Of a DNA stretch of 64,000 nt, positions 1 to 64,000 are shown one piece after another. The stretch's first letter is position 1. The number at the start of each line of letters is the position of its first letter. The stretch is taken from IMG/VR virus record IMGVR_UViG_3300022879_000002, positions 1 through 64,000 of that record; one strand, written 5' to 3'. The position numbers and the translations under genes are program-made. The notes beneath the pieces are model-generated. The model was given only the letters and a program-made list of their open reading frames with translations. It had not been told where the DNA came from and did not search any database. The stretch comes from a virus.

Positions 1-1844
1 AATTCTGCAAATGCTTCAGATACTATTTTCGCCTGTTTGCTGATCTCATCAAAGTAGTTAATTTTAATATCAAATTCTTGTTTTACTTTTATTAAACCAT
101 TTATATCTTCCGTAACTACAGGAGAACGCCCCATTATAGAAGATATAACTTCATTTAAGTCATCTGAAGCACTGTCATCACTAGCTTTGTCACCCTTGAT
201 ATCAGACAATCCAACTTTAAGCATCATACGAATTTCCCCATCCTTGTTGATATAAATATTTGAGAATAAATTATCCAACATTTGTTTCTTCACTCCTATT
301 GGCGCACTATCAAATACATGTCCAAACTTTATAGCTAATTCCATAAACTCTTCAATGTTAAATGCCTCACCTTGATCTTGAATAGATTTTTCTTCTAATG
401 TCGAATAAAATTCTTTCATATCATTCAATTCATGTAAAAGCACTTTTTGCTTTTTCAAATAAACAACTTGCAAATCTAAGTCATCATCTAATTCAGATAC
501 AAGTTCAGTAATGTTATCCAATTTTGTTTTTAATTTATCGATATCCTTTTTTACTTTGTCTGCTTCAGAGGTGTAAGTAAATTTATCTGCTTCTAATTTT
601 AGTTTTATTGTTTCTATCATATCTGGTTTAATTAAATGTTGAATTTTATCTTTAGCAATATCAACAATGATTTTCTCTAAAACTTCTTTTCTATACAAGG
701 TATTATGTGGACAATTTTCTTTCCTTGATGATCGTTTATTACGACAAGTATAATAAGAAAATTGTTTTTTAGTACCTTTGGGCTGAGATGTGACAACAGT
801 CATTCGCTCTCCACATTCAGAACAGTACACTAATCCTGATAGTAAAAATTGAGTATTTAGTGATACTCTTTCTTTTGTACCTGATTTTCTTTTTTCATAA
901 GCATCATTAATCTTCTTCTGTCTCACTTCTGAACGACAAACTTCAATTAGCTCCGACTTCTCAATTACACGATCTAAATCGGGATTCATTTTACTTTCAT
1001 ACGAAAAGTGACCTGTATAAATTGGATTAAAAAGTATGGTATGAATATTTTTGTGATTCCATTCATCTACTGTAGACTCTTCTATTCGTATAGGTTTAGG
1101 TATTGGTTCAGCAAGTTGATTTTTACCTCTAATTTTCCCACCATTAAGATATTTTGCAATTGAAAGCATACCTATTCCTTCTAAATATAAATCTTCTACT
1201 AATTCAATTGTTTCTTTCGCTCTTGGTAGTAATTCTAATTTATATTCTCCTTTCCCAAACGTATATCCTATTGGTGCGCTTCCACCTGTAAACTCTCCCT
1301 TTTTAGCTTTCATCAGCATGGTATCAGAGACACGAGTTGCAGTTGTAGCACTTTCCATTTCTGCAACCATAGACATAACAACTTCCATCATTTTAGATGC
1401 TCCTGCAAACTTAAACGCTTCTAAATCTACCTGTTGTTCACCTGAAGCAGATAGATAAATATCTACATTGTAGTCTGCTAGAAATTGGAGAAACCCTATA
1501 TACTCCATTGTGTTACGGAACATTCTATCTCGTTTATATGCAATAACATAATTAATTTTCCCATCTCTTATGTCTTGCATTAACTCTTGAATAACATTTC
1601 GATTCTCAATTCTTACCTTTCTAGCTGAAACCCCTTCTTCTACATACGGTTTATAAATTAAGCCCTTGATTTGTTTTGCATGGTTGTTTGCAAGATCCAT
1701 TTGCATCTCTAGAGAGTCACCATCTTCAACTTGCATGTCAGTAGATACTCGTATTAATACTGCAATTGTGATTGTATTCTGTTCGATGACATTAGAGTTC
1801 TTTAATGTTTTGTTATATTTATTTTTAGTCGAAAACAAAGTCAT
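1..1844 (-). CDS. Large serine recombinase (SprA-like phage integrase), 3' end beyond window
   Basis: Manually translated; absent from ORF track because no stop in window. ATG 1844, MTLFSTKNK...IAVLIRVSTDMQ (catalytic Ser), VIAYKRDRMFRN, GGSAPIGY, Zn ribbon LLSGLVYCSECG...YYTCRNK...CPH; open to position 1 (>610 aa). Confidence 0.93.
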   Translation of the reverse strand, partial: MTLFSTKNKYNKTLKNSNVIEQNTITIAVLIRVSTDMQVEDGDSLEMQMDLANNHAKQIKGLIYKPYVEEGVSARKVRIENRNVIQELMQDIRDGKINYVIAYKRDRMFRNTMEYIGFLQFLADYNVDIYLSASGEQQVDLEAFKFAGASKMMEVVMSMVAEMESATTATRVSDTMLMKAKKGEFTGGSAPIGYTFGKGEYKLELLPRAKETIELVEDLYLEGIGMLSIAKYLNGGKIRGKNQLAEPIPKPIRIEESTVDEWNHKNIHTILFNPIYTGHFSYESKMNPDLDRVIEKSELIEVCRSEVRQKKINDAYEKRKSGTKERVSLNTQFLLSGLVYCSECGERMTVVTSQPKGTKKQFSYYTCRNKRSSRKENCPHNTLYRKEVLEKIIVDIAKDKIQHLIKPDMIETIKLKLEADKFTYTSEADKVKKDIDKLKTKLDNITELVSELDDDLDLQVVYLKKQKVLLHELNDMKEFYSTLEEKSIQDQGEAFNIEEFMELAIKFGHVFDSAPIGVKKQMLDNLFSNIYINKDGEIRMMLKVGLSDIKGDKASDDSASDDLNEVISSIMGRSPVVTEDINGLIKVKQEFDIKINYFDEISKQAKIVSEAFAE

Positions 1845-1908
1845 AATACTACAGCTCCACATTTTATATTTTCTATAACCATTGATTATATTTTATAATA
1901 ACTAGTAA

Positions 1909-1945
1909 AAAAATCAAGAAATGACCGAGGTATCTCTTGATTTTT
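1909..1945 (-). terminator. Inverted repeat AAAAATCAAGA...TCTTGATTTTT; intrinsic terminator after dfr/RDF and/or att-related site
   Basis: 11-bp arms, U-tract on minus strand, upstream of the recombinase. Confidence 0.6.
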
Positions 1946-1950
1946 CTATA

Positions 1951-2109
1951 TTAATTCTTATATGTATTATTTTTAATATAAGATACGAATAAATCTATGA
2001 TATTATCTTCTAATTGTTTTCTATTTTTTTTAGCTTCATCGGTATAAGTAAACTCTATACCTTTAACAGTTGGGATACTTCGTACCTTTATACCTTCAAA
2101 TTCATGCAT
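1951..2109 (-). CDS. 52-aa protein, candidate recombination directionality factor (SprB-like by position)
   Basis: MHEFEGIKVRSIPTVKGIEFTYTDEAKKNRKQLEDNIIDLFVSYIKNNTYKN; start overlaps dfr stop; directly upstream of the recombinase; function positional only. Confidence 0.5.
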   Translation of the reverse strand: MHEFEGIKVRSIPTVKGIEFTYTDEAKKNRKQLEDNIIDLFVSYIKNNTYKN

Positions 2110-2635
2110 TCTCTCCAACTACATCATCCTTTCTTACATAATTGATAAACTCAAACTTTAATCCATTTTCTTCATGTTCTTCGCTATGTATTTTCTTAAA
2201 TTGTTGTTTAACTTGTTCAAATGGAAAGTGTGTATCACCTTTTTTATTGTCATGTATGTATGTTATATAAACTTTATCCGCAAATGGTAATGCTTGTTCA
2301 TATAACGACTTTCCTCCACAAATCCATAAATCCTTGTCTTGGCTTCCTGTGTTTAAATAATGGTTTAATACTTTATCAAATGAAGATTCAACAACTACTC
2401 CTTTAGGTGCTTTATAATTCTTATTTGAAGTTAATACTACATTTACACGCTTATCTAATGGCTCTGGTAATTCTTCAAATGTCCGTTTACCCATTAAACA
2501 TATATTAGGATGTCCACTATTATTTTGAGTAAGCTGTTTAAAACGTTGTAGATCCTTTTTGATCCTATATAGTAAATGTCCATTCTTGCCTATGGAATTT
2601 GTTTCATTTATTGCTGTAATAATATTTATAGACAT
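2102..2635 (-). CDS. folA: Dihydrofolate reductase
   Basis: IGKNGHLLY, KDLQRFKQLT, MGKRTFEEL, CGGKSLY, DTHFP motifs; strong RBS AGGAGG. Confidence 0.95.
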   Translation of the reverse strand: MSINIITAINETNSIGKNGHLLYRIKKDLQRFKQLTQNNSGHPNICLMGKRTFEELPEPLDKRVNVVLTSNKNYKAPKGVVVESSFDKVLNHYLNTGSQDKDLWICGGKSLYEQALPFADKVYITYIHDNKKGDTHFPFEQVKQQFKKIHSEEHEENGLKFEFINYVRKDDVVGENA

Positions 2636-2660
2636 GAACTCCTCCTACTTATAATTGACT

Positions 2661-2768
2661 TCATACGTGACTCAGTAGTAGAATCAAGGTGTGACTAAAC
2701 CGAATTTTCCTGATTCACTTCTAAGTCATGTATGAGTGAGTGTCCTACTGACGTTCGCTCTTTTTTTT
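2661..2768 (+). ncRNA. Candidate antisense sRNA: long hairpin plus GU-containing terminator
   Basis: TATAAT 2650-2655; stem 2661-2675/2721-2735; 11-bp terminator stem 2734-2744/2750-2760 followed by T8. Confidence 0.55.
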
Positions 2769-3069
2769 ATTTTTTCTTGGCATGAATGATTTGCTTGTTA
2801 TTATATACGGTAACTACTTCCCATCCTTCAGATTTCAGTTGTTCAACCTCACTATAAGTTTTGTAATTATAGTAGATATGTTTTTCTTTTGTTGACAATG
2901 AAGACACTATTACTGCAAAACCTAATATTCCAATGCCTATACATATAATTATTTTTGAAATAGAACAATCTTTAAAATAAACGCTCATTGGGATTATTAT
3001 AATTAGTAATAAAACTGCCACTACCACCATCCATAAGTAAGGATTAACTATCCATTCATTAATTACCAA
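2767..3069 (-). CDS. Small membrane protein (2 TM)
   Basis: Two hydrophobic segments; RBS present. Confidence 0.7.
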   Translation of the reverse strand: MVINEWIVNPYLWMVVVAVLLLIIIIPMSVYFKDCSISKIIICIGIGILGFAVIVSSLSTKEKHIYYNYKTYSEVEQLKSEGWEVVTVYNNKQIIHAKKK

Positions 3070-3099
3070 TTAGCACTACTTCCTTTTTTGTTTGTATGA

Positions 3100-3966
3100 T
3101 CACACAGCTAAATCAAATTTAAGTTGTGGCAAGATTGGATTATAACCAACCAACTCAAAATCCTTTTCTGAAATGTCATAAAAATTAGTACCGTCTGGGA
3201 CATTTAAAATTAACTTAGGTTGAGATTGAACTTCTCTAGATTTTAATTCTTCTACTCGTTTCAACATTTCTATAGCGTTATCAGAGTGCTTGTCGTAGAT
3301 ATGGAGGTTTTGAGTTAGCATATTAAACTTACCAACTTTCATTGAAGTGTGTTTAGCTATCATCATTTGAAACGCTAAATATTGCATCCTATTTATGTGT
3401 CCTGCTGTTAGGTAATCACTGCTACGAGATGTTAATGTCATATCTAAAAAGAGGTCATCTTTTACTTTTCTTACTGTAAACATAGATTGGTAGCAACATG
3501 GGTTCAAACCATCGGATTCCTTAAAATCCTCATTCTGCCACATGGATAAGATATGTCTACGACCAAACTTGTTATTCATTAAACCGTCTAATAAATTATT
3601 CATTAAGTCATATTTCTTCACAGTTGCACCATATCTAATACCTATTGAATCATCTCCGATATCAAATTCATTCCACCAGTTAATATTGTAATTGTCGCGT
3701 AGTAGCTTCAAATCGTTACTTTGATCCTTATAAATCCATTCAATTTCTCTAATGGCACTTTTAATCACAATTGGACGTAATTCTGTAATAGGTGTCTCAC
3801 CTTTTGAGATATCATATGTTTCAAATACTGGACTGATAAATACGCTATATGCAGGAGTTCCGTCTTTCCATTTAGGTCTAGGATTATTGTCCATACATCC
3901 TTCATTAGCCAATCTAGTTAAGTTTTCAATCAGATACTTTTCTGCTTTATTTAATTCGGTCAACAT
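3100..3966 (-). CDS. thyA: Thymidylate synthase (ThyA family)
   Basis: GRRHILSMW, LNPCCY catalytic Cys, RSSDY, NRMQY, NLHIY. Confidence 0.95.
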   Translation of the reverse strand: MLTELNKAEKYLIENLTRLANEGCMDNNPRPKWKDGTPAYSVFISPVFETYDISKGETPITELRPIVIKSAIREIEWIYKDQSNDLKLLRDNYNINWWNEFDIGDDSIGIRYGATVKKYDLMNNLLDGLMNNKFGRRHILSMWQNEDFKESDGLNPCCYQSMFTVRKVKDDLFLDMTLTSRSSDYLTAGHINRMQYLAFQMMIAKHTSMKVGKFNMLTQNLHIYDKHSDNAIEMLKRVEELKSREVQSQPKLILNVPDGTNFYDISEKDFELVGYNPILPQLKFDLAV

Positions 3967-3983
3967 AATCTCTCCTTATAAAT

Positions 3984-4012
3984 AAAAGTGAGAGTAGAAA
4001 TTAATCCACTCT
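3984..4012 (-). terminator. Intrinsic terminator-like hairpin
   Basis: GAGAGTGG/CTACTCTC stem followed by TTTTATTT on minus strand. Confidence 0.55.
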
Positions 4013-4030
4013 CATATTGAATTATGTATT

Positions 4031-4345
4031 TTATTTATTAAAAAGCTTCTTCAATGCCTTTTTAAGCTTACCCTTCTTCTTTTTAGGCGTTTCTTTAACC
4101 AATTCTGTTGCAATAACTTCAATAGTTTCTTCCTCTTTAGTCAATACGTCTTCTGTAACGTTTACAACTTCCTCTTCAACTTTTTCTACAGGTTTATTAA
4201 ATGTTACAAACTTAGAGTTATAGCGTTCATTGCCTACTCCATAATAATCCTCAAATGACAATACTCCCGTACCGTTATATTGTGGTACAAATACTTCTCC
4301 GTTTTGTTTAGCTGCTAGCTTACGTTCTTTTCGTAATTTTTTCAT
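4031..4345 (-). CDS. Hypothetical charged protein
   Basis: ORF with RBS GAGGGG. Confidence 0.7.
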   Translation of the reverse strand: MKKLRKERKLAAKQNGEVFVPQYNGTGVLSFEDYYGVGNERYNSKFVTFNKPVEKVEEEVVNVTEDVLTKEEETIEVIATELVKETPKKKKGKLKKALKKLFNK

Positions 4346-4468
4346 TAAATCAAACCCCTCTTTAGTTATGTATTTTAAATAATATCCATGTTTTATTGAA
4401 ATTTAGTGATACAAATATGATATTAATATCACTAAATATCCCAAAATATCATATATACGATACTGATT

Positions 4469-4999
4469 TTACTTAGTTAAACTATTGTTAATTTGACGTT
4501 GAATTTCTTCTTTAATTTTATCTTCAGGAGTCCAAAAATCAGGTGATTTTAGTATCTTACCATCTTCACGATATTCAGCATATTTAGATCCATCTTCGGC
4601 TGTAAATAATTTACTCATATTAGCTGCCTGTACAATATTAAATACTGGTTCTTCATCTACTCCAATTTCAACAAATGATCCTTTTACAAAATAATCTGTA
4701 TCTGTTAAAGCATCCGCTTGAGCAACTACTCGTTCAACATCGTCATTGATATACTCTTCCTTTGAAGACTTCTTATATGCTTTCTCTAACCCTTGAATAA
4801 ATAAACTAAAAGCTAAATCAAATTCATTTTCATCTTTCGCAGAAGCATGTAGGAATTCTACGATTTCTTCGCCTGTCCACACTGAACGATTAATTGCTCG
4901 ATCTAAATTCATTGGTTTAGGTGTATCAGAAATAGGATGATTGAATGCTAGATGAAAATCTTTTACATGATTTTGTAGTTTGTTTGTGAAATGCGTCAT
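4469..4999 (-). CDS. MazG-like (all-alpha) nucleoside triphosphate pyrophosphohydrolase / dUTPase
   Basis: VKDFHLAF, GEEIVEF, QADALTDTDYF, VQAANMSK, DGKILKS (PRA-PH/DR2231-type motifs). Confidence 0.8.
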   Translation of the reverse strand: MTHFTNKLQNHVKDFHLAFNHPISDTPKPMNLDRAINRSVWTGEEIVEFLHASAKDENEFDLAFSLFIQGLEKAYKKSSKEEYINDDVERVVAQADALTDTDYFVKGSFVEIGVDEEPVFNIVQAANMSKLFTAEDGSKYAEYREDGKILKSPDFWTPEDKIKEEIQRQINNSLTK

Positions 5000-5017
5000 T
5001 ATTCTTTATTTCCCCTT

Positions 5018-6010
5018 TTAATTTAAGTTTGAAAAGTCAAATGTGTCATCGTTAATTGGTACTACCTTAGCTTTAGCATAAGTAGCTCCCTTTTGTGAAA
5101 AGAAGTCATATGTACTTCCTTCGTTACGAATACCATTCATTACAACAGGATTAACTTCCTCATCTGGGAACATAGTATCTAATCCAAGATTCATTAAGGC
5201 TTTGTTAGCATTGTATCTTACATAAGCTTTAACATCGGGACTCAATCCTGTTTCTGCATAAATATCATCAGTGTACTTCACTTCATTTTGATATAAGTCT
5301 AGTAACAATTCATATCCCCATACTTTTAATTCGTTTTGCTTTTCAGTGTCAAACTTGCTGAAAATACCTTGTGCAAAAAACCCAACAGCTACACCGTGTA
5401 TAGATTCATCTCTTAATATAAGCGAAATTACCTCTGCGCTATTACGCAATACTCCTTGTCCACCTAAATATAATGGATAGAAGAATCCTGAATAAAATAA
5501 GAAGCTCTCCAACATTACTGAAGCAAACATAGCCTTCCATAATGATTCTTCATCATTTTCCTTAATAGATGTATATATGTCTGCAATTTTATTCGCCTTA
5601 TATTGTAGAAATTCATTCTTTTTGATCCATTCAAAGATTTCATCTATTTCTTTGTTTGTACAAAGCGTAGTAAATATATAAGAATATGATTTAGCATGTA
5701 TTGCTTCAAATGAATCAAAAACGGTTAATACAGCCTTTTCCTGCAAATCGTCGGTATAAGCAGCAACACGATTCATCCCTATATTTGTCTGAACGGTATC
5801 CAGTAAGGTTAAACCTGCAAACACTTTTTTGTATGTGTCTTGATGCTCAAAACTCTTCCACTGCTGAATATCTTTACTCACTGCAATTTCTTCAGGAAAC
5901 CAAATTTGCTTCCATTGCTGATCCCAGAAAACTTGGGCAAGTTCACTCGATGCCTTATTCCAGTTGATTCCTTCAAGTGGTTTTTTAGTTAAATCATTTT
6001 CTTTTCCCAT
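5018..6010 (-). CDS. nrdF: Class Ib ribonucleotide reductase beta subunit
   Basis: WFPEEI, LTLLDTVQ, EAIHAKSYSYI (radical Tyr), LESFLFYSGF, ILRDESIHG; uninterrupted. Confidence 0.97.
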   Translation of the reverse strand: MGKENDLTKKPLEGINWNKASSELAQVFWDQQWKQIWFPEEIAVSKDIQQWKSFEHQDTYKKVFAGLTLLDTVQTNIGMNRVAAYTDDLQEKAVLTVFDSFEAIHAKSYSYIFTTLCTNKEIDEIFEWIKKNEFLQYKANKIADIYTSIKENDEESLWKAMFASVMLESFLFYSGFFYPLYLGGQGVLRNSAEVISLILRDESIHGVAVGFFAQGIFSKFDTEKQNELKVWGYELLLDLYQNEVKYTDDIYAETGLSPDVKAYVRYNANKALMNLGLDTMFPDEEVNPVVMNGIRNEGSTYDFFSQKGATYAKAKVVPINDDTFDFSNLN

Positions 6011-6539
6011 TATTCACCCTACCTCTTTTTATAACTTTATGTCTTTCACATTCTTCTATACTCATAAATGGGACACTATTTAATACTGCAAATTCCCCAT
6101 GAAGTTTTTTTGCATAATGATTATACATATTGGCAGAAGCTACTTCTGAAGTAAAATGACCAACTAATAATTGTTTTTTATCCACCTGCAACCTTACTTG
6201 CCAATACTTATTTTTGCTTAAATATCTGACTCCTTTAAAATTAGAAGTTGCATTAGACCACTTAGGCTTACTTCTGTTGCACATATTTTGACTTCTTGTT
6301 GCTATTCTAAGATTTTTTCTTCTATTATCTAATCTTTTTCTATTTTTATGATCTACTATAAGATCTTCATTATCAGATGAGCATAGTAGTAGTCGGTGCA
6401 ATCTAGCTATTTCATTATTACTCTCTGCAATAACAGCGTAACCATCAAATAGCTTCCATTTATGCTTGCTCACAAAGTCAAAATCTTCGTTATCAATAAT
6501 AAAATATAGTTCACTGTTTTCAAGAGGATGTAATATCAT
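5994..6539 (-). mobile_element. Free-standing HNH-AP2 homing endonuclease gene between nrdE and nrdF
   Basis: RLHRLL...VDHKNRKRLDNRRKNLRIAT..QN (HNH) plus SNFKGV...W..RL...VGHF..E..A...Y (AP2); overlaps both neighbours. Confidence 0.88.
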
Positions 6540-8668
6540 ATACTACAACTGACACACTCCTCTAAGCTTTGTAATCGTTGACGAACATAATAAACAGACT
6601 TAATCCCTTTAGTCCAAGCATAAATATAAACTTTAGCCAATTGTTCAGTTGTCCATTGGTCTGTTACATAAAGCGTCATCGAAATACCTTGGTCAACATG
6701 TTTTTGTGCCGCAGCGTATAAATCAATTAAGTTATAAGGGTTAACATCGTAAGATTCTTGATATAAATGCATGTTGTCATTAGTCATATACGGCATCGGA
6801 TAAATTGTCCGACTATCAGCATAATCACGAATTTCTACACGCTCTGTAATAGGCGACATTGATGCTGTACAGCTTCGAATATAACTGATGCTTCCTGTAG
6901 GTGCAGTAGCATTTCTATATGCTGAAAATACCCCATGTTTCATCACATCTTCTTTAAGTTGCTTCCACATTTCAGAAGTGATAATTGGTACGTTACCTAG
7001 TGCTTTTTGTACTTTCATATTTGGCAACTTGTCTTCTTTGGAAACATATGTATCAAAGTATTTACCATTCGCATACTCACTCTTCTCAAATCCAAAGAAC
7101 TGTTCACCTTTCTCTTTAGCTAATATCATGGAGGATTTAAGTGAGTAATAGTTTAATGCTTCCATGAAGAAATCTACAAATTGAAGGGAATCAGGAGAGC
7201 CGTACATGATATCTTGTGTTGCTAAATGTCCATGAAGGTTCATAACTCCCAAACCTACGGAATGCATTAAATTATTAGCTTTTGCAACAGATGGTACATT
7301 CACAATATTTGTCTTTGTTGTAACGTTTGTAAGCAATCTCATTGATGTGTCAACAAGATCTTCAAAATCACTTACTTTACTTGCTGCATGAATATCAATC
7401 GACCCTAAATTACACGACACATCTAACCCATATTCGTTAGGTTGATCTTGATCAGTGATAATACTTTTTTGTTGTAATTGTAGGATTTCCGTACAGAGGT
7501 TAGACATTTGTACTCGTCCAATACCCTTGAGTGGATGCACATCGTTTACATTATCATCAAAGATTTCAAAAGGATATCCTGATTCAAATTGTGCTTTTTT
7601 TACTTCAGTATATAAATTACGTGCATTTATACGTTTAATTTTTCGAATTCTAGGGTTATCTAGTAGCTCATAGTACATATCAGTAATACTGATTTCAGAC
7701 ATACGTTTACCATATTCCTTATGGATGTCATATGGGCTAAACAGAACAATATCCTTATCCTTTTTCATTAATTCAAAGAAAATGCTTGGTACAATTATTC
7801 CTGTTGATAATGTCGCTAGTCGAATTTTATCATCTGCGTTAGGTTTCTTTGATGAAATAAAGTTTTCAATATCTGCATGGAAAATATTCAAATAAACTAC
7901 TCCTGAGCCATTTCGTTGTCCCATTTGGTTGGAATAACTAAATGAGTTTTCTAAAAGTTTAGCTACTGGAATAACACCACTTGCTCTATTGAGAATCTCC
8001 TTAATAGGATCACCTAAAGGTCGAAGGTCAGTTAGATTAACTCCAACTCCTCCACCTATTCTACTCAACTCTAGGCAGTATCCAATATTCTCTGCAATAC
8101 TATTCATTGAATCATCCATTGATAATTTGAAACAACTCACTAATTCACCTCTAGCTTTTTTGCCACTATTTAAAGCTGTCGGTGTCGCAGGTTGATAGGC
8201 TTCCATCATCACTCTTACTGATTTCTCTGCTAGTTGCTCATCACCTTGAGAAAGATACAATGCAATAATAGATATTCTGTCCTCATATTTTTCTAAGATC
8301 TCTTCCCCATCACGACTTTTCATAGCATAGCTGTCATAAAATTTGCTTGCGCTCATAAATGATGGGAAACGGAAGTTATATGAATATGCAATCTTATAAA
8401 TCTTCTTAATGAAGTCAAATGAGTACAAGTCTAAGAATTCTTTTTCGTAATAACCTTCTGATACAAGGTACTTAAGTTTTTCTTCTAGGTCGATAAAGTA
8501 TCGTAACTTAACATTCACATGTTCTAAGAAGTACTTTCTAGTTGCTTCTTTATCTTTTTCTGATACTAATCTTCCAGTTCTCTCATATGTATTTAAAACC
8601 TCATTATTCAACTTTAGGTACTCTTTCAAATTATCACTCACCTTGTATATATTTGTTGTATCTCTCAA
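6536..8668 (-). CDS. nrdE: Class Ib ribonucleotide reductase alpha subunit
   Basis: QPATPT, LVSCF, GGGVG, MSNLCTEI, SCNLGSI, APTGSIS, YYVR, C-terminal CVSC; no intein or intron. Confidence 0.97.
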   Translation of the reverse strand: MRDTTNIYKVSDNLKEYLKLNNEVLNTYERTGRLVSEKDKEATRKYFLEHVNVKLRYFIDLEEKLKYLVSEGYYEKEFLDLYSFDFIKKIYKIAYSYNFRFPSFMSASKFYDSYAMKSRDGEEILEKYEDRISIIALYLSQGDEQLAEKSVRVMMEAYQPATPTALNSGKKARGELVSCFKLSMDDSMNSIAENIGYCLELSRIGGGVGVNLTDLRPLGDPIKEILNRASGVIPVAKLLENSFSYSNQMGQRNGSGVVYLNIFHADIENFISSKKPNADDKIRLATLSTGIIVPSIFFELMKKDKDIVLFSPYDIHKEYGKRMSEISITDMYYELLDNPRIRKIKRINARNLYTEVKKAQFESGYPFEIFDDNVNDVHPLKGIGRVQMSNLCTEILQLQQKSIITDQDQPNEYGLDVSCNLGSIDIHAASKVSDFEDLVDTSMRLLTNVTTKTNIVNVPSVAKANNLMHSVGLGVMNLHGHLATQDIMYGSPDSLQFVDFFMEALNYYSLKSSMILAKEKGEQFFGFEKSEYANGKYFDTYVSKEDKLPNMKVQKALGNVPIITSEMWKQLKEDVMKHGVFSAYRNATAPTGSISYIRSCTASMSPITERVEIRDYADSRTIYPMPYMTNDNMHLYQESYDVNPYNLIDLYAAAQKHVDQGISMTLYVTDQWTTEQLAKVYIYAWTKGIKSVYYVRQRLQSLEECVSCSI

Positions 8669-8996
8669 CTATCAAGTCATAATCATGTTGAAATCCTCTT
8701 AATTCGACCTTATGTATTATCGGAACGTTATATTGCCTACTAATCTTATCTGCTGATTCACAGAACATTTTCTTTCCAAAGTTACTATTACCACTTGCTA
8801 TTACACCTTTACAAAATTTGTGGTTCATTTGAAGGAAGTCTTCAACCTTTTTAGGAACCTCTCCCAACTTATCTGTGTATGTGAATAAGATGTATGGTTC
8901 GTTAACTATTAAACTTTCAGTGATTTCGATTGATGGTAAATCTAAGTTGCTTACTATGTATCTGACATTGCCTGTTCGACTTGCATATATAATCAT
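8634..8996 (-). CDS. nrdI: NrdI flavodoxin
   Basis: YASRTGNV, GVIASGNSNFG, KVELRG. Confidence 0.95.
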   Translation of the reverse strand: MIIYASRTGNVRYIVSNLDLPSIEITESLIVNEPYILFTYTDKLGEVPKKVEDFLQMNHKFCKGVIASGNSNFGKKMFCESADKISRQYNVPIIHKVELRGFQHDYDLIVERYNKYIQGE

Positions 8997-9208
8997 TGTT
9001 CAATAATTTCTTGAATTTCTTTAATATCAGTGTAGAAAACATCATTCACTTCTAATATTGGCATTGAGGAAAAACCTTTTAGCACTAATTCATCTCGTAC
9101 CTCTTCGTGTTCATCTAAATTAATAATTCCTACATTCTTTCCAGATTCATTAATCCATACTTTTGCCAACATGCATTTAGGACAAATATTTTTTGTATAT
9201 AATTTCAT
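8993..9208 (-). CDS. nrdH: NrdH-like glutaredoxin
   Basis: LYTKNICPKC CxxC, GFSSMP. Confidence 0.88.
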   Translation of the reverse strand: MKLYTKNICPKCMLAKVWINESGKNVGIINLDEHEEVRDELVLKGFSSMPILEVNDVFYTDIKEIQEIIEQ

Positions 9209-9246
9209 TAAAAAACCTCTTTCAGTTTATTATTTTTATGTATTTA

Positions 9247-9753
9247 TTAATAATTAAGTAATATTTGATCTACAATTTCTTTTGTAGTCATTTTACCAGT
9301 ATCAAATTTAACTACTTCTAAATGTTCAACCTTATGTATTGCTTCTTCATATTTACATTTAGCATACTTTAACTTTTCTAATGAAACATAATCATCACCA
9401 CGACTATTAAAACGTTCCTCTAAAACTTCATCATCCGCATATAAGTAAATGATTGTTGCTTTATCTTTCATTTCTTTCTCAATAAACCTTCGCTGCTCAT
9501 CAGATAACATTGCAAAGTCATCATACATAGGAGCGTATACTTCATTACAATATGTAAATCTATCGAATATCACGTCATCCATCTTAGTAAACTCTAGAAA
9601 CTTATCAAATAATTCATCTTGTGAGCATTGCGAATGTTGAAATGAGCTACCTTTCACCACTTTAAACTCTGTAATGTCCGAGAGCATATCGACTAAACTT
9701 GTCTTTCCACTACAATCTGTTCCCACAACTATATAATTTATATTAATCACCAC
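9247..9753 (-). CDS. Deoxynucleoside monophosphate kinase (YorR-like)
   Basis: GTDCSGKTS P-loop, IFDRF, ERFNSRGD. Confidence 0.85.
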   Translation of the reverse strand: MVININYIVVGTDCSGKTSLVDMLSDITEFKVVKGSSFQHSQCSQDELFDKFLEFTKMDDVIFDRFTYCNEVYAPMYDDFAMLSDEQRRFIEKEMKDKATIIYLYADDEVLEERFNSRGDDYVSLEKLKYAKCKYEEAIHKVEHLEVVKFDTGKMTTKEIVDQILLNY

Positions 9754-9758
9754 AATTC

Positions 9759-10175
9759 TTATGTATTTGTCTTGTTACTACCGTATGTAATCTCTGTCAG
9801 TACTCTAGGTTTATAATTTCTATTCTTCTGTTTATTAATAATTCCTCTTACATCACCTAATGTATTGTTGAAAATACTTATGTTTGGAAGCTTAGGTTTT
9901 AACTTATCATACGCACTTTTCATGACATCCAACATATCCTTAGCTTTCCTACGTTCATTTCTAACTATATGTAATTTGCGATATGCTTCGTAGCCCTTAT
10001 TAGCAGGTAAAGTTTCGAACTCAATATGATGTAATAAGTCTTCTTGTTCACGTTGTTTCTGATCAACCAATTGTGATAAATATTCCACCTCTTTTGGAAG
10101 CTTATCTAAGAAATCCCTTACAAATGCTAAATCCTTTTCAAACTGAATGACTTCTTTTAAAGTGTCTTTGGTCAA
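9759..10175 (-). CDS. Hypothetical coiled-coil phage protein
   Basis: QEDLLHHIEF...RNERRKAKD...YKPRVL. Confidence 0.8.
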   Translation of the reverse strand: MTKDTLKEVIQFEKDLAFVRDFLDKLPKEVEYLSQLVDQKQREQEDLLHHIEFETLPANKGYEAYRKLHIVRNERRKAKDMLDVMKSAYDKLKPKLPNISIFNNTLGDVRGIINKQKNRNYKPRVLTEITYGSNKTNT

Positions 10176-10176
10176 A

Positions 10177-10293
10177 TTAATTACCTAACTCTCGTTTGAG
10201 GTATTCCTCAAAAGTAATTCCTTCATCTTCACGAATATTGCCATTTACAAACTTATAACCAAAGTACTCTAACACTGAATCACTGATTTTCAT
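10177..10293 (-). CDS. 38-aa hypothetical protein
   Basis: Manual: MKISDSVLEYFGYKF...; RBS GGGAGA; follows promoter. Confidence 0.55.
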   Translation of the reverse strand: MKISDSVLEYFGYKFVNGNIREDEGITFEEYLKRELGN

Positions 10294-10325
10294 TTTCTCA
10301 TCTCCCTTACTTGTTGTATGATTTT

Positions 10326-10369
10326 ATTATATCATCAAGCTCTAATATTTCAAGTATTATTATGTATTT
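10326..10369 (-). promoter_or_regulatory. SigA-type promoter TTGAAA-16-(TGn)TATAAT with upstream TTATGTATTT box
   Basis: -10 at 10326-31, -35 at 10348-53, box at 10360. Confidence 0.7.
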
Positions 10370-10380
10370 ATTTAGTTAAT

Positions 10381-10764
10381 TTAATAGCCATCAATGTAAC
10401 TTACTTCAAAATACAGACCAATGTCATCTTCGCCATAAATAAACTGTAAATCAGAGTATTTACTGATCTTTTCTGCAATGTAATCCTTTGTGAACATGAA
10501 AATCCGTTCCAAATACCTCAAATCAAACGAAGTATAATATGCTTTATGGTACAGTTCAATTTCAAACTTAAATGACTCGTCACGTAAAGTATTAGCATTC
10601 AAATAATATCTAATTGCAGTTTTGTTGTTATCAGTAAATTCATTCTTAATATGCTGATAAAGATATTTATAAAAAGGTTTCTTGAATAATAAGTCTCTTA
10701 ATTTAACTTTTAACTTCTTCGTCTTTTTAATCCACTTGATTTTATTTCTGAACTGCATTAACAT
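10381..10764 (-). CDS. Hypothetical protein
   Basis: ORF track. Confidence 0.6.
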   Translation of the reverse strand: MLMQFRNKIKWIKKTKKLKVKLRDLLFKKPFYKYLYQHIKNEFTDNNKTAIRYYLNANTLRDESFKFEIELYHKAYYTSFDLRYLERIFMFTKDYIAEKISKYSDLQFIYGEDDIGLYFEVSYIDGY

Positions 10765-10776
10765 TCACCTTCCTTA

Positions 10777-10812
10777 GAATTGAGTAGAGGCAGAAAAACT
10801 GCCCCACTCAAA
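10777..10812 (-). terminator. Intrinsic terminator
   Basis: TTGAGTGGGGCAG/CTGCCTCTACTCAA stem after the 3D-domain gene. Confidence 0.7.
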
Positions 10813-10819
10813 TTTATAT

Positions 10820-11509
10820 TTACTTATTTAAAATAGTAACTAACAATTTTTGTCTACCTAATTTTCTTGCTTTCGTCAGTGAATCCACATAGATATCTAA
10901 ATGTCCTTCTACAATAGCACTGCCTCGATCTTCGCATATTCTATATCCGAATCCCTCAATATATATTTTCGTTCCAAAAGGAATAGACTTAGGACAAGCG
11001 ACTGTGCGCCCTTCCGAAACAGTCGTTCCACTAGCAGTTACTCCATATCCTATATCTCCAAGATTTTTACCTGTAGATTCCACTCCTGCTGTATAGAAAG
11101 TCACATTATAATAAGACTTGTCACCATTAGAAGCTTCCCCTCTACTTACTATTTTTTCTTGTCGCTGCTTCTTTAATTCTTCAATTCGTTTTTGTTCAGC
11201 TATCTTTTTAGCTTTTTCAATTTTTGCTAATCTAATTTTCTCTAACCTTTCTAAGCGTTGTCGTTCCAATTCCTCTAATCTTCTTTGCTCTTCTTCCTTT
11301 AAACGCTCAAACTCTTTTTTTATGTTATCGAAAGGTGGTACAAATCGATAAGCAGCTAACTTTTTCTCAACTTCATTAGAAGTGTATGTATGTACATTGC
11401 TACTGTCTTCTTTATGATTCTCTTGCATAGCTTTTGATGCAAATACTCCCCAACCAAGAGTACATAAGATAATTGTCGGAACTGTTACAGTCTTATTAAA
11501 CTTTTTCAT
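10820..11509 (-). CDS. Secreted/membrane 3D-domain protein (YorM-like, putative cell-wall enzyme)
   Basis: N-terminal TM, coiled coil, VTFYTAG...TASGT...VACPKSIPFGTKIYIEG.G....EDRG.AI...HLDIY. Confidence 0.88.
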   Translation of the reverse strand: MKKFNKTVTVPTIILCTLGWGVFASKAMQENHKEDSSNVHTYTSNEVEKKLAAYRFVPPFDNIKKEFERLKEEEQRRLEELERQRLERLEKIRLAKIEKAKKIAEQKRIEELKKQRQEKIVSRGEASNGDKSYYNVTFYTAGVESTGKNLGDIGYGVTASGTTVSEGRTVACPKSIPFGTKIYIEGFGYRICEDRGSAIVEGHLDIYVDSLTKARKLGRQKLLVTILNK

Positions 11510-11642
11510 TTATTCGCTTATTCTCTACAAACACATCTCATTCGAATCTCATATGACAATTATATAATTGTGCGATTCTCTTGCAGAAATAAACTCCCCT
11601 TCTTTCTACATTTTATGTATTTTGTTATATAAAATATGGTTT

Positions 11643-11828
11643 TTATTTAAGCTTTACACCCTTGTTTAGCATTTGAATATCAGCAACTATTCTTTTATAC
11701 TCAGGTTTATAAATTACATCATCACCATATCTGTAAAGAAGCACATCCTTCTCATTTTGAAGCTCATGTAACTTATTGTTCAATACTTCTAATCCACACA
11801 TACCTGTCATTCCTTTAATTCCTTTCAT
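11643..11828 (-). CDS. Hypothetical protein
   Basis: ORF track; stop lies inside a palindrome arm. Confidence 0.65.
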   Translation of the reverse strand: MKGIKGMTGMCGLEVLNNKLHELQNEKDVLLYRYGDDVIYKPEYKRIVADIQMLNKGVKLK

Positions 11829-11879
11829 CTTTAAATTCCTCTTTTCTATTTTTATATTTCCTTTTATAAAATCAAAATA

Positions 11880-12149
11880 TTATTTAAGTCTTACTTTAGT
11901 GTTCTGATTCCAACCGTGTTTTTCTAAGGTGCCAAAATCACCATTACATCTCATTTTACATCTACTACAACCCCAATTCTTACCTGTATCGAAAATCCAA
12001 CTTCCTCCAGTCGTATACCACTTGTGTCCATTAAATTTGCAGTACAGTCTTAATGGGTAGAATATAATTTGTACTAGCAAGTTAATCATATAGCTTACTA
12101 TCAGAAGTACTAATATAAATAACTGTTCAAAAATGCTCAAAATCATCAA
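11880..12149 (-). CDS. Small membrane protein with Cys/His cluster
   Basis: TM plus CKFNGH...CSRC. Confidence 0.7.
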   Translation of the reverse strand: MMILSIFEQLFILVLLIVSYMINLLVQIIFYPLRLYCKFNGHKWYTTGGSWIFDTGKNWGCSRCKMRCNGDFGTLEKHGWNQNTKVRLK

Positions 12150-12178
12150 GCCCTTTCGATAATATTGTCATTTTATAA

Positions 12179-12487
12179 TTAAAGTAGCTCACTATCGAAC
12201 CTAATATCGCTAACCTCTACTTTTTCAATGACAGGTTTGTCATTTTCGTCGATACCAATAACATTATCTTTTGTTAATTTAACCTCTAGAGATTCAGCAT
12301 TAGCCTTCATGATGCTTAGCTTAGTCTTTTCAAAATGTATCTGTAGCTCTAATGCATAGCGATATAGTTGAGAGTTATAGTCATCTAACTTTTGAATTTC
12401 TACTGTCTTATTGATTAATCCATTTAATCCTAAAATTAATTCTTGATAATATTTATTTTCGATTGTTTCTTCTTTAAATAATGTCAT
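12179..12487 (-). CDS. Hypothetical protein
   Basis: ORF with RBS GAGGAG. Confidence 0.7.
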   Translation of the reverse strand: MTLFKEETIENKYYQELILGLNGLINKTVEIQKLDDYNSQLYRYALELQIHFEKTKLSIMKANAESLEVKLTKDNVIGIDENDKPVIEKVEVSDIRFDSELL

Positions 12488-12521
12488 TTAATTACTCCTC
12501 TAGCGTAAGTCGCTACCTATT

Positions 12522-12755
12522 TTATTTTTGTGTATCTTTACTTAATACTTTCAACTTAATACCTTCTGGCAACATTAAAAACTCTGCATTATTTTCTAAT
12601 GACTGTTTAATAATCTCATAGAATTTACCAGCTATCTCTATTGTCATTTCTTTAGGGTAACTAACAAGTAAAGTATCGTCATTTGTTAATACAATGGTAC
12701 TTTCTTCCATTGTTTCACCATGGATATCTTTAAGTATTAAATTAATGTTTGACAT
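12522..12755 (-). CDS. Hypothetical protein
   Basis: ORF track. Confidence 0.7.
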   Translation of the reverse strand: MSNINLILKDIHGETMEESTIVLTNDDTLLVSYPKEMTIEIAGKFYEIIKQSLENNAEFLMLPEGIKLKVLSKDTQK

Positions 12756-12774
12756 GTCCCATCACTCCAATTAT

Positions 12775-13143
12775 TTAAATTAGCATTAATCCTAAAATTA
12801 TTATTAATATTGTGATTGCTGAATCTAAGTATGTAATATATTCTTTTTTCTTTTTGTTAATAAAATATATGATATAGCTTTGAATGGTAATAAGTAAGGC
12901 AATAAGCCAATACTGTGTAAAGAATAGGATACCCAATATTATGATATAGCCGTATTCAAACAAGATATAAGCAATGTATCTTTTATTATTTAGAAATAAT
13001 TCTCCTGCTTGAATCATTTCTAAACTATGTCTCTCTTTTCCTTTAAGACTTTTAATTGTATCTAATACTAATTTGAATTCATCCAACTTGAACGCTCTAA
13101 AAATCTCATAAACAATAATTAAAGCTAATAATGTAAATGGCAT
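12775..13143 (-). CDS. Membrane protein
   Basis: Several hydrophobic helices. Confidence 0.7.
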   Translation of the reverse strand: MPFTLLALIIVYEIFRAFKLDEFKLVLDTIKSLKGKERHSLEMIQAGELFLNNKRYIAYILFEYGYIIILGILFFTQYWLIALLITIQSYIIYFINKKKKEYITYLDSAITILIIILGLMLI

Positions 13144-13155
13144 CTATTCATCTCC

Positions 13156-13380
13156 CTATTTTCGTCTAATTATATTCTTGTATTTAGGCTTACGATTTTC
13201 AGCTAACTTTTCATACTTTACTTTCCATGTACTGATCACACGTTTAAGTTGTTTAATCTGCCTATTCTTATTTACGAGCTGTTTCTTGAGGTGAAAATTT
13301 TCAGCTTCCACCTTTTTATAGTGTTCCCATACATTCTGTTCGGTTACTGTTTTCCCATCTTGCATAAGACTCAACTCCAT
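13156..13380 (-). CDS. Hypothetical coiled-coil protein
   Basis: ORF track. Confidence 0.65.
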   Translation of the reverse strand: MELSLMQDGKTVTEQNVWEHYKKVEAENFHLKKQLVNKNRQIKQLKRVISTWKVKYEKLAENRKPKYKNIIRRK

Positions 13381-13635
13381 TTATGTATTTTTAAATTTTA
13401 ATGCAAATTTACCGATTATTAATTCTTTGTCTTTCCATCTAAAACCTATTTTCTCCTTCGTATCATGTTCATACCAAAATGTTTCACAAACAGCGATCAT
13501 AAATAACATTTTATAATTCATCACTGGAGCAATAGTTTTAATAATTTCACCGTCTGTATCTTTTGAATTATAAGAAATAAAGCCATTCCCTTTAATCAAA
13601 CGCTTTTTCCTATTTAAAACTTCCAAATTTATCAC
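13381..13635 (-). CDS. Hypothetical protein
   Basis: ORF track. Confidence 0.65.
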   Translation of the reverse strand: MINLEVLNRKKRLIKGNGFISYNSKDTDGEIIKTIAPVMNYKMLFMIAVCETFWYEHDTKEKIGFRWKDKELIIGKFALKFKNT

Positions 13636-13655
13636 CTTTCTATAATACTAATCTT

Positions 13656-13922
13656 TTATTTAACATCATCAAACATGACTGTATTAAACCTCTTGTCAGG
13701 CAATTCAACAAATGAAACAACTGAACTACTTCTGCCTACATAAATCTCTTTAACTGTTAATTCCTGACCTTTTGTAAAATACTTATTAGCGTACTCTACA
13801 TCAGAATCCCAACCATTCTCACCAAGATAAACAACTTTTCTTCCTAGCGGTGATTCACCATCTAAATGTCTATCATTCATATCAATACGACTATACATAT
13901 CAATTCCACCAGTTAATTTCAT
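13656..13922 (-). CDS. Hypothetical phage protein
   Basis: RBS GAGGAGG. Confidence 0.75.
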   Translation of the reverse strand: MKLTGGIDMYSRIDMNDRHLDGESPLGRKVVYLGENGWDSDVEYANKYFTKGQELTVKEIYVGRSSSVVSFVELPDKRFNTVMFDDVK

Positions 13923-13937
13923 CCTTAGTCCTCCTCA

Positions 13938-14105
13938 TTACTCAGGTATAATACATTTTATTAATTCTTTTTTTAATTCGAAAATAAACATATCTTTGTT
14001 TAATTCATCTACCATCTCTTGTGAAGCCTCAACGGCATCATCATACTTATTAAATGATCCATAGAAATTGTCGTTTTCATCGTAAATCTTGTAAGTAGTT
14101 GTCAA
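13938..14105 (-). CDS. 55-aa hypothetical protein
   Basis: Manual: TTG start, RBS GGAGG, MTTTYKIYDENDNFYGSF... Confidence 0.6.
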   Translation of the reverse strand: MTTTYKIYDENDNFYGSFNKYDDAVEASQEMVDELNKDMFIFELKKELIKCIIPE

Positions 14106-14141
14106 AAAATCAAATCCTCCTAATTTAATAATAGTGTGATT

Positions 14142-14549
14142 TTATTTAGCAACTTCAATGTTAATTCCTGCATTTTTGATAATTCCCATCTCTTCGATTG
14201 AAATTCCTTCCTTAACTAACTCCCAACCATAATGAGTTACGCCATAATAAGCATCTGAAATATCGGCATCTTCATCATTCATTTCACCTTTAAGGCGAAT
14301 CATTTTCTCTTTAAATGTCTCAGTTCCAATGACATTGAATTTGTCATCATAAATATCATAAGTCTCATTATCTTCTTCGTTGTATTTATATGAATTGTAT
14401 AATCCACTTCCATTAATCTCTGGTTCAGATTTAATATACTGATATACCTGTTCATCATCTGTAGCTACTAAGTATGTAATAATACCTTCTTTTCCATCTT
14501 TCGGTGCATAGTGTGTAAAATTTATAGCGTATAAGTTCATATCATTCAT
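14142..14549 (-). CDS. Hypothetical phage protein
   Basis: ORF with RBS. Confidence 0.75.
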   Translation of the reverse strand: MNDMNLYAINFTHYAPKDGKEGIITYLVATDDEQVYQYIKSEPEINGSGLYNSYKYNEEDNETYDIYDDKFNVIGTETFKEKMIRLKGEMNDEDADISDAYYGVTHYGWELVKEGISIEEMGIIKNAGINIEVAK

Positions 14550-14566
14550 CTCCTAACATTTATTTT

Positions 14567-14818
14567 TCAAACTAAATCAATAAGTGCTTCTGGATAACCA
14601 TGAGTCAATCCTATAATTTTTACTTTACTATTCATTACATGTACTAGATCATCTGAATAAGCATTAATGTAAAACTGTTCTTTAGCATCAAATGAGAGTG
14701 ATGGAATAGAGATTACTTCTTTAATCCCTTCTGCTTCAATACCAACAAATACAAATGGTGAACCTACTGTACGTGCACCTTTAAATGTGTTTTTTAAATT
14801 CTGTTTTGTTAATGTCAT
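14567..14818 (-). CDS. Hypothetical phage protein
   Basis: RBS GGAGG. Confidence 0.75.
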   Translation of the reverse strand: MTLTKQNLKNTFKGARTVGSPFVFVGIEAEGIKEVISIPSLSFDAKEQFYINAYSDDLVHVMNSKVKIIGLTHGYPEALIDLV

Positions 14819-14870
14819 GAATATATTCCTCCTAATATTTTTATTGATATGCGTGTTTATTTAACTTTGT

Positions 14871-15287
14871 CTAACTAAAATAACCCCATTCAATCCATTC
14901 AATTTCCTCTACATTTTTAATTCCTAATTCTTTAGCGTATACCTTTGCAACTTCATCTAAATCTTTTACCTTAGTATCTGGATATAACTTAGCGATATGG
15001 GTATGATCAAAAGTCAAATAAGATTCATCATCATAATTGATGTCAAGTAAATAATCGATATCTTCTAGATGCTCAGTAATTAAACTGTAATCTTCATCTT
15101 CAATAGCTTCTTCCATACTAGAAATGAACTCTTTCCAAGTAGGTCGATGACTGTATCGAACATCTACTTTTTCTTCTAATTTATCTTTATATTTTTCTCG
15201 TAAATAATCTAAATCCCACTCAATTTCACTAACTTCAGCACCTCCATATAAATAACTTGCATCTACTCCCACTATTAATTCCTCCAA
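14871..15287 (-). CDS. Hypothetical acidic protein
   Basis: ORF track. Confidence 0.75.
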   Translation of the reverse strand: MEELIVGVDASYLYGGAEVSEIEWDLDYLREKYKDKLEEKVDVRYSHRPTWKEFISSMEEAIEDEDYSLITEHLEDIDYLLDINYDDESYLTFDHTHIAKLYPDTKVKDLDEVAKVYAKELGIKNVEEIEWIEWGYFS

Positions 15288-15319
15288 TTGTTTATGTATT
15301 TTTAAATAAAAGATGAATA

Positions 15320-15601
15320 TTAATTAACTCCTGTTTTAGCAAATTCCTCAACAGAATCTAAATAGTCACCAAGCTTATCATCAAATTGCAGGGAGTTGAG
15401 TGAAGCTTTTAAATATGGTAATTCTTTTTTATGACGCTTCTTTAATACTGTTTTGTTAGTGTACTTTAAAGCTGTTTCTAAAAGATCAATTCTATTTTTC
15501 AGATGATTCGCCATAGTCTTTTTAACATTTTTAAATGATTCTCCGATGGTGTTACCACTTAATTGAGTTGATTTAGCAAATGAAATAATTTCTTTATTCA
15601 T
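15320..15601 (-). CDS. Hypothetical protein
   Basis: RBS AAGGAG. Confidence 0.7.
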   Translation of the reverse strand: MNKEIISFAKSTQLSGNTIGESFKNVKKTMANHLKNRIDLLETALKYTNKTVLKKRHKKELPYLKASLNSLQFDDKLGDYLDSVEEFAKTGVN

Positions 15602-15645
15602 ATTTATTCTCCTTTTGATTTTATATTTTTAATAATCTATTCCTA

Positions 15646-15867
15646 TTATTTAATCTTAAAATTTGCATGTTTCTTACTTAATTGTTCAAACACACCCCTT
15701 GCTTCTTTCAGTTTACAAATCGTCTCCTTATAAGCTTGTTTCTTTTGTCCATCTAATCTTCCAATTACACTGATTGTTATTTGATCTTGTTGTTGAGAGA
15801 AAGTCGTTTTTCCATCAGCAACTACGCTATTACATTTTTCACAACGATATTCTTTTGTTATTTTCAT
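15646..15867 (-). CDS. Hypothetical protein with CxxC
   Basis: YRCEKC. Confidence 0.7.
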   Translation of the reverse strand: MKITKEYRCEKCNSVVADGKTTFSQQQDQITISVIGRLDGQKKQAYKETICKLKEARGVFEQLSKKHANFKIK

Positions 15868-15915
15868 AACGAATATCCCCTTTGATTTTGTATTTTCTTT
15901 TATAATAGGTTTCTT

Positions 15916-16167
15916 TTATTTAATGTTTAATTTGAGCTTGTCTTCTTCAAAATTACTAATACTACGTTCAATGTTCTCTTTTCCATATGGACTTAAGTGA
16001 ATAAAATTAATATCTTCAATTTCATCTTTTTCTATATTGTCTAAATAATGCAATTTACCATTTAAGTCATAAGCATATGCACAATTATCTTTTATCTCCA
16101 TTACTAGTAATTCTTCGCCATAGTCATAATATATACCTAACCCAACAACATCATTTTCTTTTAGCAT
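15916..16167 (-). CDS. Hypothetical acidic protein
   Basis: RBS GGAGG. Confidence 0.7.
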   Translation of the reverse strand: MLKENDVVGLGIYYDYGEELLVMEIKDNCAYAYDLNGKLHYLDNIEKDEIEDINFIHLSPYGKENIERSISNFEEDKLKLNIK

Positions 16168-16231
16168 TTAACCATTCCTCCGTTTTAAATAATATTTAAT
16201 TTTTATTAAAACTTTTATGTATTTTACAATT

Positions 16232-18526
16232 TTACGCTACTTCTAATTCAACTTCTCGCTTTTCTGCCCAAGTTGTTTCAGTGATCTCCAAGTCAACTAC
16301 AACAGGTACTTTCATCCAATCTACGTCTTCCATGATTCTTTTAATATGAGGGAAAATCCATTCTTCACCTTCATAAACTAAGAATTGTAATTCATCATGA
16401 ATGTTGGCTGAAGGTAATGTTTTGCAATTATTTTCTTTTAGGAAATCTCCAATTTTAATGATGTAGCTCTTTAAACAATCTGCACATGATCCTTGAACCA
16501 AATAATTTCCTACCTTATAGGCTTTATCTGTATTTGATAAATAGTATACTCGACCATGCATATTTGTTGCATAATTATTTTTTTGAACTTTATTTGCTAC
16601 TTGCTTTTGATAATAAGCAACTTCAGGGAAAGTGCTTGACCAACCTGATACTAAGGCATTTGCAATCTCCATTGAAACTTCAAGTGCTTCTGAGGCTTTT
16701 CTTGCACCGCCCCCATAGTTCCGCATGAAGTTAAACATCTTACCGATATATCGCCAAAACTTCTTAAATGACTTTTCATCAACGTCTGTCTCTTTATCAT
16801 GTGAATACTGCTTATACTTATCTACGCATTTATACATTAAAGCAACTAAAGTATTATGAGAAGTTTCACTGTGTACATCTGTAGGAGTCCAGTGCGATTC
16901 TCCATCCTCTAACAACCATACTGAGTCACCATCAGGAGTTTTTTCTGACCAACGCTGCCTACCTTGTTTTGTTTCAAACTCGTATTCTTCACCTGTAATA
17001 TAATGCTTACATTTAAATGGCATGTACGCTCTACATAGGTTTAAATCTGGTCTTCCTAATAAAACTGTGTAATTTGCTTGTGCCCGTAACTCAATTTGAG
17101 ACAAGTCAAAATAAGCAATTGCTGAATATTTCCCGCCTCTAACTGTAAATGCTCGTCTAGGAGAGAATAATTCCAACTCTACAGGGGCTTTACCTTCTCC
17201 ATGTTCCTTTTCATAACGTTCCCCTTCCTCCGTTAGAATCCTCTCTTTAGGAAATTGTTGAGCATCTGATCCTAACCGTCCTGATACTGTATTAAATTGA
17301 CCGTATTGAGTATAAAAATTACCATCAAACTCTGCTACTTCAATAATTCGACTAATATATGTAGACTGCCATTTCTCTAGTCTTCTTAAACGGCTAATAA
17401 GCTGACTAACACGATCATCTTTATGTTTCTTTAGAAAAGCTTTATCTGTTGATAAAGGACGTTCACCTAGTAGTTTTTCGAAATAATCACCGATAACTTT
17501 TTCTTGTGATACAGTGCAATATTCACCAACGTTTTCCCACAATTCTTCATACAGCATTTGGATTTCGTTATCGCATTTGATAAAGGATTCTTGAAGGTAA
17601 TTCATATCGACAGGCATTCCTACTCGTTCCATTTTTAATAGTTCAACCATTAACTTATTTTCTTGCTCTAGCAATTCCTTTTGTTTACGTTGCAGTACTA
17701 CGGGGTAGAATTTTTCTACAATTTCTAATGTAAAAATACCATCACTATGTACATATTCGGTCATTGTTTCTTTATTTACCTCTGAATAGTTAGCGAATGG
17801 ATAATCCCTCATCCAGTTTGTGTATAGCTCATCGATTTCTTGAGGTATACCAAGCCAACGTTGCTTACGCTCTTTAGTAAACAACTCCATATCTCCACGT
17901 TTTTTAACCTTGTAAATTTCTTTTAATTTTCCTATACCCCAACCCTTATGAGCTTTAAGTGACTCTTTAAGGACACTACGTTTTTCATCGTTAATTCGTC
18001 GCAAATCAACTTTAATTTCTTTTTCAAATTCCGATGCTCGTGGATCAATGTATTTTTCAGTAACCTTCTTTAACCCCAGTAAGTCTCCGCCATCTCTAGC
18101 AGAAATAGCTTCAAAAGATAAGCGACAAATACCCATTGTATCAGTTAGGTTTTTTAGACTATAAACCGTTTCAGCAGGAACTCCACCGTTGATAAGCATA
18201 TTTAAATCGTACTTAAAGTTATGACCTACAAACATTTGTAGTCGTTTCGATAATTCTATAACTTTGTTAAGTAGCAGAGAGTCCTGACTAAATGCAAATA
18301 CTCTACCTTTGAAGTCTTCTGTTTGATGCTTTTTCGGAAGCATCCATCCGAACACCCACATGAACGGTTTATCTTTTATGATATGTAATCCAGTAGTCTC
18401 TGCATCGAGAACTCCTAGCTTTGGTAAGTCTTTATTAAATAACTCCTCAATTTCTTCAAAACTATCTGCCCAATATTTTTTGTATTTCTTTGTTATATCT
18501 GTTTCTAGTTTAGGAGTAACTAGCAT
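16232..18526 (-). CDS. polA: Family A DNA polymerase with 3'-5' exonuclease
   Basis: Exo I LDAETTG, Exo II HNFKYD; motif A FDLSQIELR, motif B KMFNFMRNYG, motif C NIHDEL. Confidence 0.93.
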   Translation of the reverse strand: MLVTPKLETDITKKYKKYWADSFEEIEELFNKDLPKLGVLDAETTGLHIIKDKPFMWVFGWMLPKKHQTEDFKGRVFAFSQDSLLLNKVIELSKRLQMFVGHNFKYDLNMLINGGVPAETVYSLKNLTDTMGICRLSFEAISARDGGDLLGLKKVTEKYIDPRASEFEKEIKVDLRRINDEKRSVLKESLKAHKGWGIGKLKEIYKVKKRGDMELFTKERKQRWLGIPQEIDELYTNWMRDYPFANYSEVNKETMTEYVHSDGIFTLEIVEKFYPVVLQRKQKELLEQENKLMVELLKMERVGMPVDMNYLQESFIKCDNEIQMLYEELWENVGEYCTVSQEKVIGDYFEKLLGERPLSTDKAFLKKHKDDRVSQLISRLRRLEKWQSTYISRIIEVAEFDGNFYTQYGQFNTVSGRLGSDAQQFPKERILTEEGERYEKEHGEGKAPVELELFSPRRAFTVRGGKYSAIAYFDLSQIELRAQANYTVLLGRPDLNLCRAYMPFKCKHYITGEEYEFETKQGRQRWSEKTPDGDSVWLLEDGESHWTPTDVHSETSHNTLVALMYKCVDKYKQYSHDKETDVDEKSFKKFWRYIGKMFNFMRNYGGGARKASEALEVSMEIANALVSGWSSTFPEVAYYQKQVANKVQKNNYATNMHGRVYYLSNTDKAYKVGNYLVQGSCADCLKSYIIKIGDFLKENNCKTLPSANIHDELQFLVYEGEEWIFPHIKRIMEDVDWMKVPVVVDLEITETTWAEKREVELEVA

Positions 18527-18543
18527 TTCCTCACCTCTTTCTT

Positions 18544-19461
18544 TTAAAACTCTAGGACAGCGTATTCTTCAAACTTTTTGTTCGTCTTAAATGTCTTATT
18601 ATCAGGAGTCCATAAGCTATAATAACTACATAACTCTTGCGTATAAAAAGGTGCATTAGGATTAGTCACAGAGAAATCGCACCAATGACACAATGGCGTT
18701 GCTTTAGGAGCGTATAAACCTGTTTTTTCTGCTTCAAATATAGAATCTAATATCTTATTCAACTTTTTCAATCCACGTTTATAATAACCTTTTGTACATG
18801 CTAACTGTTTCTCACCTAGTAAAATCATATCGTACATAAATTCTACTGGAGTTTTACCGAAAATGTTTTCACAAGCTAAAGCGTAAATAAACATTTGCAA
18901 AGGAGTAGTTAAATCTTTATCTTCATACACCTTATTTGATGATTTATAATCGACTACTCGTAACTTCCCTTTATCGTTAATGTCAATTCGATCAATGAAT
19001 CCATTAAGGATTACTTTTCCCTCATATTCAAAGTTGAAGTTAATCTCAACCGCTAGAGGTTTCCATTGCTCACCAATCGAATCATTTTCGAGGTAATACA
19101 AAAAGGTTTTCAATTTATCTTCGTAACTTAAATTACTTTTTGTATTTACTTCAAAAAATGTATCTTCTCCGAATTTTTCTTTGATGGCATTTACACCAAT
19201 AATAAAATTTCCTTTATCCTTATCTGTATCTTCTGCAATTCCTTTTAAATACACTTCTTTTAAATAAGCGTAATCATTGGGTATACCCTCAATTATGTTT
19301 CTATATTTTATTTCCAATACTTTATGTAATAAGTTTCCTAAATCCAAGTGAACTGCATCGGACTGTACATAGTTACCATCTACGTATTTGTACTTGTATT
19401 TCATTGGACACTGTACAAATGTATCCAACTTACTGTAACTGAATTTTGGTAAATTACTCAA
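18544..19461 (-). CDS. PD-(D/E)XK nuclease with Fe-S cysteines (AddB/Cas4-like)
   Basis: FSYSKLDTFVQCP, GFIDRID, VVDYKS, CHWCDF...C. Confidence 0.88.
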   Translation of the reverse strand: MSNLPKFSYSKLDTFVQCPMKYKYKYVDGNYVQSDAVHLDLGNLLHKVLEIKYRNIIEGIPNDYAYLKEVYLKGIAEDTDKDKGNFIIGVNAIKEKFGEDTFFEVNTKSNLSYEDKLKTFLYYLENDSIGEQWKPLAVEINFNFEYEGKVILNGFIDRIDINDKGKLRVVDYKSSNKVYEDKDLTTPLQMFIYALACENIFGKTPVEFMYDMILLGEKQLACTKGYYKRGLKKLNKILDSIFEAEKTGLYAPKATPLCHWCDFSVTNPNAPFYTQELCSYYSLWTPDNKTFKTNKKFEEYAVLEF

Positions 19462-19475
19462 GTTACCTCTCCAAT

Positions 19476-20534
19476 CTATATTTTATATATGTTATTTTTA
19501 TATAAGCTATCCCATACTTCCTTACCTTTATCTGTAGGAGAATCCTTATGTTCTAAATTGTTTTCAATATCAATAATTCCGTACTTCATTCTTCCAGTTA
19601 ATTTAGATGCCTCTTTCTTCACATATTCAGCATCTTTATCTTTGTCAAAAGCAAATATGTATTTTATATCTAAGCCTAAATCTTTTAATAATTTTATTTG
19701 AACAGGAGATAATGTATCGCCTTCTATTCCTACTGCATTAGGGTATCTCCACTGAGTTAGGAACATTGTTGTTTTCCCACCTTCTACAACGATTACTTCT
19801 TTTAAACGTTGTATATAAGGTAGTGCTCTGTGCAGATTAAATAACTCTATGGATTTGTTACATGGCAATAAATAAAGGTACTTGTACTTATCCTCGATTT
19901 CTTTGTTCTTACCACAATACCTACCCTTTATACCAATTAATTCACCGTTCTTATTATGTATTGGAAATGTAATACGCTCCGTATTTACGTCGATACTTAT
20001 TTGAAAATACTTTTGAGTAGATATACTCAATCCTTCCTCATACCACTTGTAATAAGGAACTATACTGTTTACATTTATGTGTTCTTCATTAATCACTTCA
20101 TTTAAAACATTTTTTTGACTTTCCTTCACAGAAGCCTTTTTTAGCCAATCATTATATCCCTTTACTGGCAATTGTATATCGGAAGTAACTTTATAGAATT
20201 CGTCTATAAACTCTGGATAGTTTAATTTGTTACATACCCAAAATTTACTTTTTGACAAAGTATCTTTTCTTTCTTGATCAGTTTCAGAACCATAAATAAT
20301 ATAACTTACTATATCGTAAATACTTCCGTTTATTCCTCTTGATCGAATGCTACTTGACAAAGCTTCATTATTCCTAACTTGAACACTTCTTTTATTTTCA
20401 CCATCAGGTAATCCTGCGACATACAGCTTACCATTTTGCTCTGTCTCAATCCCCCAACAATCTAAATGCTCCAACAGTTCTTCTATACGATTTTCTGTAT
20501 ATATCCTTGTTTTTATCTGTTGTAGTTCAGACAT
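19476..20534 (-). CDS. DNA primase (TOPRIM; YorJ-like)
   Basis: RITFPIHN...GIKGR, LFNL, VVEG, FAFDKD. Confidence 0.88.
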   Translation of the reverse strand: MSELQQIKTRIYTENRIEELLEHLDCWGIETEQNGKLYVAGLPDGENKRSVQVRNNEALSSSIRSRGINGSIYDIVSYIIYGSETDQERKDTLSKSKFWVCNKLNYPEFIDEFYKVTSDIQLPVKGYNDWLKKASVKESQKNVLNEVINEEHINVNSIVPYYKWYEEGLSISTQKYFQISIDVNTERITFPIHNKNGELIGIKGRYCGKNKEIEDKYKYLYLLPCNKSIELFNLHRALPYIQRLKEVIVVEGGKTTMFLTQWRYPNAVGIEGDTLSPVQIKLLKDLGLDIKYIFAFDKDKDAEYVKKEASKLTGRMKYGIIDIENNLEHKDSPTDKGKEVWDSLYKNNIYKI

Positions 20535-20555
20535 CCCTCCACCTACTTATATCAT

Positions 20556-22049
20556 TTAATTTCCGTAACGAGGAACTTTAACTAAAGCTACTTCTTTGAA
20601 TGAGTTTATTTCATAATTTGCTTCATAGATTATTTGTTCATCTTCTGAACCGAAACGATTCTTTGATAAAAATAATACAAGGTACTTTTTTTCTTTATCT
20701 AATTTATAATCTACTTTATACCATTCTCCTGTTAGCTCATCTTTCTTATAGTTATAAGGCTTAAGAGCAAATTTACAGCCTTCATATTCGTCATCGTATA
20801 GGAGTCTACCCATCATAACAACTGCGGCAACCTCATTAATCTCCATACTTTTACCTGTGCTATCTAAGTCAAGGAATCGTGTTTCTTTACCTAGCTTCAA
20901 TTGTACTGTAGCTAAAGTTCCGACATTGTAATTATCTTCTTTAATCAATTCATGTAACTCTTGTGCTGAGTTAGAAAATGCTTCCCAACGTGCCATATCA
21001 TTTTGTGAACGATCAGGCTTAAATGTATCTATTATTAACTTTGAATATCCTTTAGGACGATACAATTCAACTCTATTATGTATATCTTGCATACGGAATT
21101 TCTTTAACTCTAATGTTTTAATTAAACCTTGACCGTTTTCTCTAGCCCATTTTGATGCATTCCGTAATTTATCGAACATTTCAGGTGAGAAATTTCCACT
21201 GTTCATTTTCTCACGGTTAATTGGCTTCTTTAGTACTTTGGTAGAAATAGTTGCTAATAGTAACTGCCTCCACTTTTTAACGCTCTCCTCATTGATCGCT
21301 AGAATAGCTTTCTCTTTGTTCTCAAATAAACTAAGAATAAACTTCTCCATAGCTATAGAACTTTTACCAACTCCTGAAGATAACACTAGGTAATAAAGCG
21401 ATCCATTCTTCCAACCTTTGATTTTCCTATTTAATATCGGCGCATCGTGCAATGGAATTCCCATAGCTTCACCTTTATCTAATTCTTCAATAGTCTCATC
21501 TAAGTTATCCACTAAGTCATGCTCTATAACATCGCCTGAATTAACTTGAGCAAAGGCTTCTTTAGCTTTAACCTGTATGTACAGTTGTGCTTGTTTCAAT
21601 GTTACCTTGCATAGTTTATTTATTAAAACTTTATCATTTACATTGATCAGAGCCTCATCCTGTAATTTTCTTAAGCTCTCATACTTCTGTATTTCGCTAA
21701 AATGGTACTCATCATTTTGTGAATCGTTCTTACAGGCATCCATCAGTTCAGAAATAGTGCCGTATCCACCAAACATGTTATAAGAGTCAATATAGCTTTT
21801 CTTCCCAACTTCTTTTGGTTGAGAAACAATATATGTATAAACTGTTTTATCGTCAAAGTCTCGAATACCGTTATTGTACATTTCAAATCCTAAAGTAAAA
21901 TAAAAGTACCAAACATTTTCTGTAAATGTTTCTTTTGTAATCTTATGTGTTTTATACTTTTGATACAGGTTAGGATTATTCCATAGATATCCATTAAGTA
22001 AAGACTCATGTAAAAACGAGGGCTCTACAAACTCTTTAGCATAATTCAA
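20556..22049 (-). CDS. DnaB-like replicative helicase (YorI-like)
   Basis: SSGVGKS Walker A, IIDTFK, VQL, KNRFG. Confidence 0.9.
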   Translation of the reverse strand: MNYAKEFVEPSFLHESLLNGYLWNNPNLYQKYKTHKITKETFTENVWYFYFTLGFEMYNNGIRDFDDKTVYTYIVSQPKEVGKKSYIDSYNMFGGYGTISELMDACKNDSQNDEYHFSEIQKYESLRKLQDEALINVNDKVLINKLCKVTLKQAQLYIQVKAKEAFAQVNSGDVIEHDLVDNLDETIEELDKGEAMGIPLHDAPILNRKIKGWKNGSLYYLVLSSGVGKSSIAMEKFILSLFENKEKAILAINEESVKKWRQLLLATISTKVLKKPINREKMNSGNFSPEMFDKLRNASKWARENGQGLIKTLELKKFRMQDIHNRVELYRPKGYSKLIIDTFKPDRSQNDMARWEAFSNSAQELHELIKEDNYNVGTLATVQLKLGKETRFLDLDSTGKSMEINEVAAVVMMGRLLYDDEYEGCKFALKPYNYKKDELTGEWYKVDYKLDKEKKYLVLFLSKNRFGSEDEQIIYEANYEINSFKEVALVKVPRYGN

Positions 22050-22062
22050 TAGTTTTCAACTC

Positions 22063-22662
22063 CTACAATAATTCTGAAATATCCATTTCGTCTACTTTCT
22101 TTACCTCTTTCTTTTTGACATTAATTTCGATTGATTCTACTGACACCTTACTTTTAAAGGTTTCTGCTTTCTCTTTTTGTTCATTCATAATATTAATATC
22201 GTTAACACTTTTAGTTATAATTCCAAACACATACGAGAATTCGTTCCATTTCTCTTTAAAATGCATTTTACGTACTACATCATCAATTGTATTTGCATTG
22301 TATCGGTAAGACTGAAGCATTAATTCATAAGGAACACCTGATTTATATTTTTTAACCTTCTTATTATTAATCTTTATTGTTCCATTTCGTAAATCCTGTA
22401 TCTTTTCCATCATTCTCTCATCTAAAGATATAAGTCCATGAAGATTTAATAGGTAATCATATAAGTTTTTAAGCTTATCAGCTTCGATTCTTTTATATTC
22501 TTTATCATCTAAAAACAATTCATGACATGATGTATGAAAATACTTTCTAAACATTTTAGGCGATCCGTTCTTATTAAATTTTCCAGTTGGTTTCTCATCA
22601 CAATACATTTTTTCTTTCTCACCAATATCTTTACACCATTGGCATTTTGGCATTTCTTTCAC
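22063..22662 (-). CDS. YorH-like protein (N-terminal Zn-binding motif)
   Basis: KCQWC...YFHTSCH; position between ATPase and helicase as in SPbeta. Confidence 0.75.
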   Translation of the reverse strand: MKEMPKCQWCKDIGEKEKMYCDEKPTGKFNKNGSPKMFRKYFHTSCHELFLDDKEYKRIEADKLKNLYDYLLNLHGLISLDERMMEKIQDLRNGTIKINNKKVKKYKSGVPYELMLQSYRYNANTIDDVVRKMHFKEKWNEFSYVFGIITKSVNDINIMNEQKEKAETFKSKVSVESIEINVKKKEVKKVDEMDISELL

Positions 22663-22678
22663 CTCTTAGTTAAAAATA

Positions 22679-22708
22679 GAGGGTAGAATAAAACTATCCT
22701 ACCCTATT
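22679..22708 (-). terminator. Intrinsic terminator-like hairpin
   Basis: GGGTAGGATA/TATTCTACCC stem followed by a T-rich tail. Confidence 0.55.
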
Positions 22709-22715
22709 TATGTAT

Positions 22716-23870
22716 TTACTTAGATACAATTTTTGTTACAATATCTAAAGCTTTTTTAAGGTTCTCGATATTACCTTTTTCTTGCATATAGTTCTTCACT
22801 TTGAAAGCTTTTTCAAATTCTGCCCCTGCTTTAATCTTTTGTTCTTGTGTCATAGTAGATATAACTTCCTCAATTTGAGAAAACACTTTGTCAGGATCAT
22901 TCTCTAATTTATCAGCAAAATCTTTAACCTTTTCTTCTCGTTCAACTTGTTCTTCCTCTTTTAATTCTTCAACTGTTTGAGTAGTCTTCTTTAACTGACC
23001 TTTTACTGCATCTTCAAATACGCTAAGAAAGTTTTCTGCACTGTATTCCACTTTTTCTGGTAAATCAGTATAACGCCCTCCTGCAATTTCAACATATTCC
23101 GATGGTCGGAAGTACATCATTGTACGTGTATCGTGGAAGTTAGTTGCCTTTTCTTTACCTTTTTTATCTTTAATATTCTCATCTAATTCATTACCTGCTT
23201 TATCTAATACTGATGTTTCATTGAATAAGCAACAAATTAGTGATGCCTGTGATTCAAATACCTTACGTCCAGTATTATTCATCATTAATTGAATAGAGTT
23301 ATACTTCTTACCATCGTGTAAAGTTGTTTCCTTTTCTTTAGTCCATGCGATGTGAAACAGTCCGTAACCTGCATTTTTTAAAGTTTCAAACGGTTTCTTT
23401 AACTCTTCCCCTAAGATAACCCATCCATTTTCAGATGTATTGTCTGAAATTTCTTGAAGAGATGCAAATACTTTTCCGTATTTTCGTCCACGATCATATA
23501 ACAGCCATGCTGTACAAGCATCAATCGCTCTGTCCGCTGTATCTGTTCCTATTAACTTTGTAATACGACTTTCTTTTGCCTCTTTTACTAACTCAGGAAC
23601 AACGGTTTTCTTGAAATAATCCCATACTTTCCATAGCGTATCGTCAGTACCTTGTTCATGTAACGGAACGATATTATCTAATTCCCATGTTTCATAGCCG
23701 TCTTCAAATGCCATCAACAGTACATCATCTGGTGAAGCATAATGTAGCTCCGTTACTTCCTTCCATAACCGTGTTTTACCTGTCTTGTATCCTCCTGCCA
23801 CTAGCGTTGTAATACTTTGTAATTCTACCTTTGGTGTATTGTTTTTTACTTTGTCTCGGAATCCTGCCAT
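22716..23870 (-). CDS. P-loop ATPase (YorG/Sak4-like)
   Basis: GGYKTGKT Walker A, DTAD; start moved to ATG 23870 after RBS GGAGAG. Confidence 0.85.
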   Translation of the reverse strand: MAGFRDKVKNNTPKVELQSITTLVAGGYKTGKTRLWKEVTELHYASPDDVLLMAFEDGYETWELDNIVPLHEQGTDDTLWKVWDYFKKTVVPELVKEAKESRITKLIGTDTADRAIDACTAWLLYDRGRKYGKVFASLQEISDNTSENGWVILGEELKKPFETLKNAGYGLFHIAWTKEKETTLHDGKKYNSIQLMMNNTGRKVFESQASLICCLFNETSVLDKAGNELDENIKDKKGKEKATNFHDTRTMMYFRPSEYVEIAGGRYTDLPEKVEYSAENFLSVFEDAVKGQLKKTTQTVEELKEEEQVEREEKVKDFADKLENDPDKVFSQIEEVISTMTQEQKIKAGAEFEKAFKVKNYMQEKGNIENLKKALDIVTKIVSK

Positions 23871-23961
23871 ATAAATAAATCTCTCCATTTAATTTATGTA
23901 TTTTTATTTTTAATTCAAGGAATAGATAAACTTTTTTCAGATATATTTTAGGTCTTCAGAT

Positions 23962-25317
23962 CTAGAAAGGAAGGTCATCCTCACTAACTTCAATTGGTGA
24001 TTTTGAAAATGGATCTTCATTGCTTGTTTGATTTAAAGTAATCTCATCTTCATTCAGTAATTCACGAGCAAAAGTACCTTGAATATAACGTAATACCTCT
24101 AAACCTTTTTTCGTACCCGATGAAGCTTGCTCATAACTTGTAACTTTCTCACTTACATCTTCAAACGGATTATCGTCTTCTTTTTCTGCTACTTCTACCA
24201 TAGTAAACTCTGCTCGATTATTATCAATACCTTCTACTACTAGGAAGTCTAAGTGATTTAGTCGTCCAAATGCTGTAGCAAATGGAGTTTTACCTTCTTC
24301 TGCTTCTTTATAGTAAACTACTAACTCAACATCTCGTGGGACTGACTTGTCTTTACCATAATCTAAGTACACTCCATTGATCTTAGTATCTAAAGTTGTT
24401 TCATCTTGATATGTAGATTTAATACCTAACTGCATTTCAAATGAGTTAATTTCTGTAAAATTCTCATCTTTAAAATTTCGTACATAAGAAACATAATTGT
24501 AACCTCTACTGCCGTCTGCTTTAGGTAAACCAATTTGACTATCTACATTATTTTTAATTGTAATTCGTTCACCTTCTACTATTGTTGAAGTATATTCTTG
24601 TTCTGCTCGTTTTCCTTCTACATTGTCAATGACTTTAGTTAAATACAATTTTCCACCTTCAGGATTTAACCATCCTACACGAACAGTTGCTACGCCTTCT
24701 TTATTGGCTTTACCCATACCTAAGTAATTTCCATCTTCAGCAGAATCGTAGGCTTTGAAAGTATCTCCTTCTGTTAAACCTTTAATCGTAACTTCACCAT
24801 TTTTAAGTGGAACGATATGTTCAATAATTCGTTTAACATTATTGATTACTTCACCTTCATCATTAGTAAATGAACTAAATTCATACTTACCCTTTACTTC
24901 CACCCACATATCTTTTTCTACAATTTTTCCAAGGCGTTCTGTTTTGTCCCAATCAGTTTGAATTAAATGATATGTTTCATCTGGATATTTAGATTTATCT
25001 AAACGATCATTCCAATCAAGTTTTGCTGTTTTCTTATGAGTTGAACTGTAAGCATAGGCATCCTTCATTTCCATACCTGCTAGTTCAACTTTAAGTTCAT
25101 TTTTAAATGCTGTTTCAATAATAAACTGTAATACTCGACGGTCTTTATCAGTTTGCGTTTTGTTAGTGTCGAAGATTTCAACATCATACCAACTATCTGT
25201 ATCTTTATCTTTCTTTTGCACTGGTTTAACTTTCCCCACAAAGTGGAAACTATTTGAAAACTCTTTACCTTCGTGTTTTTTGTTAATCTTAATTTCGCCT
25301 TTATTCTTCTTAGCCAT
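23962..25317 (-). CDS. SSB-like replication protein (YorF-like) with internal Ig-like insertion
   Basis: SNSFHFVGKV, acidic C-terminal tail ...EDDLPF typical of SSBs; start moved to 25317. Confidence 0.7.
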   Translation of the reverse strand: MAKKNKGEIKINKKHEGKEFSNSFHFVGKVKPVQKKDKDTDSWYDVEIFDTNKTQTDKDRRVLQFIIETAFKNELKVELAGMEMKDAYAYSSTHKKTAKLDWNDRLDKSKYPDETYHLIQTDWDKTERLGKIVEKDMWVEVKGKYEFSSFTNDEGEVINNVKRIIEHIVPLKNGEVTIKGLTEGDTFKAYDSAEDGNYLGMGKANKEGVATVRVGWLNPEGGKLYLTKVIDNVEGKRAEQEYTSTIVEGERITIKNNVDSQIGLPKADGSRGYNYVSYVRNFKDENFTEINSFEMQLGIKSTYQDETTLDTKINGVYLDYGKDKSVPRDVELVVYYKEAEEGKTPFATAFGRLNHLDFLVVEGIDNNRAEFTMVEVAEKEDDNPFEDVSEKVTSYEQASSGTKKGLEVLRYIQGTFARELLNEDEITLNQTSNEDPFSKSPIEVSEDDLPF

Positions 25318-25358
25318 ATAAATAAATCTCTCCATTTCAATTATGTATTTTATCACTT

Positions 25359-25511
25359 AACTATCGAACCGATCACAATGTACCTAACTAAAGTTTAAAT
25401 AATATTAGGATTTTATTGAGAACATTTGATGAGTTTAGAACATGTGTTATTTTATATTTACCTACGAATAGTTAAATTTTAATTATTTACATCGCTCATG
25501 GTTCGATAGTT
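25359..25511 (-). ncRNA. Candidate structured leader with 12-bp closing stem upstream of the replication operon
   Basis: AACTATCGAACC 25359-70 / GGTTCGATAGTT 25500-11; inner pairing with GU wobbles on the minus strand. Confidence 0.4.
25438..25451. promoter_or_regulatory. Putative LexA (Cheo) box
   Basis: AGAACATGTGTTAT versus GAAC-N4-GTTC; second weaker GAAC at about 25420. Confidence 0.5.
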
Positions 25512-25533
25512 TAACTAGCCTATGTATCATATC

Positions 25534-26166
25534 TCATTTATCTTCTATAAGACAATCCTTTTCTTCTAACCCTTCACGTTTAAAATAATACTTACTCCTT
25601 TTATTCATCCAAGGAGGAGGTTTGATTTCTTTCCATTGCTCTTTATTCAAAACACTATTTTTAACTACTTTCACTACTTGTTTCTCATACTCTCTTAATC
25701 CAACGTATTCATTACCTTGATCAATGGCTTTAGCGATCTCTGACAATATAAAAGCATCAGTAACATTATCACTTGGATGTTTAAATCCCCATCGTCTTTC
25801 TATTGGTACAACCATTGTCTTTTTAGAAGAGTTTCCATTTCCAGTTGCAAATTTCTTTAATGTTTTTGGAGCCACATCATAATAAGTGAATCCTGCCCTA
25901 TGAAGATGCTCCCTTATAATCCACCCTACTCCAAACTGATAATCAATACCTTGTCCTAACGAATTATAACTGAAGTTTTCGATACAAATGATATCAGTTT
26001 TTATGTTTAGTTTCTTAATTATCTCTTCAGCAATATAGATCATTCTTTCTGGGTCTTTCTTGTATGTATAAAATAAATCAGTTTCAACTACAATCTTACC
26101 TTTTTCATCCTGTATAAAGAAGCCTGTCATTGATGAGGGGTCAATTCCAACATATCGCTTTGTCAA
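25534..26166 (-). CDS. RuvC-like Holliday junction resolvase
   Basis: YVGIDPS, ICIENF, VAPKTLKKFATGNG, DNVTDA. Confidence 0.88.
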   Translation of the reverse strand: MTKRYVGIDPSSMTGFFIQDEKGKIVVETDLFYTYKKDPERMIYIAEEIIKKLNIKTDIICIENFSYNSLGQGIDYQFGVGWIIREHLHRAGFTYYDVAPKTLKKFATGNGNSSKKTMVVPIERRWGFKHPSDNVTDAFILSEIAKAIDQGNEYVGLREYEKQVVKVVKNSVLNKEQWKEIKPPPWMNKRSKYYFKREGLEEKDCLIEDK

Positions 26167-26588
26167 TCAGCATCGACCTCTTCTGTTTCTTCTACATCCT
26201 CTGTTGATTTCTTCCTTCCTCTACCCTTTGTAGATTCTCCTAGATTAATTACAATTTTATCTTTTATGTATTCATACATTTCATTAGCAACCTCATCAAC
26301 ATGTGCACATGCTTTGTCTAATGCTGCAATAAATTTATCAACATTTGAAATATCCTCAGAAGTTAATCCTTCTCTAAATTCTTCTTCTAATAAACGTTGC
26401 ATTAATACCTTAAAGTTACCAAAGTGCTTTTCATTGCCATATGCGTACTCATCAACTAATGGTGCATTTTTCCCTTTCCCACCACGTTTCTGATATTTGA
26501 AGCTTAGTGTTTTATTGTAGCGATCAAAGCTAATTCTATGTTGTGATGTTAGCTGTACTTGATTGGACTCTAATGTAGTTTCTACCAT
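26163..26588 (-). CDS. Hypothetical protein
   Basis: ORF; overlaps resolvase start. Confidence 0.75.
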   Translation of the reverse strand: MVETTLESNQVQLTSQHRISFDRYNKTLSFKYQKRGGKGKNAPLVDEYAYGNEKHFGNFKVLMQRLLEEEFREGLTSEDISNVDKFIAALDKACAHVDEVANEMYEYIKDKIVINLGESTKGRGRKKSTEDVEETEEVDAD

Positions 26589-26602
26589 TTAATCACCTTA
26601 CT

Positions 26603-26785
26603 TTATGTATTTTTATTAATAATATCATTTCTTATAAAATGTAATTCTAGTAGCAGCTTTTTGATTGTCTTATCACACCAAACAGCATCGTTACGAGTAA
26701 ATTCTTGCTGTTCATTTAATATATCTAGCTCATTAAGAATCTCAACCTCTTGATCATAAGTCAATCTACTGACCATTGTCCTCAC
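26603..26785 (-). CDS. Hypothetical protein
   Basis: ORF downstream of promoter. Confidence 0.65.
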   Translation of the reverse strand: MRTMVSRLTYDQEVEILNELDILNEQQEFTRNDAVWCDKTIKKLLLELHFIRNDIINKNT

Positions 26786-26807
26786 TCCCTTTCTTAACTA
26801 TATTCTT

Positions 26808-26851
26808 ATTATAACATCATCATTTTTTATTTCAAGTATTTTTATGTATTT
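26808..26851 (-). promoter_or_regulatory. SigA-type promoter TTGAAA-16-(TGn)TATAAT with upstream box
   Basis: -10 at 26808-13, -35 at 26830-35, box at 26842. Confidence 0.7.
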
Positions 26852-26857
26852 ATTTAA

Positions 26858-27424
26858 TTAATTTTTAAGATCAGATTTAACCGCAGCCAATTCCTTTTGT
26901 AATTGCTCAATTTGTGCCTCTATACTACTTACCTTTTCTAACTTTTTCTTATGTAATAAATCTTTTTCAAAAGATGTTAACCACTTTTCTTCTAAAGCCC
27001 ATAGATTACACTCTTGTCCTTGAAACTCATGATTAATCATTTTAACTTCTTTTAGAATGGATACCTTTGGTAATTGTACATCACAGTTTACTCCGCAGCA
27101 ATCTTTAATTACATTATAACCTTCATCATCAGGATTACATTGACAGTAGCCACCTCGCATATCACCAATATCTAATTCAATAGTAAATGATATAGTTTCA
27201 TTATGACTGTAAATCTCCAACCATCCATTAGAATACGAATCATTTTCATCAGCATCATTAAAGTCAATGATATATCCTTTTTCCTGATACGTATCTAAAA
27301 GCTCTTTTATTTCTTGATAATTACTAAGTTGAATTAATGTTTTGTAGTATGGAATCAGTGTCTTTTTAGTTGACTCGTCTTGATTAAGGATCAGTTCTTT
27401 AAAATCCTTATAAAATTTATGCAT
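26858..27424 (-). CDS. Hypothetical protein (Cys-rich)
   Basis: ORF track. Confidence 0.75.
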   Translation of the reverse strand: MHKFYKDFKELILNQDESTKKTLIPYYKTLIQLSNYQEIKELLDTYQEKGYIIDFNDADENDSYSNGWLEIYSHNETISFTIELDIGDMRGGYCQCNPDDEGYNVIKDCCGVNCDVQLPKVSILKEVKMINHEFQGQECNLWALEEKWLTSFEKDLLHKKKLEKVSSIEAQIEQLQKELAAVKSDLKN

Positions 27425-27461
27425 CTATCTTCCTCCAATTTTTATAAAATGTGATTATTAT

Positions 27462-27794
27462 TTAAACTAATTCACTTTCATCAAATTCATCAAAAGTGAT
27501 TTTTGCATAGCAGCTTTGGATTTTTCCATTCTTAAAATACTTTTTCCAGATATCATCATTCTCTTCACCTTCACCACTTAGTAAGAAAATCACTTCAGGG
27601 TATTGCAATGATAACTGTTTCATATCTTTTTCATGATCGTACCATTTTACGCTATCACACATTTCCCCATTATCGTCAATTGCATAATCAAATCCTTCAA
27701 AATCAAACTTCCCTTCTTCCCATTCATTATAGATATCCTTGATTGATTTATCACCTGTATGAATTGTTAGATTAAAAGTTGTACTATACCCCAA
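27462..27794 (-). CDS. Conserved hypothetical phage protein
   Basis: MGYST...KWYDHEKDM..LS..YPE..F.L.GEGEE. Confidence 0.8.
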   Translation of the reverse strand: MGYSTTFNLTIHTGDKSIKDIYNEWEEGKFDFEGFDYAIDDNGEMCDSVKWYDHEKDMKQLSLQYPEVIFLLSGEGEENDDIWKKYFKNGKIQSCYAKITFDEFDESELV

Positions 27795-27853
27795 TATTAC
27801 CTTCTCCTTTTTCTTATGTATTTTTTAATAAAACTGAAATATTATTTAATTTA

Positions 27854-28762
27854 CTAACTAAAAATTTCACGTTTAGTCATTTTTACTTTCTGAATAATAA
27901 GATGGTTCAAAGTTTTAAAATCAACTTTAGGTTGCTTATGCTTCTTAATGATATTCCAAGTCTCCTCTTTGATTAACTCTGAGAACACTCTACCTAATAA
28001 CATAGGAATGTATTTACTTGTCCAACCCTCATTTTCATTTACAATTTTAGCGTATTCTTTTTCAATGAATGCTTCTGTACAATACTCATCTACAATAACC
28101 TCTTCGATCATCTTCCCTGTTTTAATTTCATTATACCCCATAGCTTTATTATGTATTTCCTTAAATTCAGTAGTAACGATCTTAGCCCATGTTTGACGTT
28201 TATATTTGTTGTAGAAGTTATAGTTCTTAATTACAACCCCTTCACCTACTCCTGCTCCATCTTTAATCAAAAATTGATTCTTATCTAAAGATTTTAGAAA
28301 CGCTTCATAATTACTGTTTACAACTTTGGCAATAGGAATAATGAAATCTAAGTTGTATTCTTCTAATAAAGGCTTATAGATGTCATATGGAATGTACTCT
28401 ACACTATCTTCGCCTTTATCAATAGTAATATCAAACACATAGAATTTACGCCAAGCATCTTCTCGATAAGTTTTTAGTGAGTGAGGTACTAACCATTCAC
28501 CATATAATCGATGAGTAGGATGCGCTTTTAGATAGCTCTTAATATTTTCATTACTCAACACATATTCATAGAATCCTGCATTATCTTTCTCTAAAGACAG
28601 TTCTCGATTTCAACTACCTGCTTTAATATTTCCTTCTTCATCTAACCATACACTAGCATTAGTTCCGTCTAAATTAGGGAAGATCAATACTTCTCCGAAT
28701 TCAATATCTGCTACATCATCAGTTCCGTATCGCTCTAAATGTTGGTATTTTTTAAATTGCAT
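27854..28762 (-). pseudogene. RNA ligase (Rnl2-type nucleotidyltransferase), disrupted
   Basis: Real start ATG 28762 (MQFKKYQHLER); motif I reads FPNLDGTN (catalytic K to N, codon 30); in-frame TGA at 28610-12 in GS*NRE; LYGEW, FYVFD, GEGVVIK, AKIV intact. Confidence 0.85.
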
Positions 28763-28831
28763 ATTAAGTCTCTCCTTAATTTATGTAATAGTTATTTTAA
28801 TTTTATAAAAGCAGAATATTATTTAAGTCAA

Positions 28832-30160
28832 TTACCATAAATCCTCAATATCAGCACTGTTTATTTCAGTTGATACTTCAGTTTTAGGTTCATCCTTAAT
28901 TCCATGCCACTTTTTCCATTCTACATCTGGCACTTCTCGAATTACCTTACATTTAGTCGCAGTTATTTCATACGATCCATCTTCAATTACATCTGTTCCA
29001 TCAATTTCAACTTCAATTAACACATTATCACTATTGTTATAATAAGTTGATTTTTTTAATTTGTTTTTATGATTGAAGAATAATTTACCACTACCACCAT
29101 ATGAACCTTTAACATATTCTTTCTCTGCTTTAACTTCTTTACCGATTACATATTCAAATGACGAACGATGAAAGCTCCGTAGCTTGTCGCCTGTTTTTTC
29201 AACAAACTTATAGAATTTCTTATCTTTATAAAATTCATTAACATCAAGTTCAATTGCTTCCTTTTCTGATTCGTATTCTCCAATTACTTCACCATTAATA
29301 ACTCTGTATTCATTACCATCCTTTAATTTAACTACTAATCTTTCACCCTTATCTAAATCATCTAAAATTTCATCAATATCATAATCAATTGGACGATATT
29401 CTTTAAAATAGTCTTCTGATTTAGAGAAGTTTGCAATACGATCAATAGCTACTTTTAAATCAAACTCTTCATCTTTTACATCATCAAATAGTCGATCATA
29501 AGACTCACCATACATTCCACCTAATTGTTCTTTTAGCTCATCATAAGATTTAATGTCCAATGTCATACACGTCATCAGAACCCGGAAATATTCTGCTTTT
29601 GAAATTTTATATCCCTTATCTTCATACTTTTGTGTACGAATAGCTGAAATTAGTGGGTAGCTTGTATTTGAATTAAATCGTAAAATACGTTGTGAATTAT
29701 GCTTTAAGAACTCTGAATGTAAAATGAATTCTTCAATTTCAAAATCATATGCACCCATGCAAACTGTAAAATCATATGTATCAAAAATATCTTCAACTTT
29801 CGCATATGTACGATAATGAATGATCTGTACTAGAATTTGTTCATCTAAGTATTTCTTAATGAATTGTGTAGCTTTCTTTGTGTGTGAGACTACATGATTT
29901 CCTGATAGAGTTTGTTCTGCGAATAAATAAAGTGAATTGTAATCACGGAAATACACATCTACATCATTAATGTCTTTATTAGTGAATAAACTTGAGATCA
30001 TTCCACCTGCAATAATAGCTTTGGATTTCTTTAGTGAGCTGTATAAGTCCTCCCCTAAGTATGCTTTCAGTTTATTCTTTTCAAATGTAAAATCGAATTG
30101 ACTTGTTATTACATCCTTTTTAATTTTACTGTACTGTTCTTCTGTTAAAGTGAATTGCAT
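28832..30160 (-). CDS. Nucleotidyltransferase-superfamily protein with extra C-terminal domain
   Basis: IAGGMISS...DINDVDVYF (hG[GS]...DhD), YDFTVC. Confidence 0.75.
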   Translation of the reverse strand: MQFTLTEEQYSKIKKDVITSQFDFTFEKNKLKAYLGEDLYSSLKKSKAIIAGGMISSLFTNKDINDVDVYFRDYNSLYLFAEQTLSGNHVVSHTKKATQFIKKYLDEQILVQIIHYRTYAKVEDIFDTYDFTVCMGAYDFEIEEFILHSEFLKHNSQRILRFNSNTSYPLISAIRTQKYEDKGYKISKAEYFRVLMTCMTLDIKSYDELKEQLGGMYGESYDRLFDDVKDEEFDLKVAIDRIANFSKSEDYFKEYRPIDYDIDEILDDLDKGERLVVKLKDGNEYRVINGEVIGEYESEKEAIELDVNEFYKDKKFYKFVEKTGDKLRSFHRSSFEYVIGKEVKAEKEYVKGSYGGSGKLFFNHKNKLKKSTYYNNSDNVLIEVEIDGTDVIEDGSYEITATKCKVIREVPDVEWKKWHGIKDEPKTEVSTEINSADIEDLW

Positions 30161-30185
30161 TTAGAATCATTCCTTTTTATGTATT

Positions 30186-30767
30186 TTATTTTTTAAGTGG
30201 ATTGAAATCAATTACCCCATCTAATTTATTGTACTCAGCGATAATTGTTTCAACTTGTTTTCTAAACTTCTCTGGAAATCTATCATTCTTACCATAGTTC
30301 TTACTTAAATATCTAAAGAAACTTTCTACTTTCTTAAAATACTCTGCTTCAGTAAAAATCCGATCACCGTACTTATCTTTACCTAATACACTTACAGTGA
30401 GTCGAGTATGTTTATTCTCATTTTCTTTTATGTACACATGTGCCCATTGATGAAATGAACCATCTTTATCTTCTTTATATTTAGTTGGGATTACATACAA
30501 ATCACCATCAATAAATTTATATTGATACTCTTCACCAAAACCGTTCATAAATTCAGGTATTACAACTTCAACGCCATCAATAATTTTCGTTCTAAGTAGG
30601 CTTTTATTGCGCTCATCATGTTCTTCATTCCATATTTTATTTTTAATCAACCTTACTACTTTAGATAATTCATTATGTAAATATTTATCTTCTGTTTTAG
30701 TAGTTTTATATGTATCACGAAAAGACATAATATTTTCTAGCTGTTCTTTAAGATACTCTGTATTCAA
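30186..30767 (-). CDS. Hypothetical protein
   Basis: ORF track. Confidence 0.75.
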   Translation of the reverse strand: MNTEYLKEQLENIMSFRDTYKTTKTEDKYLHNELSKVVRLIKNKIWNEEHDERNKSLLRTKIIDGVEVVIPEFMNGFGEEYQYKFIDGDLYVIPTKYKEDKDGSFHQWAHVYIKENENKHTRLTVSVLGKDKYGDRIFTEAEYFKKVESFFRYLSKNYGKNDRFPEKFRKQVETIIAEYNKLDGVIDFNPLKK

Positions 30768-30802
30768 TTTTATACCTCCTTATTTTAGATAATACGTATA
30801 TT

Positions 30803-31075
30803 TTATTGATCATACTTTTCAACTTCTGATAACCCTTCATATGTAATATTTGAATTAAAACTGCATAAATTATTATCACTATAAAATGGTTTGGTCAAAT
30901 AATTCTTTTCAACCAATTTATTTACGATGTCAGTAAATTCAGCCCAAGTCACACAAAAAATACTCTCAATAGTTTCCTTTCTTACCTCTTTGATTTGGGC
31001 GATTTTGTTTGTATTTTTAACATATTCTAAAATTTCATATTCAATTTGATTCAATGTTTTACCTCTCCTTTTCAT
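30803..31075 (-). CDS. Hypothetical protein (possible winged helix)
   Basis: EYEILEYV...F..IVNKLVEKNYL...ITYEG. Confidence 0.6.
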   Translation of the reverse strand: MKRRGKTLNQIEYEILEYVKNTNKIAQIKEVRKETIESIFCVTWAEFTDIVNKLVEKNYLTKPFYSDNNLCSFNSNITYEGLSEVEKYDQ

Positions 31076-31091
31076 AAAAGTGAATTATTAT

Positions 31092-31280
31092 TTAAAATCC
31101 TATTCCTTTTTCTTTTCCGCAGTATGTACACTTGTATAGATGTACACCTTCAATCACACACATGGGATCATTCTGAAAAGGTTGATCTGAAAAAGGAATG
31201 AAGCTGTACTTATACTTGTGTATATTTAACTTACAGAAAAATCTACTAATACACATATTTATTTTTAGTTTTAATTTCAT
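31092..31280 (-). CDS. Small Cys/His protein
   Basis: FCKLNIH...CTYCG. Confidence 0.65.
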   Translation of the reverse strand: MKLKLKINMCISRFFCKLNIHKYKYSFIPFSDQPFQNDPMCVIEGVHLYKCTYCGKEKGIGF

Positions 31281-31330
31281 ACGACTTTTGATCCCTTAAT
31301 TATTTCTAATTTATTTTTATCCACTATTTT

Positions 31331-31615
31331 TCACCTATTATATGTACTTGTATCAAAGTAGTTCCATTTAGTATTATTTAACATTATATCTAGAGTGTAC
31401 TTAGATTCTTCCTCTGTCATATTTGGATTTACTTTCATCCATGTTTCAATTAGTAAATTACCATCTGTCTGGTGCAGCATTGCCATTTTGCGAATCATAA
31501 GTAATTCTTTATCATTAAATTTCAGCTTAGAATTATTCTTAGCTGCTTTAATTAACTTCATAGCAATATCCTTCATCCTTTTTTCCTCTGAGTAAGTGAA
31601 CTTATAGCTACTCAT
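31331..31615 (-). CDS. Hypothetical protein
   Basis: Start moved to ATG 31615 after RBS GGAGGGG. Confidence 0.65.
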   Translation of the reverse strand: MSSYKFTYSEEKRMKDIAMKLIKAAKNNSKLKFNDKELLMIRKMAMLHQTDGNLLIETWMKVNPNMTEEESKYTLDIMLNNTKWNYFDTSTYNR

Positions 31616-31647
31616 CTCACCCCTCCTTTCATAATACTTATTTCTTA

Positions 31648-31893
31648 TTAAATCTCTATTTTTAATGTTCCATCCCAAGTTGTAATAATGAATGTTACTT
31701 TTTTATTTCTTATATCTAAATCATCCATAGGTATATGTTGAACGAACCCAGAGAAAATAGGTACACCCTTTTTTATAATTGTTAAGATTTGTTTTGTACT
31801 AATAACCTCAACCAACTGATATAGTTTAATGTTAATCCTCCTCCCCATTATCAATCGTTTTATTTGAAAATGACCCATGCTAAATGCTAACAT
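31648..31893 (-). CDS. Hypothetical protein (start uncertain)
   Basis: ORF track. Confidence 0.4.
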   Translation of the reverse strand: MLAFSMGHFQIKRLIMGRRINIKLYQLVEVISTKQILTIIKKGVPIFSGFVQHIPMDDLDIRNKKVTFIITTWDGTLKIEI

Positions 31894-31927
31894 AACTGTG
31901 ATATAAGTTGTAAAGGATTGATTATGT

Positions 31928-32089
31928 ATGACTGAAAAACTTAATACAAATACAGTTAATTGTGATGAGCATCAAGCATTGAAAAACTTGTTTAATGAAA
32001 TTTCTGATGATGAATTAGAAATTGCTAAGAAATATATTGAAGCATTACAAAAACTTAATAAGAAGTCTGAGAATAAATCCAAAGGATGA
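31928..32089 (+). CDS. 53-aa helical protein on the opposite strand
   Basis: Manual: MTEKLNTNTVNCDEHQALKNLFNEISDDELEIAKKYIEALQKLNKKSENKSKG; RBS AAGGA; own terminator. Confidence 0.65.
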   Translation: MTEKLNTNTVNCDEHQALKNLFNEISDDELEIAKKYIEALQKLNKKSENKSKG

Positions 32090-32104
32090 TCTCATCCTTT
32101 TTTT
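32081..32104. terminator. Bidirectional terminator
   Basis: AAAGGATGA-TC-TCATCCTTT followed by a T-run. Confidence 0.7.
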
Positions 32105-32134
32105 ATTTATATAATATAATTCTTTTATCTAATT

Positions 32135-32761
32135 TTAAGAAACAATTTCACCACTTGAATAGTGATATATGTATTCTCGTACATGTTCTCTAAACATTGT
32201 GACTGTGTAATGCACTGTCCTTGGACTAACTCCGATTAAAGGAGCTACTTCATTTGTTGTTGTCTCTCTGTACATTAATGGGATCAGAAATGGATGGTAT
32301 TTATCGATAACCCATGTTTTTGCGTACTCAATTGCATTATGTAGGTATATATAATCTTTTTTATGTAGAACATCTTTATTTGATACATCCAGAATGTCGA
32401 TTAGCTTACTTCCATCATTATCTAACACATTCGAATCTAGATATGAAAACGAATAACCTGAAGTATCTCTTTTCTTCCTTGTTGCTGCGTTTATGCTTTT
32501 AATCACTTCGTTTCTCATTATTGAGTAACAGTATGTAGAAAATTTACAATTCTTTGATGTATTAAATGTCTGTGCTGCTCTAGAGAAAGCATAATTACAG
32601 TCACTTTCTATATCTTCATTTGTAATTGCTTTTGAGTTCTTAAATAGTTTTTCAACTTCAAATACTAACCCTTTATTTCTTTTGTATAACTCATCAAACG
32701 CTAACTCATTATTATCATTTCTATATAACTCTACTAATTCCTCATTTGTTAATTTATCCAT
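32135..32761 (-). CDS. Sigma-70 family sigma factor, SigH-like
   Basis: LTNEELVELY...AFDELY, EDI, KFSTYCYSIMRNEV...ATRKK, C-terminal HTH EVAPLIGVSPRTV. Confidence 0.8.
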   Translation of the reverse strand: MDKLTNEELVELYRNDNNELAFDELYKRNKGLVFEVEKLFKNSKAITNEDIESDCNYAFSRAAQTFNTSKNCKFSTYCYSIMRNEVIKSINAATRKKRDTSGYSFSYLDSNVLDNDGSKLIDILDVSNKDVLHKKDYIYLHNAIEYAKTWVIDKYHPFLIPLMYRETTTNEVAPLIGVSPRTVHYTVTMFREHVREYIYHYSSGEIVS

Positions 32762-32773
32762 TCAATTAATCCT

Positions 32774-33031
32774 CTATGTATAGTATCTCTCTTTATTATT
32801 TAGAAGCCTACCCTTGCTTGGTAATCTTACACTCAATATACCATTTATTTTCAACAAATCATCTTTCTCTTTATATGTATCGATAAATAAAACATTAAGT
32901 ACTGGTGATATATATGTAATGGAACCTAATTCAGTTAATTTTTCAAGTACTCTATTATCTCTATATGTAACTATAAATTGATGCGTTGATTTTCTATTGT
33001 CATGCACCCCACTACTCCAATCTCTCGCCAT
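32774..33031 (-). CDS. Small ferredoxin-fold-like protein (subtilisin-propeptide I9 / YlbG-like)
   Basis: FIVTY...LTELGSITYISPVLNVLFI...GILSV; start moved to ATG 33031. Confidence 0.45.
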   Translation of the reverse strand: MARDWSSGVHDNRKSTHQFIVTYRDNRVLEKLTELGSITYISPVLNVLFIDTYKEKDDLLKINGILSVRLPSKGRLLNNKERYYT

Positions 33032-33118
33032 CTGATTCACTCCTTTTATATAATGTTTAAACAAGTCTCTCTCGCAAGAGTACCTATTCAATATAAGCAC
33101 TCTTGCTATAAATGACAT

Positions 33119-33307
33119 TTATTTCTGCTTCCAGATACTCTCATTAATCGATTCAGCTTCATTTTCAATACTGTACCAATCATTAGCTAAGCCAAGATTA
33201 ATTTCTGCCATTTCCTGATACCCTATTTCCATCTGTTTGATCATTGCTTCTCTAAGCTTGTCCTGTATTCTGGAGTCTTCATTTAGCTGCTTTATTTCTT
33301 CAATCAT
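33119..33307 (-). CDS. MazE (NdoAI) antitoxin C-terminal mimic
   Basis: QMEIGYQEMAEINLGLANDWYSIENEAE resembles the B. subtilis MazE tail MRRGYMEMAKINL...AECEAE; no RHH domain. Confidence 0.8.
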   Translation of the reverse strand: MIEEIKQLNEDSRIQDKLREAMIKQMEIGYQEMAEINLGLANDWYSIENEAESINESIWKQK

Positions 33308-33429
33308 TCCACCCATCTCCATTCATTATTATGTATTTATTACATTAGTCACCGACAATTTGTTACATAACAACTTCACTACTGATCGAGAATGGATTTA
33401 CATTCCTTTATTTCTACTAGAATATGTAT

Positions 33430-33473
33430 ATCTTACTATATTAAGTTCAAATAATCAATAGTTTTATGTATTT
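33430..33473 (-). promoter_or_regulatory. Promoter TTGATT-17-TAAGAT with upstream box
   Basis: -10 at 33430-35, -35 at 33453-58, box at 33464. Confidence 0.6.
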
Positions 33474-33497
33474 ATTTATATAATATTCCACTATTAT

Positions 33498-33659
33498 TTA
33501 TTCCAAAGACATATAGTCATCTTGGATTTCATTCAGAAAATCATTAATTTTTTCTAATAAATGATTTTTAATACCTGCGTTATTCATCATCGAAAGTACT
33601 TCATCTAACAGCTCTACTGCTATCCCAAGTCGTTCCTCTACTAAATCTATTTCATCCAT
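33498..33659 (-). CDS. 53-aa hypothetical protein
   Basis: Manual: MDEIDLVEERLG...; RBS GGAG. Confidence 0.6.
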   Translation of the reverse strand: MDEIDLVEERLGIAVELLDEVLSMMNNAGIKNHLLEKINDFLNEIQDDYMSLE

Positions 33660-33684
33660 AATTAATTCTCCTATGATTTTATTT

Positions 33685-34113
33685 TCACTTCATCATCCGA
33701 TGCATTTGAAATATATGATTAAATGAACGTGCATCTTTTTCTGTGATTCCCAAACTGTGTTCAACACCATGCACTTTAATTAGTACTGGAATCTCACCTT
33801 TTGCATTTGGATGTAACTCATACATAAAATCATCAATGTGAGTTGAAGTTTCGTAAGTTTCATTTTCATCTTTGTACATTTTTAAGCTCTCTTCTAGCAA
33901 TTTCACTTTATTAGTTAATGGTGTTAAGTTTACTTGTTGAAGATATTTAACTAAGAAATAACCACTAAAACCTTCTAAGAACACAACTTGCGAACCACTC
34001 GAAGAAGTAAACTCATCACCTTTGCAAGTCCAAATTTGACCTTTGTAGTGTTCTGCTTCACCGCAAGTATGCATAACAACTTTATCGTCTTTTTTCAATG
34101 GTTCATTGCTCAC
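33685..34113 (-). CDS. Hypothetical phage protein
   Basis: DKVVMHTCGEA...VFLEGFSGYF. Confidence 0.75.
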   Translation of the reverse strand: MSNEPLKKDDKVVMHTCGEAEHYKGQIWTCKGDEFTSSSGSQVVFLEGFSGYFLVKYLQQVNLTPLTNKVKLLEESLKMYKDENETYETSTHIDDFMYELHPNAKGEIPVLIKVHGVEHSLGITEKDARSFNHIFQMHRMMK

Positions 34114-34116
34114 TCT

Positions 34117-34302
34117 TCATTTCCCCATTTCATGTGAATTTTTGATAATTGAAATCGCCTTGTCTAAAGGTACTTTTAGTAAATAGCATTGATAGCCAAG
34201 TTCTAATGTCCAAATTGTAGCTTCACTTAGTAACTTGTCCTTTTGAATTTCCTCTAACGATTGACCGTTATCTCTGCGATTTATATATTCTTCTATTGTC
34301 AT
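34117..34302 (-). CDS. Hypothetical protein
   Basis: ORF track. Confidence 0.65.
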   Translation of the reverse strand: MTIEEYINRRDNGQSLEEIQKDKLLSEATIWTLELGYQCYLLKVPLDKAISIIKNSHEMGK

Positions 34303-34323
34303 TATCTATGTCTCCTTAGAATT

Positions 34324-34500
34324 TTATTTTTCAGTTTCAATTGGTATATATTCGTCAATTTTCATATCCAATGTTTTTTCAGTGGAGATGATATTTCTAT
34401 CACTTACTTTGTTCATTGCATCTTCATAAGAATTAGCTTCCACTACCACCAATACTCTTTTGGTTATTTTTTGTTTAGCGATTATTTTATATAATGTCAT
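34324..34500 (-). CDS. 58-aa hypothetical protein
   Basis: Manual: MTLYKIIAKQK... Confidence 0.6.
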   Translation of the reverse strand: MTLYKIIAKQKITKRVLVVVEANSYEDAMNKVSDRNIISTEKTLDMKIDEYIPIETEK

Positions 34501-34562
34501 TAATTATTTCATCATCTCCTTCGCTACATCTTTCTAAATATTTAAATAATAGAGTGGTTTTA

Positions 34563-34826
34563 TTAAATTCCTTTGCGTATATTCCACGCCTGTATAGCTT
34601 CATCCCTACTTTCATAAAGATATACACCCATTGTTGCATCATCTACATCATAAGTGGCAATTGGACATCCTTCATTTTCTTCGTGAGCATGGTGTATTTT
34701 AAATGATAGCCCTGACCACGGATCTTTTTCGTATTCCTCATCACGTAAATTTCCTTCATCATCACTAATAACAAGTTGAACTTGTCCCCCACAAAACGGA
34801 CATGGTTTAAGTTTATGATTACTCAT
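34563..34826 (-). CDS. Lar-family restriction alleviation protein
   Basis: LKPCPFCGG...C...AIQAWN.R. Confidence 0.75.
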   Translation of the reverse strand: MSNHKLKPCPFCGGQVQLVISDDEGNLRDEEYEKDPWSGLSFKIHHAHEENEGCPIATYDVDDATMGVYLYESRDEAIQAWNIRKGI

Positions 34827-34865
34827 CTCAATTGCTCCTTCGTTAAAAATTTTTCATTCTAAAAT

Positions 34866-35207
34866 CTAGCCTATATAAACATCTTCAAAAGCTGCTCTTT
34901 CATCAGATAGTTTCATATTAAAATCTTTAATCTTCTTAGTTAATGTATACTTTTTACACTCTCCACACCAAGCATATGGATATGTACTATTAACTTTATT
35001 TCCTAATTTATGTTCTATGTATTTGTTAAACTTATCAATGTCATGTTTTCGCCAAAAGAAAATCTTATTATACTCATATTGCTCTTCAAAACTTTTATCA
35101 TATTTAACTTCCATATCAGTACAAGTATCAACAGATCCTCCGTAAATTTCAAAACTCTCTTGAGGATGCGATTCGCTTATCCAGATATCGCCTAGCTTTA
35201 ATTTCAT
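34866..35207 (-). CDS. Hypothetical protein
   Basis: ORF track. Confidence 0.7.
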   Translation of the reverse strand: MKLKLGDIWISESHPQESFEIYGGSVDTCTDMEVKYDKSFEEQYEYNKIFFWRKHDIDKFNKYIEHKLGNKVNSTYPYAWCGECKKYTLTKKIKDFNMKLSDERAAFEDVYIG

Positions 35208-35236
35208 ACAAATATCCCCTTCCAGTGTATGTATTG

Positions 35237-35410
35237 TTAAAATCCTACGTACTTCATTAATATCTGAAATGGACGATAATCATTAGATATGTAGCGCATA
35301 TTACTTCCTACTTGCCATCCATTCTTATTACATTCTACAATGTTTTCATGTAGCTCAATTTCATTACTCGCTTTAAGAATCTTCTTTCCGTTAAATTTAT
35401 TAAACTCCAT
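35237..35410 (-). CDS. 57-aa hypothetical protein
   Basis: Manual: MEFNKFNGKK... Confidence 0.55.
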   Translation of the reverse strand: MEFNKFNGKKILKASNEIELHENIVECNKNGWQVGSNMRYISNDYRPFQILMKYVGF

Positions 35411-35520
35411 ATATTTGTCCTCTGTTATGTATTATATTTTTGATAATTACGGATTTTATTTGCTTTAAGTATCAAGTATGTATTACTAATTTTAAATAAT
35501 ATCTATATATTATGTATTTA

Positions 35521-35715
35521 TTAATATTTAACTTCCTTCACTACTCCAACACTTACCATGTACTTCGCATAGCAAATTGAATCGCAATATAAATTGGCAT
35601 CATCTATAAAGTATTCATCTTCTCTGGTGAGTTCATTTGAACATTCCTTATTTGCACAACAACCAATTACATTAATATCGTGATATTTATTCAGCTTCTT
35701 CACCCTCTCCAACAT
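35521..35715 (-). CDS. Small Cys-rich (Zn-binding) protein
   Basis: CCANKEC...YCDSIC. Confidence 0.65.
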   Translation of the reverse strand: MLERVKKLNKYHDINVIGCCANKECSNELTREDEYFIDDANLYCDSICYAKYMVSVGVVKEVKY

Positions 35716-35926
35716 TACTGTTTTCTTTTAGTGGATTATACTCTTTTTGTAGTTCGAAATATTTGAATCCTGCTCCTACTTTAAGGTCTACTAATCGTTT
35801 AATTAACCAATCACATTCAGCAGTCCATGTAATCATAGTGTCATCATTATTAAGCATTGATCCTTTATCATACTTGTTGATAATCGTATCAAATGTGTTT
35901 CTTAAATTTGCAATATCCTTATTCAT
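35687..35926 (-). CDS. Hypothetical protein
   Basis: ORF track. Confidence 0.65.
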   Translation of the reverse strand: MNKDIANLRNTFDTIINKYDKGSMLNNDDTMITWTAECDWLIKRLVDLKVGAGFKYFELQKEYNPLKENSNVGEGEEAE

Positions 35927-36037
35927 TTTTATCTCACCTTTATGTATATGTATTTATTTAACTTAAACTTTTATTGATGTGATATTGGCTCTTGTACCAT
36001 ACCACATCATTTTCTCACAAAGACAACATAACCAGCT

Positions 36038-36487
36038 TCACCCCTTAATTTTCCTCAGTACTTCATAACTTGGATAGTTCATATTTAAGTATTTTTTCAT
36101 CTCATCTATGTTAGATGCATTACCTGTTTCAATTATAGATAAATCTTCTGCATTATATAAAAAAATATTATTATGCATTAAAATTAAACTATAATCACCT
36201 CTACCATCAATCCTAATCATGTCACTCATATCAAACGAATTATTTTCAGATAAATAGTATTTTACTTCTGGTGTACGTTTTAAAATTTCAACTACCTCAC
36301 CATCTTCAGTTAATTCAGCAATCTCAACAAAATGGAAATCTGAGCATTCTGTTATTAACTTATTACCTCTTACATTAGTTACTTGTAGTCCATTAGTAGG
36401 TATTAACCTATCATATAGTGCTAATAATTCTTCTGGGCTATTATCCTGAATTACTACTTCAGACTGAATCTTTGCTACTATTGTCAT
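36038..36487 (-). CDS. Hypothetical protein under a putative LexA-controlled promoter
   Basis: RBS GGGGGAG; own promoter. Confidence 0.75.
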   Translation of the reverse strand: MTIVAKIQSEVVIQDNSPEELLALYDRLIPTNGLQVTNVRGNKLITECSDFHFVEIAELTEDGEVVEILKRTPEVKYYLSENNSFDMSDMIRIDGRGDYSLILMHNNIFLYNAEDLSIIETGNASNIDEMKKYLNMNYPSYEVLRKIKG

Positions 36488-36555
36488 AATTATATACTCC
36501 CCCTTTTTTAATTAATTAGCTTATCTATGGTATAAATAGTTGCTTTATTAATACA

Positions 36556-36609
36556 ATTTTACCAATTGTCTAAAATATTGTCAATCTAAAAATGAAAACA
36601 TTTGTTCGT
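36556..36609 (-). promoter_or_regulatory. SigA promoter TTGACA-17-TAAAAT with upstream LexA box
   Basis: -10 at 36556-61, -35 at 36579-84; CGAACAAATGTTTT at about 36595-36608. Confidence 0.75.
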
Positions 36610-36725
36610 ATTTTTGTTCGATATTTTTTAAGAACATTTAAATTGTACTTTCCAAAGTATAATAATTTATATACTCTTAAAAAATATCAAATTCAATTAA
36701 TATATTTATATATTTATATGTATAA

Positions 36726-36756
36726 GAGAGCTGAATGATTAATTCATTCAGTCTTT
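36726..36756 (-). terminator. Terminator after the repressor gene
   Basis: CTGAATGA...TCATTCAG stem. Confidence 0.6.
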
Positions 36757-36763
36757 CAGTTCT

Positions 36764-37753
36764 CTATATTTTAACCTCAAAATGACCATATTCATCCTGC
36801 ATAAAATCAAAATCCATTGTTTCTCTGATTCGTTGTAATTGAGGATACTCTTTATTATTAGAGGTTATAGTACTCAAATTATATTTTTTAACTAACTCGT
36901 CTACAATGATCAAATCAAAAACTCTCTCTCCTTTTTGATTCATCCATTCATTTGCATAGTACATCATTCCACTAATTTCAATAGTTGTTGCAGTTACATT
37001 ACTATCTTCAAATGTATCCTTTATTCTCTGCATAATGATTGTACTAATCATAGAAGATGTTATACGAACATCATTGTCTTTACCTAGTCTATTTTTTCTA
37101 AAAATGTATTCACCATCAACTAATCGTGCCATTTTCCCACTAGGACTTTTTATTTCTGAAGTATTATAAGTTTTAATTAATAGATCATGAAGTTCTTTAG
37201 ATATTTCAATTTGTCTACTGTCTAAGTTTATTTCATCTGAAAGTACATTTAAAAAGTATTTATCATCTTTTGTAGTAATGTCATCCATTCTTAAATTTCT
37301 TATTTCAGAAAATGATGATCCAACAATTCCCTCAAACAATAGAAGTACAATAACCTTATCCCTGTTGTTATCCAGTAACTCAATTTTATTAAGAAGTTCT
37401 TCTCTTGTGTAATAATGTTTACCTGCGTTCCATACATAAGTAGAAACATACTCATCATTAATTACATCAACAATTGGATGAGTTGGTGAAGTACTATGCC
37501 CATTGTCTATAGCCCATGTAATATAGTTCTTAATAGTGTTGATAAATATAATTGCAGATCTTTTTGTTTGTCTTTTTGCTTGTCTAAATAACAAATCCAA
37601 CATGGAGTTATCCATATCATATAAATCTGTTTCATGTTTTCTTTCAAATGATTCAGTACGATTGAATATCGAGTAGTAAGTTTTCTTAGATGAATCAGAT
37701 AAATTCAATGTTTCAAGAAATGATTTCTTGTATTCCTCGTTATACATAATCAC
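36764..37753 (-). CDS. mrpR: MrpR/YopR-like master repressor (degenerate tyrosine-recombinase fold)
   Basis: MYNEEYKKSFL..., LLFEGIVG...SEIRNL; lacks the catalytic R and HxxR; last gene of the SPbeta-type triplet. Confidence 0.78.
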   Translation of the reverse strand: MIMYNEEYKKSFLETLNLSDSSKKTYYSIFNRTESFERKHETDLYDMDNSMLDLLFRQAKRQTKRSAIIFINTIKNYITWAIDNGHSTSPTHPIVDVINDEYVSTYVWNAGKHYYTREELLNKIELLDNNRDKVIVLLLFEGIVGSSFSEIRNLRMDDITTKDDKYFLNVLSDEINLDSRQIEISKELHDLLIKTYNTSEIKSPSGKMARLVDGEYIFRKNRLGKDNDVRITSSMISTIIMQRIKDTFEDSNVTATTIEISGMMYYANEWMNQKGERVFDLIIVDELVKKYNLSTITSNNKEYPQLQRIRETMDFDFMQDEYGHFEVKI

Positions 37754-39090
37754 TTCACGCCTTTCTTATACATATCTGTAAATAACTTAATCAATGCTTT
37801 TCGGTCTTTAGCATTTAATTTCATTTTCCCACTAACTATCTTGCTCAACTTAGATTCAGTATTATGGAATTCGTTTATATCTATAATATCTTCAATTTTC
37901 TCAAACGGTATATTATCTTCATTCATTAACTTGATTAAATATAGATGTCCTTCAAACACATCAGCATCAAAAAGTAGACTGTTATCACTGACATTATAGT
38001 TTTTATAAATTCCGAATAGGTACACTAGATATTCATTTATTGCTTTTGCAAGCTTTCTTGCGTCTAATATACTGTCTAATTTAAATATATTATTTATTTG
38101 CGTATTAATTATTTTATAAGTAGTAAAATCACTACCTTTTATTGATGACTTAGCATCACTAGCTGATGTTATTCTATTCTTTAGTTGTCCTTCTACTTTT
38201 AAAATATTCACAACTTCATTCGAATATGATTTATTATCTAGTTCTTCAACACGACTTCTTGATAACGGAGTATGTTTGTCTAGATCAACTTGATATCTTT
38301 TAACTTCCGCATCTGACTTATTTGAAATTGTTATTGGGAAAGATCCTTTTATATTAGAGTCTTTATTATAAGCACTATAATTACCTAGTAGTCTATGCAT
38401 ACCGTCTACAATATCTAAAACAGTACCTTCATTAATTTTTAGTGTATTGTTTTTATCATCATAAATAAGTTCTACACCTTCTAAAGCAGTCATCTGATGT
38501 GCATTCAAAGTGATAGTAGTTGGTCTTAGTACACCTTTTAAAATTTCATTTCTTATCTGTGTAATTTTACTTTGATAAATAATAGGTTTTTCAATTTCTA
38601 CACCAAAGCGAACAACTTTCTTCATACCTCGTTGCACATTAGCATTGTAATCCAGTTTACCTGATTTATATAATCTAGCTAATTCTTTTCTTGTAAGGGT
38701 TGCATTGTAATAACCGTCACCTAAATCAGTTACATTATGAATTGTCATTGGGAAATCTATAATATCTGTTGATGAAGAACCTACGAATTGGTATCCTCCA
38801 ATTTCTTTCTGTTCACGTTCAGTGAACCACTCATTCATCCATTCACTCTGGTTCATTCCTAATTTAACTACTAATTGCTGCCCAAATAGCGCAATCTCTT
38901 CAAAATCTAATTTACTTACATTATTAACATTATTAAATAAGGAATAAATCTTAGCACTTTCAATACCATGTTTCATTTTTAGGTGTTCAACAATTAAATC
39001 TACTTCATCTTTGTCTACATTAGATGAGAATGCATTAATTAAACTTTTAACTTCAATCTCTAATTGTTCATTATCTTTACCTAATTTCAT
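37750..39090 (-). CDS. DGQHR/DndB-like protein (YopQ/SroE-like)
   Basis: LDYNANVQRG, PTTITLN, IVDGMHRL. Confidence 0.8.
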   Translation of the reverse strand: MKLGKDNEQLEIEVKSLINAFSSNVDKDEVDLIVEHLKMKHGIESAKIYSLFNNVNNVSKLDFEEIALFGQQLVVKLGMNQSEWMNEWFTEREQKEIGGYQFVGSSSTDIIDFPMTIHNVTDLGDGYYNATLTRKELARLYKSGKLDYNANVQRGMKKVVRFGVEIEKPIIYQSKITQIRNEILKGVLRPTTITLNAHQMTALEGVELIYDDKNNTLKINEGTVLDIVDGMHRLLGNYSAYNKDSNIKGSFPITISNKSDAEVKRYQVDLDKHTPLSRSRVEELDNKSYSNEVVNILKVEGQLKNRITSASDAKSSIKGSDFTTYKIINTQINNIFKLDSILDARKLAKAINEYLVYLFGIYKNYNVSDNSLLFDADVFEGHLYLIKLMNEDNIPFEKIEDIIDINEFHNTESKLSKIVSGKMKLNAKDRKALIKLFTDMYKKGVK

Positions 39091-39153
39091 TAATTTCCCT
39101 CCCTTAATTACAAGAGATATTTTATCATCTAGTAATTAATTTTTCATTAGATA

Positions 39154-40206
39154 TTACATATTTTTTTGCTTATTTTTTATTTTATTATTTAAAAGTAGAA
39201 GCATTTCTGGTCGCATTTCGTTTAAAGCTTCTAAAAGCAACTCATGTGATACTGTTTTATAAGCATCATCTTCTGTATTCATTTTAGCTGAAATTATACC
39301 TGTTACATTTAAGTTAGTTAACCTTAAATATCTCATTGTTGTATTAACATTACTATGTCTAGCCTTTTTCATTGCAGTATCAATACAGTTGTTATTATTC
39401 AAGTAACACATAGTCACAGCTAATTTTTTAAAAGAGTGGAAAGAATATCTTACTCCAGTCTTATTTATAATTTCATTTCCTCTATCCATCATACCAGTTA
39501 ATTGTTTATATGTTAGAGTGAATAATTTTTGATCATTTCCTAAATCTTTTAATTGTAAAAGTTCTTCATACAATTCTTTATTTATTTTATCTATCCACTC
39601 TTTATTACCTTTTCCTTTATTACTACCATGTGATTTCATTATTACTCCATCTTCAACTACAGTAAAGTTACTCCACTTCAGCTCTAACAACTCTGTAGCT
39701 CTTAATGCTGTCTCAATTGCTAATTTGATTATTAATTGTTTTTCTAACCCTTGATCCTCTCCTTTAAAATAAGAAGAATATTCCATCGCTAAATCAAATG
39801 GTATCATTTCAATCTCTTCTCTTGTATCAGGAAAGAATTTAAGTAGTGATAGCTTATTTACATCATAAGAAATTATATCCCATGCAGCTAAAAACTCAAT
39901 GAACTTTTTTATTACCGAGATGTGTTTATTTATTGTTGAATTTTTGTGCTTCGGTTCATCTTCGTTATTTATTTCTTCATGTAATGTATTGAAGTATTCT
40001 TTTAATACATGTACAGTCATACCTTCAATATCAGAAACAGTTATAAATTTAAAGTCACTCTTATTTAATATATCTTTAAATAATTTATTTAAGCTGCTTT
40101 TATAACTCTTATAACTGTGAATTGAATTTGATTTGTATTCATTTAAGAAAGCTTCAATATGATCATAGATATAATTATCCATCTTAATTGTATTCAAAGC
40201 TACCAC
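39154..40206 (-). CDS. Tyrosine recombinase-family protein (YopP/SroD-like)
   Basis: TALRATEL (R), KGKG (K), FHSFK (HxxK instead of HxxR), ARHSN (H), TTMRY (Y). Confidence 0.85.
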   Translation of the reverse strand: MVALNTIKMDNYIYDHIEAFLNEYKSNSIHSYKSYKSSLNKLFKDILNKSDFKFITVSDIEGMTVHVLKEYFNTLHEEINNEDEPKHKNSTINKHISVIKKFIEFLAAWDIISYDVNKLSLLKFFPDTREEIEMIPFDLAMEYSSYFKGEDQGLEKQLIIKLAIETALRATELLELKWSNFTVVEDGVIMKSHGSNKGKGNKEWIDKINKELYEELLQLKDLGNDQKLFTLTYKQLTGMMDRGNEIINKTGVRYSFHSFKKLAVTMCYLNNNNCIDTAMKKARHSNVNTTMRYLRLTNLNVTGIISAKMNTEDDAYKTVSHELLLEALNEMRPEMLLLLNNKIKNKQKNM

Positions 40207-40238
40207 TACGACATCCCCCTTGTACTCTTATTATTACC

Positions 40239-40281
40239 AGTATAAAGGAAAACAAACAACAAGTAAAGTAATTATGTATTT
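40239..40281 (-). promoter_or_regulatory. Promoter TTTACT-17-TATACT with upstream box
   Basis: -10 at 40239-44, -35 at 40262-67, box at 40272. Confidence 0.6.
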
Positions 40282-40464
40282 ATTTTATTAATTACTTTTA
40301 TAAAATGTTCCTTTTATCTAACCTTTTAACATTAACTCAATCTCAATCAATTCCAATTGAACCTTTTTATTCTCGAGAAGAATGTATCAAACTTTGTCTC
40401 TAAAGCTTAAGTGTTTTCTTCTCTTCTTTAATAATATTTTGTATTTGTTATATTAAACATAGAA

Positions 40465-40653
40465 TTAACTTTTGTAGTCCAAGAAGTTTAGTAAATCTTG
40501 TTGTGTGCGATTTGTAGGTATAACAACCGATATTGATTCTTTGATCAGGAAATTGATTGCTTCTAATTTTTCCTTATCTATGCCTATTAAGTGTACATTA
40601 CCATCAATCTCGATTAACAAACTCAATTGAGCGTCTTGAATGTCTATTCTCAT
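40465..40653 (-). CDS. Hypothetical protein
   Basis: ORF track. Confidence 0.65.
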   Translation of the reverse strand: MRIDIQDAQLSLLIEIDGNVHLIGIDKEKLEAINFLIKESISVVIPTNRTQQDLLNFLDYKS

Positions 40654-40690
40654 TATTCCACCTTCTTGTTAATGGTTAATTATTATGTTA

Positions 40691-40849
40691 CTAAAAATGA
40701 ATATTAATAAATCCAATTTTTATCATTCTACATACGTCCATATTTCTATATTTAAACAGCTTATATTTGTCCGATGAGATAAATGCTCCAAAGGTAATCC
40801 TAATTTCTTTATTATTCTTTGTCCATATGCTAATTTGTATGCTATTCAT
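40691..40849 (-). CDS. 52-aa hypothetical protein
   Basis: Manual; RBS GAGGGG. Confidence 0.5.
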   Translation of the reverse strand: MNSIQISIWTKNNKEIRITFGAFISSDKYKLFKYRNMDVCRMIKIGFINIHF

Positions 40850-40882
40850 CCCCTCTCTATAATACTTACCTTTTATTTGATA

Positions 40883-41107
40883 TTAGATCTTATTCATTCT
40901 AAACCAGTCGTGTGAATACCATTCTAATTTCCCCAAATCATTCTCTACTAACACTTCTCCGTAAGCTTGTTCTTTGACAATATATTTCTTATTTCGAGTT
41001 AAATTATGATTATTGTCATAACCGAAAACTTCATCTCCTGCTAAAACTTTCATAACATATACTCCATTTTCCTTTTTACATAAACTTGTCATACTACATC
41101 CTCCCAA
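40883..41107 (-). CDS. Small SH3-like protein (DUF6501-like)
   Basis: NLTRNKKYIV...VENDLG...WYSHDWF. Confidence 0.6.
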   Translation of the reverse strand: MGGCSMTSLCKKENGVYVMKVLAGDEVFGYDNNHNLTRNKKYIVKEQAYGEVLVENDLGKLEWYSHDWFRMNKI

Positions 41108-41145
41108 CGAGTTTTCATTATGTATTTAATAATATTTAGTTTTTA

Positions 41146-41418
41146 TTAAACCTTAACATTACCTTTAAACCATTGAGACTCTTTAAATTCAACTTTGATT
41201 TCTTCAATAATTTCACTATGATTACAGGCAACTTCTTTCATTGTTAATCCATCAAAGTATGAAAGAAATTTAACCTTATCTTGATACGCTTTACAATTGT
41301 TTAGATTACCATTACATTTGCATTTGTCTTTATTAATAAAACCTTCTCCTTTTTCTTTCCCATAACAAAATTTTGAATTCACAACAAACTCAGCAAGCTT
41401 TTCAGTAATTCTAGTCAT
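41146..41418 (-). CDS. Hypothetical Cys-rich protein
   Basis: ORF track. Confidence 0.65.
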   Translation of the reverse strand: MTRITEKLAEFVVNSKFCYGKEKGEGFINKDKCKCNGNLNNCKAYQDKVKFLSYFDGLTMKEVACNHSEIIEEIKVEFKESQWFKGNVKV

Positions 41419-41437
41419 GTCAAATCCACTCCAATAT

Positions 41438-41680
41438 TTATGTATTTGTGCAATAATTTAATGCTTCACTTTCAAACTCAAAATTTTGTTCTTTATCGCA
41501 CTTTGGGCATCTGATTCTATATTTTTTTATAAAATCTATATCTATTCCAGTATAGAATTCCTTATAAAACCTTCCTAAATAAGTCCATTTATGTATGCAT
41601 TCAGCTTGTCTTAATTCCTTTTCACGTTGAATTTCTCTTAATTCTCGTCTGTGTGAAAATTCACTTATCCATTTGAACAC
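41438..41680 (-). CDS. Small Zn-binding protein
   Basis: CIHKW...CPKC. Confidence 0.65.
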   Translation of the reverse strand: MFKWISEFSHRRELREIQREKELRQAECIHKWTYLGRFYKEFYTGIDIDFIKKYRIRCPKCDKEQNFEFESEALNYCTNT

Positions 41681-41851
41681 CGAACCATCTCCAGTTGTTT
41701 CAATTGATCCTTTAATCCAATATAATCATTTATTGCAAATAGTAAATTATCTAATTCTCTTTTAGAGTGTCGATTTGACAACTTACCATTTAAACGCACA
41801 CTCAGCTCATGCACTACCGTATACCTCTTTTCGTTAATAGATTCCTATTAT

Positions 41852-42097
41852 TTAATCCTTTATACGTCTAATACGCCCCATTACATGTCCTTTGGAGGTC
41901 TTTATATAGCAATTCTCCCAACTATACTTACCTTCTCTATTTTTATATCTAATTGAATCCATCCCATATGACTGAGAAACAAACTCTATATACTTTCTTG
42001 GCTTAACGTCTAACACTAAATCTTTTCTTGAATTTAATTTCAATACTTTATAAATCGAACTGTTCTCAAATTCATCTACAACTTCTACATTGAACAA
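41852..42097 (-). CDS. Hypothetical protein
   Basis: ORF track. Confidence 0.6.
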   Translation of the reverse strand: MFNVEVVDEFENSSIYKVLKLNSRKDLVLDVKPRKYIEFVSQSYGMDSIRYKNREGKYSWENCYIKTSKGHVMGRIRRIKD

Positions 42098-42127
42098 AGT
42101 AATCTTCCTTTCATTAATATATCTCTT

Positions 42128-42406
42128 TTATTTAAAAGTTACTTTTTCTCCTCGATTAATCATTTTAGTTAATAATAGTTCATCAATTAGTATCAAAACT
42201 CGTTTTAATTCCTCAGCATTAAACATACGTACATTTATTGATTTAACGGAAACATTTCCATCATAATCTTCCTCTTTCGTCAAAGGATTAAAATACAACA
42301 TTGGATTTGCTATACGCTTATAACCTACTGACCAGAGAGAGTTGTTATGTATCGTAATGCTTAGATCTAAATTTGCTATTTTATTACAGAATTCTAGATA
42401 TGTCAT
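42128..42406 (-). CDS. Hypothetical protein
   Basis: ORF track. Confidence 0.65.
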   Translation of the reverse strand: MTYLEFCNKIANLDLSITIHNNSLWSVGYKRIANPMLYFNPLTKEEDYDGNVSVKSINVRMFNAEELKRVLILIDELLLTKMINRGEKVTFK

Positions 42407-42463
42407 TTATAATTCTCCTTTATAATTTCTCCTCAGTTAAATTTCTAATAACTTCATATGTAA

Positions 42464-42658
42464 TTATTTAATCAATTCAAAGGCATCATACTCTCCAGAA
42501 TAAACTCTATATGGTCGATTTAACTTGTTACTAAACAGTTCAACATATCCGCCCTCTCCATTATCTTCAGAAGAAACTAGATGTACAATTTCTCCATTTT
42601 CAAATGCCTTACCCCCAAAATAAATTTCATTTACATCTACAATTTTTGCTTTAATCAT
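42464..42658 (-). CDS. Hypothetical protein
   Basis: ORF track. Confidence 0.65.
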   Translation of the reverse strand: MIKAKIVDVNEIYFGGKAFENGEIVHLVSSEDNGEGGYVELFSNKLNRPYRVYSGEYDAFELIK

Positions 42659-42679
42659 ATAAAACTTCTCCCTTCTATC

Positions 42680-43021
42680 TTATAGTTTTTCTTCAGTTAA
42701 ATTGTCAATAACTTCGTATGTATTTTTTAACATACATAGTCTACTCACATAGTACATTCCATTTCGCCAGTCCACATAATACTCTCCATTTGCATACTGG
42801 ATAACCCCTGTACCTAACCTATGTTTGATGATATCGTTTATAAATACTTGCTTTCCATTTTTATCAATTTCACCAATAAAAGATTCAGGTTTTCCAACCA
42901 TGATCACTCCATCACCATCTCCATCGCCTATATACCACCAAATCGAAGAATCTTTTCCATCTTGTATAAATGCTGTTCCATAAATCCAATCTCCACCATC
43001 ATAAGCTCTATGTATTTGCAT
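42680..43021 (-). CDS. YopX-family protein
   Basis: W.YG...FIGEIDKNGKQVFINDII...EVIDN. Confidence 0.75.
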   Translation of the reverse strand: MQIHRAYDGGDWIYGTAFIQDGKDSSIWWYIGDGDGDGVIMVGKPESFIGEIDKNGKQVFINDIIKHRLGTGVIQYANGEYYVDWRNGMYYVSRLCMLKNTYEVIDNLTEEKL

Positions 43022-43053
43022 TAAATATCCTCCTTATTATTTTCAATTGCCCT

Positions 43054-43461
43054 TTATACTTTTCTAAAATTATTAATAGAGAAGTAACCTATAAGATTAT
43101 CATTTTCTTTATCCGTGTTTGCATATAACTGAAACTCTCTATTCGTGTTGTCAACATTAAACGCATATCCAACAAACTCACCATCAGAAACAATTTGACC
43201 TTCTTTAATATCATTTTTAAGTCGATAATGGTTAGTTAAAATACTGACAATTACAAGTTCTCTACTTGGAGAATATTGCTTATATATTTGACGCATTTCT
43301 TCAATACCTAAATCTTTATGATGTTTGCTAATTTTATCATTAGAAACTAACCACTCTATAATTGTCGATACGCTGAATTGTTTCTTTCTTAACTCTCTAG
43401 ACCATTCAATAATTTTAACCTGTTCTTCTAACAAAACTGGTAATACATTTAAATCTTCCAT
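43054..43461 (-). CDS. Hypothetical protein
   Basis: ORF track. Confidence 0.7.
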   Translation of the reverse strand: MEDLNVLPVLLEEQVKIIEWSRELRKKQFSVSTIIEWLVSNDKISKHHKDLGIEEMRQIYKQYSPSRELVIVSILTNHYRLKNDIKEGQIVSDGEFVGYAFNVDNTNREFQLYANTDKENDNLIGYFSINNFRKV

Positions 43462-43513
43462 CTTTACTTCCTCCTAATTTCTCAATAATACATCTGTTTT
43501 ATGTAATTATTTA

Positions 43514-43828
43514 TTAAAATTTAATACCGTAATCTCCTATTTCTCCTTGCGGAACATTTAATAACGTAGTGACTCTTCTTGTAAAATCTCTATTGAAGTT
43601 ATCGTATTCGTACCACTTTAATTTATTGATAAAAGAAAAAGAAATATTTAAATTAAACTCATTTATCATTTCTTTTAATAATTCGTTATATCCATACGAT
43701 TCTTCCAATACAGCATAAAACGTCCAATATGTTATTTGGTGTTTAGGATTGTACAATGAAATTAACATATTCTGAAATTCTTTGGCGAAAGAGTACTCAA
43801 TGACGCTCACTTCTTTTGTGAAATCCAT
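43514..43828 (-). CDS. Hypothetical protein
   Basis: ORF track. Confidence 0.7.
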   Translation of the reverse strand: MDFTKEVSVIEYSFAKEFQNMLISLYNPKHQITYWTFYAVLEESYGYNELLKEMINEFNLNISFSFINKLKWYEYDNFNRDFTRRVTTLLNVPQGEIGDYGIKF

Positions 43829-43877
43829 TACAAATACATCTCCTTTTCTTTTATAATAGACGGCTTTTATATAATTT

Positions 43878-44129
43878 CTATATCTTATCTAAGTAATACT
43901 GAAACAAGACACTACCATACATACCCATACCAAGCTTTCTACCGTATTCAAATATTTCTTCATCGTTAGGATTATTATATTTAAATTTATATACCTTTTT
44001 ACACTCATCCATATTTGAAAGTAATAATTTATCAAGTCTTTCAAAAAGATCACAAATTAGTTTATATCCTTTATCTGGATGCATTTTGAAAGCGTGTAGA
44101 GTTACACCTACATAATTACTATGCAACAT
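43878..44129 (-). CDS. Hypothetical protein
   Basis: ORF track. Confidence 0.65.
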   Translation of the reverse strand: MLHSNYVGVTLHAFKMHPDKGYKLICDLFERLDKLLLSNMDECKKVYKFKYNNPNDEEIFEYGRKLGMGMYGSVLFQYYLDKI

Positions 44130-44149
44130 TTCATCTTGTCTCCTATGTA

Positions 44150-44671
44150 TTAAATTTGAATTCCTAAAACATCATTTAATCCATCAAAATTCTTATCATC
44201 TAAATATTTGTTAATTAAATTCTCTTTATTGTAGTTCATCATTTCTGTAATCAATTTATTTGTTTCAGGTTTGAATTTATCTGGAATACCATACTCCCAC
44301 TTTCTTGACTCTTGTGTTTCTAAATCAAACTTCTCTGTATTTACCTCAATAATTATCAGATCTAAATTGTAGCCTTGTCTTTTCATTTCATTATGTATTA
44401 TCGGATTAATAAACTCATATGTATTAGAAATTTCAAAGAACTGTCTCAACGACAATCTTACAAACTTATTACCACTTTGAAAAACAAAAGTATCAGAAGG
44501 ATTTTCTAGTTGCTGCGTGTTGAGATTTATTATTATTTCTTTATCTTCTGTAGGGATGAAATGATAAATTAAACTATCTCTCAAGATTGATAAATATTGA
44601 TGTGCAAATACAATTCTTAATTTATCTCCAGTTACCTTTGTATAAAATGGTTTCATATATTGAACTTGCAT
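44150..44671 (-). CDS. IDEAL-domain-like protein (host-like Bacillus family)
   Basis: MKPFYTKVTGDKLRIVFAHQY; C-terminal LINKYLDDKNF; start moved to 44671. Confidence 0.65.
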   Translation of the reverse strand: MQVQYMKPFYTKVTGDKLRIVFAHQYLSILRDSLIYHFIPTEDKEIIINLNTQQLENPSDTFVFQSGNKFVRLSLRQFFEISNTYEFINPIIHNEMKRQGYNLDLIIIEVNTEKFDLETQESRKWEYGIPDKFKPETNKLITEMMNYNKENLINKYLDDKNFDGLNDVLGIQI

Positions 44672-44706
44672 AATCTCATCTCCCTTTGTTTTATAAAATG
44701 CGACTA

Positions 44707-45324
44707 TCATTTAATATCTGTAAAACTGTAGTTCTCAGGTAAATGAATTTGAAAATTATATTTACCTTGTTGATAATGAGGTAGATCTTTTGTTAATTCT
44801 TGATATGTAATATAAGGCGTATCACCTTTGACCAAATCAAAGTTTGGAGTTGTTTTTACTGTCTCTGTGATTCCATTACCATTTAATTTATATGATATAG
44901 TCATAGTTGTTAGTAAGTTGCTGTTTATTGATCCTGTACCAAAGATAAAGTTTCCTGATACTTCTGCTTCCGAATCAATCTTAATGTAAAATATTTCAGC
45001 TTTAGTCATTGGTAAAGTACTAATATAAGGATCACCATATTTAGATTTATATTCTGCAATTTCGTTATTGTTCTTTTCACTTGCTATAGAATACTTTGAA
45101 GCTGCATTGATTACTGGTAAAATTATAACCATTATACTAATTAAAAAACCAAGTCCAACTGCACCAAAGGAATCAAGTTTTTCTTCTATCCATAGACAAA
45201 TTATACTCAAAACAATAAACAATCCGATATATAATATATACTGCCACCAAGTAAAACTTGCCCAAAAATGACCTTCATGTAATCCTAAACCATTTCCTAT
45301 CTTAACAATTTCTTCGTAGTTCAT
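44707..45324 (-). CDS. Membrane protein (2 TM plus soluble domain)
   Basis: Hydrophobic segments. Confidence 0.75.
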   Translation of the reverse strand: MNYEEIVKIGNGLGLHEGHFWASFTWWQYILYIGLFIVLSIICLWIEEKLDSFGAVGLGFLISIMVIILPVINAASKYSIASEKNNNEIAEYKSKYGDPYISTLPMTKAEIFYIKIDSEAEVSGNFIFGTGSINSNLLTTMTISYKLNGNGITETVKTTPNFDLVKGDTPYITYQELTKDLPHYQQGKYNFQIHLPENYSFTDIK

Positions 45325-45373
45325 TAAAATCCTCCTTTACATTTTATGTATTTTGTTTCATAAAATGAAATTA

Positions 45374-45580
45374 TTATTTAAATTTCACTAACTCAATAAT
45401 CCTAGCAAACGCTACAGTATACCCATGTTCAAGAATATATTCTTTTCTACGATCGTCATAATAAAATTTCTTCTTAATTAACCAGTCTACTGCATCCTGT
45501 TTGTTGTCAAAAAGATAATGTTTTCTAGAATTGAACAAGTCCCTATCAGACCAGTCTTCTTTCAAGGCAATGTAATACAT
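45374..45580 (-). CDS. Hypothetical protein
   Basis: ORF track. Confidence 0.65.
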   Translation of the reverse strand: MYYIALKEDWSDRDLFNSRKHYLFDNKQDAVDWLIKKKFYYDDRRKEYILEHGYTVAFARIIELVKFK

Positions 45581-45609
45581 CGGTGTTCCTCCATAATAGT
45601 AATTTATGA

Positions 45610-45954
45610 TTATATCAGTGTTAAAATCATATCTTTAGCTTTATCATCTAATATAAATTGTAAGTTCAATCCTTCATGTGGACTATGAGTTATTCCATAT
45701 TTACCATTATTCGTTTTATATAAATCAATATCTTGCATTCCAAATGAAAAGTACTCAATATTCGTCTTATCTTCAAATACATTTTTAATTTTTTCTTCAA
45801 ACTTCGAACCACTTATTTCAATTTCATGGTAGTCAGCAAAAATACTATCTTTATTTGGAACTCTCAACTTGATTAAATATTGATCACTAAACTTATTAAT
45901 ACTTTTATAGATATTGTGTATCTCAACATTTTCGTAATTTTTCCATGTACTCAT
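45610..45954 (-). CDS. Hypothetical protein
   Basis: ORF track. Confidence 0.7.
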   Translation of the reverse strand: MSTWKNYENVEIHNIYKSINKFSDQYLIKLRVPNKDSIFADYHEIEISGSKFEEKIKNVFEDKTNIEYFSFGMQDIDLYKTNNGKYGITHSPHEGLNLQFILDDKAKDMILTLI

Positions 45955-45994
45955 TATTAAATTCCCTCTTTCCTTATTTCATAAAAGCGTTCTT

Positions 45995-46180
45995 TTATTT
46001 AACAATGATTTCAATATCTTTACCATCTAAAAATTTAATTGTCTTAATTTCAGAAATATCTTCAACTCTATTTTTTAATTCTCCATTCCATCCTTCGTGC
46101 AACATATTGTTACCTCTCCATACAAATACATAATAGTCTTTTTCTATACGTTTTAAAAATGATATTAATCTCATAATCAT
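45995..46180 (-). CDS. Hypothetical protein
   Basis: ORF track. Confidence 0.55.
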   Translation of the reverse strand: MIMRLISFLKRIEKDYYVFVWRGNNMLHEGWNGELKNRVEDISEIKTIKFLDGKDIEIIVK

Positions 46181-46572
46181 TCATCATCCTTTAATTCATG
46201 TACTGGAAATCCACGTTTAATAAACTCTTTATTTTCTTCTAATTTACTTGAATAACATAAATCTCGATAAATTTTAAGCATGTCTTTTCGTGTTAAGCTC
46301 GTCTTGAAATACTTATTGAATCGGTCAAGTAACCTATTCGCATGGTTTAACTCTAATCCTTTACCGATTGGTCTACACATCGACATTAAAACTTTAGCTT
46401 TTACATCATCCATGCTTTCACAGTTAATAATGCTTGTATATGTATTTGTTAAATTATCAATAATGATTTCTCCTGCAAAATTTATAAAGTCACATCTGAA
46501 TTCTTGTATAAATTTAAATACTTCATTCATGTTTAAGTTATCTGAGATTTTATATTCTAATCTATGTTCCAT
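46177..46572 (-). CDS. Conserved hypothetical phage protein
   Basis: NCESMDDVKAKVL...IYRDL. Confidence 0.75.
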   Translation of the reverse strand: MEHRLEYKISDNLNMNEVFKFIQEFRCDFINFAGEIIIDNLTNTYTSIINCESMDDVKAKVLMSMCRPIGKGLELNHANRLLDRFNKYFKTSLTRKDMLKIYRDLCYSSKLEENKEFIKRGFPVHELKDDE

Positions 46573-46602
46573 GCCTATTTTCTCCTTTAATATCGCTATT
46601 AT

Positions 46603-46914
46603 TTAACAAATACCATTCCATTCTTCGAATTTCTTTTTGCTGTCAGTATCATTTTTATTTAACATATATGCGTATGACTCTTCATATGCTAAAACAGTAT
46701 TTTTAGAAGCTAATATGTAATCATAGAATTCTGGACTATTAGATTTAAATGTTTTTGAATACAGAGTTATTGTTTTATTTGAGAATAATCTTCTTTCAAC
46801 CTTATAAATATAGACATCTATAATTGAGTAACTATTGTCTATACCATCTATCAATTTCTCTATTTTAACTAAATACTTATTTCCTTTACCGCTAATCACA
46901 GGGAACTTTTTCAT
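46603..46914 (-). CDS. Hypothetical protein
   Basis: ORF track. Confidence 0.7.
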   Translation of the reverse strand: MKKFPVISGKGNKYLVKIEKLIDGIDNSYSIIDVYIYKVERRLFSNKTITLYSKTFKSNSPEFYDYILASKNTVLAYEESYAYMLNKNDTDSKKKFEEWNGIC

Positions 46915-46961
46915 ACTTTGTCAACCACCTACCCTTCAATCAAATCGTTATATTATATTAT

Positions 46962-47288
46962 TTAATATAATTTTCTCACTAACCTCATGAATTTCATAAA
47001 ATCGGACTCCCCTTGAGAACCCCATTTAAAATCATGTAGTAATTGATTATTAGTTTTGTCTAAATAGTTTTCTAGTTCTAATTTGTCATGAATCTTATTA
47101 TTCTTTTCGATTATTTTGTATTCGTCATCATATAAAACTAACTCTGTTTCTGTCATCAACACATTGTCATCGCAAGCACCCATATCAGACTGACGCATAT
47201 CTACGGTGTGAATATCACCTATTTGCGCTCTGCCTACAACTTCTTTTATGATTTCAATTACATCTCCTGAGTATGCTTTCTCATTCAT
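46962..47288 (-). CDS. Hypothetical protein
   Basis: RBS GGAGG. Confidence 0.7.
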   Translation of the reverse strand: MNEKAYSGDVIEIIKEVVGRAQIGDIHTVDMRQSDMGACDDNVLMTETELVLYDDEYKIIEKNNKIHDKLELENYLDKTNNQLLHDFKWGSQGESDFMKFMRLVRKLY

Positions 47289-47322
47289 TTATATGACCTC
47301 CTATTTTGATAAAATCAACTTT

Positions 47323-47682
47323 TTATTCAATTTCTTTATAATAGAACACCCAATAAGGATATCCATTTGAGACATTACAACCTTCTACAATTGCTGTTAA
47401 TTTGATTTTCATATCCATGTACAACGATAAGAACTTCTCAATATCTTCTGGTTTACGATTATCAAAATATTGACCTTTGTTATTCCAAACTTTCAAACAG
47501 CATTTGTTATACTTTTCACTATCCCATGAATATAGTCGATCAGAATAAACTGTTTCAGATTCTCCTTTTTTATAATCGCCTATCCAAAATACAAATTCAT
47601 CGTAGCTGTATGGGTAATCGAACTTAGAACGATTTACAAGATTACCATTTAAATCTCTAAAGGAATGAAAGTATGTAACCAT
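47323..47682 (-). CDS. Conserved hypothetical phage protein
   Basis: YPYSYD...VYSDRLYSWD...CNVSNGYPYW. Confidence 0.8.
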   Translation of the reverse strand: MVTYFHSFRDLNGNLVNRSKFDYPYSYDEFVFWIGDYKKGESETVYSDRLYSWDSEKYNKCCLKVWNNKGQYFDNRKPEDIEKFLSLYMDMKIKLTAIVEGCNVSNGYPYWVFYYKEIE

Positions 47683-47717
47683 CTGTTATGCCTCCTTTCA
47701 TAAAATCGAATTATTAT

Positions 47718-47852
47718 TTAAATAACTACTTCTTTAATATGATTTTCGTAAATCTCCTTAAAGTCTTCCTCTGTAGGTAATTGACTTAATGCTTCCATTA
47801 TTTCTTTTTTAAAATCTTCTAAATCAGACTTTTTCAATGCCTCGTCTTTCAT
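47718..47852 (-). CDS. 44-aa hypothetical protein
   Basis: Manual; RBS GGAG. Confidence 0.55.
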   Translation of the reverse strand: MKDEALKKSDLEDFKKEIMEALSQLPTEEDFKEIYENHIKEVVI

Positions 47853-47888
47853 ACTCCACCATTCCTTTTCAGTAAATACGAATATTAT

Positions 47889-48353
47889 TTAATCTTCTCC
47901 CCATTGAGAAACACCAACTAAAAATGCTCTGGCTCTTAAGATTTCACTATTGTATTTCTCTTCATTAAAGTCTTCATCTGAAAAAACATCAAAAATTATT
48001 TCCTCAGCATCAACTATATAATCAGGAGAAAGGCTATTTAATACCTTATATTGATTTGGTTCTCCTTTTAAATTGTAATCATCCACTTTTAATAAATTTT
48101 TTGGAACATTTAAAGTAAAAATTACACCCTCAGTTTCAATCATAGGAAATTCAATTTCACCCGCATCTAATGATTTTTTCTCTTCATATAGTAATCCACC
48201 TGTCCAAATAAAAGCATATTCTTTTGCCTTTTCATAGTCTGTAGTAACATATACATGTTTTCTATGCCGTTGTGCAACTAACCCTTCTTGCTCAATTTTT
48301 TCCCAATAATGAGAAGATGTACCGTGATATACAGTAATCATTTCCATACACAT
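47889..48353 (-). CDS. ADP-ribosyltransferase-fold protein (KptA/Tpt1 C-terminal-like)
   Basis: VYHGTS...I..EGL...VYVTTD...A.EYA. Confidence 0.65.
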   Translation of the reverse strand: MCMEMITVYHGTSSHYWEKIEQEGLVAQRHRKHVYVTTDYEKAKEYAFIWTGGLLYEEKKSLDAGEIEFPMIETEGVIFTLNVPKNLLKVDDYNLKGEPNQYKVLNSLSPDYIVDAEEIIFDVFSDEDFNEEKYNSEILRARAFLVGVSQWGED

Positions 48354-48392
48354 ACCCTCCTAGAATTTAGTAATGTTTGATTTCTTATCCTA

Positions 48393-48438
48393 AGTATAAT
48401 TAAATAAATAAATAAAATCAAGTATTAATTATGTATTT
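48393..48438 (-). promoter_or_regulatory. Promoter TTGATT-17-TATACT with upstream box
   Basis: -10 at 48393-98, -35 at 48416-21, box at 48429. Confidence 0.7.
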
Positions 48439-48483
48439 ATTTAATTAGTTCACAAAAAAGTGAATGAGATCATTAAACCTCTT

Positions 48484-48852
48484 TCACTTTTCATTTGTGA
48501 TTTCCCATATTCGTCTTAGTTTGTCTAAGTCTCTTTCATTTAAATTTAAAAGTTCATCATACCAAGTTTGTAATTTTTCATTACTAAACTTACGTTTCTT
48601 TATATGTTCTGACTTTATTTCTTCTGTTTCTATATAGCCTGCTTTAACCATGAGTTCTTCATAACCATAATTATAGGCTTCAGCAATCATTTTTAATGTT
48701 TCTGGAGACGGTTTTACGATACTTCCAGAGCGTTTATCAACACCTTTTTCAAGCGTGTCTAAATATGTATGACTAATTCCAATACGCTTACTAGCATCAC
48801 GTAATGATTCTTTACCTCTAAGCTCTTTTAATAAATTGCCTAATGTATTCAA
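48484..48852 (-). CDS. XRE-family HTH regulator
   Basis: SLRDASKRIGISHTYLDTLEKG...PSPETL..IAEAY; TTG start after RBS GGAGG. Confidence 0.9.
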   Translation of the reverse strand: MNTLGNLLKELRGKESLRDASKRIGISHTYLDTLEKGVDKRSGSIVKPSPETLKMIAEAYNYGYEELMVKAGYIETEEIKSEHIKKRKFSNEKLQTWYDELLNLNERDLDKLRRIWEITNEK

Positions 48853-49019
48853 ATGAATACCTCCTGTAAACATGTGATTACAAATAGTGTATCAGAGAAT
48901 TTTATAAAAGGGAAATATTATCTAATACTATAATAAACCTCTTCAGGAAAATTTTAATAGATTATTATTTTTTATTTGATATACTTACAATGTAACTATT
49001 TACTAGGAGGATTTAGGTA

Positions 49020-49604
49020 ATGCACAGTAAGTTTTGGACTATATTCTTTTTAATTATCTTCTTTCCAATAGGTTTATTTTTAATGTGGCGTTACGGGCAT
49101 TTTAATAAACAAGTACGAGTATTAATATCAATATTTTTCTTAATCATTTTCTTACTTGCTTCCTGTATTGGTGGATCAAATACGGTAAAGGAAGAGGAGC
49201 TACTTAAGAAAGAGCAACAATTAGAAGAAAAAGAAAACAAATTGATTAAATTAGAAAATGATTTAAAAGTAAGAGAAAAAGGTATTGATCAGAAAATTAA
49301 AGATTATGAGAAGGAAATTGAAGAGCAAAAAAGTTTGGAAGAACAAAAGAAATTAGAAGAACAAGAAAATGAACGTAAAAAGCAAGAAGAAATAAAGCAA
49401 CAAGAAGAGCAAAAAAAGCTTGAAGAAGCACAAAAACAAGAAGCTTCTCAACAGACAACTACAACAACTGCACCTCAGCAAAGCTTAAATTTCAGAAATT
49501 GTAAAGAAGCTAGAGCAGCAGGTTATTCAAACATTAGAAGAGGAGAACCTGGTTACTCATCTAGACTTGATAGAGATGGTGATGGATTAGCTTGCGACAA
49601 ATAA
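49020..49604 (+). CDS. Membrane-anchored Excalibur calcium-binding domain protein
   Basis: 2 TM, coiled coil, FRNCKEARAAG...RGEPGYSSRLDRDGDGLACD. Confidence 0.9.
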   Translation: MHSKFWTIFFLIIFFPIGLFLMWRYGHFNKQVRVLISIFFLIIFLLASCIGGSNTVKEEELLKKEQQLEEKENKLIKLENDLKVREKGIDQKIKDYEKEIEEQKSLEEQKKLEEQENERKKQEEIKQQEEQKKLEEAQKQEASQQTTTTTAPQQSLNFRNCKEARAAGYSNIRRGEPGYSSRLDRDGDGLACDK

Positions 49605-49610
49605 TAAAAG

Positions 49611-49640
49611 AAAGTCACTATTTTAAATGAGTGACTTTTT
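49611..49640. terminator. Bidirectional terminator
   Basis: AAAGTCACT...AGTGACTTT between convergent genes. Confidence 0.75.
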
Positions 49641-49652
49641 ATATACAGTAGA

Positions 49653-50558
49653 TTATAGAGTACTTTTTTCTGGAACTTTATCAAAATTAAACCCTTTAAA
49701 TGACACAATTCTTAATGATCCAGTATTAGTTTTTTCTAGGTATTGAACTTTACAATGTAAACTTGGTTCTACCCAAACAGTACCGCGTTCTACTTTAGTT
49801 GTTATTTGTTTTGCAATTTCTCTGAATGCTGTTTTTTCTTCAGGTTTAAATCCAAATTCTACACTTGCAACAGGTCTATATTTACCATTGGATGTTTGAG
49901 TACCAACAATCATGGTGAAAGGATTTTCTTTATATCCTAATATAACAACATCTATAAACTTAAAATGTTTGAACTTAAGCCAATCATGTGAACGATGGTT
50001 CGTTCTATATAAGGAGTTTCTTTGTTTGCCTACAATACCTTCCATGCCTTTTTCTTTTATTATCTCGAAGACATTACTCCCATTCCCTACAACTGAAGGT
50101 GTAATTAATAAATTATTTGACGGCTCAACTATCGAATTTAATATGTCTTTACGTTCTATCAATGGTTTATTCATAATATTTTTATCAGTAGCTAAAACAT
50201 CAAAAGCAATGAATGTTGCAGGATGCGTTAAAGTAGCATGATCAATCTTAACTTTATTTGAAAGCCTACCTCTATAATTAAAGTCATCAAATACTGATAC
50301 ACCATTTCTCAAAACAACGCCTTCACAATCAATAATTGCTGTATTTTCCTTAATCGACTGACCAATTGACTGCAGCTCAGGGAATTTAGAAGTAACATTA
50401 TTTCCATGACGTGTATATGCCTCTACTCTATTCCCTTCTTTATGCAAGAGGATGCGCCAACCATCCCATTTTATATCGTAAATCCATTCTGGATCATCTA
50501 TTATTTCATCATTGTTACCCATAGAGAGTAACATAGGTTTTATTGGAGTAAACAACAT
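49653..50558 (-). CDS. ATP-dependent DNA ligase
   Basis: YDIKWDGWR, IIDCEGV, FIAFDVL, EGIVGK, WLKFK. Confidence 0.92.
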   Translation of the reverse strand: MLFTPIKPMLLSMGNNDEIIDDPEWIYDIKWDGWRILLHKEGNRVEAYTRHGNNVTSKFPELQSIGQSIKENTAIIDCEGVVLRNGVSVFDDFNYRGRLSNKVKIDHATLTHPATFIAFDVLATDKNIMNKPLIERKDILNSIVEPSNNLLITPSVVGNGSNVFEIIKEKGMEGIVGKQRNSLYRTNHRSHDWLKFKHFKFIDVVILGYKENPFTMIVGTQTSNGKYRPVASVEFGFKPEEKTAFREIAKQITTKVERGTVWVEPSLHCKVQYLEKTNTGSLRIVSFKGFNFDKVPEKSTL

Positions 50559-50634
50559 CTGTATCCCTCCCTATAAACCATTATCTCATGGTAAACAAGA
50601 CAAAAATACATGTAAATCAAGGGATTGGTGGTAA

Positions 50635-50988
50635 TTACAATTTCATTTTCTCTTTCATATGATCATTCAGCAGGTTTTCCACTTTTGATTTTAGTGCTTG
50701 ATTAGCATACCTTAACTCTACATCGTTTCCTGCTGTAGCAATCTGCACATCACTAAAGTTTTCATCTATCTTAGTCCATCCAACTATTCGTATTTTTTGC
50801 TGTGCAAGCTGTCGTTTCAGATTAAAACATTCATTGCGTAAATCCTTTAAGAATAAATCCATTAATGGGAGAAATACATTCTTCAACTTAAATTGTTCTG
50901 TCTTTAGATAATCAACTTGCAACGATTTAACAGCTAAGTCTAACAATAAATATTTATGTACAAGCTGTCGTTGCTCTGGATTAATCAT
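50635..50988 (-). CDS. Hypothetical protein of the yolD-ligase cassette
   Basis: Overlaps yolD stop. Confidence 0.75.
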   Translation of the reverse strand: MINPEQRQLVHKYLLLDLAVKSLQVDYLKTEQFKLKNVFLPLMDLFLKDLRNECFNLKRQLAQQKIRIVGWTKIDENFSDVQIATAGNDVELRYANQALKSKVENLLNDHMKEKMKL

Positions 50989-51319
50989 CTATATTTACCA
51001 TCGATGCTTTTTGTATCTGATCAAATGTAATACGTTTGATTGAAATATCTATATCCAAGAGTAATTCCTTATGAAAAGCATTAATAGCAGTAATCATTCC
51101 TACAACATCATGTAATTTATTGTCACTCCACAAAGTTATTTTGACTTCTTCATGTAGTTTATAAGCTCTCTGTACTATTTGTTCAATCTCTTCCATTTCC
51201 CATTCAGTCAATTCACGTTTTTTATCATGAAATTGTTCCTGTTTCCATTTTCTAATTTCAACTAAATGCTCAGGTAGCATCATTGCTGTCCATTTCATAC
51301 TTCCACGGTCATTAAACAT
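50981..51319 (-). CDS. YolD-like protein
   Basis: DRGSMKWTAMMLPEH; start moved to ATG 51319. Confidence 0.9.
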   Translation of the reverse strand: MFNDRGSMKWTAMMLPEHLVEIRKWKQEQFHDKKRELTEWEMEEIEQIVQRAYKLHEEVKITLWSDNKLHDVVGMITAINAFHKELLLDIDISIKRITFDQIQKASMVNIDD

Positions 51320-51342
51320 AATCTCACTCCTTACATAAAATA

Positions 51343-51379
51343 AGAACATTCGTTTTATTTATTATAGAACATTAGTTCT
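51343..51379. promoter_or_regulatory. Two LexA (Cheo) boxes upstream of yolD
   Basis: GAAC-ATTC-GTTT at 51344-55 and GAAC-ATTA-GTTC at 51367-78. Confidence 0.85.
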
Positions 51380-51430
51380 TATTTATGCAATAAAAAAGAT
51401 CAAATATATTCAATAAAAGATAACTATTAT

Positions 51431-51769
51431 TTAACGCTTCATCGAAATACTTGTACCTGCTTTTACATCTCCATCAATATTTCCGCAGCTAACTGAAGTT
51501 CCTGCTTTAACTGAACCTTTAATATTCTGACATGTGATAGATGTACCACTTTTAACATCACCTAATACATCACCTTTAATTGTAGCTGAAGAGCCTGTTT
51601 CTAATTTATTGATATTTCCATCTACAATAATATGCACATCTCCTGATAATTCACCTGTCTCAATTACATCCCCATCAACATATATTTTATTATTTATTAC
51701 TGAAATATTATTGCCTTTTACATTTACTGTCTTACCGTTAATTGTTACTGAATTAAATGATCTAAACAT
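51431..51769 (-). CDS. Small beta-repeat protein
   Basis: Repeats of G(D/S)VK(S/A)GTS(I/V)xC. Confidence 0.75.
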   Translation of the reverse strand: MFRSFNSVTINGKTVNVKGNNISVINNKIYVDGDVIETGELSGDVHIIVDGNINKLETGSSATIKGDVLGDVKSGTSITCQNIKGSVKAGTSVSCGNIDGDVKAGTSISMKR

Positions 51770-51840
51770 GATTCCATCTCCTTATTATATGTAATTTATT
51801 GATTATGTATTTTTATTAATATTCTCATTTTATATAATTG

Positions 51841-51915
51841 AGTGACCTAACAGTGTACAACATTCACATGCTTGGGTGTTTCTCGTAATGAGAGCAGGGT
51901 TACTGGTTTGTCACT
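51841..51915 (+). ncRNA. Candidate three-way-junction structured RNA
   Basis: AGTGAC/GTCACT closing stem; hairpins 51859-80 and 51881-93; GU pairs favour the plus strand; TATAAT at 51833. Confidence 0.45.
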
Positions 51916-51957
51916 TCTCCTACTACTAACCCTTTTTGGGATAATCATTCTATGTAA

Positions 51958-52188
51958 TTAAAATCTCTTCGCTACCCATGTTGATACTTTAGAGATAAAA
52001 GGATCATATATGTATTTGTCTAATCCAAACATTATTTCCTCTATGTTATATGCTAGCCACCTTAGAATAAATAAAGGGAATGTAATTGGTAACATAATAA
52101 TTCTCATACTATTATCAACAATACCTTTTACTTTCATTTGCTTTTTCGAACCAATAAAATGATTTATCATCCCTTCAGCTCCTTTCAT
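51958..52188 (-). CDS. Small membrane protein
   Basis: Hydrophobic segment. Confidence 0.6.
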   Translation of the reverse strand: MKGAEGMINHFIGSKKQMKVKGIVDNSMRIIMLPITFPLFILRWLAYNIEEIMFGLDKYIYDPFISKVSTWVAKRF

Positions 52189-52451
52189 AATAGGCTCGTT
52201 TTATCAAAATTGATTATCATTTCATCCATTTCGATTTTCATACCTTCCAGATAGATTGTTTTGTTATCTTCATCAATATTAATAAAATCAGAATATCTAG
52301 TAATAGTTTCTCCATCTTCAGTCTTAAATTCAATCTTATACTTTTTCTTTGGTACTTGCTCAATACTGCTAGTTAGAAGTGGCTTTCCCATTAATAACAC
52401 CTCATTTGTTTCACTATCTACTAATAATGCTTCTCCTGTATCTAATCCCAC
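52185..52451 (-). CDS. Hypothetical protein
   Basis: ORF track. Confidence 0.65.
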   Translation of the reverse strand: MGLDTGEALLVDSETNEVLLMGKPLLTSSIEQVPKKKYKIEFKTEDGETITRYSDFINIDEDNKTIYLEGMKIEMDEMIINFDKTSLL

Positions 52452-52466
52452 TATGTCAAAACTCCT

Positions 52467-52841
52467 TTATTTAATTAATTTGTTCCATAATTTATCATAT
52501 AAATAGTCATCATCCACGTATCTCAATATGTATAATATTATCCTTTGTTTCAATCTATCGATGAATGAATATCTTATGTCTGTTGACAATTCTTCATCTT
52601 TTATATTTTTTTCAATTTTATTTATATAAGTCGTGTATAGTTCAAATTCTGTATTTTCTTTACTTCCATACAGCTCTAAAACCTTGTTCTCTATTTTCTC
52701 ACTAATTAATTTTTCTATCCTATTTTTCGCAGCACTTGACGCATCCAACGAAAGTAATTCAATTCTTTTAGAAAGTTCCTCGTTTTTCATTCTTATCTTT
52801 TCTAACCTATTATTCAATTCATCATAATAAGCCATTTTCAC
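52467..52841 (-). CDS. Hypothetical coiled-coil protein
   Basis: ORF track. Confidence 0.65.
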   Translation of the reverse strand: MKMAYYDELNNRLEKIRMKNEELSKRIELLSLDASSAAKNRIEKLISEKIENKVLELYGSKENTEFELYTTYINKIEKNIKDEELSTDIRYSFIDRLKQRIILYILRYVDDDYLYDKLWNKLIK

Positions 52842-52882
52842 ACCTTCTAATTTTTTATAATACTTTGTTTTTATTTAATTCT

Positions 52883-53386
52883 TTATGTAATTTCTAATGT
52901 TTTTGGATGAAGCGTTATGATAGGTTTACTTTTACTTTGTGCATATTTTACACAGTTTCCTGTACCACCTTTGGTTCCGTCCCATATGGCTATTATGTAA
53001 TTTGAATTATCTACCATATACTCATTACGCTTCTGCATACACCAACTTGTATAAGGTTCTTTCGATACATATACAACTTCATCTGCTTTCGCAATAATAG
53101 CGTACCATTCATCTATATTCGGTTGAAACCATTTAGAATAATGTTTATCACATGGTACAGCGCAAACCAATTTAATGTTAGGATATTTTTCTTTTAGTTT
53201 GAGTACAATCCTAGCTGACCACATATCAATTCCTAAAGCCATTCCACTAATGAATGTATGTACTTCTTTATTCTCAATATGATCAATAATTACGTCTCTC
53301 AGTTTAAATAGTAATTCAGAATTGTCTTTTGGATTGTAACCATTTAATTTGTTTGGTCTATGTCCAGTGAAGCAAGCTGTTTTCAA
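52883..53386 (-). CDS. SLOG-superfamily protein (YspA/YoqJ, DUF1273-like)
   Basis: CFTGHRP, ISGMALGID, MQKRNEYMVD, WDGTKGGT.NCV. Confidence 0.9.
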   Translation of the reverse strand: MKTACFTGHRPNKLNGYNPKDNSELLFKLRDVIIDHIENKEVHTFISGMALGIDMWSARIVLKLKEKYPNIKLVCAVPCDKHYSKWFQPNIDEWYAIIAKADEVVYVSKEPYTSWCMQKRNEYMVDNSNYIIAIWDGTKGGTGNCVKYAQSKSKPIITLHPKTLEIT

Positions 53387-53409
53387 AATAAATTAACTCC
53401 CTTCTATTA

Positions 53410-53670
53410 TTAAACACTTATCTTATACAAATATTGTTTAGCTATTACATTATTAAGAAAATCCTCAGCACCATCCCACCATGTTTTATAATCATCTACT
53501 AATGACAAATAAAACATCAAAGATTCTTGATCGAATCTTACTACTTTAACCATCCTTCCAGAATCATCGATAATATACTTGTTCCCAACTATACTTTGAT
53601 AGTATTCGTTATTTTGATTAATCATTTCTTTAATTTGTTCAATCCTATTCACAGTGTTAATCCAATTCAT
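53410..53670 (-). CDS. Hypothetical protein
   Basis: ORF track. Confidence 0.65.
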   Translation of the reverse strand: MNWINTVNRIEQIKEMINQNNEYYQSIVGNKYIIDDSGRMVKVVRFDQESLMFYLSLVDDYKTWWDGAEDFLNNVIAKQYLYKISV

Positions 53671-53727
53671 ATTAAGCCTCCTATTAAGAATATCTCAACT
53701 CCCAATTTATGTAACTTTTAATATATG

Positions 53728-53883
53728 TTATTTATCATTATTTTTAACATCTTCAATTAATTTTGCTGTGTAAATATAGCCTTTTTTAATTCTTCTTTGT
53801 ACATCTGATACTTTTACAATTTGGTACTTTTCTAAAATAGCTTTAACAATCTCTATTTCTTGATATCTTGATAATTTTTCCAT
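53728..53883 (-). CDS. 51-aa stand-alone FtsK/SpoIIIE gamma-domain-like protein
   Basis: Manual: MEKLSRYQEIEIVKAILEKYQIVKVSDVQRRIKKGYIYTAKLIEDVKNNDK; RBS AAGGAG. Confidence 0.6.
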   Translation of the reverse strand: MEKLSRYQEIEIVKAILEKYQIVKVSDVQRRIKKGYIYTAKLIEDVKNNDK

Positions 53884-53921
53884 TTTAACATCTCCTTATT
53901 TTTAATAAAAATCCAATATTA

Positions 53922-54167
53922 TTAAAAGAACTCATCAAAACTCACTCTATTTACTTCTTTTATTTCTAAAGTAATTACTTCGCAATCATCAAATCTACCT
54001 TCGTTCCAATTTCTCTTTTCAGATTGTGCAATAGATGATTTCAATGCTCCTAAGTTGTTCCAAGCTTTACCTTTAGATGAGAACTGAGGATACCCTCCAC
54101 TCATACCTTTATAATAATCTCCTTTTGAATTTTTAATTTTATAAACCACTCCAGATTCCATTATCAC
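53922..54167 (-). CDS. Hypothetical protein
   Basis: ORF track. Confidence 0.7.
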   Translation of the reverse strand: MIMESGVVYKIKNSKGDYYKGMSGGYPQFSSKGKAWNNLGALKSSIAQSEKRNWNEGRFDDCEVITLEIKEVNRVSFDEFF

Positions 54168-54474
54168 TCACCCCATTATGTATTTTTAACAATAAATCTA
54201 TTTTATTCTTCAATATAAACGTGTGTATTTGTTTTCTCCATTCTTGTCCATCAATCGGAAATCCTTCTAATTTTTGATCATGATAGCCTCTATTTAGATA
54301 ATTATGAACAATGTCTTTTACTGCTTCTTCAATAATTTCTTCATTGGTGAAGTCTGAATCATATCCCCAATAACCACTTAACTGTTGTAGATTCTCGCTA
54401 TTATATTTACTCATATTTAGTGACACTTTAAATTCCTGTTCCACCATTACTGTAATTTCCTTCTTCAAACTCAT
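54139..54474 (-). CDS. Hypothetical protein
   Basis: Start moved to ATG 54474. Confidence 0.65.
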   Translation of the reverse strand: MSLKKEITVMVEQEFKVSLNMSKYNSENLQQLSGYWGYDSDFTNEEIIEEAVKDIVHNYLNRGYHDQKLEGFPIDGQEWRKQIHTFILKNKIDLLLKIHNGVSDNGIWSGL

Positions 54475-54592
54475 TCCTCCTTTCAATAATAACTCTCTTT
54501 TTTTTATTTATATACCAAAAATCTATTCATCTACTCTGAATATCATACTCAACAGTTTTTCTGATTTCTGTTTACTCAATACCTAAACTTGC

Positions 54593-54838
54593 CTAAATGT
54601 GAATATTCATCTCGATTTTTCTCCATATACCACTTTTTAAATTTTCCTCAACGTCACTTAAATTGTATTCTGAGTATTGTTTATTTATTTTTTCATCAAA
54701 CCAGAATACTTCCACTTTGTTTATTATTGATTTACGTTTTAGCTTTACATAAAAAATTTTATTATGAGGATAATTTGGGAACTCTTTTAAGACAAATGCA
54801 AAAGGTTTAAAATCTTTTGGCGGTGTTTCGAATATCAT
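54593..54838 (-). CDS. Hypothetical protein
   Basis: ORF track. Confidence 0.65.
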   Translation of the reverse strand: MIFETPPKDFKPFAFVLKEFPNYPHNKIFYVKLKRKSIINKVEVFWFDEKINKQYSEYNLSDVEENLKSGIWRKIEMNIHI

Positions 54839-54875
54839 TTAATCCCTCTTTCTGTAAAAGTTTAGTATTATTTAA

Positions 54876-55277
54876 TTACTTTAAGTATCCAATCTTTTTA
54901 GCATAATTAATTATCTCGTTTTGCACATCCTCTCCATGTCCCCAATCACCACTGTATAATCCTCCATAACCATTTACACCATTAGCGCTCTTGCCTGTTC
55001 TAATGAATATGCTGAAATCACAAACTAAAGCCCAAAGTGTACCGCCATGAGAGAATCCTTCATGAGAAAATCCACTGTATGCATAAACTTCTTTACTTGT
55101 GTAAGCATCTACAAAATATACTCTGTTGTTTTTGCACTTCATGTAAGCCGTTTGTGGTTCTCCAGTTACCCTATTTCTCTCTTTATAGAAAAATCTACGA
55201 CCTCGTTCAGATATGTATTTTATTAAATTGTTAATTGTTTCTAGGCGTTTTTCTTTCTCCTCGCTCATACGACACAC
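54876..55277 (-). CDS. Conserved hypothetical phage protein
   Basis: GFSHGGTL..LV.DF. Confidence 0.75.
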   Translation of the reverse strand: MCRMSEEKEKRLETINNLIKYISERGRRFFYKERNRVTGEPQTAYMKCKNNRVYFVDAYTSKEVYAYSGFSHEGFSHGGTLWALVCDFSIFIRTGKSANGVNGYGGLYSGDWGHGEDVQNEIINYAKKIGYLK

Positions 55278-55316
55278 CCTTATTATGTATTTTGTTTTAT
55301 AAAAGCATGATATTAC

Positions 55317-55643
55317 TTAAACTGTGATCCAAATATTATGCTTATCACATAAGTCGTAGAATTGAGACAATCTATCATCAACTAATTCGGTAATCCCACT
55401 TAACCAACTCTCACCTTTTACATACTCTACAAGAGCTTCTTCTCCTGCGTGTGTATCAGATTCAATCGTGTAAAGTAAATCTTTAAATTCTTCATGATCA
55501 TAATCGTCTAACTTAAATAAATCTGGTTTATTTGAAATACGTTTAATTGTGCTTTCTAATTCTTGTAGAATTTTGAATGATTCTCCCTCACTAATTAATG
55601 CCCTTAAATGTTTGCCGTTTATTTTAGACTTCCACTCTCTCAT
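55317..55643 (-). CDS. Hypothetical protein
   Basis: ORF track. Confidence 0.7.
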   Translation of the reverse strand: MREWKSKINGKHLRALISEGESFKILQELESTIKRISNKPDLFKLDDYDHEEFKDLLYTIESDTHAGEEALVEYVKGESWLSGITELVDDRLSQFYDLCDKHNIWITV

Positions 55644-55680
55644 CTTTAATCACTCCTCAAAGTTTAATAATATATTGGTT

Positions 55681-55878
55681 TCATTTAATTACTTCTTTAT
55701 AAGCTTCGGCTAAATGTTGTTCCTGCCCTTCTGAATAAGTAGGATTGAACTCATTTGCAACTTGCTCCAATCTTACTGCAATATCAATTAGAAACTTAAT
55801 ATCGTCATCATTGATATCACGCATTAAATCATTATCAGATAATGCTTTTATGTATTTAATTCTTTCTTGTTCTTTCAT
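55681..55878 (-). CDS. Hypothetical protein
   Basis: ORF track. Confidence 0.65.
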   Translation of the reverse strand: MKEQERIKYIKALSDNDLMRDINDDDIKFLIDIAVRLEQVANEFNPTYSEGQEQHLAEAYKEVIK

Positions 55879-56008
55879 TTCGTATCACTCCTTATTTTAT
55901 CTACCTAAATATTACCACAACGACATTATAAATACAACTATAATTATGTATTTATTTAAATAAAAGACGTAAGAGTAAATTCTTACGCCTTAAATAGAAA
56001 TCAAAAAT

Positions 56009-56152
56009 CTAATCTTCATCAGTGTCCCATGAATTATTTTCTGCTTCAATTTGATCATCGTGGCATTCTTCACATTGTATAGCATCGTGCATATCGCTAG
56101 TACTTACGTCTTCTAAACAATCGAAACAATATGAGTCTTTGTCTTTATGCAT
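56009..56152 (-). CDS. 47-aa Zn-finger-like protein
   Basis: Manual: YCFDC...CEECH; RBS GGAGG. Confidence 0.6.
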   Translation of the reverse strand: MHKDKDSYCFDCLEDVSTSDMHDAIQCEECHDDQIEAENNSWDTDED

Positions 56153-56243
56153 ATAAACACCTCCAATAAAATAATATTATCACAAATTCATCAAATTAAA
56201 AATATTTCTCGTTTCTGTTCTTTATTTCCATAAAACGTGACTA

Positions 56244-57257
56244 TTATTGAATCATATTCATGTAACATGACTTAATTAACTCTGCTTTTTCTTCTGTATT
56301 AAATTCTGTAGACCCATCAATCAATTTTACAAAGTCCAAGTCTTTATTTTTACGATTTAATAGATATTCTTTTTGAATCTCTTTATTAAAATTCAATAAA
56401 TACAACTCAGAATATCTATTTTCTGAAATACCTTGCTTTAAACTTTTAGCAATATGCTCTTCCTTGAGGAGTTCAGGATACTTTTTGACAATTGATTTAT
56501 AGTTGATAGATCCATTTTTAGTAGGAGCTAATAGTTTCAATACTTTATTAGTAGAAATATCTTGATACTCAACTATTCTCATAAAATATGAAACATGTGA
56601 TGCTTCCTTATGTAATTTTTCTAATAATAAATTAAATAGTTCATCATCTTCTATCAATAACTTATTTTTAAGAAGCAATTGAAAAGGAATTTGCACATAA
56701 GACTCACTCTTAAATACTTTTTCTAAATCAAACTTATAATTACGATGCCTAGTAAAGTAGAAACCCATATTACCATCATAAATTTGACCGTTACATACGT
56801 ATAATTGTTGTGTGTTTTTTAGACATAATTTTAGTTGTTCTTTATTGTAGTGGCTAGGTAGAACTATGTCTTTTGCCCAAACTGGATAGTCTATATTAAA
56901 AATGTTGAATAGATTTATAATTTCATCTTTATTGTCAAAGTAACAACTGAGAATTTTAAACCACATTGGAATTTGTTCGCTGTCCATATCACTAAATGAA
57001 ATATCTCTAGGCTTATAATTTAAGTTACAAATAACTGCGCTCTCGATTGTGTCAATAGTTATGCTATTTGAGAATGATTTTATTGTTTCTAGTTGCTTCA
57101 AATTAGAAAGTAATTCATTATTTTCAGCTTTTAATTTTATATGATCTTCATTTAAATTTTCATAGTTCTTTTTCAAATTTTCATATTTATTGATATAACT
57201 CTCTATTTGAGCATTTACTTCCATTTGAATTGCATTTGTAATAATATCATTAACCAT
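56244..57257 (-). CDS. Hypothetical protein with N-terminal coiled coil
   Basis: 337-aa ORF, RBS GGAGG. Confidence 0.8.
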   Translation of the reverse strand: MVNDIITNAIQMEVNAQIESYINKYENLKKNYENLNEDHIKLKAENNELLSNLKQLETIKSFSNSITIDTIESAVICNLNYKPRDISFSDMDSEQIPMWFKILSCYFDNKDEIINLFNIFNIDYPVWAKDIVLPSHYNKEQLKLCLKNTQQLYVCNGQIYDGNMGFYFTRHRNYKFDLEKVFKSESYVQIPFQLLLKNKLLIEDDELFNLLLEKLHKEASHVSYFMRIVEYQDISTNKVLKLLAPTKNGSINYKSIVKKYPELLKEEHIAKSLKQGISENRYSELYLLNFNKEIQKEYLLNRKNKDLDFVKLIDGSTEFNTEEKAELIKSCYMNMIQ

Positions 57258-57306
57258 TATTATTCCTCCGTTTTATGTATTTTCATCTTTTAATAATAGA
57301 ATCATT

Positions 57307-64000: not shown

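Follow-up and report, generated by a model that had tools for sequence, protein, structure and literature searches.

The gene at positions 39154 to 40206 of the minus strand is, judged by gene order and profile scores, an ortholog of SroD (YopP), a member of the sroD-sroE-sroF module by which SPbeta-like phages control lysogeny. The explanation that best accounts for our results, to which we give a probability of about 0.6, is that the active site of this protein still cuts and rejoins phage DNA during lysogeny. Its catalytic residues belong to the few positions that do not vary among SroD orthologs, which suggests a family trait under purifying selection rather than a peculiarity of one phage. 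Many short palindromes lie between the genes of the same genome; that SroD acts on them appears improbable.

The sroD gene and its surroundings

The virus record is 121,875 bp long and has direct terminal repeats; the window, i.e. the whole stretch of DNA that was analyzed, comprises its first 64 kb and carries nearly all of its genes on the minus strand. The sroD/yopP-like ORF has a GTG start and is the first gene of a sroD-sroE-sroF (yopP-yopQ-yopR) triad, which is bracketed by promoter-like and terminator-like elements. The features considered in this study are the following (window coordinates):

3-1862, minus strand: large serine recombinase (Resolvase, Recombinase and Zn ribbon domains), running off the window end; presumed integrase
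36731-36751, minus strand: terminator-like hairpin that closes the sroDEF unit
36764-37753, minus strand: sroF/mrpR/yopR-like gene, 329 aa, homolog of the recombinase-fold repressor (PF22822 and PF22823), without Arg-I
37750-39090, minus strand: sroE/yopQ-like gene, 446 aa, DndB/DGQHR-like, phrog_5732
39154-40206, minus strand: sroD/yopP-like gene, two-domain tyrosine recombinase, 350 aa (Pfam, PHROG, profile alignment, AF2 model)
39328-39330, minus strand: codon of Y293
39355-39357, minus strand: codon of H284
39427-39429, minus strand: codon of K260
39436-39438, minus strand: codon of H257
39610-39612, minus strand: codon of K199
39700-39702, minus strand: codon of R169
40239-40267, minus strand: candidate sigma-A-like promoter of sroD (TTTACT, 17 nt, TATACT), from a consensus scan only
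40272-40281, minus strand: AAATACATAA box, 4 nt upstream of the -35 of sroD, one of 61 copies
40300-40317, no strand assigned: palindrome ATAAAA-GGAACA-TTTTAT (minus-strand reading), one of 46 ATAAWA-N6-TWTTAT sites genome-wide

An AGGGGG ribosome-binding site lies between the promoter candidate and the GTG of sroD. All 61 copies of the AAATACATAA box are oriented with transcription, and they often stand 4-7 nt upstream of a -35, the sroD promoter included; near sroD the box is a candidate operator, with SroF as a possible binder. The nearest SroD homologs, with identities of up to 93%, come from Lysinibacillus genomes, and Lysinibacillus is the host. The arbitrium receptor was not detected, AimR having no match in the 122-kb genome, which is a weak negative. 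Upstream of sroDEF there are only small unrelated ORFs, with no aimR/aimP or recognizable sroABC. Hence, the six-gene sroA-F operon downstream of aimR-aimP is not the arrangement of this phage, whose triad has a separate promoter candidate. A reading of the sequence made without database searches (hereafter the sequence-only reading) had left integration to a serine recombinase; the large one at 3-1862 is indeed present in the window and plausibly serves integration in this phage.

Fold and catalytic residues of SroD

The motifs LRATEL, KGKG, HSFK, ARHSN and TTMRY are all found in the translation of sroD. Pfam assigns to the protein the Phage_integrase domain (PF00589; E-value 2.6e-9, 37.6 bits with a cut-off of 27.1) as well as the N-terminal SAM-like core-binding domain (PF02899), and PHROG_1 'integrase' matches at 2.3e-26. 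The NCBIfam matches are of the Xer type and weak, i.e. 37 bits as compared with equivalog cut-offs of 220-335. A phmmer search of the PDB with the single SroD sequence returned noise only, and the mapping of residues needed a profile of 29 SroD homologs, aligned to XerA (5hxy, 4a8e) and IntI4 (2a3v). According to this alignment, R169 is Arg-I, E172 is the Glu after Arg-I, K199 is the first Lys of the GKGNK beta-hairpin, H257 and K260 correspond to the HxxR motif, H284 is His-III and Y293 is the nucleophile. By count along the XerD sequence, we take K199 to be the equivalent of XerD K172. Arg-II of the HxxR motif, an arginine in the superfamily, is the lysine K260 in this SroD, which is a conservative change. 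The nearly complete catalytic set (R, K, H-x-x-K, H and Y) described by the sequence-only reading is thus confirmed both by the motifs and by the profile alignment. To IntI4, only the C-terminal 74 residues of SroD could be aligned, and with a weak score; this is the alignment that bears on the IntI-specific extra helix for attC binding.

The structure prediction that had been proposed as a check points the same way. The AlphaFold2 model of SroD has a pLDDT of 84.3, and in a Foldseek search the Tn1549 Int, Cre and XerH structures match it over both domains (E-values of 5e-9 to 1e-7, 300-350 columns), as do IntI4 and lambda Int. SroD is a two-domain tyrosine recombinase fold consisting of a core-binding and a catalytic domain. 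Like XerA, XerH, Cre and Tn1549 Int, the last being the best structural match, it possesses no arm-binding domain, and it shares with the Xer/Cre type the R-E-K-H-x-x-(R)-H-Y register and the GKGNK hairpin. Unlike that type, the SroD clade has a Lys in place of Arg-II and a conserved tail of about 55 residues after the Tyr.

According to the sequence-only reading, the paralog at 36764 had lost the catalytic residues. For Arg-I, one weak alignment (hhalign probability 1.9%, a single aligned block) places a Ser opposite R169, in agreement with what is published for MrpR; the loss as a whole is documented mainly by the literature on MrpR, which lacks Arg-I and both His and has no recombination activity (PMC10516654).

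Conservation of the active site in the SroD family

The order SroD-SroE-SroF is common to SPbeta, phi3T, Geobacillus E3, Psychrobacillus Perkons, Mammaliicoccus phi127 and a Staphylococcus SPbeta-like phage, and is also found in most of 76 IMG/VR loci, which were fetched with SroE as the anchor; the gene directly upstream of sroE was taken as the ortholog. With an HMM built from seven SroD proteins, the syntenic genes reach 270-490 bits. A tblastn search of 50,697 phage records with SroD at 1e-5 did not reach SPbeta, which was found instead by synteny through SroE. Because the identity to YopP is only 21-23% and tblastn missed SPbeta, the orthology rests on synteny and profile scores; the alignment with the SPbeta and phi3T proteins nevertheless runs from end to end and has the invariant residues in common. 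As in this phage, SroD (YopP) of SPbeta and phi3T is a protein of about 350 aa with a two-domain integrase fold and the same catalytic pattern, encoded directly upstream of SroE (YopQ) and SroF (YopR/MrpR) on the same strand; SPbeta YopP has HxxK and phi3T SroD HxxR. In those phages, however, the gene is part of the sro (yopMNOPQR) operon, whereas here it has its own promoter candidate, is not accompanied by aimR/aimP/sroABC and belongs to a phage of a Lysinibacillus host.

The 42 distinct SroD orthologs defined by synteny have a median pairwise identity of 28% and a minimum of 20%. At this distance, all 42 orthologs still have the residues R, K, H, H and Y, and the Arg-II position is occupied by K (26 orthologs) or R (16 orthologs) and by nothing else. 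Only ten positions are invariant altogether, five of which are catalytic, with a chance probability of about 6e-9. These comparisons identify the catalytic set as a trait of the SroD family that is presumably maintained by purifying selection across the family. On the other hand, the prophage copies of sroD in the genomes G021 and G031 are apparently interrupted by stop codons, and since several prophage copies appear to be interrupted in this way, sroD seems to be dispensable in some lineages.

Is SroD an enzyme or a repressor?

The sequence-only reading had supposed that a retained active site implies an enzymatic job. This is reasonable, and the argument gains from the five catalytic residues among the ten invariant positions. 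[quoted passage not shown] Because the set is invariant across the family and the corresponding Cre mutant is active, catalysis by SroD is plausible, and on these comparisons we judge the protein to be probably competent. SroD would clamp DNA between its core-binding and catalytic domains and would cleave and rejoin it at some site of the phage, as part of a role in lysogeny and unlike SroF, a DNA-binder that is catalytically dead. A candidate for a recombination site specific to SroD was not found.

Going by the abstract of a study of phi3T and SPbeta, SroD is said to be an auxiliary repressor in these phages, and sroD lies within the repression operon. Both observations suit a purely regulatory protein, an auxiliary repressor acting with SroE and SroF, in which the retained residues would grip the DNA backbone or stabilize the fold, with no strand cleavage. 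An SPbeta lysogen expresses yopP, yopQ and yopR, and YopR (MrpR) is the master repressor (10.1101/2021.11.22.469490, PMC10516654). MrpR/SroF (PDB 8A0A) has a paralogous fold, is encoded in the same operon and binds DNA with its core-binding and catalytic domains, as a monomer on a long asymmetric box (PMC10516654; 10.1101/2025.11.27.690993). Devoid of recombinase activity as it is, MrpR loses DNA affinity and stability in the mutants K169A and Y304F (PMC10516654); because full binding of DNA by MrpR depends on the Lys and Tyr that it has retained, active-site residues may be kept for binding alone. Yet SroF binds DNA well without Arg-I and both His and, according to a preprint (10.1101/2025.11.27.690993), without the catalytic Tyr too. 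Since binding persists after the loss of these residues, it does not require the catalytic set, which SroD, in contrast to SroF, has kept: five residues and a sixth that is only K or R remain at 20-28% identity, as expected for an enzyme. We regard a purely regulatory SroD as rather unlikely, though as an explanation to be taken seriously. Papers that cite Brady et al. 2023 (Cell Host Microbe) contain nothing on the chemistry of SroD. A further conceivable job is that of a Cre/Xer-like recombinase for multimer resolution or genome maintenance of an extrachromosomal, plasmid-like prophage. Cre of P1 provides a precedent for a recombinase of a plasmid prophage, but the conservation of SroD is no lower in SPbeta and phi3T, both of which integrate into the chromosome; moreover, no unique resolution-type site was found beside sroD, and the position of the gene within the repression operon also speaks against such a function, which we consider very improbable.

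Intergenic palindromes of the genome

The motif ATAAWA-N6-TWTTAT occurs 40 times in the window, as compared with 0.59 expected copies. The site that the sequence-only reading had described just upstream of the sroD promoter is present, a perfect ATAAAA-N6-TTTTAT palindrome at 40300-40317, about 33 nt before the -35/-10-like pair at 40267-40239. Nearly all copies are intergenic, just past one stop codon and 7-45 nt before the next start, and they occur in both orientations relative to the gene; sroD itself is co-oriented with the arrays that bear them. In 37 of the 46 sites, one arm is ATAAAA and the other ATAATA, with the mismatch at arm position 5/14 (Fisher P 6e-5). None of the 6-bp centers is used twice within the genome. 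Because the arms are mismatched and both orientations occur, the palindrome is better understood as a duplex site bound by a protein than as a hairpin or a directional promoter.

Several other identities were considered for the motif and rejected. An RNA or DNA hairpin does not agree with the 37 mismatched pairs of arms and with stems of only six A-T pairs. A sigma-A promoter does not agree with arms 6 nt apart, the lack of a conserved -35 at 17 nt and the use of both orientations. Promoters of YonO are not an option either, given that YonO transcribes the late operon from a single start site (PMC5467207). With respect to an operator of MrpR/SroF (SPBRE), the places in SPbeta where MrpR peaks were mapped (aimR, yopM and yopV) are devoid of the motif, and the published SroF box of phi3T is a different, asymmetric 26-mer.

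The palindromes are shared by related phages. Five relatives of the Lysinibacillus clade have 31-39 copies each (controls 0-1), and enrichment extends to SPbeta (14), phi3T (15), E3 (19), Perkons (9) and a Staphylococcus SPbeta-like phage (11); with 5-bp arms (TAAAA-N6-TTTTA), SPbeta has 34 copies where 2.4 are expected. At two places in SPbeta, the core of the SroF box abuts a palindrome. The GGAACA center upstream of sroD is found in the genomes G001 and G003 as well. In a comparison with the genome L008, whose SroD is 90% identical, the region upstream of sroD appears as a mosaic of unrelated small genes, interrupted by conserved patches of 28-50 bp that are centered on palindromes; homology over sroDEF sets in at 40320, three bases past the site at 40300. 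In a comparison with G003 (SroD 65% identical), 34 of the 43 sites in the first 72 kb of the genome studied here have a counterpart with the same center, allowing for up to two arm mismatches, and 32 of these 34 are collinear. When the exact motif is demanded in both genomes, 27 of the 43 centers are common, whereas the shuffled null has a mean of 0.9 and a maximum of 6. Around the 32 pairs that are collinear, high ungapped identity is limited to positions -4 to +21, with background levels outside this interval. Protein similarity in the 450-bp flanks is found on neither side at 18 of these pairs, downstream only at nine, upstream only at two and on both sides at three; the downstream gene is thus kept more often than the upstream one (12 versus 5 of 32). 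The palindromes are joints tied to a position, and they persist where the neighboring genes have been replaced. In our interpretation, such a pattern would fit recombinase sites with heterospecific overlap, and it would also fit short conserved regulatory elements that serve as homology patches.

The likeness to known arrays of accessory genes is only partial. Like an integron with IntI, attI and attC, this phage combines a tyrosine recombinase with small accessory genes separated by short palindromes. Unlike the attC sites, which are hairpins of 57-141 bp, the sites here are 18 bp long, of one type and symmetric in the double strand; there is no single attI, sroD is not divergent as intI is, and the sites stay while genes change (both neighbors at 18 of 32), whereas the integron site travels with its cassette. 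The proposal that the palindrome at 40300 resembles attI beside intI is not upheld: it is one of 46 equivalent sites upstream of a gene co-oriented with the arrays, no palindrome is consistently near sroD in relatives, and around the sro operon of SPbeta there is none for about 20 kb. The PeSLs of T4-type phages, short conserved regulatory elements with mosaicism by homologous recombination (Arbiol et al. 2010, PMC2839356), are similar in that they lie intergenically among small non-essential genes and that relatives differ by insertion, deletion and replacement. They differ in being promoter and terminator hairpins, whereas the elements here measure 18-24 bp, form no stable hairpin and have position-specific centers.

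What acts on the palindromes?

A second tyrosine recombinase is encoded at about 91.26-92.30 kb of the genome, where a frameshift within a stretch of eight A divides the gene in two. Its homolog in SPbeta is yomM, which carries the annotation of a site-specific integrase. YomM homologs are 57-74% identical across phages of Bacillus, Geobacillus, Psychrobacillus, Staphylococcus and Lysinibacillus that have the motif, and they retain R, E, K, HxxK, H and Y. SPbeta YomM thus resembles SroD as a tyrosine recombinase of the same phages with HxxK and with R, K, H and Y; unlike SroD, it is located in the late region, outside the repression operon, and is conserved at 57-74% rather than 20-28% identity across genera. 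Judged by these sequence comparisons, YomM would be at least as good a candidate for the palindromes as SroD.

According to one model, SroD exchanges gene cassettes at the palindromes by binding the 6-bp arms and swapping strands across the 6-bp center, at matching positions only. The inverted arms around a 6-bp center fit the core-site geometry of tyrosine recombinases; the centers all differ within the genome and yet are conserved and collinear between phages, and the conservation is confined to the site itself, with both flanks unrelated at more than half of the collinear pairs. Across 43 genomes, enrichment of the motif was seen only where a true SroD is present and in none of the 11 genomes without SroD, but these 11 form a more distant group. 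Over the 43 genomes, the association of the motif with SroD or YomM is informative without being decisive, phylogeny being a confounder. The model is at odds with several observations. The complete genomes G019 and G022 carry SroD (about 264 bits) but no enriched palindrome with a 5-6-bp arm and a 2-10-bp spacer, and G031, whose sroD is broken, retains 20 sites. The motif is constant while the SroD proteins have diverged to 20-28% identity, no palindrome consistently adjoins sroD in relatives, and homologous recombination at short regulatory elements would give the same mosaic, as in the T4-type PeSLs (PMC2839356). We consider cassette exchange by SroD at these sites improbable. About as improbable is a broader model of 'addressed' cassette exchange in SPbeta-like phages, in which the private 6-bp centers would be position codes and the recombinase could be SroD alone, SroD with the dead SroF as an XerC/XerD-like pair, or YomM.

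Somewhat short of even odds, in our estimation, the palindromes belong to other machinery, either as sites of YomM or as operators or promoter-proximal elements of another dimeric protein that also serve as homology patches. For YomM speak the conservation of the protein and its catalytic residues across the motif-sharing phages and the enrichment of the motif in every genome that has a YomM of at least 57% identity (in G006 with 5-bp arms). For a regulatory element speak the distances of 7-45 nt to the start codons, the preference of the sites for staying with the downstream gene, and the two SPbeta sites that abut the published SroF box core. Neither version accounts for everything. In G030 and G020, whose genomes are 95-100% complete, there are 12 and 9 sites, respectively, but no YomM match; in G012, G014, G015 and G032, which have the motif, the YomM-like proteins are only 31-39% identical; and the yomM homolog of the phage studied here is frameshifted although the genome has 46 sites. 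A plain operator, in turn, does not account for the conservation, from phage to phage, of a 6-bp center that lies outside the consensus.

Implications for SPbeta-like phages

The gene family as such is known; what is new here is one more SroD/YopP, from a phage in which arbitrium genes could not be detected. If the palindromes were the substrate of SroD, this would explain how phages of 120-160 kb remain collinear despite the exchange of accessory genes, and cassette exchange at heterospecific lox/FRT sites would have a counterpart in nature. Under the model of 'addressed' exchange, co-infecting phages and prophages could swap accessory genes only at matching positions, without scrambling the gene order, and, were SroD the recombinase, the lysogeny module would couple repression to gene exchange. 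If the palindromes are not its substrate, SroD would still be a case of a regulatory recombinase with its chemistry intact. Few features of the SroD family are as well conserved as its active site, which argues for a working DNA-breaking enzyme in the lysogeny module of SPbeta.

Repeated intergenic motifs

Two families of short repeats are distributed over the phage genome (coordinates refer to the window unless stated otherwise):

4379-61304: ATAAWA-N6-TWTTAT intergenic palindromes, 40 sites (46 genome-wide)
40272-40280, 10360, 26842, 48429 and 63639, among others; minus strand: AAATACATAA motif, 39 copies
Past 64.8 kb of the phage's own genome; plus strand: AAATACATAA motif, 22 copies

Each palindrome has a unique 6-bp centre, and 37 of the 46 combine one ATAAAA with one ATAATA arm. 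Conservation around them is limited to approximately -4 to +21; in related phages the centres are retained in the same order, and the genes on their flanks are swapped. In SPbeta (NC_001884.1), two palindromes share 3 bp with the core of the published box of the repressor SroF, GAATAAAAATAAAAT, an overlap that makes both places (113663-113703 and 132746-132786) composite sites.

The orientation of AAATACATAA always follows transcription, and a sigma-A-like -35 element often lies 4-7 nt downstream. The motif is a candidate operator, perhaps bound by SroF, or else a candidate UP-like element; like the phi3T SroF box, it is AT-rich and asymmetric.

Candidate binding proteins

Three further genes deserve consideration:

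32135-32761, minus strand: phage-encoded sigma factor (Sigma70_r2, 6.5e-8)
48484-48873, minus strand: Xre-type HTH protein (HTH_3)
Own genome ~91264-92302, beyond the window (locus L100: 654-1439 and 1387-1692), plus strand: homologue of SPbeta yomM, a second tyrosine recombinase

The sigma factor, also kept in L008, a relative with a 90% identical SroD, might recognise one of the repeated motifs. The Xre-type protein (87% identical to its L008 counterpart) is a possible further binder of a dyad-symmetric site. The yomM homologue is broken by a frameshift within an A8 run, to be explained by assembly error, slippage or a pseudogene. The YomM family is 57-74% identical between genera and retains R, E, K, HxxK, H and Y; no paper on its function was found.

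Arbitrium and natural controls

With SPbeta AimR as query, no homologue of this arbitrium receptor was detected in the whole genome; going by this weak negative, the sroDEF triad seems to operate here without arbitrium signalling. G019 and G022, the IMG/VR records from which loci L026 and L030 come, are complete SPbeta-like genomes that encode SroD and SroE; neither has a YomM homologue or an enriched short palindrome, and both are useful natural controls.
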